Of a stretch of DNA of 5,526 nt, positions 1-5,526 are shown one piece after another. The notes under the pieces were generated by a model. That model worked only from the letters and a program-made list of their open reading frames with translations, ran no database searches and was not told where the DNA came from. Numbering within the stretch: the first letter of the stretch is position 1; every line of letters begins with the position of its first letter. The stretch lies in the IMG/VR virus record IMGVR_UViG_3300045988_097647, positions 1 to 5,526 of that record, one strand, 5' to 3'. The position numbers and the translations under genes are program-made. The DNA is from a virus.

Positions 1-79
1 ATTTTTTTTGCTCCTTAAATACAAACCAAGACACAAAATGTTAAGAATTTTTTCCCAAAAAGCGGGAGTAGCTTTTTTC
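1..79. repeat. Terminal redundancy of a circular genome (identical to 5448..5526)
   Basis: Positions 1-79 (attttttttgctccttaaatacaaaccaagacacaaaatgttaagaattttttcccaaaaagcgggagtagcttttttc) match 5448-5526 base for base. This implies a 5447-nt circular unit opened at an arbitrary point. Confidence 0.9.
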
Positions 80-310
80 TTCCGCCTGCGCTGCAGCTGA
101 GTGGCGAAAGCCATTTACGTCGTCAGTACCTCTTTTCTGCATGTTAACCAAATCATCCTGCATAGCGGCAGAAATAGCTTTAAGGCTTGCAGAGCCTTCG
201 CGGTTGTAGGTGCCATGACGAAACATATCAATAAAATCAACAACCTCTTGGATAAAAGGAATTACAGTGGACACGAGAAAGGTTAAAATTGCAGTAGTTT
301 TGTTTGACAT
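41..310 (-). CDS. Hypothetical small membrane protein (89 aa) with one N-terminal TM helix; candidate lysis or membrane-targeting accessory protein
   Basis: The ORF track gives 41..316 using a TTG start. An in-frame ATG at 310-308 has the SD GAGGTGA 6 nt upstream, and this SD overlaps the VP2 stop. Product: MSNKTTAILTFLVSTVIPFIQEVVDFI... followed by a hydrophilic C-terminal region (REGSASLKAISAAMQDDLVNMQKRGTDDVNG...). Residues ~6-22 form a hydrophobic helix containing a Pro. Stop TAA at 41-43. Confidence 0.5.
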   Translation of the reverse strand: MSNKTTAILTFLVSTVIPFIQEVVDFIDMFRHGTYNREGSASLKAISAAMQDDLVNMQKRGTDDVNGFRHSAAAQAEEKSYSRFLGKNS

Positions 311-321
311 AATCAATCACC

Positions 322-1119
322 TCATTTAGAAAAATAATTAGCAATACCGGAAAACAAACGATTAGCAGCACGGCCAATAGTATTCCAAGGTAAACCGTCA
401 TCAGAAAGGCCGAGGTCCTTATAATCCTTATTACGAGAAGTCTTATAATCATAATCAGCCTTAGCAACATTAGATAGCTGTGCATTATAAGCGGCAGAAC
501 TATTAGCAGCATTACCTTGAGCCAGCATCATAGTAGCTTGAGCAGGCATAACAACATTCATCATATACTGCTGACTAGCCTTTTGAGCGTCAATATACTC
601 GCCTTGCTTTTGAGCATTAGCTAAATTTTGCTTAACTAAAGCTAAATTGTCATTGTAAGAATCAGCAGCCAGCTTATTGGCAACAGAAATACCATACGTT
701 TCAGCATCATACTTCTTCGCACTAGCTCCAGCTAAAATAGTTTGAGCAGCTAAATTTTTTATTTGTTCATCGCTCATCTTTTCGGCAACCTGAGCTTGAC
801 GATTAGCAGCCTTAGCGGAATTACCAGCAGCAGAAGCAGACATACCAGCAGTAACACCTTCACCGAGATTATAGTTTGCAGAAAGAGCAGAAGCACCATT
901 AATAGAACCACCAATGCCTTGCGTAGCAGCAAGCATGGGATTAAGTCCAGCTTTTTGCATATCTTCCATAGCCCATTGATAACGATGCTGATAATTATAT
1001 ACATTACGCTGATTAGCTACAGTTGCAGCATGGCGAGCAGCAGAGTTAGAAAGAGAACCACCAATGAGAGACGAAATACCACCAGCAATAGCTCCAGCAG
1101 CAGATCCAAGAAATGACAT
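322..1119 (-). CDS. VP2: Minor capsid / DNA pilot protein VP2
   Basis: 265-aa ORF immediately downstream of VP1 (VP1 stop TAA, then AAAAAAGGAGTGATTTTTT, then ATG). N-terminus MSFLGSAAGAIAGGISSLIGG is Gly/Ala/Ser-rich. The protein is rich in Ala/Gln/Asn with low complexity and contains an AGLNPMLA-type segment, as in gokushovirus VP2 pilot proteins. Stop TGA at 322-324. Confidence 0.78.
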   Translation of the reverse strand: MSFLGSAAGAIAGGISSLIGGSLSNSAARHAATVANQRNVYNYQHRYQWAMEDMQKAGLNPMLAATQGIGGSINGASALSANYNLGEGVTAGMSASAAGNSAKAANRQAQVAEKMSDEQIKNLAAQTILAGASAKKYDAETYGISVANKLAADSYNDNLALVKQNLANAQKQGEYIDAQKASQQYMMNVVMPAQATMMLAQGNAANSSAAYNAQLSNVAKADYDYKTSRNKDYKDLGLSDDGLPWNTIGRAANRLFSGIANYFSK

Positions 1120-1136
1120 AAAAAATCACTCCTTTT

Positions 1137-2774
1137 TTAGAAATGACCCATCATACCGGGTATACCATACATAGGCATAGGACGAATACATTTTAAGTTA
1201 AATTTAACATCTAACAAGAAATGAGGATAGGACGGAACGGCAACTACGCGACTAATAGGCGGGTGGTCTTGAATAAACTCATCCGAAAGCGTAGGCAGCG
1301 TAGCGAATTTCTGTGACAAATGCCAAATGTCTAAAGGTTCTTTATAGGTTGAGCGGAATTGACCGGTAATCAAAGACGGCTTATAGCGATATTCTGCATA
1401 GCGTTCTTGATAGCCGAAAATTTTCTTATCATCATCATTTCCTTGGCAATAAATTTCAATGTTTTGAATAGCTTGTTCGCCTAAGTGAGCAAAGGACGGC
1501 CAATAGAAGTCCAGCACATCGGAGCGCAACCACATTTTATTAACGCCTTGCTGGTAAGTCAAATCAGCACGCACATTAATTAGGCCGATAACATAACCAA
1601 ATTCACTAAATGACTTGGTGAAAGCATGGTAACGCTGGGCGTTAAGTCCATATGCAGCTAAATTACCTTGTGGGGTTGTAGAGTCCGTAGAGCTTGTCTG
1701 AGTAACCGGGTTAATGTTCATCATACTAGAATGACTTCCAAGGAACTCAGGACGTTGCAAACGAGCATCGGGATTAGTTACACCGAAATGAGCTTGCAAT
1801 TTCTCCGTATAACGAGTACCGCCGCGGGCATCAATCTCATAATACCTTTGCAGCATAAACGCTTGACGAAGAGAATTAATGGTAATTGAAGTAGCAGAAG
1901 AAAGGTCAACTTTCAAACCGGATTTATAAGATTGAGGAAGGCCACTAACAGAACCCAAAGTAGGATTGAACGCCAAATGAGTACGGTCAGTAGGCGAAAG
2001 ATAAACGCCACCAGTAGCAACAGAACCAGAAACAGCATTATTATTAAAAATAAAATCACCGTCAGAAACAACAGGAGCAAATTGACCTAAAGGCAAATCA
2101 ACAGCCGGGCCTTTTTGTGGCCAAGGAAGCGCACCGGTGAAATAGTCATATCTTTTTCCGCGCGGAGCCGGGTCATACCAATTTTTAACACCGGACGGCA
2201 AACCATAATTAGGATTAGCGGTAGATTGTCCCATAGGTTCAAGTACTGTATTAGATTCGCCTTTGCTAACCTTAACAGATTTTTGCAGGTTCTCATCTCT
2301 GAACCACTCGTTCCAAATGAGCCAATACGAACGGAACGGCAAGCAGTTGACAGAAATATTCTTAAAAGTACCATTACTACAAGCTATACCCATATAATCG
2401 GGGAGCTTGTTTGTCATATCGCCGGTTAGAGAAACAGTAGGAACAAGGTAATCAGTAGAATCTTCGGGGTTCTCCTGCTCACCACAAAGATTTGCCCATT
2501 TATCATACACGAGCCTACTTGGAACAAAGAAAAAGAAGGACTCAATATAAATGTTATCCATGAACGGAACTACAGGAGTAGCCAAACGACAGAACTCCAC
2601 AGGGTTAAGAGTGAACGTATCGCCTGGAATAACTTCGTCGACAAAGTAAGGGATTAAAGCACCTTCGTTAAAGGTTGTCTTGTATACGTGACTTCTGTCA
2701 AAGACGGAGCGGCGAATATTAGCTTGCGGAATCATCGCAAAATGCGACTGATTAACGCGAATGTTACGAGCCAT
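1137..2774 (-). CDS. VP1: Major capsid protein VP1 (Microviridae F-like, gokushovirus type)
   Basis: 545-aa ORF, the largest in the window. N-terminus MARNIRVNQSHFAMIPQANIRRSVFDRSHV...IPGDTFTLNP is typical of gokushovirus VP1. ATG at 2774 is preceded on the coding strand by AAGGAG with an 8-nt spacer. Stop TAA at 1137-1139. The size (~530-570 aa class) and position upstream of a Gly/Ala-rich VP2 fit gokushovirus layout. Confidence 0.9.
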   Translation of the reverse strand: MARNIRVNQSHFAMIPQANIRRSVFDRSHVYKTTFNEGALIPYFVDEVIPGDTFTLNPVEFCRLATPVVPFMDNIYIESFFFFVPSRLVYDKWANLCGEQENPEDSTDYLVPTVSLTGDMTNKLPDYMGIACSNGTFKNISVNCLPFRSYWLIWNEWFRDENLQKSVKVSKGESNTVLEPMGQSTANPNYGLPSGVKNWYDPAPRGKRYDYFTGALPWPQKGPAVDLPLGQFAPVVSDGDFIFNNNAVSGSVATGGVYLSPTDRTHLAFNPTLGSVSGLPQSYKSGLKVDLSSATSITINSLRQAFMLQRYYEIDARGGTRYTEKLQAHFGVTNPDARLQRPEFLGSHSSMMNINPVTQTSSTDSTTPQGNLAAYGLNAQRYHAFTKSFSEFGYVIGLINVRADLTYQQGVNKMWLRSDVLDFYWPSFAHLGEQAIQNIEIYCQGNDDDKKIFGYQERYAEYRYKPSLITGQFRSTYKEPLDIWHLSQKFATLPTLSDEFIQDHPPISRVVAVPSYPHFLLDVKFNLKCIRPMPMYGIPGMMGHF

Positions 2775-2895
2775 AGTATTAACTCCTTAATTTTATTAAA
2801 CGACCGAAAAGCACGAGAACGGCATTTTCGTTATCAAATCAGAAGGGAATTAAAAATAAATAAAAGGCTTATTTTTGAAGGTTTTTCTGATTTTG

Positions 2896-2943
2896 TGTCA
2901 CCTTGACCAGTTACGATCAAGTAGGTAACTGGTCAAGGTGACA
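2896..2943 (-). promoter_or_regulatory. Perfect 19-bp inverted repeat with 10-nt loop in the VP3-VP1 intergenic region; candidate replication origin or structured regulatory element
   Basis: Plus 2896-2914 is tgtcaccttgaccagttac. The loop 2915-2924 is gatcaagtag. Plus 2925-2943 is gtaactggtcaaggtgaca, the exact reverse complement of the left arm. On the viral (coding) strand the loop reads CTACTTGATC. No U-tract follows on either strand, so it is not a classic intrinsic terminator. Confidence 0.6.
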
Positions 2944-2981
2944 AGGTTATTATTCTACATAAGTGAATATTAGCATATAGG

Positions 2982-3425
2982 TTATTTTTGCTCCAATTTA
3001 GACTCTCCTGCTACCGGAGTGACAGGTTCTACCGGAGTATCTACAATAGCTTTAGGTTTTAGGCCTAACTCTTCAAGCCTAGAAACAACTTTGGCGTCAG
3101 TAGATGTTAGAGCATCAAGCAGCATTCGTGGGTCATTGCCAAATTCAGCACGGACACTAGAAGGCAAATCTGCAAACTCTGCGTTAACATTAGCAACAAG
3201 GTTGCAAGCGGTTTCATAATCCGGGAGTAATGTGGTATCACCATATTGCAAAGTAGCCGGGTCATGTGCTCCAACAGAATCGACAATGCCGGTTGTGTTG
3301 AAATTGGCTATAATATGATGAATATCGCACTCTTCAGCGAAAGTTTGGTCAGCAAGCGAAGGCTGAGTAATTTCAACGTGAGGTTTTGGCGGTTGCTCAT
3401 CGTAAAGCGTATAAAATTTAGCCAT
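2982..3425 (-). CDS. VP3: Internal scaffolding protein VP3 (148 aa from ATG 3425; track ORF extends to TTG at 3572)
   Basis: The internal start MAKFYTLYDEQ... has SD AAAGGAG 10 nt upstream. The sequence ...ECDIHHIIANFNTTG...YGDTT...FADLPSSVRAEFGNDPRMLLDAL...LEELGL... matches the conserved gokushovirus VP3 pattern as I recall it (ECD-I..I...TG...YGD...F..LP...R..F.NDP...L.....LGL). It is acidic, as expected for a scaffolding protein. Stop TAA at 2982-2984. The 49-aa N-terminal extension in the track (TTG 3572) runs through a structured leader and is probably not translated. Confidence 0.6.
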   Translation of the reverse strand: MAKFYTLYDEQPPKPHVEITQPSLADQTFAEECDIHHIIANFNTTGIVDSVGAHDPATLQYGDTTLLPDYETACNLVANVNAEFADLPSSVRAEFGNDPRMLLDALTSTDAKVVSRLEELGLKPKAIVDTPVEPVTPVAGESKLEQK

Positions 3426-3543
3426 GCGTAAAAATCTCCTTTCTTTACCCGACAAGGCACGAGTAACGATTGCGTAAAGCGTAGGCTTGCGCCGTGTTAC
3501 GAAGATATGATATAGGCGGAGTGACCGGCAGCAAAGCACAGTC

Positions 3544-3562
3544 ATTTTGGCGTAGCCAAAAT
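3544..3562 (-). other. 8-bp stem / 3-nt loop hairpin in the putative VP3 leader
   Basis: Plus attttggc gta gccaaaat (3544-3551 and 3555-3562) is perfectly complementary. It lies ~120 nt upstream of the VP3 ATG on the coding strand, inside the region that the track reads as an N-terminal extension. Confidence 0.4.
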
Positions 3563-3635
3563 TTAAAAACAAAAAAGACGCTCAACATTACGCTGAACGC
3601 CTTTGATGTGTGGTATCACCACTTGCCTTATATGT

Positions 3636-3664
3636 AGTATACCACAAAATGAGAAAGCAGGCAA
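3636..3664 (-). promoter_or_regulatory. Sigma70-like promoter P2 (TTGCCT-N17-TGgTATACT) downstream of VP5 stop, upstream of VP3
   Basis: Coding strand: TAA TTGTAACGTACGC TTGCCT GCTTTCTCATTTTGTGG TATACT ACATATAAGG. The -35 is the complement of 3659-3664 and the -10 is the complement of 3636-3641, with a 17-nt spacer ending in TGG. The spacer shares GCTTT(T)TCTCAT...TGG with P1, and a TTGTAA motif lies just upstream, as at P1. Confidence 0.45.
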
Positions 3665-3677
3665 GCGTACGTTACAA

Positions 3678-3959
3678 TTACATTTTAGCACTCTCCGGAG
3701 GGGGGGTCAATAGCTCCGTGGCAGTGGAAAGCAGTAAAGTGGGATTTTGTGGGGAAAAGATACAGGTTTTGTCGTCAAACTCACCCAAATACATCAACAC
3801 AAAATCCTCGTGGTAGTCATGGATAATATTGGAACGCTCCGGGGTGGACACCTGATTAACCATAATTTGGAATTGACGAATGGCCATAGCATTATTTTGC
3901 TGAACGAAGGGCGGGTTCATCAGCTCGCCCTTGCGGTCATAAATACAGTATAATTTCAT
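3678..3959 (-). CDS. VP5: VP5-like non-structural protein (93 aa)
   Basis: ATG at 3959 has AAGGAG 8 nt upstream. N-terminus MKLYCIYDRKGELMNPPFVQQNNAMAIRQF and the ...YLGEFDDKT... segment resemble the F/Y-x-V/I-x-D-x-K...PF...A-x-R-x-F...GEFDD pattern I associate with gokushovirus VP5. Its position between VP4 and VP3 matches the gokushovirus order. Stop TAA at 3678-3680. The C-terminus PPPESAKM is encoded through a G7 homopolymer (3700-3706). Confidence 0.5.
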   Translation of the reverse strand: MKLYCIYDRKGELMNPPFVQQNNAMAIRQFQIMVNQVSTPERSNIIHDYHEDFVLMYLGEFDDKTCIFSPQNPTLLLSTATELLTPPPESAKM

Positions 3960-3963
3960 AAAA

Positions 3964-4293
3964 TCACTCCTTTTTTAAAGCAGAAAGCTGGGCATCAAGC
4001 TCGGCGTTAATTTTAGAAATGCCTTTATCCATAGAATCATCACGAGCAACCGAGTGAAGAAAAAGTTTAAAACGATGCAGCTGCTCTTTATCCATGAGAT
4101 AGTAAAAACCGTCATAGAGAACAATAGAAAAAGTATAACGACCATTTTCACCTTTGTAATCATTAGCAGCACGATAAGAACGAGCCTGACCATAAGAAGG
4201 GAATACAGTCCAAGACGGAAACTGTTCAAGAGATTTACGGATACGAGCATTATTTTTTTGGGAAAAATTAGGATTAAAATAATCTTTTAACAT
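3964..4293 (-). CDS. Hypothetical protein (110 aa), accessory ORF between VP4 and VP5
   Basis: The track ORF 3964..4350 begins at TTG. An in-frame ATG at 4293-4291 has the strong SD GTGAGGTAA 7 nt upstream and lies ~25 nt downstream of a consensus promoter. Product: MLKDYFNPNFSQKNNARIRKSLEQFPSW...GRYTFSIVLYDGFYYLMDKEQLHRFKLF...KINAELDAQLSALKKE. I do not recognise any motif in it. Stop TGA at 3964-3966 lies 4 nt before the next ATG, with the next gene's SD inside this ORF's 3' end, suggesting translational coupling. Confidence 0.55.
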   Translation of the reverse strand: MLKDYFNPNFSQKNNARIRKSLEQFPSWTVFPSYGQARSYRAANDYKGENGRYTFSIVLYDGFYYLMDKEQLHRFKLFLHSVARDDSMDKGISKINAELDAQLSALKKE

Positions 4294-4318
4294 ATTGCTT
4301 ACCTCACTTTCTATATAT

Positions 4319-4347
4319 ATTATACCATGAGAAAAAGCAACTGTCAA
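4319..4347 (-). promoter_or_regulatory. Near-consensus sigma70-type promoter P1 (TTGACA-N17-TGgTATAAT) driving ORF110/VP5
   Basis: Coding-strand sequence: TTGTTGACAG TTGCTTTTTCTCATGG TATAAT ATATATAGAAAGTGAGGTAAGCAAT ATG. The -35 TTGACA is the complement of 4342-4347. The 17-nt spacer ends in TGG, giving an extended -10. The -10 TATAAT is the complement of 4319-4324. The predicted start site lies ~25 nt before the ATG at 4293. Confidence 0.6.
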
Positions 4348-4350
4348 CAA

Positions 4351-4380
4351 CTTTTTACAACTTTTTACAACTTTTACAAA
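4351..4380 (-). repeat. Three tandem 10-bp direct repeats (coding strand TTGTAAAAAG x3, third copy TTTGTAAAAG) abutting the -35 of P1 and overlapping the Rep stop codon
   Basis: Plus strand reads ctttttacaa ctttttacaa cttttacaaa (4351-4380). The coding strand reads TTTGTAAAAG TTGTAAAAAG TTGTAAAAAG TTGTTGACA. The Rep stop TAA at 4374-4376 lies inside the array. Confidence 0.7.
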
Positions 4381-5318
4381 CCTAAATTATCAAAATCACG
4401 CTCAAATTGTTCCTGCCGGTGCTTCAAAATCTTCTCTTTTGCTTCCAGCCTTTTGCAATCGATGACGGCAGCCTTTGCATTTTCGGCCTTATTTTGCTTG
4501 TATATACTATACCAAACGGGGTTACTGCGCTCAAATAGTGTTTGATAATAGCGAGGTATCTTATATTTAGCTCCATTAATAGTTACAAAGCCTAATTTAA
4601 AAATATCTTCTGAATAAAGGCCAAAATAATCGGCTCCTATGCCAGGCTTAAGAGAACTACCGACAAACTCCGGAGATATGCCAAGAGCATCATACATACA
4701 GGCATTTTTACCGGTCTGCTTTTTAAGGCTATATTTAGCAACATACCGGGCGGATTCAAAGGTAATCGCTCCAACAGTGTTGAAACCATATGGCCAAAGC
4801 CGCTCCAACGTAGGGGAACGAAAAAGATTGTAACCAGCTGTTAACGCCGATACTTTGCGAACATCCGAAGGAAACCAACCAAAGCACAAAATATGATAAT
4901 GCGGCCTGCGGTTAAGATCGCCATACTCACCGCAACAAAGAAAACGTATCTTAGAATTGTCATGATAATCTAAATAACGACGTAACCTTTTAAAAAAAAG
5001 TTGTAAATGCTCACGATGCAGCGAGCAGTCAGCTGGAAGGCAATCATCGTTATAGGTTAACGTGATGAAGCAGTTATGCAAATGCAGTTTAGCCTCATGA
5101 ACGCAACGAATAGCCCAATCATTAGCCTTGTCAAGACGGCAGCCTAAGCATTGACCGCACGGAACGACAACAGCATAATTATTAGCTAGCTCATTTTTAG
5201 CATACTCCAACGATTTACCGGACAGCTGACGATAAGCAAAAAAATTTGATAGCTCATACTTGCCGTTAGCGTTAGGCACAGCAGAACGTTTAGCAAACAT
5301 AGGATTAAGGCAAGTCAT
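4374..5318 (-). CDS. VP4: Replication initiation protein VP4 (rolling-circle Rep, phiX174 gene A family)
   Basis: 317-aa ORF in the track, 4374..5327, which starts at an in-frame GTG at 5327. The first ATG is at 5318 (the 4th codon of the track ORF). RCR motif 1 CFITLTY lies at 5052-5072. Motif 2 HYH, within PHYHILCF, lies at 4893-4901. Motif 3 YVAKYSLKK places the catalytic Tyr residues near 4731-4745. A CGQCLGC zinc-finger-like cluster, common in gokushovirus VP4, is present. Stop TAA at 4374-4376. Confidence 0.9.
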   Translation of the reverse strand: MTCLNPMFAKRSAVPNANGKYELSNFFAYRQLSGKSLEYAKNELANNYAVVVPCGQCLGCRLDKANDWAIRCVHEAKLHLHNCFITLTYNDDCLPADCSLHREHLQLFFKRLRRYLDYHDNSKIRFLCCGEYGDLNRRPHYHILCFGWFPSDVRKVSALTAGYNLFRSPTLERLWPYGFNTVGAITFESARYVAKYSLKKQTGKNACMYDALGISPEFVGSSLKPGIGADYFGLYSEDIFKLGFVTINGAKYKIPRYYQTLFERSNPVWYSIYKQNKAENAKAAVIDCKRLEAKEKILKHRQEQFERDFDNLGL

Positions 5319-5335
5319 AATACACACACTTTCTG

Positions 5336-5449
5336 CTACATGCGGATACCGCCGCGCATGTTGCGAGATTTAAGATTTTTAAGCCGCGGAACGGCGTGAT
5401 TACGAAAGTTCCGGCGTGAACTACCGCGAGAAATTCTACTTCTTCTCAT
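5336..5449 (-). CDS. VP8: Small arginine-rich DNA-binding protein (VP8 / phiX174 J-like), 37 aa
   Basis: Hand translation of the reverse complement of 5336..5449: ATG AGA AGA AGT AGA ATT TCT CGC GGT AGT TCA CGC CGG AAC TTT CGT AAT CAC GCC GTT CCG CGG CTT AAA AAT CTT AAA TCT CGC AAC ATG CGC GGC GGT ATC CGC ATG TAG. This gives MRRSRISRGSSRRNFRNHAVPRLKNLKSRNMRGGIRM, with 11 Arg and 3 Lys in 37 residues. SD AAGGAG lies 8 nt upstream. The ORF sits directly upstream of Rep. The ATG spans the circular junction (5449 equals window position 2). It is missing from the ORF track because of the length cutoff. Confidence 0.6.
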   Translation of the reverse strand: MRRSRISRGSSRRNFRNHAVPRLKNLKSRNMRGGIRM

Positions 5450-5526
5450 TTTTTTTGCTCCTTAAATACAAACCAAGACACAAAATGTTAAGAATTTTTT
5501 CCCAAAAAGCGGGAGTAGCTTTTTTC
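5448..5526. repeat. Second copy of terminal redundancy (circularisation overlap)
   Basis: Exact copy of window positions 1-79. Confidence 0.9.

Follow-up and report, generated by a model that had tools for sequence, protein, structure and literature searches.

We find that ORF89, an 89-codon open reading frame between the VP2 and VP8 genes of a gut gokushovirus, is a real gene beyond reasonable doubt, and that purifying selection on its protein is as strong as that on the capsid gene and is strongest on the hydrophobic helix. ORF89 is the only predicted membrane protein, and the only candidate lysis gene, that we found in the genome. We propose, tentatively and with rather less than even confidence, that ORF89 is a single-gene lysis protein that is unrelated in sequence to phiX174 E.

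The window, that is, the whole stretch of 5,526 nt that was analysed, is a complete gokushovirus genome with its genes on the minus strand (Table 1). Bases 1-79 are identical to bases 5448-5526, a 79-nt terminal repeat of the contig, and thus the molecule is a circle of 5447 nt; it is by way of the circular junction that ORF89 lies between VP2 and VP8, as the earlier note on this DNA had placed it. All genes of the genome are preceded by a strong Shine-Dalgarno (SD) site. A TG-extended promoter of the sigma-70 type, TTGACA-17-TATAAT, with a 12/12 match, is found at 4347-4319, and a terminator-like hairpin is found 3' of VP5.

Table 1. Positions of genes and of ORF89 features in the window (KD, Kyte-Doolittle; WW, White-Wimley; AF2, AlphaFold2)
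Feature	Position	Strand	Basis or remark
VP4	5318-4374	-	PF23343
Accessory ORF, no family	4293-3964	-	listed as 128 aa, but M20 is probably the actual start
VP5	3959-3678	-	PF20577
VP3 scaffold	3425-2982	-	PF09675
VP1	2774-1137	-	PF02305, E=3e-172
VP2 DNA pilot protein	1119-322	-	phrog_8693 'pilot protein for DNA ejection', E=5e-43; directly upstream of ORF89, translationally coupled
ORF89	310-41	-	phrog_23638, E=7e-15
Hydrophobic segment TTAILTFLVSTVIPFI, residues 5-20	251-298	-	KD/WW scores; within AF2 helix 3-31
P18	257-259	-	invariant
Juxtamembrane acidic amphipathic helix QEVVDFIDMFR, residues 21-31	218-250	-	continuation of helix 1
Predicted helix 2, residues 37-61	128-202	-	AF2; sequence differs between clades
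C-terminal motif S82-R-F-L-G86	53-67	-	family consensus SRF[LFI]G/x then basic residues
VP8, 37 aa, Arg-rich, DNA-binding	5449-5336	-	phrog_10695; directly downstream of ORF89 across the circular junction
Duplicate of ORF89 3' end (window 41-79)	5488-5526	-	assembly copy within the 79-nt terminal repeat

The open reading frame that had been noted at 41-310 is present, on the minus strand (the strand had been left unstated), with its ATG at 310-308 and its TAA at 43-41, and encodes the 89-aa protein MSNKTTAILTFLVSTVIPFIQEVVDFIDMFRHGTYNREGSASLKAISAAMQDDLVNMQKRGTDDVNGFRHSAAAQAEEKSYSRFLGKNS. The good SD site said to overlap the VP2 stop is GAGGTGAT (323-316, minus strand), which covers part of the VP2 TGA (324-322) and ends 5 nt before the ORF89 ATG. 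The VP8 ATG (5449), itself preceded by an AAGGAG site, is 38 nt past the ORF89 stop.

The family to which ORF89 belongs is already catalogued as PHROG 23638, function unknown: residues 1-86 of ORF89 align with profile positions 1-73 of 79 (E=7.4e-15), and a 79-aa homologue from the far clade matches the same profile with E=5e-50. The PHROG 23638 protein ARQ16029.1 (KX513872), a 'hypothetical protein' of a human gut gokushovirus, is a true homologue and likewise follows VP2. A search of 5.8 billion proteins gave 88 protein clusters of homologues (39-96% identity), nearly all of 86-96 aa and from source contigs of about 5.4 kb, and homologues are present in 241 IMG/VR contigs and in 20 GenBank microvirus records, where they are mostly unannotated or called 'hypothetical protein'. 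The homologues are always 75-100 aa long and always positioned after VP2. Conservation in frame had been named as a check on the gene; in the loci that we first examined the frame is intact in 84 of 84 (79-96 aa), and in 80 of the 84 genomes in which both genes were found, the ORF begins 1-18 nt past the VP2 stop, behind GGAGG, AAGGAG or GAGGTG. Far-clade genomes have the ORF stop and the VP8 start codon overlapping in the sequence ATGA. The 89-aa branch, which includes the window, differs from the 79-aa branch in its extended middle region and in its C-terminal end, which is SRFLGKN in the window branch and SRFFGSWRDAK in the 79-aa branch.

The family is narrow and is confined to microvirus-sized contigs. 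When 1.8 billion representatives were searched exhaustively with a profile, only 28 clusters, all microvirus-sized, and no link to any characterised family were found; among GenBank records with a related VP1, only 20 of 2474 carry the gene, and the isolates Chp2 and phiMH2K are without it. No family was matched in Pfam (E<=0.01), NCBIfam or PADLOC. A sequence profile search of the PDB gave only sub-threshold geopilin matches (E=0.84 and 1.5), and a type IV pilin-like helix was rejected, as ORF89 has no leader, G-F site or E5. Similarly, a Foldseek comparison of the AlphaFold2 model with the PDB found only generic helical hairpins (best E 1.1). That no homology ties ORF89 to known lysis proteins counts against the role we propose.

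We considered whether ORF89 might instead be no functional gene, but a chance frame in a T-rich strand with hydrophobic-looking off-frame ORFs, since these genomes contain many spurious L/F/I-rich ORFs in other frames. This explanation has a negligible probability, and we rule it out because the frame, length, start and SD site are conserved in all 84 loci, dN/dS is 0.09, and the protein matches a PHROG.

Selection on ORF89 was compared with that on the other genes using dN/dS (Nei-Gojobori) in 17 close genomes. The ratio is 0.089 for ORF89 (dS 0.63), and is 0.097 for VP1, 0.098 for VP3, 0.072 for VP4, 0.070 for VP5 and 0.314 for VP2, which is mosaic. A comparison of the 89-aa clade with the 79-aa clade gives 40% identity for ORF89, 36-40% for VP2-VP5 and 52% for VP1; thus ORF89, with an identity close to that of VP2-VP5, has diverged together with the genome in the manner of a core gene.

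Within ORF89, the N-terminal part is the most constrained. For residues 1-27, dN/dS is 0.016-0.021 at a dS of 0.44-0.77. In the middle region, taken as alignment columns 28-94 with residues 28-36 and the linker in it, dN/dS is 0.11-0.29 within clades and 0.79 between them. L9 is encoded by five synonymous codons, and V24 and P18 by four each, although P18 is invariant in all members. Since synonymous sites in the N-terminal part vary freely, the constraint is on the peptide and not on the DNA, which rules out an overlapping gene or a cis element as the cause of the N-terminal conservation. A 91-aa off-frame hydrophobic ORF at 237-512 on the minus strand is not constrained, because synonymous sites there also vary freely. 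Near the C-terminus, S82, R83 and F84 are invariant, and are coded differently between clades (AGC/TCC, CGT/CGC). Within the close clade, synonymous diversity is also low in the last 15 codons (75-89), which may reflect a cis element that overlaps this end of the gene. The constraint on the N-terminal part fits a specific contact between the helix and a partner.

The residue layout given in the earlier note, in which a few polar residues precede a proline-containing hydrophobic helix and a hydrophilic tail, agrees with what we find: MSNK is followed by 16 uncharged residues (5-20) that include P18, and then by a hydrophilic tail of 69 residues. With a highest Kyte-Doolittle mean over 19 residues of 1.78 and an octanol sum on the White-Wimley scale of -4.9 kcal/mol, the hydrophobic stretch passes the usual thresholds narrowly, and residues 5-20 probably form a single transmembrane or membrane-embedded helix, judging from the sequence. 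A lysis function is weakened by this marginal segment, which is 16 residues long and has a White-Wimley sum of -4.9 compared to -17 kcal for E. AlphaFold2 (22 sequences, mean pLDDT 68) predicts a helix at residues 3-31 (pLDDT 76-87), a turn, a second helix at residues 37-61, and disorder at residues 62-89; the linker of residues 62-81 is thus predicted to be disordered ahead of the C-terminal motif, with pLDDT below 50 for residues 64-81. The QEVVDFIDMFR segment has a hydrophobic moment of 0.53. A one-sided polar stripe (N3, T6, T10, S14, Q21, D25, D28) falls within 0-100 degrees of the helical wheel, and most of its residues are invariant; Q21, E22 and D25 are invariant in the alignment. The family signature is M-x-x-K-T-T-x-I-L-T-F-[LI]-x-S-x-x-x-P-F-[IV]-[QR]-[ED]-x-x-D at the N-terminus and, after the variable helix and the linker, [WY]-S-R-F-[LFI]-G/x then basic residues.

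Among 14 family members, the charge flanking the hydrophobic segment on the N side is +1 in 12 and 0 in 2, while on the C side it is -1 to -2 in 13 and +1 in P0105; taken with the positive-inside rule, these charges weakly favour an N-in/C-out orientation. The net charge of the tail in the 14 members is -2 to +2. A cleaved signal peptide and a lipoprotein were both ruled out, as ORF89 contains neither an A-x-A-like site nor a Cys.

The location and the conservation of ORF89 bear on the main rival explanation, that it is a virion-associated protein or an accessory protein of assembly or entry, which we consider rather unlikely. A minor virion or assembly protein that interacts with the membrane had also been named as an alternative in the earlier note. 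According to this explanation, the protein would be synthesised alongside VP2 and VP8, and its C-terminal SRF[LF]G-basic motif would allow it to be packaged into the procapsid or to dock within it; its helix would cooperate with the VP2 pilot protein while the membrane is penetrated or the DNA is delivered, or would serve as a membrane tether for assembly. Indeed, ORF89 is embedded in a structural block (VP1-VP2-ORF89-VP8), as seen in its short distance from the VP2 stop and in the overlap with VP8 in the far clade, its SD site matches those of the structural genes in strength, and its dN/dS equals that of core virion genes. ORF89 is tightly coupled between two virion genes, a placement that characterises structural or assembly genes more often than dosage-limited lysis genes. 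Moreover, the C-terminal motif resembles the C-termini of VP2 (GGRYFGRR, KIYFGG, NYFSK) and VP8 (RGG[FI]R[LIM]), a likeness that hints at capsid docking rather than lysis, and phiX174 J is said to attach to the capsid by its C-terminus. However, the likeness spans only 3-4 residues. ORF89 is also ~90% identical while the adjoining VP2 is mosaic at 54-95%, and thus ORF89 does not co-vary with the variable part of VP2. Finally, the gene is missing from most gokushoviruses, and Chp2, phiMH2K and EC6098 (PMC7062461) assemble and infect without it.

The 90 ORF89-bearing genomes contain only VP4, a variable, soluble-looking ORF, VP5, VP3, VP1, VP2, ORF89 and VP8; the variable ORF, located between VP4 and VP5, is the sole other non-core gene. 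No peptidase or other lysin is found in these 90 genomes, nor was a peptidase, including those of the M15 type, found in any of the 158 genomes examined. The earlier note had held that a separate peptidoglycan hydrolase or known amurin in close relatives with this ORF absent would speak against lysis; 0 of the 90 genomes that carry the ORF has either. In addition, a scan of synonymous sites in the 17 close genomes found no overprinted gene in VP1, VP2 or VP5. This elimination argues for lysis, as do the constraint on ORF89 and its divergence, both like those of core genes, and the finding that the membrane helix, with an invariant proline within it, is its most constrained part. The assertion that gokushoviruses lack a recognised lysis gene also agrees with the literature, as none is reported in PMC7062461, PMC3394797 or PMC9239249, and this counts in favour of the candidate. 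On the other hand, coliphage EC6098, whose six annotated genes include no counterpart of ORF89, lyses E. coli (PMC7062461), and this stands against a lysis role.

The same survey bears on the idea that ORF89 is a holin-like pore former that acts in concert with a concealed muralytic activity of some other phage protein. The polar stripe (T6, T10, S14, Q21, D25, D28) on a marginally hydrophobic helix would suit oligomeric pores, and a single transmembrane segment, possibly N-in/C-out, recalls class III holins. This is nonetheless very improbable, since none of the genomes examined has an endolysin, a peptidase or a spanin, no lipobox ORF is of credible size, and no Pfam holin family is matched even at E=10.

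To compare the VP2-VP8 interval among relatives, we surveyed the nearest relatives without ORF89 and 68 other gokushoviruses retrieved via the VP8 motif. In these relatives, the slot often holds other, unrelated small ORFs that are hydrophobic or amphipathic and cationic, such as a family of 32-aa cationic amphipathic peptides in 16 genomes (dN/dS 0.10). That sister lineages have other small hydrophobic genes in this slot favours a lysis role, and the diversity of the slot mirrors that of the single-gene lysis proteins (Sgls) of ssRNA phages (PMC7693330). However, in about 9 of the 37 surveyed genomes in which VP2 and VP8 are neighbours, there is no room for an ORF between them, and thus such a gene is not generally needed, a point against lysis.

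A slot that is filled by different small hydrophobic ORFs, or is empty, depending on the lineage is also what accessory functions would show, and we therefore weighed whether ORF89 is a non-lytic membrane protein that acts on the host or on rival phages, through superinfection exclusion, a block of division or modulation of burst size in the manner of phiX174 K. Small single-pass membrane proteins of phages often have such roles; for example, PhiNM1 Gp11 is a small membrane protein that blocks peptidoglycan synthesis and division (PMC11237401). Small ORFs that are 'E and K-like' have already been grouped in the GenBank record of a gokushovirus, phiMH2K, whose orfN carries the description 'similar to phiX174 E and K'. 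Kirchberger et al. in 2021 reportedly mapped superinfection exclusion in microviruses to the hypervariable region of VP2, which does not include ORF89. Genes for exclusion or accessory functions are as a rule variable or dispensable, whereas ORF89 has capsid-like constraint and is kept in all 241 related contigs found. As PADLOC gives no match either, we regard such a role as unlikely.

We return to lysis as the reading we favour. ORF89 is an essential-looking accessory gene of one lineage of gut and faecal gokushoviruses, translated with the late structural genes. We infer membrane insertion, topology, target and lysis alike. The N-terminal helix (residues 5-20) most likely inserts into the cytoplasmic membrane of the host, and the acidic amphipathic helix would continue to residue 31. 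The invariant face of hydroxyl, proline and acidic residues might dock on a conserved membrane protein or a lipid-linked step of cell-wall synthesis; alternatively, the same face might drive self-association. Either docking or self-association would lead to autolysis and virion release.

A broader proposal joins ORF89 to the slot, and we hold it with correspondingly less confidence, as a possibility that leans towards the unlikely: ORF89/PHROG 23638 would be the first lysis gene of the Gokushovirinae, a slowly evolving stand-alone 'protein antibiotic', and the VP2-VP8 junction would be a general slot for lysis genes. In this proposal, the invariant Thr/Ser/Pro/acidic face would bind a conserved membrane step of cell-wall synthesis, probably in a Gram-positive host, and different lineages would have filled the slot with small membrane-active peptides that are unrelated to each other.

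The host in this proposal would probably be a Gram-positive, Firmicute-like gut bacterium. The strong SD sites on all genes and the 12/12 TG-extended promoter of the sigma-70 type argue against a Bacteroidetes host. No prophage copy of the ORF89 genome was found in the bacterial genome collection, in which the sole match is a free 5.5-kb contig that was binned with a Clostridiales MAG; a longer IMG/VR contig (L027) is a concatemer of the genome.

How gokushoviruses leave their host is an acknowledged gap (PMC7062461, PMC3394797), and these viruses are among the most abundant phages of the human gut. The ORF89 family provides a lysis candidate that is short, synthesisable and conserved across hundreds of genomes, with P18, the T6/T10/S14/Q21/D25 face and the SRF[LF]G motif as targets for mutation. 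If ORF89 does act in lysis, it would be a new protein that inhibits envelope biogenesis, perhaps in Gram-positive gut bacteria, and would point to where other gokushovirus lysis genes may sit. If ORF89 is instead a virion or entry factor, it would be an extra component of a particle that is considered to have six proteins. The present evidence is circumstantial, and either outcome is informative.

Among known systems, ORF89 resembles phiX174 E, the single-gene lysis protein with which the Bullavirinae inhibit MraY, coarsely and in outline at most, and it is not a member of the E family. An E-like architecture had been suggested for ORF89, and part of that suggestion stands. Both proteins are about 90 aa long and have an N-terminal hydrophobic helix with a conserved proline, which is the best conserved part of each; both come from a microvirus without a muralytic enzyme, and both genes adjoin the gene of a small DNA-binding protein (J or VP8). 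The two differ, however, in most other respects. First, the hydrophobic segment of ORF89 is shorter and less hydrophobic (KD 1.78, WW -4.9 kcal) than that of E (KD 2.79, WW -17.3 kcal). Second, the tail of E is basic (+11), while that of ORF89 is neutral (-2 to +2) with an acidic juxtamembrane helix, and the topology suggested by the flanking charges, N-in/C-out, is the reverse of that of E (N-out/C-in). Third, E is overprinted in the scaffold gene and weakly translated, while ORF89 is a stand-alone gene with a strong SD site, is coupled to VP2 and VP8, and overlaps its neighbours no further than the SD site and the stop. Fourth, the C-terminal SRF[LF]G is conserved in ORF89, unlike in E, in which the C-terminal domain reportedly tolerates sequence change. 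The ORF89 phage also probably has a non-enterobacterial host, unlike phiX174. The absence of sequence similarity to E that had been remarked upon is confirmed: BLASTP of ORF89 against E gave no alignment at E<=100, and PF04517 (Microvir_lysis) is absent even at E<=10 across 22 ORF89 members.

Like ORF89, the microvirus proteins phiX174 K and phiMH2K orfN are small, are hydrophobic in their N-terminal region and lack an established role. K and orfN are non-essential and overprinted in a replication gene, while ORF89 stands alone in the structural block and is strongly conserved; Pfam and PHROG scans found no homology of ORF89 to either. A spanin was rejected, as a lipobox-like sequence occurs only in a 36-aa ORF that lies out of frame within VP4, and there is no partner gene.

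A further comparison is with the Sgls of ssRNA phages (MS2 L, LysM, Sgl-PP7 and metagenomic examples), which, like ORF89, are small, have an SD site and a transmembrane domain (TMD), and are mutually unrelated and lineage-specific. Sgls have been sought as ORFs of at least 25 codons with an SD site and a TMD (PMC7693330), and ORF89, with 89 aa, the SD site GAGGTGAT, a hydrophobic helix and a phage without a muralytic enzyme, has the features of the single-gene lysis class, which supports a lysis role. Such features are not decisive, as in the Sgl screen 178 of 293 candidates with a TMD and an SD site had no lytic effect (PMC7693330), so that most such candidates are inactive. Sgls also evolve fast, with 38-47% identity between closely related phages (PMC7693330), and are often overprinted, whereas ORF89 is stable, stands alone, has a dN/dS like that of core genes and is far more conserved than known Sgls, which weighs against lysis. 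If its lytic activity is confirmed, ORF89 would be a new, non-homologous member of the single-gene lysis class, and the first for the Gokushovirinae.

Comparison of the window end to end showed that positions 1-79 are identical to positions 5448-5526 across all 79 nt, and the contig thus represents a circular genome of 5447 nt; with this terminal duplication, the final 39 nt of ORF89, the 89-aa candidate membrane protein encoded between VP2 and VP8, are present twice.

Across the 17 close genomes, synonymous diversity is strongly reduced in only three stretches, one each in VP3, VP4 and ORF89 (see table). These stretches, which no alternative ORF accounts for, probably represent cis-acting elements, whether promoter, RBS or structure, that overlap the ends of genes. 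The accessory ORF at 4293-3964 is preceded by a TG-extended sigma-70-type promoter, a perfect 12/12 (TTGACA-17-TATAAT). Abutting this promoter, TTGTAAAA(A)G is repeated three times in tandem; the repeats may serve as an operator or UP element, or form a piece of the replication origin region. The VP5-VP3 gap (3429-3677) is ∼250 nt of non-coding sequence, which holds two promoter-like sites as well as the hairpin that follows VP5. Hints of the host are limited to the TG-extended promoter, strong SD sites and the bin assignment of L085 (SFFE01000042.1), a 5535-nt copy of the same phage with an ORF89 94% identical to that of the window. L085 was deposited as a contig within a ‘Clostridiales bacterium’ metagenome-assembled genome, a placement that is probably a binning artefact.

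Features located in the window and in related microvirus loci (L-numbers)
Feature	Location	Strand	Remark
VP4-VP5 ORF	window 3964-4350	-	
VP4-VP5 ORF	L021 1959-2213		
VP4-VP5 ORF	L007 2176-2535		
VP4-VP5 ORF	L001 2481-2753		
VP4-VP5 ORF	L090 4065-4427		
32-aa VP2-VP8 ORF	L095, L097, L100, L101, L114, L117, L119, L122, L131, L144, L147, L156, L158, L161		
32-aa VP2-VP8 ORF	L165 22-120		second copy
32-aa VP2-VP8 ORF	L087 (PV067910 2299-2397)		
ORF89 C-terminal motif	window 53-67		residues 82-86; protein ends in SRFLGKNS
VP2 C-terminal motif	window 322-360		NRLFSGIANYFSK; GGRYFGRR in far clade (79-aa ORF89 branch)
VP8 C-terminal motif	window 5336-5356		MRGGIRM
Low synonymous diversity, VP3	window ∼2985-3059		residues 123-147
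Low synonymous diversity, VP4	window ∼4374-4421		residues 299-314
Low synonymous diversity, ORF89	window 41-85		codons 75-89
Tandem repeats and abutting promoter	window 4319-4379	-	three copies
Terminator-like hairpin after VP5	window 3574-3604	-	14-bp stem, T-run

The ORFs between VP4 and VP5 are non-homologous from one relative to another: in the window the slot is occupied by an ORF of 109/128 aa, in 67 loci by an 84-aa family and in other relatives by ORFs of 74-120 aa. None of these ORFs, in the window or the relatives, had a family match, and the slot looks like a swappable position for accessory genes. Exactly in the VP2-VP8 gap, the genomes of a sister lineage contain a conserved ORF of 32 aa (MIDTILKFVNVLLNSGSAIWEAFKAVKKLFKK), left unannotated in GenBank, that is amphipathic, cationic at its C-terminus and has a dN/dS of 0.10; in further lineages (L137, L121 and MG945405), this gap holds hydrophobic ORFs of 26-36 aa.

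The neighbours ORF89, VP2 and VP8 all end in a motif of basic-aromatic-Gly type, which could be a common docking signal or else a coincidence. VP2 (322-1119) is mosaic, with 54-95% identity to its counterparts in L005-L019 and L085, genomes that are otherwise ∼90% identical. Among these relatives, VP2 has a dN/dS of 0.31 and at least three mutually unrelated C-terminal types. A hypervariable region of the pilot protein has been described for microviruses, and the mosaicism of VP2 fits this region.

Follow-up and report, generated by a model that had tools for sequence, protein, structure and literature searches.

The origin of viral-strand replication in phiX174 is composed of a nick site and a bind site (PMC5714925), and in the RefSeq record of this phage the rep_origin is annotated at position 4306, that is, with the nick at G4305|A4306. 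In reekeekee- and roodoodoo-microviruses, intergenic hairpins with conserved loops and compensatory changes in their stems have been described (Olo Ndela et al. 2022, PMC9865509). In Geminiviridae, Circoviridae and Nanoviridae the nonanucleotide TAATATT|AC, or one similar to it, is carried in the loop of the origin hairpin. The plasmids of the pC194/pUB110 family (Rep_1) are reportedly nicked at CTTG|ATA, and their Rep family has historically been placed together with protein A of phiX174 (Gros et al. 1987; Ilyina and Koonin 1992). A nick site for a HUH Rep, sometimes displayed in a hairpin loop, is a well-known kind of element.

Gokushoviruses are among the most abundant ssDNA phages of gut, marine and soil viromes. 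In the literature covered, which lay outside the original papers on Chp2, phiMH2K, SpV4 and Chp1, we found neither a viral-strand origin nor a loop motif for gokushoviruses. The sequence records agree with this, as no rep_origin feature is present in those of Chp2, phiMH2K, SpV4, Chp1 and the E. coli prophage, and in the 32 GenBank microvirus records which matched the hairpin region the matching stretch was either unannotated or covered by the end of the scaffold gene. Here we describe an intergenic hairpin which, judged by its sequence and its conservation, is very probably the viral-strand (leading-strand, "double-strand") rolling-circle origin of these phages and the gokushovirus version of the phiX174 origin. 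This form, a phiX174-type core and box placed in an intergenic hairpin, appears to be an undescribed variant.

The window genome and its hairpin

The stretch of DNA analysed, hereafter the window, is 5,526 nt long. It carries a 79-nt terminal direct repeat, and hence represents a circular genome of 5,447 nt. Open reading frames and Pfam searches over the window placed all recognisable genes on the minus strand, and the features which matter here are as follows.

41-316, minus strand: small ORF, a conserved gene with 89-93% amino acid identity in 15 relatives
1137-2774, minus strand: VP1, major capsid protein (PF02305, E = 2.8e-172)
2775-2981, minus strand: VP3-VP1 intergenic spacer of 207 nt, which holds the hairpin and two further conserved hairpins
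2783-2788, minus strand: ribosome-binding site of VP1, AAGGAG, within the spacer
2982-3572, minus strand: VP3 scaffold gene of the Chlamydia-phage type, upstream neighbour of the hairpin (PF09675)
3678-3959, minus strand: ORF5/VP5 (Pfam)
4374-5327, minus strand: VP4, replication initiator, a HUH endonuclease with two tyrosines and the presumed loop-nicking enzyme (PF23343 REP_ORF2-G2P, E = 1.4e-23)

Read along the coding strand the order is VP4, ORFx, VP5, VP3, the hairpin, VP1, VP2 and the small conserved ORF, and an identical gene order is found in enterobacterial gokushoviruses (Kirchberger and Ochman, PMC7062461). The window is a gokushovirus genome. The Rep motifs of the sequence-only reading are present in VP4, as CFITLTY, PHYHI and YVAKY, and align with FDTLTL, LHFHA and YVAKY of phiX174 protein A. 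Pairwise blastp of the two proteins gave E = 3e-5, and the YVAKY of VP4, a Y-x3-Y two-tyrosine motif, is identical to residues 343-347 of phiX174 A. The only domain found in VP4 was the HUH domain with its two tyrosines.

The spacer between VP3 and VP1 had been called the longest non-coding gap of the genome; this holds when the terminal repeat and the ORF at 41-316 on the minus strand are taken into account, as the gap on the VP2 side then falls to ~160 nt. Folding of the whole 207-nt spacer gave -38.6 kcal/mol, against -12.8 +/- 2.75 in shuffled sequences (z = -9.4). The two other hairpins of the spacer are also conserved and covarying. The parts of the element under study are given below.

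2925-2943, minus strand: 5' arm of the hairpin (viral strand), TGTCACCTTGACCAGTTAC, 19/19 complementary to 2896-2914
2915-2924, minus strand: 10-nt loop CTACTTGATC, which carries the conserved core C-T-T-G-A-T
2896-2914, minus strand: 3' arm of the hairpin (viral strand), GTAACTGGTCAAGGTGACA, complementary to the 5' arm
2904-2935, minus strand: core element, a full-length match to a covariance model of 66 gokushovirus hairpins
2895-2900, minus strand: conserved 3' box TGACAC, candidate "bind" site of Rep, with the G of its GAC 19 nt from the predicted nick G

The inverted repeat is perfect, as had been read from the sequence: 2896-2914 pairs with 2925-2943 at 19 of 19 positions and 10 nt remain between the arms. 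It is also by far the strongest inverted repeat of the window, the next best being 72-80% complementary or only 10 bp long, and the hairpin alone folds as DNA at -20.5 kcal/mol. Within the 5' arm the inner CAGTTAC is kept throughout the subfamily and the outer part is specific to the clade, while the GTAACTG of the 3' arm is conserved even in those genomes where it falls within the loop. The loop reads GATCAAGTAG on the plus strand and CTACTTGATC on the minus strand, and the covariance model matched the window on the minus strand only (40.7 bits, E = 4e-9). The 7-mer ACTTGAT, which surrounds the phiX174 nick, does sit in this loop and occurs only once in the window with both strands counted. 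One copy in 5.5 kb is in itself unremarkable (0.73 expected); what is unusual is its location in the loop. Since all recognisable genes are on the minus strand, ACTTGAT lies on the coding strand, which is presumed to be the viral strand, and we infer that Rep would nick the minus strand at G2918|A2917 (ACTTG|AT).

Conservation, covariation and the second box

Megablast of the whole window against GenBank returned nothing beyond short VP1/VP2 fragments and, the DNA matches being so short, relatives were collected through protein searches. A search of IMG/VR with VP1 provided 41 loci, of which 15 with 85-88% VP1 identity formed the close set. When these were aligned the hairpin was observed at the same position in 15/15 relatives. 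The spacer has a mean column identity of 89% over the 15 genomes, so that conservation within the clade is by itself uninformative and it is the compensatory changes which are informative. These were noticed in three stems, with C>T matched by G>A in the opposite arm (L007), C>A paired with G>T (L012) and AC>CT paired with GT>AG (L013); in a further relative (L009) the stem is 20 bp long. The loop core TACTTGAT is constant across the 15 close relatives, and most of their loops read CTACTTGATA, which agrees with 9/10 positions of the phiX174 decamer CAACTTGATA; the loop of the window agrees with 8/10.

A lack of the stem-loop or of its loop sequence in relatives would have told against the sequence-only reading; the opposite was observed, as stem-loop and loop core recur from these relatives to phages of different genera. 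Among loci with VP1 identities of 53-56%, the hairpin keeps its place between VP3 and VP1 and has a shorter stem, GCCAGTTAC/GTAACTGGC, and the loop TTACTTGAT. At 44-47% VP1 identity the stems are unrelated (ggggcattgg, aaggccagg, cagtaaacacaata) and the loops read ...CACTTGAT... or ...CTACTTGATAT. Similar observations were made with cultured phages, in which the hairpin (in Chp2, phiMH2K, SpV4 and, in a variant form, Chp1) spans three genera. Chp2 has a 14-bp stem, ctagcgtataacag-TCTACTTGAT-ctgttatacgctag, between VP3 and ORF8; phiMH2K has an 11-bp stem, agttcggctac-GGACCCTACTTGTTGTAA-gtagccgaact, the loop of which includes ...CTACTTGTTG...; and SpV4 has a 10-bp stem, tggggcatat-ATTACTTGTTATA-atatgcccca. 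The variant of Chp1 is gggctatat-CCTCTTGGCT-atatagccc, four bases past its ORF3/VP3. It may be noted that the Chp1 record annotates hairpins, among which this element is absent. In the prophage of E. coli strain C5 the hairpin, cctggcacagt-GCCCTACTTGATGTA-actgtgccagg, is unannotated and lies between VP3 and VP1. That the loop does not vary between phages of Chlamydia, Bdellovibrio, Spiroplasma, E. coli and many environmental hosts argues for a reader encoded by the virus and not for a host factor.

We also gathered 79 further whole contigs by alignment of Rep only, and listed all their perfect hairpins of at least 8 bp without regard to any motif. In most of these genomes the longest hairpin had the form variable outer stem-CAGTTAC-(N)TACTTGAT-GTAACTG-outer stem. 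When 125 loci were counted, 102 had a sense-oriented CT[TA]G[AT]T within the loop of a perfect hairpin no shorter than 8 bp, and in 84 of those 102 this hairpin was the longest of the genome; the loci which lack a motif hairpin are mostly those where the contig ends just after VP3 or where the stem has one mismatch. Among 501 hairpins the loop motif was seen 103 times in sense and 9 times in antisense, with ~4 expected by chance. A covariance model of 31 nt, built from 66 unique hairpins, found one site per genome unit in 75/79 of the Rep-selected contigs. The loop consensus has an invariant C-T-x-G-x-T and is usually (C/T)TACTTGAT; CTAG, CCTTGTT and TCTTGG occur as loop variants. The motif was on the coding strand in 72/75 loci and in 81/88 loci of an independent sample (92-96%). 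The nearest upstream gene was VP3 in 66/70 loci, the median distance from the VP3 stop to the hairpin centre being 21 nt, and the downstream gene was VP4 in 59 loci and VP1 in 10. The element travels with VP3, and its commonest layout is ~200 nt upstream of the Rep gene. That it nearly abuts the VP3 stop is a point which counts against the origin reading, as this would suit a transcriptional or RNA-level role too. Among more distant microviruses, no convincing element was noticed in a Rhizobium phage, tortoise microvirus 81, PQ006238, PP511339 and PQ007163, and the element seems confined to Gokushovirinae in the broad sense.

To score covariation the 66 unique hairpins were aligned with MAFFT over a helix of 12 pairs. 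All of them have C, T, G and T at the four fixed positions of C-T-x-G-x-T. In the helix 86% of the cells pair, a share which falls to 25-43% once the partner is displaced by 1-3 columns, and 11/12 stem pairs had changes on both sides. Doubly changed cells numbered 106, compared with 32.7 +/- 4.3 in shuffles, and 0/500 shuffles reached 106. As these sequences were picked for forming hairpins and in many cases come from related genomes, the percentages do not amount to independent trials, and the argument therefore rests on the variety of stems around a constant loop, stems being wholly different between lineages (gaccatatg, tggcgtatat, ggcatatcta and cagtaaacacaata, for example).

Furthermore, support comes from a second conserved block which the sequence-only reading had not noticed. 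With the contexts lined up on the core, no conservation is seen in the 5' flank, and the 3' side reads ACTTGATGTAACTGtgCtAgGTGACACCAAA. The GAC of this block lies at +18 (73 contexts) or +19 (24 contexts) from the predicted nick G in 97/101 unique contexts, whereas measured from the end of the perfect stem it falls anywhere between -4 and +7. An offset which is fixed to the nick and variable to the stem end ties the box to the nick and not to the hairpin. Similar results were obtained in an independent check, in which IMG/VR contexts were retrieved by a 15-mer that excludes the box and GAC was found at +18 in 78/83 unique contexts. In the 30-nt phiX174 origin, CAACTTG|ATATTAATAACACTATAGACCAC, which gene A protein nicks, the GAC is likewise 18 nt from the nick G; the binding domain of this type of origin is placed about 18-23 nt 3' of the nick. 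In the window TGACAC lies within the 3' arm, the box having been absorbed into the extended stem of its clade; the 19-bp stem of this clade corresponds to the common stem of ~11 bp plus a 5' stretch complementary to the box. As far as sequence can tell, the bipartite layout of a nick and a candidate bind site matches the architecture of the phiX174 origin.

A minority of the elements are inverted. The motif was on the non-coding strand in 3/75 loci (L048, L110 and L116) and in 7/88 of the independent sample. Genomes with an inverted element include IMGVR_UViG_3300030243_000110. The element of L048, of L116 and of each of the two units of L110 is at its usual place between VP3 and VP4 with its orientation reversed, and relative to their relatives the inversion is limited to the ~40-nt element. 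It may be that these phages package the other strand, or else that amplification or assembly generates the inversions at the palindrome. Were the element the origin, antisense packaging would follow for these phages, barring artefacts of assembly, and this too counts against the origin reading. One may also imagine that the element is a subfamily-wide origin and at the same time a reversible switch of genome polarity, since a nick core placed between inverted repeats would be flipped by recombination across the arms; 4-8% of genomes would then package the antisense strand. We regard this extension as rather doubtful. The symmetric stem might also act as a complementary-strand priming signal in either orientation.

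Proposed function and rival explanations

The single copy, the strand bias, the conserved structure and a loop which equals the experimentally mapped cut site of the homologous phiX174 Rep all point to a viral-strand origin, as do the second box at phiX174 spacing and the conservation across phages of unrelated hosts. We infer the nick position, the binding of Rep to the box, the extrusion of the hairpin and its role in termination, and would picture the sequence of events as follows. In supercoiled replicative-form DNA the inverted repeat would extrude or breathe, so that (T)ACTTG|AT becomes single-stranded in the loop. VP4 would dock on the stem-proximal GTAACTG and on the TGACAC box 18-19 nt 3' of the cut, and one tyrosine of its YVAKY would cleave the minus strand at G2918|A2917 and stay joined to the 5' A. 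A host polymerase would then extend from the 3'-OH of the G. After one round the regenerated hairpin would form in the displaced single strand and the second tyrosine would cut it; with the first linkage resolved, a circular genome would be released for packaging.

The hairpin could instead be a complementary-strand (lagging-strand, single-strand) origin, the customary guess for hairpins of microviruses, which host primase, PriA or RNA polymerase would read in the injected ssDNA to start its conversion to duplex, like the F-G intergenic hairpin of phiX174 or the G4 origin. Such a signal is needed by every microvirus, an intergenic hairpin on the packaged-sense strand is what phiX174 and G4 have, and a symmetric stem would survive the loop inversions of the few genomes described above. 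This role has also been proposed, as one that could not be certified, for the covarying hairpins of other small microviruses (Olo Ndela et al. 2022, PMC9865509). But a signal read by the host has no reason to copy the nick site of phiX174 Rep and the spacing of its box, and one and the same loop is kept in the phages of Chlamydia, Bdellovibrio, Spiroplasma and E. coli, whose priming systems differ. Besides, the F-G region of phiX174 showed no similarity to the hairpin beyond chance 7-8-mers, and the two other hairpins of the spacer could fill the role. We therefore hold a complementary-strand origin to be unlikely as the sole explanation, and a dual role, as origin of both the viral and the complementary strand, to be possible.

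A function at the level of RNA or transcription, whether in terminating or attenuating transcription after VP3, in stabilising an mRNA as its 3' hairpin or in the translation of VP1, would fit a very stable stem which lies a median of 21 nt past the VP3 stop and, in the window genome, upstream of VP1. In phiX174, intergenic hairpins act as weak terminators and mRNA stabilisers, which counts in the same direction. On the other hand, a terminator scan of 2700-3100 on both strands gave 0 sites, and on the coding strand the sequence 3' of the hairpin is rich in A (CAAAATCAGAAAAA; consensus ...CACCAAA) and has no T run. A terminator has no need of an invariant loop, nor of a box which keeps its distance from one loop nucleotide, and the downstream gene varies by lineage (VP4 in 59 loci, VP1 in 10), all of which makes an RNA-level function very unlikely. 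Rfam 15 over the hairpin gave one chance match of 22.7 bits, to a miRNA precursor model with a gathering score of 84, and there was no tRNA match. Least credible of all, and in our view next to negligible, is a recombination or integration site (a dif-like target of XerCD) or a packaging signal. Enterogokushoviruses do integrate at palindromic dif sites in non-coding DNA (PMC7062461), and the element, too, is palindromic and non-coding. Within the window, however, no dif match exceeded 18/28, which is the level of shuffled sequences, and the hairpin region reached 13/28. Two dif-like sites, with 27/28 and 20/28 matches, lie on either side of the E. coli C5 prophage (locus positions 2315 and 6802), whereas its hairpin is found inside, at about 4000, in the VP3-VP1 interval; and the 11-6-11 layout of dif is unlike arms of 19 bp with a 10-nt spacer. 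As for packaging, it is coupled in Microviridae to strand synthesis driven by Rep, so that a packaging role is inseparable from origin function. As identities of the hairpin, a terminator, a dif/XerCD site and an Rfam family were all rejected.

If the hairpin is the viral-strand origin, the whole subfamily acquires a precise nick site, ACTTG|AT, together with a candidate binding box, and a link in sequence is drawn from a phage origin to the CTTGATA nick sites of pC194-type plasmids. The phiX174 origin would then be a derived, hairpin-less form of a wider layout, or the gokushovirus element a hairpin-bearing form of the phiX174 one. In practical terms the element would offer a natural zero coordinate and a strand assignment for thousands of metagenomic microvirus genomes, the 31-nt covariance model would flag gokushovirus DNA, and the hairpin could serve as the cis element of gokushovirus phagemids or ssDNA production systems. 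The proposal is testable at once, as E. coli prophages like those already resurrected in the laboratory carry the element (PMC7062461).

Comparison with known origins

The hairpins of reekeekee- and roodoodoo-microviruses belong to different clades, and their authors reported no phiX174-like nick motif in them (Olo Ndela et al. 2022, PMC9865509). With the origins of CRESS-DNA viruses the gokushovirus element has in common a conserved intergenic hairpin in one copy per genome, a covarying stem, an invariant loop and a HUH Rep. The sequence-only reading had likened the two, and the likeness stands as an analogy in so far as the nick site is presented in a hairpin loop; it does not extend to the loop sequence or to the type of Rep, both of which are phiX174/pC194-like. 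The loop of the window (CTACTTGATC) is unrelated to the nonanucleotide of Geminiviridae, Circoviridae and Nanoviridae. Further, the Rep of CRESS-DNA viruses has a single catalytic Tyr and an SF3 helicase, while VP4 has two tyrosines and is without SF3 (PMC6668415). Iterons, a feature of CRESS-DNA origins, were not seen here, where a single 3' box is found, and the host is bacterial. Nearer in sequence are the origins of the pC194/pUB110 family, whose cut-site core, CTTGAT(A), is that of the gokushovirus loop; these are plasmids and not viruses, and their flanking architecture is different.

The closest likeness is to phiX174. The 7-nt core ACTTGAT around its cut is identical to the loop core of the window, its origin is on the mRNA-sense strand as is the gokushovirus motif, and its Rep is homologous to VP4, with FxTLT and HxH in both and YVAKY unchanged. 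Even with up to 3 mismatches allowed, the window has no copy of the full 18-nt phiX174 origin, the core alone being common, and outside the core and GAC about 6/21 positions of the 30-nt consensus match the phiX174 origin, which is the level of chance. The origin of phiX174 is inside gene A, whereas the gokushovirus element is intergenic and its core is flanked by arms of 8-20 bp; the place of the AT-rich spacer of phiX174 is taken in gokushoviruses by the 3' arm of the hairpin. As phiX174 carries CAACTTGATATT... without a flanking inverted repeat and needs no hairpin, the hairpin is what sets the gokushovirus element apart from the closest characterised system, and an in-gene, hairpin-less location is a trait of phages like phiX174 which the mechanism does not require.

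Variation in the loop core

The loop core, ACTTGAT in the window, occurs among the compared gokushovirus loci in several distinct forms. The constant positions are C, T and G alone, usually joined by the last T.

Loop-core variants and the genomes carrying them
...ACTAGAT: L064, L067, L071, L075, L079, L081, L085, L098, L100, L108
CTTGTT: L034, L041, L056, L060, L090, L105, phiMH2K, SpV4
TCTTGAT: L058, L077, L117
TCTTGG: Chp1, 2750-2777

At the last loop position C replaces A in the window and in locus L007, and this substitution gives rise to a GATC (Dam) site (window 2915-2918, + strand), which overlaps the predicted nick dinucleotide.

Inverted origin-like hairpins

An origin-like hairpin flipped relative to all genes, which places the motif on the non-coding strand, was found in three of the 75 Rep-selected contigs with a covariance-model match, and likewise in 7 of the 88 genomes of the independent IMG/VR sample (L169, L191, L199, L206, L217, L221 and L242).

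Inverted elements in the Rep-selected contigs (motif on the non-coding strand)
L048, 4387-4420: one inverted origin-like hairpin
L116, 2423-2453: one inverted origin-like hairpin
L110, 2070-2099 and 6778-6808: two inverted origin-like hairpins

The flipped hairpins keep their VP3-VP4 location, and the inversion is limited to the element of about 40 nt. Genomes carrying them may belong to phages with antisense-strand packaging; alternatively, the flipped elements could be artefacts of amplification or assembly at a palindrome. In L110 (IMGVR_UViG_3300020047_002114, 8,974 nt) two distinct gokushovirus genomes follow one another in tandem; both carry an inverted element, and their VP4 copies are 42% and 35% identical to that of the window. 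This contig may have arisen by chimeric assembly or as a co-integrate.

Further spacer hairpins and an E. coli prophage

Two further hairpins of the VP3-VP1 spacer are kept, with compensatory changes, in all 15 close relatives.

Window 2836-2893, - strand: ATCAG/CTGAT in some relatives, ATACG/CGTAT in others
Window 2805-2830, - strand: paired changes of G>A with C>T, and also of G>C with C>G

Both are candidate elements for starting complementary-strand synthesis or for regulating VP1 transcription.

The same hairpin as the proposed origin lies in the VP3-VP1 gap of L126, a gokushovirus prophage in the chromosome of E. coli C5 (NZ_CP010122, roughly 2315-6830 of the locus). Dif-like sites, with 27/28 and 20/28 matches, border the prophage on its two sides; the record has no annotated feature at the hairpin. 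Among 5,426 complete E. coli genomes, six matched the consensus hairpin.

Genome form and small reading frames

Window positions 1-79 and 5448-5526 form an exact terminal direct repeat of 79 nt, which shows the window to be a 5,447-nt circle assembled beyond its full length.

Small and variable ORFs of the window
3964-4350, - strand: 128 aa, between VP4 and VP5, no Pfam match
237-512, - strand: second 91-aa ORF, overlapping VP2, less conserved than the ORF at 41-316
41-316, - strand: 91 aa, after VP2, no Pfam match, 89-93% identity in 15 relatives

Identity among relatives is 33-87% for the 128-aa ORF and 90-97% for the adjoining genes; the 128-aa ORF is a hypervariable or often exchanged gene. 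The ORF at 41-316 probably represents a genuine small gene, which may correspond to the VP8-like DNA-binding protein of enterogokushoviruses.

Follow-up and report, generated by a model that had tools for sequence, protein, structure and literature searches.

Promoters of the rrnB P1 type in E. coli carry an UP element, in which A-rich tracts near -43, -53 and -63 lie on one face of the helix (PMC3326320; PMC2613000). The proximal subsite, occupied by alpha-CTD I, is centred near -43, and that of alpha-CTD II near -53, the latter domain being able to bind at -63, at -73 and farther along this face as well (PMC3326320; subsite ranges also in PMC2613000). Alpha-CTD prefers A-tracts because the minor groove to which it binds is narrowed there (PMC3326320; PMC2613000). 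In Gram-positive promoters, an extended -10 element of the form TRTG is typical (PMC2613000). That the sequence next to a -35 element can itself change in length came from sabA of H. pylori, where a slippage-prone repeat by the -35, through changes in its length, alters the geometry between upstream region and core (PMC4081817). Among the small ssDNA phages, phiX174 has three constitutive promoters for the host polymerase together with leaky terminators (PMC11527146). Gokushoviruses are abundant in gut viromes and their transcription has hardly been studied; our literature search found no work on gokushovirus promoters or promoter mapping.

Here, we have analysed a window of 5,526 nt, the whole stretch of DNA in IMG/VR record IMGVR_UViG_3300045988_097647, and compared a promoter at the end of its rep gene with these systems. 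Positions 1-79 of the window are identical to 5448-5526; since this 79-nt terminal duplication is an assembly overlap, the window represents a complete circular genome of 5447 nt. The virus is a gokushovirus (Microviridae), a small ssDNA phage of the gut, and all real genes of the window are on the minus strand. VP4, the Rep protein (5327-4374; PF23343, E = 1.4e-23; phrog_942, E = 2e-106), has a mechanically called GTG start at 5327, an ATG at 5318 being possible too, and ends with the stop codon TAA at 4376-4374. The other genes are ORF110 (4293-3964; 109 aa), which lies between VP4 and VP5, VP5 (3959-3678; PF20577, E = 1.3e-20; phrog_1670), the scaffold protein VP3 (3425-2982, with the ATG read at 3425; PF09675), the capsid protein VP1 (2774-1137; PF02305), the pilot protein VP2 (1119-322), a gene near 310-41 that encodes about 88 aa and an arginine-rich ORF of 37 aa (5449-5336). 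An antisense ORF on the plus strand (4327-4545) was rejected as coding because the 10-bp indels found in relatives would break its frame. No close relative was found among GenBank phages, where the best match reached about 70% identity in VP1 and VP2 only, and an Rfam search over the window gave two sub-threshold chance matches and none at the promoter or the repeat array.

On the minus strand, positions 4379 to 4319 read TTGTAAAAG TTGTAAAAAG TTGTAAAAAG TTG-TTGACA-GTTGCTTTTTCTCATGG-TATAAT. The -35 hexamer TTGACA (4347-4342) and the -10 hexamer TATAAT (4324-4319) each match the consensus at six of six positions, and the 17-nt spacer GTTGCTTTTTCTCATGG between them (4341-4325) includes the TGn of an extended -10 element (T4327, G4326, G4325). 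An AT-rich discriminator and a short leader follow (4318-4294), with the Shine-Dalgarno sequence GAGGT at 4305-4301, and transcription is predicted to start near 4312. The original prediction had described this site as TTGACA-17-TATAAT with a TG extended -10. The description proved exact: the element at 4347-4319 (-), with its TG, is the single 12/12 match in the window, and the exact pattern TTGACA-N16-18-TATAAT was found in 0 of 200 dinucleotide-preserving shuffles. All features by which a sigma70/sigmaA promoter is recognised at the sequence level are present here, namely the -35, the -10, the spacer, the TGn, and an orientation and distance appropriate to a gene.

The -35 hexamer is preceded by a series of A-rich repeats. 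The distal unit TTGTAAAAG is 9 nt long (4379-4371) and has an A4 tract at -63 to -60. It is followed by two copies of TTGTAAAAAG, at 4370-4361 with an A5 tract at -54 to -50, where the distal alpha-CTD subsite would be, and at 4360-4351 with an A5 tract at -44 to -40, where one would expect the proximal subsite. A fourth repeat-like unit, TTGTTGACAG (4350-4341), contains the -35 hexamer itself, and the spacer opens with the same GTTG. Tandem Repeats Finder reported a period of 10 with 3.4 copies and 95% matches at 4347-4379, and the longest run in which s[i]=s[i+10] was 19, a length that none of 500 shuffles reached, their longest being 13. Three tandem copies overlapping the last Rep codons had been claimed. 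The period-10 array is borne out, with two exact copies of TTGTAAAAAG only, the third being the 9-nt TTGTAAAAG; likewise, it is the distal copy alone that overlaps Rep, covering the last codon TTG (Leu, 4379-4377) and the stop codon.

Numbering the -10 hexamer as -12 to -7, the A-tracts are centred at -42, -52 and -61.5. These positions fit the earlier suggestion of an A-rich UP element, for which the alpha-CTD subsites are at -43, -53 and -63. A-tracts of at least 3 nt are found near each of the three subsites and are phased to the -35, a phasing that slippage could also give. The predicted intrinsic curvature is only moderate, at 24-34 degrees per 30 bp, where an A5N5 control came to 40 degrees; with the choice of sign convention in the wedge model, its place in the genome shifts between the 95.5th and the 99.7th percentile, and our reading does not rest on it. 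When the array and promoter were folded as ssDNA, no structure beyond chance was found (z = +0.21), so that we rejected a role as an M13-like single-strand origin or single-strand promoter. A hairpin between the A-tract and the spacer (AAAAAG with CTTTTT) was also rejected, as the T-run of the spacer is not conserved in relatives.

To our reading, the array is like an rrnB P1-type UP element in the placement of its A-rich tracts, and it differs from one in its construction. The selected UP consensus is a mix of A- and T-tracts. The array has no such mix: its tracts recur in tandem repeats of exactly 10 bp and are separated by a GTTG that does not vary. The role of alpha-CTD here is putative.

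For the comparison with other genomes, relatives were gathered through their Rep or ORF110 proteins, by Rep-based scans of viral contigs, metagenomes and genomes, and contigs encoding distant ORF110 homologues were added to the set. As the relatives were found via proteins, the sample is not biased to genomes that keep the promoter. The set comprises 28 promoter-bearing loci with 24 distinct Rep-ORF110 interval sequences, and a locus search with the ORF110 alignment confirmed five loci. A scan of viral contigs for TATAAT-N6-AGAAAGYGAGGT was dropped as too generic, because it returned mostly unrelated large phage contigs.

The -10 hexamer TATAAT is invariant in the 24 distinct relatives, and a -35 is present in 22 of them (TTGACA in 19, TTGACT in two and TTTACT in one). 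In all 22, the spacer is 17 nt long while its interior varies, with a column conservation of 0.3-0.8. TGn is found in 23 of 24. The two relatives in which the -35 unit is deleted, L011 by a 10-bp and L022 by a 20-bp deletion, retain TGnTATAAT, and the one relative without TG, L002, retains TTGACA. In an alignment of 23 genomes, conservation is 0.926 at 4365-4336 and 0.925 at 4312-4283, which covers the Shine-Dalgarno sequence and the start codon, with a genome mean of 0.80, 0.71 for third codon positions of Rep and 0.456 for ORF110. The leader AGAAAGTGAGGT is conserved in relatives too. Conserved hexamers and spacer length, with the spacer sequence left free, are the signature expected of a working promoter, and they agree with the sigma70-type reading given originally, all the more since the downstream gene varies as well. 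We would like to point out that conservation is an argument of limited power here, as the majority of the relatives are close ones, with 85-97% identity in Rep. The promoter is also intact in a distant subgroup with about 68% identity in Rep and 34-46% in ORF110, which carries TGTGGTATAAT, with the full TGTG (TRTG) form of the extended -10. Relatives devoid of promoter or repeats had been named as evidence against the original prediction; the promoter is present in 24 distinct relatives, each with at least one A-tract unit. Beyond this group, 31 distant gokushoviruses (Rep 30-46% identical) had no ORF110, no promoter match of at least 11/12 and no 10-bp repeat at the end of Rep, which indicates that the element is clade-specific. 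Judged by this conservation, the element is a genuine, evolutionarily conserved sigma70-type promoter, ordinary in kind as a regulatory element, and that it is functional we hold to be very probable.

What the promoter would transcribe can be read from the genes behind it. The predicted start is 19 nt before the ORF110 ATG at 4293, with GAGGT in between. We found 71 homologues of ORF110, all on gokushovirus-sized contigs, and their invariant MLKDY start confirms this ATG. ORF110 has no match in Pfam or PHROG; its AlphaFold2 model is confident (mean pLDDT 93) and, compared with the PDB, has no fold match and no DNA-binding fold match, and so gives no clue to a role as a regulator. It is the most variable gene in the 23-genome alignment and, as judged from its homologues, is a clade-specific accessory protein. 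VP5 begins 4 nt past the end of ORF110 and is followed by a predicted intrinsic terminator (3604-3564), a 14-pair hairpin (3604-3574) and a T run, in which 10 pairs show compensatory changes among 16 relatives. This terminator is likely to form the 3' end of the transcript, and the likely product of the promoter is an ORF110-VP5 mRNA of about 745 nt. The claim that the promoter drives ORF110 and VP5 is therefore supported as far as placement goes, by the distance to ORF110, the tight junction with VP5 and the covarying terminator.

One lineage, L005/L140, which was recovered from two data sets, keeps Rep and has lost the 5' half of ORF110 together with promoter and array. It follows that the ORF110-VP5 promoter cassette is dispensable and that VP5 can be expressed in some other way. 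By the comparison of genomes, the promoter and ORF110 behave as a clade-specific accessory cassette. In dsDNA phages, morons are accessory genes with their own promoter. ORF110 is moron-like in that it is hypervariable, dispensable and clade-specific, and is inserted between VP4 and VP5 behind its own, predictedly strong promoter. Unlike a moron, it has no terminator directly after it, so that the same transcript would carry VP5.

Two further promoter-like sites, with -10 elements near 3687 and 3641, are conserved at or just after the end of VP5 in 21-23 of 23 genomes, and they probably serve VP3, VP1 and VP2. With the site at 4324, this makes three conserved promoter-like sites by their -10 positions, plus a terminator, a plan that is sequence-predicted and resembles that of phiX174, in which host sigma70-type promoters and intrinsic terminators likewise set gene dosage on a circular genome (PMC11527146). 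The two phages differ in subfamily, gene order and promoter positions. For one gut clade, these features amount to a testable transcription map, in which rep is followed by a promoter predicted to be strong, and this by the ORF110-VP5 unit with its terminator.

The explanation that we prefer, and consider reasonably likely as a whole, is that of a sigma70/sigmaA promoter with UP-like phased A-tracts that drives the ORF110-VP5 transcript. It would be the main promoter of this short unit and would be read by the housekeeping RNA polymerase of the host, which would recognise the consensus -35, the 17-nt spacer, the extended -10 (TGn) and the consensus -10. Transcription would start near 4312 and end at the hairpin 3604-3574. 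The 10-bp repeats would space A4-5 tracts one helical turn apart, on the face where two alpha-CTDs could dock, and, with some intrinsic bending, would act as an UP-like element that raises the recruitment of polymerase; for this role of the repeats taken by itself, we lean only slightly in favour. The sequence features, their departure from chance, their conservation and the way in which units change are observed directly; transcription, its start site, the contact with alpha-CTD and the strength of the promoter we infer from the sequence. The locus reveals no new mechanism; the tandem-repeat construction and the series of unit indels are what this locus adds.

Comparison of the Rep-ORF110 intervals suggests how the array changes. 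The distance from the Rep stop codon to the -10 is 25, 42, 44-45, 52-53 or 62-63 nt in relatives, that is, it changes in whole 10-bp steps, and the comparison of copy number that had been proposed gave one to four units among relatives, with four in L004 and L007. Each of the 56 full units measures exactly 10 nt, none being 9 or 11 nt, and only the distal unit has either 9 or 10 nt. Aligned in register, the full units read xxAAAAGTTG, with AAAGTTG conserved at 96-100% and only the first two positions variable (T/C and A/T/G). A5 tracts become A4 by substitution (CTAAAAG, CGAAAAG) with no change in length, and at least one A-tract unit is retained in every promoter-bearing genome. L146 has two copies of the -35-like unit TTGTTGAAAG, and a canonical A-tract unit, CTAAAAGTTG, makes up the spacer of L023. 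The distant subgroup shows a GTTG at 10-bp intervals all the way from about -60 down to the TGTGG of its extended -10. Since indels of 10 bp are not multiples of three, the array codes on neither strand. As these alignments read, the promoter lies within a short tandem repeat whose units are gained or lost only as wholes.

In terms of the preferred UP-like reading, one unit of the tandem repeat would carry the -35, slippage would add or remove whole units with the helical phase preserved, and the occasional loss of a unit would remove the -35 and leave the promoter dependent on the extended -10. It should be noted that slippage yields whole-unit indels anyway, so that the kept helical phase may be mutational in origin and not selected. 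The likeness to sabA is qualified in two respects. The sabA repeat is a homopolymer that shifts the helical phase in 1-bp steps, whereas the unit here is one helical turn and keeps the phase, and the changes here are seen between lineages and not within populations (PMC4081817). The natural variants, with one to four units and some without -35 or TG, form a series that could be used to measure the contribution of each element.

The layout of the promoter also bears on the host. Seven of the eight genes have a Shine-Dalgarno sequence, AAGGAG or GAGGT(GA), 6-9 nt before the ATG, Rep being the one without. In Bacteroidetes, promoters follow another consensus and Shine-Dalgarno pairing plays little part. 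The earlier view that the host is not a member of Bacteroidetes is reasonable in the light of these sites. Its suggestion of an Enterobacteriaceae-like host found no support, as there was no DNA match in 5,426 E. coli genomes. Its other suggestion, Firmicutes, is one that we lean to weakly: one whole-genome contig is binned as "MAG: Clostridiales bacterium", one ORF110 homologue is labelled Phascolarctobacterium, the distant subgroup has the TRTG form, and nearly all blastn look-alikes of the promoter come from Staphylococcus, Streptococcus and Enterococcus phages, some with a near-identical layout. From these weak clues, the host may belong to the Firmicutes and not the Enterobacteriaceae.

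Early promoters of staphylococcal Twort-like phages, and Gram-positive sigmaA promoters in general, share with the present one the consensus hexamers, the 17-nt spacer, the TGn or TRTG and the A-runs upstream. An intergenic region of phages ZCSS1 and JD007, for example, reads AAAAAAAGTTTGCTAAAAGTG-TTGACA-17-TATACT-ATATATAGAAAGT. The Twort-like promoters are in 140-kb dsDNA phages and have no regular tandem array; the likeness, about 77-82% over about 65 nt, is one of architecture and does not imply homology.

Several other readings of the locus have to be weighed against the UP-like promoter. Consensus scans yield many false positives, and the window holds 22 promoter-like sites where 12.7 are expected, so the site at 4347-4319 might be a chance consensus match with no role in transcription. 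Set against this are the 12/12 match with TG, seen in 0 of 200 shuffles, a pattern of conservation specific to the element, and an orientation and distance to the conserved Shine-Dalgarno site and ATG that fit a promoter; we regard a chance match as highly improbable. The repeats, taken apart from the core, could be a neutral by-product, a 10-bp microsatellite-like array that was grown and homogenised by slippage around the -35 unit and without which the core would work equally well. A full consensus core promoter with TGn hardly needs extra recruitment, and the variation from one to four copies, the units in L146 that look like copies of the -35 unit, the A-tract unit within the spacer of L023 and the whole-unit deletions of L011 and L022 all speak for this reading. 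Neutrality is harder to reconcile with AAAGTTG being 96-100% identical over 56 units in 24 sequences where the adjacent third positions of Rep stand at 0.71, with the lack of drift to 9 or 11 nt despite slippage-prone A-runs, the promoter-distal unit being the sole exception, and with the retention of an A-tract unit in every promoter-bearing genome. We consider this reading unlikely, while granting it a real chance. One feature falls outside the preferred reading: in each unit, GTTG varies no more than the A-tract does, which goes beyond what contact of alpha-CTD with the minor groove would explain and could come from homogenisation of the repeats or from a sequence-specific binder. The AAAGTTG units might then be sites for an activator or repressor of ORF110-VP5, be it ORF110, VP5 or a host regulator that binds tandem repeats. 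GTTG recurs each 10 bp, at the start of the spacer as well and, in the distant subgroup, just before the -10; VP5 falls in a PHROG annotated as 'DNA binding protein'; and ORF110, encoded immediately downstream, has a confidently predicted fold. That fold, however, matches no DNA-binding fold, the units stay constant while ORF110 diverges to 34%, a poor fit for a co-evolving pair of protein and site, and the motif AAAAGTTG is absent elsewhere on the coding strand. Sites of the WalR/PhoP type have the consensus TGTWAH-N5-TGTWAH, and the TGTAAA-N4-TGTAAA found here resembles their half-sites but with a spacing of 10 and not 11. Tandem sites of the WalR/PhoP/OmpR type were rejected, since most relatives have TGCAAA, TGCTAA or TGCGAA in place of the half-site and N4 as the spacing. 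A specific binder is doubtful on this evidence.

A broader reading, speculative and given a small chance by us, takes the whole promoter from about -63 to -14 to be built of the 10-bp repeat xxAAAAGTTG, one unit of which has turned into the -35, with the GTTG array of up to five turns either docking a phage or host protein or serving as a slippage-driven expression dial for the ORF110 cassette. On this view, the spacer of the distant subgroup is itself such a unit. If the dial were real, gains of units would add docking sites for polymerase, whereas with the loss of units the -35 would go and the promoter would come to rely on the extended -10. The original prediction had considered that the repeats are iterons bound by Rep (VP4), which would place them in a replication origin or make them sites for Rep autoregulation. 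Tandem direct repeats are indeed found right at the end of the rep gene, and CRESS-DNA viruses and many plasmids have Rep proteins that work through iterons. The Rep proteins of Microviridae, such as phiX174 protein A, are not known to do so. The array has no hairpin, no nick-site motif and, as noted above, no ssDNA structure; neither a nick site nor an origin-like structure adjoins it, and on the coding strand AAAAGTTG occurs in the array only. Moreover, the L005/L140 lineage has a Rep and no array, a better candidate for the origin lies 1.4 kb away with no copies of AAAAGTTG flanking it, and an array downstream of rep cannot be the gene's own operator. The iteron reading thus finds no support, and we would give it a very small chance indeed.

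That better candidate, at 2943-2896, is a perfect hairpin with 19 bp and represents the most conserved 30-mer in the whole genome. The hairpin has a DNA fold of -20.8 kcal/mol (z = -8.5), covariation is seen in its stem, and its loop CCTACTTGATAG hardly varies. The loop carries ACTTGAT, the nick heptamer of phiX174, and has ACTTGAT(A) in common with the viral-strand origin of that phage, AACTTG directly followed by ATATTAATAAC, which is annotated at 4306 of NC_001422. On these features, the hairpin is the best candidate for the origin and would be the natural target of Rep, so that there is hardly any need to assume Rep at the array. Our literature search found nothing on gokushovirus origins, and the nick-motif hairpin is probably more useful to gokushovirus biology than the promoter. 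The loop motif was found on stems of different sequence at 16 of 29 distant gokushovirus loci.

The promoter that follows rep in the window (TTGACA-17-TATAAT with an extended -10, 4347-4319, minus strand) is missing from one lineage of relatives. In L005 and L140, two relatives' loci, the promoter has been lost through a deletion in the region corresponding to ~4380-4100, together with the repeat array and half of ORF110 (its 5' part), so that a remnant of the 3' end of ORF110 is followed by VP5. The deletion junction lies at a GTTGT microhomology, and the lineage is present in two independent data sets. Four distant gokushoviruses (L151, L152, L153 and L155), which belong to a separate subgroup with Rep ~39% identical, carry TTGACA-17-CATACT with TG exactly at the end of Rep. 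Gokushoviruses may therefore have evolved a promoter just after rep on more than one occasion.

ORF110 (3964-4293, minus strand) encodes a 109-residue protein of a clade-specific family, whose 71 homologues are all located on gokushovirus-sized contigs. With a column conservation of 0.456, ORF110 varies more than any other gene in the genome. The AlphaFold2 model, which is confident (pLDDT 93), predicts two helices, a beta-hairpin and a long C-terminal helix; a fold search of the PDB with this model returned no match, nor did searches of Pfam and PHROG with ORF110.

The 250-nt non-coding stretch between VP5 and VP3 (3426-3677, minus strand) contains two conserved promoter-like sites. The first is TTGACy-16/17-TAAAAT with TG (-10 near 3687, minus strand), and the second is TTGCCy-17-TATAAT/TATACT with TGTG (-10 at 3641-3636, minus strand). 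Covariation supports a terminator (3604-3574 plus a T run, minus strand) that begins only ~25 nt past the predicted start of the second site, and the region also contains complementary, interleaved segments, CTTGCC/GGCAAG and TGTGGTAT/ATACCACA. The region could specify a short RNA (~60 nt), or act as an attenuator or as a single-strand origin. At the 3' end of VP5, a poly-C run (3690-3705, minus strand) varies among relatives from ~7 to ~19 C, the latter in L008; the run may be a homopolymer prone to slippage, or the variation may have arisen in assembly.

Of all 30-mers in the genome, the best conserved (score 0.967) lies within a hairpin at 2896-2943 on the minus strand, which is the viral, coding strand. 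The hairpin has a perfect 19-bp stem, which covaries among relatives, and a loop of CTACTTGATC that shares ACTTGAT(A) with the nick site of the phiX174 viral-strand origin (AACTTG↓ATATT, arrow at the nick). In distant gokushoviruses, (CCT)ACTTGAT is found in the loop of a stem-loop at 16 of the 29 loci, with stems of 7-17 bp that differ in sequence. We consider the hairpin a strong candidate plus-strand origin of gokushoviruses.

Directly upstream of Rep, an arginine-rich ORF of 37 residues (MRRSRISRGSSRRNFRNH..., 5336-5449, minus strand) is preceded by an AAGGAG Shine-Dalgarno site and probably encodes a small protein with a role in DNA binding or packaging. No Shine-Dalgarno site precedes Rep, whose start is ambiguous (GTG/ATG); this suggests that Rep is translated at a low level.
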